5,346 nucleotides of DNA, from positions 1-5,346 of IMG/VR virus record IMGVR_UViG_3300039381_000074; one strand, given 5' to 3'. The position numbers and the translations under genes were made by a program. Shown here piece after piece: positions 1 to 5,346 of the stretch. The notes under the pieces were generated by a model. The model was not told the origin of the DNA, made no database searches, and saw only the letters and a program-made list of their open reading frames with translations. The DNA is from a virus. Position 1 is the stretch's first letter. The number at the start of each line of letters is the position of its first letter.

Positions 1-15
1 ACGGGGGACGGGGGA
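1..15. repeat. Two ACGGGGG heptamer units; duplicate of the window end (circular-assembly overlap)
   Basis: Positions 1-15 (acgggggacggggga) are identical to 5332-5346. They belong to the same tandem heptamer array as 5311-5345. Confidence 0.85.
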
Positions 16-16
16 A

Positions 17-100
17 TGACACAACTAAAAAGAAAAGTCAAGGTCAAGCCGCGCGGGGCGCGGTGCTGCGCAACCTTGACTTCCCTTTTTAGCCGTGTCA
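17..100 (-). other. Long imperfect hairpin in the intergenic region; candidate packaging signal or complementary-strand origin
   Basis: Arms 17-44 and 73-100 pair position by position (i+j=117): 24 Watson-Crick pairs plus 4 A:C oppositions (23:94, 24:93, 33:84, 34:83). On the minus strand these four are T:G wobbles. The GC-rich apex 45-72 contains a 6-bp sub-stem, 49-54/58-63. Confidence 0.7.
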
Positions 101-112
101 AAAGGTAAACAA

Positions 113-150
113 GCGAAGCGAGCGAGCGGCAACGCCGCTCGGCGCTCCGC
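113..150 (-). other. Second intergenic hairpin
   Basis: Inner stem 123-130/134-141 is 8 bp with loop aac. Outer stem 113-120/143-150 has 7 Watson-Crick pairs plus one A:C (116:147), which is T:G on the minus strand. A small internal loop sits at 121-122/142. Confidence 0.65.
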
Positions 151-179
151 AAATTTTGAGTACGGGAGGACAACCGAAA

Positions 180-410
180 ATGACACATGAAACAATTACA
201 CACAAGGATGTAAACCGCTTCGCATGGTACACCAGCCGGAAAGAAGCCTTGAACATGGCAGCGATACTAAGGAGCAAAGGAATACAAGTCTATATTGGAG
301 GTAAAAGAGCGAGAAACAGTTCCAACTATCTTGACATAAAAATTGCGGCAATCTACCATAACGCATGGGTTGGTAGTGAAATGCCTTGGGTCATCGCATG
401 GCATGACTAA
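180..410 (+). CDS. Hypothetical 76-aa protein, the only gene on the opposite strand; candidate regulator, function unknown
   Basis: ATG at 180 follows GGGAGGA (164-170) by 9 nt, so the TTG at 156 used in the ORF track is probably too far upstream. TAA stop at 408-410 is followed by a hairpin terminator. I recognise no family motif. Confidence 0.55.
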   Translation: MTHETITHKDVNRFAWYTSRKEALNMAAILRSKGIQVYIGGKRARNSSNYLDIKIAAIYHNAWVGSEMPWVIAWHD

Positions 411-419
411 AGAAGAAAT

Positions 420-470
420 AAAAAAAACAACCCCCCTGACCCTAAAGGGCACGGGGGGAAGTTTTTTTTA
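420..470. terminator. Bidirectional rho-independent terminator between the convergent 76-aa ORF and the zot-like gene
   Basis: The cccccc(431-436)/gggggg(453-458) stem is extended by tg/ca and ccc/ggg around loop taaa. An A-run (420-427) lies upstream and a T8 run (462-469) downstream, so a U-tract follows the stem on either strand. Confidence 0.75.
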
Positions 471-1091
471 TTTCGAGGAGGTCTTGCTAATAATCTGCTC
501 TGTATCATATTCTAAGGCACTTACCTGCTTCACGGACTTAGGGATGGTATACCACCGTGCCCGTCCCGCCTTGCGAACCGTGTTGACCAGCTCTTGGCCT
601 CCCTCGGGGCGATGTTCCATAGCAATGCAAGAGCGATAAGGAGTAAGACGGCAGAACCAACCAAGACGGTTGCAGAGGTAAATGCGGTCGCAGAGATCAC
701 GAATCTTTTTGTCAAAGTCCATAGTCTGAGACGATACAATAATAGTCAAGTGATATTTGCGCTGCATCTTGAAAAATTCGACTGCTTCGCGGGGCATAGA
801 TTTAAAATCACGATTAGAGTGCAGGACGCCAACCTCATCAATAAGAATGAGGGAATCAGGAAGAAAAGACTGTTTCCAATATTCCGACTCTAACTCATAA
901 CCGATACCCATATTAGAATAGATAAGCCCCTTATTAGAACGAAGCCACCTATCAGCAACACGAGACATATACAGAGACTTGCCAGAGCCCTTTGAACCAA
1001 CAACAGCTTCAAGTTTATAGGGGTTTTTGCAATAATTATCGATATATACAAAAAGCCAGCAAATACAAAAGATGAGAATACCATAAAGCAT
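468..1091 (-). CDS. Zot / pI-like P-loop assembly (morphogenesis) ATPase, 207 aa, with N-terminal transmembrane segment
   Basis: Walker A is VVGSKGSGKS and Walker B is LILIDEV. The downstream block FFKMQRKYHLTIIVSSQ resembles the Zot-family HRH..D..TQ region. The start is placed at ATG 1091 (M7 of the track ORF) because GAAAGGATT (1107..1099) lies 7 nt upstream. The ATG at 1109 is part of that SD. Confidence 0.8.
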   Translation of the reverse strand: MLYGILIFCICWLFVYIDNYCKNPYKLEAVVGSKGSGKSLYMSRVADRWLRSNKGLIYSNMGIGYELESEYWKQSFLPDSLILIDEVGVLHSNRDFKSMPREAVEFFKMQRKYHLTIIVSSQTMDFDKKIRDLCDRIYLCNRLGWFCRLTPYRSCIAMEHRPEGGQELVNTVRKAGRARWYTIPKSVKQVSALEYDTEQIISKTSSK

Positions 1092-1107
1092 AACATATAA
1101 TCCTTTC

Positions 1108-1159
1108 ATAAAACGAGAAAACGTCGCCGACCATTAAAAATGGTCGGCGGCGTTTTCTC
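1108..1159 (-). terminator. Intrinsic terminator/attenuator between the coat-like gene and zot
   Basis: A 19-bp stem 1115-1133/1141-1159 has one T:G on plus (A:C on minus), a GC-rich core and a 7-nt loop. On the minus strand the core stem is followed by UUUUCUCGUUUUAU. Confidence 0.65.
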
Positions 1160-1166
1160 TCAGTCG

Positions 1167-1358
1167 TTAGGAGCGGCCAGGAATCCAGCGGCGAAGGATA
1201 CGGAGAACGATGCCCGCGATAGTGAGAATCACGAAGACTAAAAGAATGGGCTGAGACTCATAGAAGTCAATAAGCTGACCCATCCAAGTAATCATCGAGG
1301 TGAAGAACTCACCGACCAAGGAAAGCAGAGTAGCGAGAATAGAAGTAGTAGCGCCCTG
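1167..1358 (-). CDS. Candidate major coat protein (63-codon open frame); start codon unresolved
   Basis: The frame reads QGATTSILATLLSLVGEFFTSMITWMGQLIDFYESQPILLVFVILTIAGIVLRILRRWIPGRS*. It has an acidic patch, a hydrophobic helix and a basic C-terminus, as in inovirus coat proteins. SD GAAAGGATG (1374..1366) precedes it, and a terminator follows immediately. No ATG/GTG/TTG lies at SD spacing, and two in-frame TGA codons (1367..1362) close the frame upstream. Internal ATGs are at 1295 and 1283. Confidence 0.55.
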   Translation of the reverse strand, partial: QGATTSILATLLSLVGEFFTSMITWMGQLIDFYESQPILLVFVILTIAGIVLRILRRWIPGRS

Positions 1359-1396
1359 AAGTCATCATCCTTTCATAATAATATTTATGGCACCTG

Positions 1397-1510
1397 TCAC
1401 GGACGAAACAGGAGAACCAACAAAGAGAAAACAGCAGCGAAGACAATGAAAAAGCCAATTTCGGGGACAGAAAAGATGCCGAAACAATACTGCAAAGGTA
1501 AAATTTCCAT
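1397..1510 (-). CDS. 37-aa hydrophobic mini-protein (pVII/pIX-like minor virion or assembly protein)
   Basis: Hand translation gives MEILPLQYCFGIFSVPEIGFFIVFAAVFSLLVLLFRP*. Its ATG (1510..1508) overlaps the TGA of the upstream 202-aa ORF as TGATG. It falls below the length cut-off of the ORF track. Confidence 0.55.
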   Translation of the reverse strand: MEILPLQYCFGIFSVPEIGFFIVFAAVFSLLVLLFRP

Positions 1511-2118
1511 CAGATCATGCGCCCCCAAATCGCGTTCTTAATCCATGTAACAGTAGTAATGAAGACAAGGACAACAAGCAAAGCAGAAACGCAAGCCTGC
1601 GGATTGAGAACCTGAGAAGTAGTAGTGGAATCTTCCTCATAAGGGAGTTGAATAAGTTGAGTCGCACTATTATAGGAATACCTTTCGGACGTATAGCCGG
1701 ACTTGTGCACCGTCTCAGTGCGTTCGATAAAAAACGTATCTCCGAACCAATCCATAATAGCAGTGAAACTATTAGAGACGTTAGGGAGATTAGCATACAA
1801 AGCCGGAGTATCTGCGGCGCGGTCATCATAAGCGGTTAAACTCCCTTCAAACGGCAAATCATCTTCCAGAGGTACATAGCCTTCGCGGAGGTCAGGACTT
1901 TCAATAATGTTCTGCGCAGGCTCAGAGGGAGCAGAAGATTCTTCCGGCTGAGAATCAGAAGCATTCGCATCCAAATCGGCGACAGCCTGAGCAGATGCCT
2001 TGAGATAGTCATACTGCTGCACGGTCATATCACAAGTACGACCGTCATCATACTGTACGGTATAGACAGTCACGCCGTCAGCGTCAATCCAAGTTTTAAT
2101 GATAGTAGGGACTTCCAT
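1510..2118 (-). CDS. 202-aa acidic protein with a single C-terminal transmembrane anchor; putative minor structural protein
   Basis: SD GAGGGTGA lies 6 nt before the ATG at 2118. The central region is acidic and Ser/Pro-rich. The C-terminal hydrophobic segment is ACVSALLVVLVFITTVTWI. No N-terminal signal peptide is visible. Confidence 0.7.
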   Translation of the reverse strand: MEVPTIIKTWIDADGVTVYTVQYDDGRTCDMTVQQYDYLKASAQAVADLDANASDSQPEESSAPSEPAQNIIESPDLREGYVPLEDDLPFEGSLTAYDDRAADTPALYANLPNVSNSFTAIMDWFGDTFFIERTETVHKSGYTSERYSYNSATQLIQLPYEEDSTTTSQVLNPQACVSALLVVLVFITTVTWIKNAIWGRMI

Positions 2119-2120
2119 TA

Positions 2121-2285
2121 CTAATCACCCTCATTCCAAAGACTGTGAAGAACGAAACCAACAAGAGATAGCAAAAAAAGCATAAGAACTAAGCCACCAT
2201 AAGTGCCGAAGTGAAAAAAAGGCATATTCAGTACTTTATAGACAAACGAAGTAACTACACCGAGAGTAGCGACAAAATCTACCAT
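2121..2285 (-). CDS. 54-aa protein with two hydrophobic segments (pVI-like or minor coat candidate)
   Basis: Hand translation gives MVDFVATLGVVTSFVYKVLNMPFFHFGTYGGLVLMLFLLSLVGFVLHSLWNEGD*. AAGGA lies 9 nt upstream. The ATG overlaps the last codons of the 43-aa ORF (CCATGGTAG). Confidence 0.55.
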   Translation of the reverse strand: MVDFVATLGVVTSFVYKVLNMPFFHFGTYGGLVLMLFLLSLVGFVLHSLWNEGD

Positions 2286-2410
2286 GGCAACCAATCCTTA
2301 ACAAATTTATAGATACCGAGCGAAACGAGAAAAACGACAACGGCAACAACGAGAGCACCACCAGAACCGAGCAGGCCGAAAACCTGTTTGAAAAAGTCGA
2401 TAAAACTCAT
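2279..2410 (-). CDS. 43-aa coat-like mini-protein (alternative major coat candidate)
   Basis: Hand translation gives MSFIDFFKQVFGLLGSGGALVVAVVVFLVSLGIYKFVKDWLPW*. SD GAAAGGCGG (2426..2418) lies 7 nt upstream. An ATGA overlap joins it to the stop of the pIII-like gene. Confidence 0.6.
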   Translation of the reverse strand: MSFIDFFKQVFGLLGSGGALVVAVVVFLVSLGIYKFVKDWLPW

Positions 2411-3603
2411 CCGTCAACCGCCTTTCGAATAAACAAACGAAGAACAACGGCACCGAAGCAAAGGAGAGAAACAGAGAAAAGGAAAGTACCTAAATTCTGA
2501 AAAATACCATTCAGAAGACCTATAGCGCCAGAGCCGATATCAGAATCAACGGAAGGAGTAGAATTCCATGAATTCAAGTTATCCTTTGAGTTTGTGAGCG
2601 TATCAGAGTTAATATCAAATTGATTAGTAAGCTCATCTTGCAAATCCTTAACAGACGCCTTAGAAATCCAATCACCGACCTTAACATCAGCAGGAAGCAA
2701 AGCATCAGGAACCCAAAGAGTAGCAGCAAAAGTAAGAGTTACATCAAATTCTGAATTATAAACATGCATACCATCTCCAGAAGGACGCTTGCAAAAAACG
2801 ATACCAAGATCAGAAGAAGGAATATTAACATTAGGAGGAAAAGAAGACATACTTGTATTAGAAAGATGGGAAGAAGTCAAATCAATATATTTATCATTAG
2901 AAGGAGTAGCCCAAAAGTCGTTAGACCCACCAGAAATAGCGAAAGAAGAATGAGAGGAAGAAGTATCTGTTTTAGAACCGAAAAAGAAGATATTGGAAGG
3001 AATATAGACAGGGTAAGTATCAAAAGTTTCATGCTCGTACTGATCAGCGATAGAAGAACCAACGGAAGAAGGCCAAGAAGTCAAAAAAGCAAAAACGGAA
3101 CAATCAGCAAAAACATCAGGAACGGTACTCAAATAATCACCGTTCCACACAATAGGATAAAGGCGAACCGCACCAGAATAACGGCTTGGAGAACCAACAG
3201 GAAAAGAAGGAAGATCACGCCAAAAGCCGGCACTAGTAAAAGAAGCGGGAATATATGGGAAGGCATAAATAAAAGTCTTAGTAGAGCCAGAAGAAGTATA
3301 AGAATAAGTACCCGAGTTAGTAGAATAAGAACCAGTAAAAGAACTGGAAGTATCAGTAGAATAATACTCATACATAGGATTAGAAATCAATTCATATCCT
3401 GTATATTGAAAGCCACGAGCAGTTAAAGTTTTACGCTGCCAAACATACCAAGAATTAGGATGTTCACGAAAAGAAGAAGCACCAACAGAAGTAGGCCAAT
3501 CATGACCAACAGCAAATGCAGGAACAGAAAGCGAAAACGAAATGACAAGAGCCGCGACAAGGGCGGCGAAGCGCTTCAATAAGCACCGCTGCTTCATCTT
3601 CAC
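2407..3603 (-). CDS. pIII-like adsorption / minor coat protein, 398 aa, with Sec signal peptide and C-terminal membrane anchor
   Basis: GTG at 3603 lies 7 nt after GAAAGGTGG (3619..3611), and an ATG follows 2 codons later at 3597. The signal peptide KMKQRCLLKRFAALVAALVISFSLSVPAFA has an AFA cleavage motif. The body is long and Ser/Thr/Tyr-rich. The C-terminal hydrophobic segment is followed by RLFIRK. The track ORF extension to 3864 runs through the tRNA and is not coding. Confidence 0.75.
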   Translation of the reverse strand: MKMKQRCLLKRFAALVAALVISFSLSVPAFAVGHDWPTSVGASSFREHPNSWYVWQRKTLTARGFQYTGYELISNPMYEYYSTDTSSSFTGSYSTNSGTYSYTSSGSTKTFIYAFPYIPASFTSAGFWRDLPSFPVGSPSRYSGAVRLYPIVWNGDYLSTVPDVFADCSVFAFLTSWPSSVGSSIADQYEHETFDTYPVYIPSNIFFFGSKTDTSSSHSSFAISGGSNDFWATPSNDKYIDLTSSHLSNTSMSSFPPNVNIPSSDLGIVFCKRPSGDGMHVYNSEFDVTLTFAATLWVPDALLPADVKVGDWISKASVKDLQDELTNQFDINSDTLTNSKDNLNSWNSTPSVDSDIGSGAIGLLNGIFQNLGTFLFSVSLLCFGAVVLRLFIRKAVDG

Positions 3604-3651
3604 TTCGCCACCACCTTTCGCGACATCGAATAACGGAGGGCAAGTCCGTAT

Positions 3652-3725
3652 TGGTTGCGGGGTCTGGACTCGAACCAGCAGCTTCACATTCAGAGAGTGA
3701 CGTGCTACCATTGCACCACCCCGCC
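3652..3725 (-). tRNA. tRNA with anticodon CUG (Gln by anticodon), CCA encoded, several non-canonical pairs
   Basis: The reverse complement folds by hand as GGCGGGG-TG-GTGC-AATGGTA-GCAC-G-TCACT-CTCTGAA-TGTGA-AGCT-GCTGG-TTCGAGT-CCAGA-CCCCGCA-A-CCA. U8, G10, the GG of the D-loop, U33 and the TTCGAGT T-loop are all in place. The deviations are G1:A72, U31:U39, G49:A65 and a 4-nt variable loop. Confidence 0.75.
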
Positions 3726-3729
3726 ATGT

Positions 3730-3749
3730 GAGAGCGGCAAACCGCTCTC
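3730..3749 (-). other. Perfect 8-bp hairpin immediately 5' of the tRNA on the minus strand
   Basis: gagagcgg / ccgctctc with a 4-nt loop. On the minus strand it ends 4 nt before tRNA position 1. No U-tract follows, so it is not a classical terminator. Confidence 0.5.
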
Positions 3750-3784
3750 CCATAGGAAATGAAATTGAGTTTGAACAAAGGAAG

Positions 3785-4027
3785 TTAAACTTCCTCAATT
3801 CCGAGAAGATACCCGTTGCGGTCAAAGTCGAGGTCATACGTAGCACCAACAACAATGAGCGCATACGGCATCATACGAGCATCGACATTGATTCTATCAA
3901 CCTGCACGCCGTCATTGTCATCGTTTGCACGCATCGAATATTCGGCCATAAGAGTAGTAAAATCATAGTCTTTGCCCTGCTTAGAAGTGCCAGCGCGGCG
4001 GGACTTACCAACTACGGTAACTTTCAT
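3785..4027 (-). CDS. Gene-V-like ssDNA-binding protein, 80 aa
   Basis: SD GAAAGGATG (4044..4036) lies 8 nt upstream. Its size and its position right after rep match gene V. The N-terminal MKVTVVGKSRRAGTSKQGKDYDF resembles, from memory, the Ff gVp segment MIKVEIK...TRSGVSRQGKPYSL. Confidence 0.65.
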   Translation of the reverse strand: MKVTVVGKSRRAGTSKQGKDYDFTTLMAEYSMRANDDNDGVQVDRINVDARMMPYALIVVGATYDLDFDRNGYLLGIEEV

Positions 4028-4045
4028 AAAGCGACCATCCTTTCA

Positions 4046-5182
4046 TCAGAATAAAGATATATCATCAAACCCATCTTCACTAAAGGGAGAGGGGTTATCA
4101 ACGACTTCATGGAATTCTTCAACGGCAATGCGAGAAGATTCAGAGAATTGCGCAACTTCCTGTGTAAGTGCCAGAGGGGAGAACGGAAGACGTTCATCAT
4201 AAAACTGCTCCCACTTACAACAAGCGAGGAAAAGCAGTTCAGGACGATAAAGCAAAATATCAATAATCCGATGACCGAAGACGTTAGCAACATAAGACAT
4301 TTTTTGTTCCTCGGTATGGATAGAAACAGAGAACTTTCGAGCAAGGTCATCACTAAGGGGATGCGATAAGTCCTTAGAAAAGGAGATGCTACGGGCTTCA
4401 AGGTCTGTTACAAATTCCATATCTTCCCAGCCATCGGGAAGAAGCGTTTCATTTCCGTAACGATTCCAACATTTACGAAGGTAGCCGAAGAGCTTATCAG
4501 GGTCTTCATAATAGAACCAGAAAAGCGGAGAAGGGTCATAAACAGTGCGACCGGAAGAATTCACACGAGAAGTATATTTCAACTCCATCTCGTAACGAAT
4601 AATATAGGAATCATCGGGGCAATCAAGAAACTCACCAGAAGCCGCACAAAACTTTTTTTCAGGGTCTTGCAGGGACTTATTATAGATACGGCAGAAGACC
4701 GCAGAAGACGTTCTACGACCAATATAAACGGTAGTGGAATCGCCATAGCCCTGATACATGAACTTGCGAACCTTACGGGCTTTTTCAGGGTAATTCATTT
4801 CATCGACAGAAGCAGAAATAACACCTAAATAGAACTCGCGCCAACGTTGCTTAGACATAACAACATCGAAGCAAAAGTCGAGACGGGAAAAGTGACCAAA
4901 TTCGTGTCCATCCTGCATCAGTGACGCGAGCCGCGGCAATGTGGGACGGAAAAGCTCACAACCATGACCGGACACTTGCAAAGAATGCGGAGACTGTTTC
5001 GCGCCGTTGTTCGGCTTAAAGAAAAGGCCAGCAGGTGAATTATATGGGGAATTCTCACTTGCGTTGGAAGTCTGCGCAAAATGCAAATCACACTGAGCAA
5101 GCGCATCTTCGATTTTGGGAATAGAGATCGAACCCTGCTCAAAAGCAAACGTTGCGTAGTCAAGTTTAACAACCGTTTTCAT
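4046..5182 (-). CDS. Rolling-circle replication initiator, Rep_trans (pT181 RepC / RstA-like) family, 378 aa
   Basis: Motifs seen by eye are KLDYATFAF near the N-terminus, LQVSGHGCELF, FSRLDFCFDV and VYIGRRTSSAVFCRIYNK (the Tyr-containing block). The start is placed at ATG 5182, 9 nt after GAAAGGTGG (5200..5192). The track start at 5224 lies inside the promoter region. Confidence 0.8.
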   Translation of the reverse strand: MKTVVKLDYATFAFEQGSISIPKIEDALAQCDLHFAQTSNASENSPYNSPAGLFFKPNNGAKQSPHSLQVSGHGCELFRPTLPRLASLMQDGHEFGHFSRLDFCFDVVMSKQRWREFYLGVISASVDEMNYPEKARKVRKFMYQGYGDSTTVYIGRRTSSAVFCRIYNKSLQDPEKKFCAASGEFLDCPDDSYIIRYEMELKYTSRVNSSGRTVYDPSPLFWFYYEDPDKLFGYLRKCWNRYGNETLLPDGWEDMEFVTDLEARSISFSKDLSHPLSDDLARKFSVSIHTEEQKMSYVANVFGHRIIDILLYRPELLFLACCKWEQFYDERLPFSPLALTQEVAQFSESSRIAVEEFHEVVDNPSPFSEDGFDDISLF

Positions 5183-5214
5183 GTGAGAAAACCACCTTTC
5201 ATTTCCATGGCTAA

Positions 5215-5243
5215 ATGTTACCATAGTATGAATGGATTGTCAA
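5215..5243 (-). promoter_or_regulatory. Sigma70-type promoter for the rep-led operon
   Basis: On the minus strand: TTGACA (5243..5238), a 17-nt spacer, then TGgTAACAT (extended -10; -10 hexamer at 5220..5215). It lies about 33 nt upstream of the rep start codon. Confidence 0.6.
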
Positions 5244-5259
5244 GAGGAAATTTCAATTT

Positions 5260-5286
5260 CGTGGGCGTATTACACGAACGCCCACG
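5260..5286. other. 9-bp hairpin with 9-nt loop upstream of the rep promoter; candidate double-strand origin / nick site
   Basis: cgtgggcgt (5260-5268) pairs perfectly with acgcccacg (5278-5286). The loop is attacacga on plus and tcgtgtaat on minus. Confidence 0.45.
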
Positions 5287-5304
5287 ATCCCGCCGTCCGA
5301 CCCG

Positions 5305-5346
5305 CAGGGGACGGGGGACGAGGGACGGGGGACGGGGGACGGGGGA
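5305..5346. repeat. Tandem G-rich heptamer array (ACGGGGG)n with one ACGAGGG variant
   Basis: The units are 5311-5317, 5318-5324 (variant), 5325-5331, 5332-5338 and 5339-5345, preceded by caGGGG. The array continues into 1-15 through the circular junction. Confidence 0.85.

Follow-up and report, generated by a model that had tools for sequence, protein, structure and literature searches.

How is translation of the coat-like gene of this small inovirus started, when its strong Shine-Dalgarno (SD) sequence is followed at regular spacing by CAG, and by no ATG, GTG or TTG in frame? The gene lies on the minus strand of the window (the whole stretch of 5,346 nt analysed here). A preliminary description had raised, as a speculation, that initiation at CAG might be directed by a tRNA with anticodon CUG encoded by the phage itself. 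This idea gains support from our comparison of related phages, in which five anticodon/codon pairs, as well as nucleotide 37 of the tRNA and position -1 of the mRNA, covary. From the genome sequences we consider it quite probable that the coat gene (1358..1167) is translated from CAG, read in the P site by the phage tRNA(CUG) and not by the host fMet-tRNA. The more general reading also appears likely, if a little less so: small inoviruses of gut Clostridia, possibly Selenomonadaceae (according to one MAG bin), would possess a dedicated non-Met initiator tRNA and a private start of the coat gene (CAG, CAA, ACU, ACG or ACA), read through a helix of 4–5 bp between the anticodon loop and the mRNA, and on several occasions the anticodon would have been retargeted, the coat gene changing each time to compensate. 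To our knowledge, all initiator-tRNA translation, cellular or viral, depends on Met-tRNAi acting on AUG or on a near-cognate codon, and in the literature we found no account of inovirus tRNAs or of non-AUG starts in these phages, nor any prior description of this system. If true, it would be an exception to the Met-tRNAi/AUG rule and the first natural initiation system with start codon and initiator tRNA both replaced by a virus; orthogonal initiation, as built in the laboratory, would already be present in nature.

The coat-like gene and its ribosome-binding site

Table 1. Positions in the window of the coat gene and its start site, the phage tRNA, and three canonical initiation sites used for reference
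Feature	Position	Strand	Remarks
Shine-Dalgarno module GAAAGGATG of the coat gene	1366..1374	(-)	8/9 match to GAAAGGAGG
Spacer ATGACTT, 7 nt	1359..1365	(-)	between the coat SD and CAG
CAG, inferred coat start codon	1356..1358	(-)	complement of the phage tRNA anticodon CUG
Coat-like gene, 63 codons + TAA (1169..1167)	1167..1358	(-)	product QGATTSILATLLSLVGEFFTSMITWMGQLIDFYESQPILLVFVILTIAGIVLRILRRWIPGRS
Intrinsic-terminator-like hairpin 3' of the coat gene	1125..1149	(-)	11-bp stem, 7 G:C pairs, T-rich tail
Phage tRNA, 74 nt, CCA encoded, anticodon CUG (3693..3691)	3652..3725	(-)	between the gV-like and pIII-like genes
zot, canonical site: SD GAAAGGATT, 7 nt, ATG 1091..1089	1089..1107	(-)	
gV-like, canonical site: SD GAAAGGATG, 8 nt, ATG 4027..4025	4025..4044	(-)	
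rep, canonical site: SD GAAAGGTGG, 9 nt, ATG 5185..5183	5183..5200	(-)	

Six minus-strand genes had been described as sharing an SD module placed 7–9 nt before the start codon, and this holds spacing by spacing: besides the three canonical sites of Table 1, the module is followed after 7 nt by ATG in the 43-aa ORF, by GTG in the pIII-like gene and by CAG in the coat gene. The hexamer GAAAGG occurs seven times in the window, always on the minus strand, and six of these copies precede genes; the copy number as such is not unusual, as seven copies were reached in 25 of 200 shuffles. Every other non-overlapping gene has an SD of its own.

At the coat site the minus strand reads tattATGAAAGGATGATGACTTCAGGGCGCT. 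In the coat frame this gives TGA TGA CTT CAG, the two stop codons (1367..1362) being composed of T1367, G1366 and the beginning of the spacer. In the phage tRNA, A37 and A38 are the complements of the residues directly before CAG, T1359 (-1) and T1360 (-2). No ATG, GTG or TTG is found in frame before codon 14, where TTG 1319 is followed further downstream by ATG 1295 and ATG 1283, and the internal ATGs have no SD at a usable distance. The ATGs at 1368 and 1365 lie off the coat frame and encode only a 19-aa peptide, MMTSGRYYFYSRYSAFLGR. The preliminary description is thus borne out in all these particulars, from the SD, the 7-nt spacer, the CAG and the 63-codon frame with the double TGA upstream to the downstream canonical codons, the short out-of-frame peptide and the terminator-like hairpin that follows the gene.

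The product of the gene has the layout of a coat protein (N-terminus rich in T, S and A, hydrophobic core, basic C-terminus), and the gene is homologous to coat paralogs located upstream of zot in relatives and is the only one of its kind in the window. Inovirus major coat proteins are recognized by a length of about 50–80 aa, a hydrophobic helix, a basic C-terminus and a gene upstream of the pI/Zot ATPase, all of which were found here. The resemblance to the coats of Pf3-type and Gram-positive inoviruses extends to a length of about 60 residues, a polar N-terminus, a single hydrophobic helix and a basic C-terminus, and to the position of the gene, directly before zot/pI and with a terminator after it; the terminator-like hairpin is kept in relatives. 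Unlike known inovirus coats, the protein matched no Pfam or PHROG family, and its role in the virion is putative. On the grounds of size, layout, synteny and homology to the paralogs we regard it as the putative major coat protein. Gene callers yield products of 38–57 aa from the coat frame, and a search of 5.8 billion proteins returned 11 coat clusters, none of which starts at the inferred start codon. If translation does start at CAG, this would account for the absence or truncation of the coat gene of a widespread group of gut inoviruses in annotations and protein databases.

The phage tRNA

The presence in this genome of a tRNA with anticodon CUG and an unpaired 1:72 position, noted in the preliminary description, was confirmed: the gene scores 49.2 bits against the Rfam tRNA family, and G1 (3725) stands unpaired opposite A72 (3656). 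A Rfam search of the window at a permissive threshold returned nothing besides this tRNA. The residues relevant to the discussion below are A37 (3690), A38 (3689) and A73 (3655), and the anticodon stem is UCACU/UGUGA, with a U31.U39 mismatch. In an alignment of 35 unique tRNAs of this type, 92% of the cells of the cloverleaf are paired and 13 pairs show compensatory changes; CCA is encoded, and G2:C71, C3:G70 and U11:A24 do not vary. At 1:72, G, C or A stands unpaired opposite A in 32 of the 35, a U:A pair is formed in the remaining three, and none has G:C; the loci with this weak U:A pair are L187, L190, L192 and L194. Many of these tRNAs carry a G49xA65 mismatch. The anticodon stem covaries freely, with two G:C pairs in some Thr-type members only. 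Pyrimidines, which are rare at nucleotide 37 of ordinary tRNAs, occupy it (as C or U) in L005/6, L183, L185–190, L192 and L194. Judged by this pattern of substitutions, the phage tRNA is a real, selected tRNA.

The acceptor stem (GCGGGG...CCCCGCAACCA) is at first sight equal to that of tRNAfMet, but its value as proof of initiator identity is tempered, as the same stem is carried by cellular-looking tRNA-Gln(UUG) genes, with U1:A72 and G73 or A73, which turned up in a metagenome scan. G2:C71, C3:G70 and A73 are not special to the phage tRNA, because the cellular genes share both pairs with it and some of them also share A73. A similar reservation applies to the 1:72 mismatch, whose presence stands, but which is less diagnostic than the preliminary description implied, the backbone being of the tRNA-Gln type, with cellular relatives that have the weak U1:A72. 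The phage tRNAs with Thr anticodons retain the same tRNA-Gln-like backbone, which suggests that the anticodon was retargeted, rather than that a tRNA-Thr was captured.

Covariation of the anticodon loop with the probable start site of the coat gene

Our comparison set comprises 53 related, tRNA-bearing genomes. The new anticodon variants among them came from gut inoviruses in GenBank and from one scan of GTDB, while the approximately 40 independent assemblies of the window clade were drawn from GenBank, IMG/VR, ENA and Logan. An anticodon-agnostic scan of IMG/VR revealed only CUG in inoviruses, along with many tRNA-Met(CAU) genes in contigs of tailed phages, and the one metagenome scan for anticodon variants gave no new inovirus variant. 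L137 (AGU), L141 and L086 (UUG) were considered as further variants and dropped, as they are not inoviruses.

In all 53 tRNA-bearing genomes, whose relatedness brings the number of independent switches nearer to 8 than to 53, the in-frame codon located 7–8 nt past the coat SD is the exact complement of the anticodon. The pair is CUG/CAG in the window clade, L005–7, L047, L191 and L199–201, UUG/CAA in L049, AGU/ACU in L059, L182, L184, L190, L192 and L194, CGU/ACG in L183, L185, L186, L188 and L189, and UGU/ACA in L187 and L193. The agreement extends beyond the anticodon: nucleotide 37 is Watson-Crick complementary to mRNA position -1 in 53/53 genomes, with A:U, U:A, C:G and G:C pairs all represented, and nucleotide 38 pairs with position -2 in most of them. 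Taken as 4-nt units, the sites fall into nine distinct classes, every one of which is complementary (9/9; class-level permutation p ~3e-6). The covariation of anticodon and codon in over 50 related phages speaks for a private start codon encoded by the virus, and that of the adjacent position, if the proposal is true, would be natural covariation evidence for 37:-1 pairing in initiation.

Within the window clade the arrangement GAAAGGRTG, 7 nt, CAG recurs in the ~40 assemblies, with TGA in frame at a distance of one or two codons ahead of CAG, so that the SD, the preceding stop and the CAG singled out in the preliminary description are all kept among homologues. CAG at the start site is invariant in 31 unique sequences of the clade, in which Gln codons inside the gene alternate between CAG and CAA. 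Nucleotide diversity over codons 2–24 of the coat frame is 0.17, 0.08 and 0.30 at the first, second and third codon positions; by this measure the region shows coding-type constraint, i.e. the N-terminal codons are translated. The special codon stands behind a strong SD at one gene per genome, and the other SD-driven genes use ATG, GTG or TTG at 6–9 nt.

Relatives that lack the tRNA begin the homologous gene at the same place with an SD and ATG or TTG, as exemplified by L197 (MEGASTT...), L198, L041b (MQTDTP...) and L144, whose TTG is aligned with the ACT of L059. We looked for a tRNA in 20 tRNA-less or partial loci and found none; L016, L023, L029, L044, L048 and L155, which belong here and have a special-codon coat gene, are partial contigs. 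Relatives often possess two coat paralogs, only one of which has the special start, and short paralogs of 54–55 aa exist. The site is not equally strict in all genomes: a canonical codon lies in frame within the SD or 1 nt past it in L005–7, L047 and L188 (GTG) and in L184 and L189 (ATG), so in these a canonical start is not excluded by the frame alone, and L199–L201 are devoid of the TGAs.

Proposed initiation mechanism, rival explanations and known systems

We propose that base pairing between the extended SD GAAAGGATG and the 3' end of 16S rRNA of the Firmicute type would set the triplet 7 nt downstream into the P site of the 30S subunit. There the phage tRNA could be held by a helix of 4–5 bp, formed by nucleotides 34–36 with CAG and by A37 and A38 with the two upstream U residues. 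Pairing of nucleotide 37 with mRNA position -1 is on record for an initiator tRNA, E. coli tRNAfMet (PMC10018350). It should not occur at the A site, where position -1 would be part of the P-site codon. With G or C unpaired opposite A at 1:72, the tRNA would be kept off EF-Tu and could become a substrate for formylation and for IF2. The protein would then begin with Gln or formyl-Gln, and with Thr in the sister phages with AGU, CGU and UGU tRNAs. Each phage would thus have one private start codon, which serves one gene, that of the putative major coat protein.

A first alternative, which we consider quite unlikely, is that the phage tRNA is an ordinary elongator, that the host fMet-tRNA starts the coat gene on a non-cognate triplet by virtue of the strong SD, and that the match with the anticodon is incidental. 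Phage tRNAs are common and usually explained as a codon supplement or as a means to escape anticodon nucleases (PMC10264068), and in Staphylococcus aureus weak start codons are supported by extended SDs (10.1101/2025.06.19.660503). Among the 1474 codons of the window, Gln is written more often as CAG (32) than as CAA (11), and the tRNA has a Gln-like backbone without the three G:C pairs and A11:U24. This explanation, however, leaves it unaccounted for that the start-site codon follows the anticodon even through synonymous changes (CAG to CAA; ACT, ACG and ACA), and that nucleotide 37 follows mRNA position -1, including the cases of C37, U37 and G37. CAG, CAA and ACN moreover differ from AUG at 2–3 positions and are, by general knowledge, not near-cognate; by the same token, an unpaired 1:72 together with the frequent G49xA65 would disfavour EF-Tu binding. 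A supplement of tRNA-Gln(CUG) also seems needless in a spore-former of 62% G+C, which is what the sole recovered host flank (L048) indicates. Still less probable is an SD-less internal start at TTG 1319, ATG 1295 or ATG 1283, which would yield a signal-less protein of 42–50 aa like the Pf3 coat. ATG 1295 and ATG 1283 are conserved, and the sizes are of the order given by the gene callers (38–57 aa) and by the 54–55 aa paralogs of relatives; the coding-type diversity of codons 2–24 nevertheless contradicts the start at Met 1295 that had been offered as a mundane explanation, TTG 1319 is replaced by CAG in L003, L008, L010, L020 and others, the internal ATGs lack a suitably placed SD, and the N-termini of the tRNA-less homologues begin at the position equivalent to CAG.

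The anticodon match is also predicted by a +1 frameshift from ATG 1365..1363 (ATG ACT T|CAG), promoted by the phage tRNA in the manner known from yeast Ty3; the coat frame is indeed +1 relative to this ATG, and an ATG or GTG beside the SD is conserved in the window clade. We give this possibility, also raised in the preliminary description, very little credence. The leader ATGs stand at aligned spacings of -3 and 0 from the SD, compared with 6–9 nt in other genes, the leader frame lacks conservation at the protein level, and no slippery site is conserved, given that the triplet ahead of CAG varies (CTT, TTT, CAT, TCG, CCG). In L059 all three frames are free of start codons from the SD to the site, L185, L190, L191 and L193 lack an in-frame start ahead of the site, and in L005–7, L047, L184 and L189 a GTG or ATG is already in frame, which would make a shift needless. 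The 37:-1 pairing, too, should be impossible with a P-site tRNA on the preceding codon. The least credible explanation, to which we attach practically no weight, is that an indel artefact, or a genetic code in which TGA is read as an amino acid (code 4 or 25), obscures a start at the upstream ATG. ATG AAA GGA TGA TGA CTT CAG would indeed be in frame if TGA were sense, TTG replaces the upstream ATG in three relatives, and L199–L201 have no TGAs. The 1-nt assembly error suspected earlier is rejected because ~40 independent assemblies share the same frame arrangement. As regards TGA, the upstream codon is AAG in L003, L022, L025, L027 and L029, and that ATG is not preceded by a separate SD; read-through would fuse genes over a region with frame-breaking indels, and translation running in from upstream is ruled out by a 2-nt indel ahead of the SD. 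No in-frame TGA was found inside any other gene of the window. A mini-ORF (ATG AAA GGA TGA) with termination-reinitiation was likewise discarded: several genomes have AAG in place of its ATG, and the codon taken for re-initiation would be the out-of-frame ATG.

Initiation at CAG by the phage tRNA can be compared with several known systems. The phage tRNA resembles tRNAfMet in the unpaired 1:72, which in tRNAfMet governs formylation and keeps EF-Tu away, in G2:C71, C3:G70 and A73 (of the Gln type), in an anticodon loop of the form CU-NNN-AA and in the pairing of nucleotide 37 with mRNA position -1. It differs in having CUG, UUG, AGU, CGU or UGU as the anticodon instead of CAU, and is presumably not charged with Met for this reason. 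It also has U11:A24 instead of A11:U24, and G, C or A at position 1, in contrast to C1xA72; it is devoid of three consecutive G:C pairs at 29–31:39–41, often with a U31.U39 mismatch, and it is encoded by a 5-kb virus for a single gene. The closest functional parallel is provided by engineered initiators (E. coli tRNAfMet with CUA, AAC and other anticodons), in which a change of the anticodon redefines the start codon and initiation occurs with amino acids other than Met; Varshney and RajBhandary reportedly observed in 1990 that the CUA mutant of the E. coli initiator tRNA carried Gln. In general, the E. coli initiator tRNA with an altered anticodon initiates at the complementary codon (PMC11744186). 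The engineered initiators are laboratory constructs on the tRNAfMet scaffold with the three G:C pairs retained, whereas the phage system is natural, uses a tRNA-Gln-like scaffold with at least five anticodons and is tied to one viral structural gene; if it works as proposed, it would be an orthogonal combination of start codon and initiator tRNA ready for use in Gram-positive hosts.

Like phage elongator tRNAs, the tRNA described here is a complete gene with a cloverleaf and CCA, co-oriented with the phage genes. Unlike them, it is the only tRNA in a genome of about 5 kb, it has 1:72 unpaired (paired in elongators) and may have a pyrimidine at nucleotide 37 (a purine in elongators), and its anticodon tracks one codon at a ribosome-binding site and apparently not overall codon usage. 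The tRNA takes up 1.4% of the 5-kb genome; possible reasons for keeping it are control of coat synthesis, exposure of an N-terminus other than Met at the virion surface, or escape from host control of initiation. Phage suppressor tRNAs, which reassign a stop codon during elongation in many late genes, are similar in that a viral tRNA gives a codon a meaning that it does not have in the host, and in that standard gene callers miss the genes concerned. The system proposed here differs from them in having a sense anticodon and a sense codon that would act as the start of one gene, and in that TGA still functions as a stop: in the window it terminates rep, the 202-aa ORF and the 36-aa ORF, with typical overlaps of stop and start, and takes part in a TGATG coupling at 1510.

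Genome organisation and the proposed coat start site

The window (5346 bases) appears to be a complete small inovirus genome, with every major gene on the minus strand; its nearest GenBank records, at about 77–84% identity, come from four porcine "Inovirus sp." genomes. Both ends bear the same G-rich heptamer repeat (ACGGGGG / GGGGACG; about 2 copies at 1–15 and 5.7 at 5307–5346), which is consistent with a circular genome, and the array, as read from the sequence, is unbroken across the end junction. The array may represent an element prone to G-quadruplex formation close to the origin or packaging region, or else an assembly-derived terminal redundancy; beside it, a large non-coding imperfect inverted repeat at 17–100 (28-nt arms, 86% complementary, 28 nt apart) is a candidate for the origin or for a packaging hairpin. 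Only one plus-strand ORF is sizeable, and neither Pfam nor PHROG gave a match for it; in relatives, a divergently transcribed "repressor protein" is annotated at a comparable position.

Features of the inovirus genome
Feature	Position	Strand	Remark
rep	5185..4046	-	
gV/RstB-like gene	4027..3785	-	
tRNA	3725..3652	-	
pIII-like gene	3603..2407	-	
Four small or medium ORFs	between pIII-like gene and coat frame	-	
Coat-like frame	1358..1167	-	63 codons to TAA 1169..1167
Terminator hairpin	1149..1125	-	11-bp; 3' of coat frame
zot/pI	1091..468	-	
Sole sizeable plus-strand ORF	156-410	+	84 aa

The sequence statements of the preliminary description all proved correct on rechecking. The 9-mer GAAAGGNNN, the Shine-Dalgarno (SD) module of the coat frame, aligns with GAAAGGAGG, the complement of the Firmicute-type 16S 3' tail, and recurs 7 nt ahead of the ATG or GTG of zot, the 43-aa ORF and the pIII-like gene, 8 nt ahead of that of the gV-like gene and 9 nt ahead of that of rep. 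At the coat site, where the minus strand reads ...tattATGAAAGGATGATGACTTCAGGGCGCT..., the 9-mer is followed after 7 nt by CAG; the frame (TGA TGA CTT CAG GGC ...) ends ahead of the terminator hairpin, and the genome carries a tRNA with anticodon CUG and G1 opposite A72. Reading TGA as a sense codon in this frame was considered and rejected, since TGA is a true stop in this genome. In many genomes an ATG or TTG lies immediately 5' of AAAGG (ATGAAAGG; window 1366–1376). Three relatives (L199–L201) have no in-frame TGAs, and gene callers therefore begin their 69-aa product (MKGGCLQ...) at this ATG, which lacks an SD.

Apart from the plus-strand ORF, the other ORFs of the window were assigned to PHROG families, and the coat frame to none. 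A search of 5.8 billion proteins for the coat returned only 11 clusters, all of them truncated, begun at spurious codons, or derived from a relative that has no tRNA and starts the gene normally.

Covariation of the anticodon with the proposed start codon

More distant gut inoviruses possess a tRNA with the same backbone at the same genomic place, usually between the ssDNA-binding gene and the pIII-like gene, but with different anticodons. In every case the coat paralog without a properly spaced canonical start carries the exact complement of the anticodon 7–8 nt after the SD. A scripted table found anticodon and start codon complementary in 53/53 genomes, which are related and represent about eight independent switches rather than 53. 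Selection at the protein level cannot explain the match, because CAG and CAA encode one amino acid, and ACT, ACG and ACA likewise share one.

Anticodons and the codons found at SD + 7-8 nt (L-numbers, related genomes; window clade, about 40 assemblies with SD-7 nt-CAG)
Anticodon	Codon	Genomes
CUG	CAG	window clade, L005-7, L047, L191, L199-201
UUG	CAA	L049
AGU	ACT	L059, L182, L184, L190, L192, L194
CGU	ACG	L183, L185, L186, L188, L189
UGU	ACA	L187, L193

The complementarity extends beyond the codon. In all 53 genomes, nucleotide 37 of the tRNA can form a Watson-Crick pair with mRNA position -1 (A37 with U, U37 with A, C37 with G, G37 with C), and nucleotide 38 is complementary to -2 in most of them. 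A pyrimidine at position 37 is very unusual in tRNAs. When tRNA 34–37 and mRNA -1 to +3 are reduced to nine distinct classes, 9/9 are perfectly complementary (permutation p about 3e-6, for these nine classes only). Pairing of nucleotide 37 with -1 should be impossible in the A site, because -1 would there belong to the P-site codon as its third base, and it thus points specifically to initiation in the P site. This pairing has been demonstrated for the E. coli initiator tRNA, following an earlier proposal for chloroplasts (PMC10018350).

Each tRNA-bearing genome examined has only one gene with the special codon after a strong SD; its other SD-driven genes start with ATG, GTG or TTG at 6–9 nt. 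In tRNA-less relatives the homologous coat gene starts at an ordinary SD with ATG or TTG in the equivalent position: MEGASTTAMADF... in L197, GAGAGGAGGTGAgtttttATGATG in L198, MQTDTPVAIGT in L041b, and in L144 a TTG aligned with the first ACT of L059. Searching 20 tRNA-less or partial loci with the Rfam tRNA model gave no match. Many relatives (L005 4300–4690, L059 2340–2750, L183–L188) have two tandem coat paralogs, a longer copy with an N-terminal extension and the special codon, and a shorter one with a normal SD and ATG or TTG; the window clade has the special-start copy only. L191 (PQ006129, bajarodino virus 50, 4409–4720) has another genome layout, with the tRNA (CUG, A1xA72) directly 5' of a different-looking coat of 68 aa (QGATSTAITSS...KGKASV), whose CAG lies at SD + 8 nt in the scripted table and at 7 nt counted from AAAGGGGGT; this suggests that the pair of tRNA and start codon moves or recurs across coat types.

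Alternative readings of the coat start

A 1-nt assembly indel, which the preliminary description had listed among the mundane explanations, is excluded by about 40 window-clade assemblies (porcine relatives and genomes from IMG/VR, ENA and Logan), all of which share the identical layout. Alignment with the four porcine relatives showed GAAAGGRTGATGNNTTCAG to be conserved and CAG invariant, and revealed a 2-nt indel just 5' of the SD, which breaks any frame arriving from upstream. A +1 frameshift from the 19-codon frame fares no better, as that frame shows no conservation at the protein level. Initiation at an internal canonical codon conflicts with the replacement of TTG 1319 by CAG in several relatives and with the constraint on codons 2–24, where nucleotide diversity is 0.17/0.08/0.30 at codon positions 1/2/3, the pattern of translated sequence under constraint. 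The start CAG is unchanged in 31/31 unique sequences, unlike the internal Gln codons of the frame, which alternate between CAG and CAA. Between the upstream stop and the site, L185, L190, L191, L193 and the window clade contain no in-frame ATG, GTG or TTG, and L059 has no start codon in any frame between SD and site. In some clades an in-frame GTG or ATG falls within the SD or 1 nt beyond it.

Phage-directed initiation at CAG, advanced earlier as a speculation, is favoured by the covariation of both anticodon with codon and nucleotide 37 with -1 in 53/53 genomes, and we regard initiation at CAG by the phage tRNA as quite probable on this evidence, which is comparative throughout. Pairing of SD and anti-SD would set the triplet that follows after 7–8 nt in the P site of the 30S subunit, where the tRNA would bind it via a helix of 4–5 bp; the comparative data support both steps. 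The unpaired 1:72 would keep the tRNA off EF-Tu and perhaps allow formylation and IF2 binding, and the presumed major coat protein would begin with Gln, or with Thr in sister phages. Initiator tRNAs with altered anticodons start translation at complementary codons (PMC11744186, citing Varshney and RajBhandary 1990), and in Staphylococcus aureus extended SDs enforce a rigid placement of the start codon at longer spacings (10.1101/2025.06.19.660503). Full-text searches, in which subscription journals were partly covered, yielded no account of tRNAs in inoviruses, of inovirus coat genes starting at codons other than AUG, or of natural initiator-type tRNAs whose anticodon is not CAU.

The phage tRNA and its hosts

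The phage tRNA scores 49.2 bits against the Rfam tRNA model and has A73 and an encoded CCA. The 35 unique tRNA sequences fit the cloverleaf (92% of cells paired, 13 pairs with compensatory change), with G2:C71 and C3:G70 invariant and 1:72 unpaired in 32/35 (G, C or A opposite A), U:A in 3/35 and G:C in none. The acceptor stem was initially read as that of an initiator, a reading we tempered when a metagenome scan revealed tRNA-Gln(UUG) genes of cellular appearance that share the stem and D arm yet have U1:A72. The backbone is therefore tRNA-Gln-like, and the lost 1:72 pair appears to be what distinguishes the phage tRNAs; retention of this backbone in tRNAs with Thr anticodons suggests that the anticodon was retargeted. 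Lacking the three anticodon-stem G:C pairs and A11:U24, the phage tRNA falls outside the tRNAfMet family by sequence criteria, yet the comparative evidence says that it would work like an initiator.

A U31.U39 mismatch at the base of the anticodon stem is present in the window, L059, L182, L183, L185, L186 and L188, and the first T-stem pair, G49xA65, is unpaired in 13/35 sequences; both may lower use in elongation or widen the anticodon loop. In the tRNA of L025, a window-clade genome (IMGVR_UViG_2974633544_000001, 1578–1646), which ARAGORN reports as tRNA-??? (ACTG), the anticodon loop has 8 nt (CTACTGAA) and the D loop is shortened, although the coat start is CAG; this could be a sequencing error or a genuine variant. 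The tRNA-Met(CAU) genes of many IMG/VR phage contigs (L063–L143, mostly tailed phages) share the D arm and the GCGGG acceptor stem, with A73 and 1:72 unpaired (A, G or C opposite A), and look like phage-encoded initiator-type tRNAs.

Related prophages occur in genomes of Lachnospiraceae, Oscillospiraceae, Butyrivibrio and Erysipelotrichaceae. A partial window-clade prophage (L048, 2500–9804 of CAVDWO010000002.1) lies in a contig labelled Alistipes onderdonkii; its coat start reads GAAAGGAGGAATGACCG CAG, and the G at -1 predicts C37 in its tRNA, which lies outside the contig. The adjacent host DNA (about 62% G+C) encodes RadA, CotJA/CotJB and a CotJC-like Mn-catalase, which argues for a spore-forming, Clostridium-class Firmicute rather than a member of Bacteroidota, and the contig appears to be wrongly binned; the flank further encodes an MFS transporter and a PLP enzyme.
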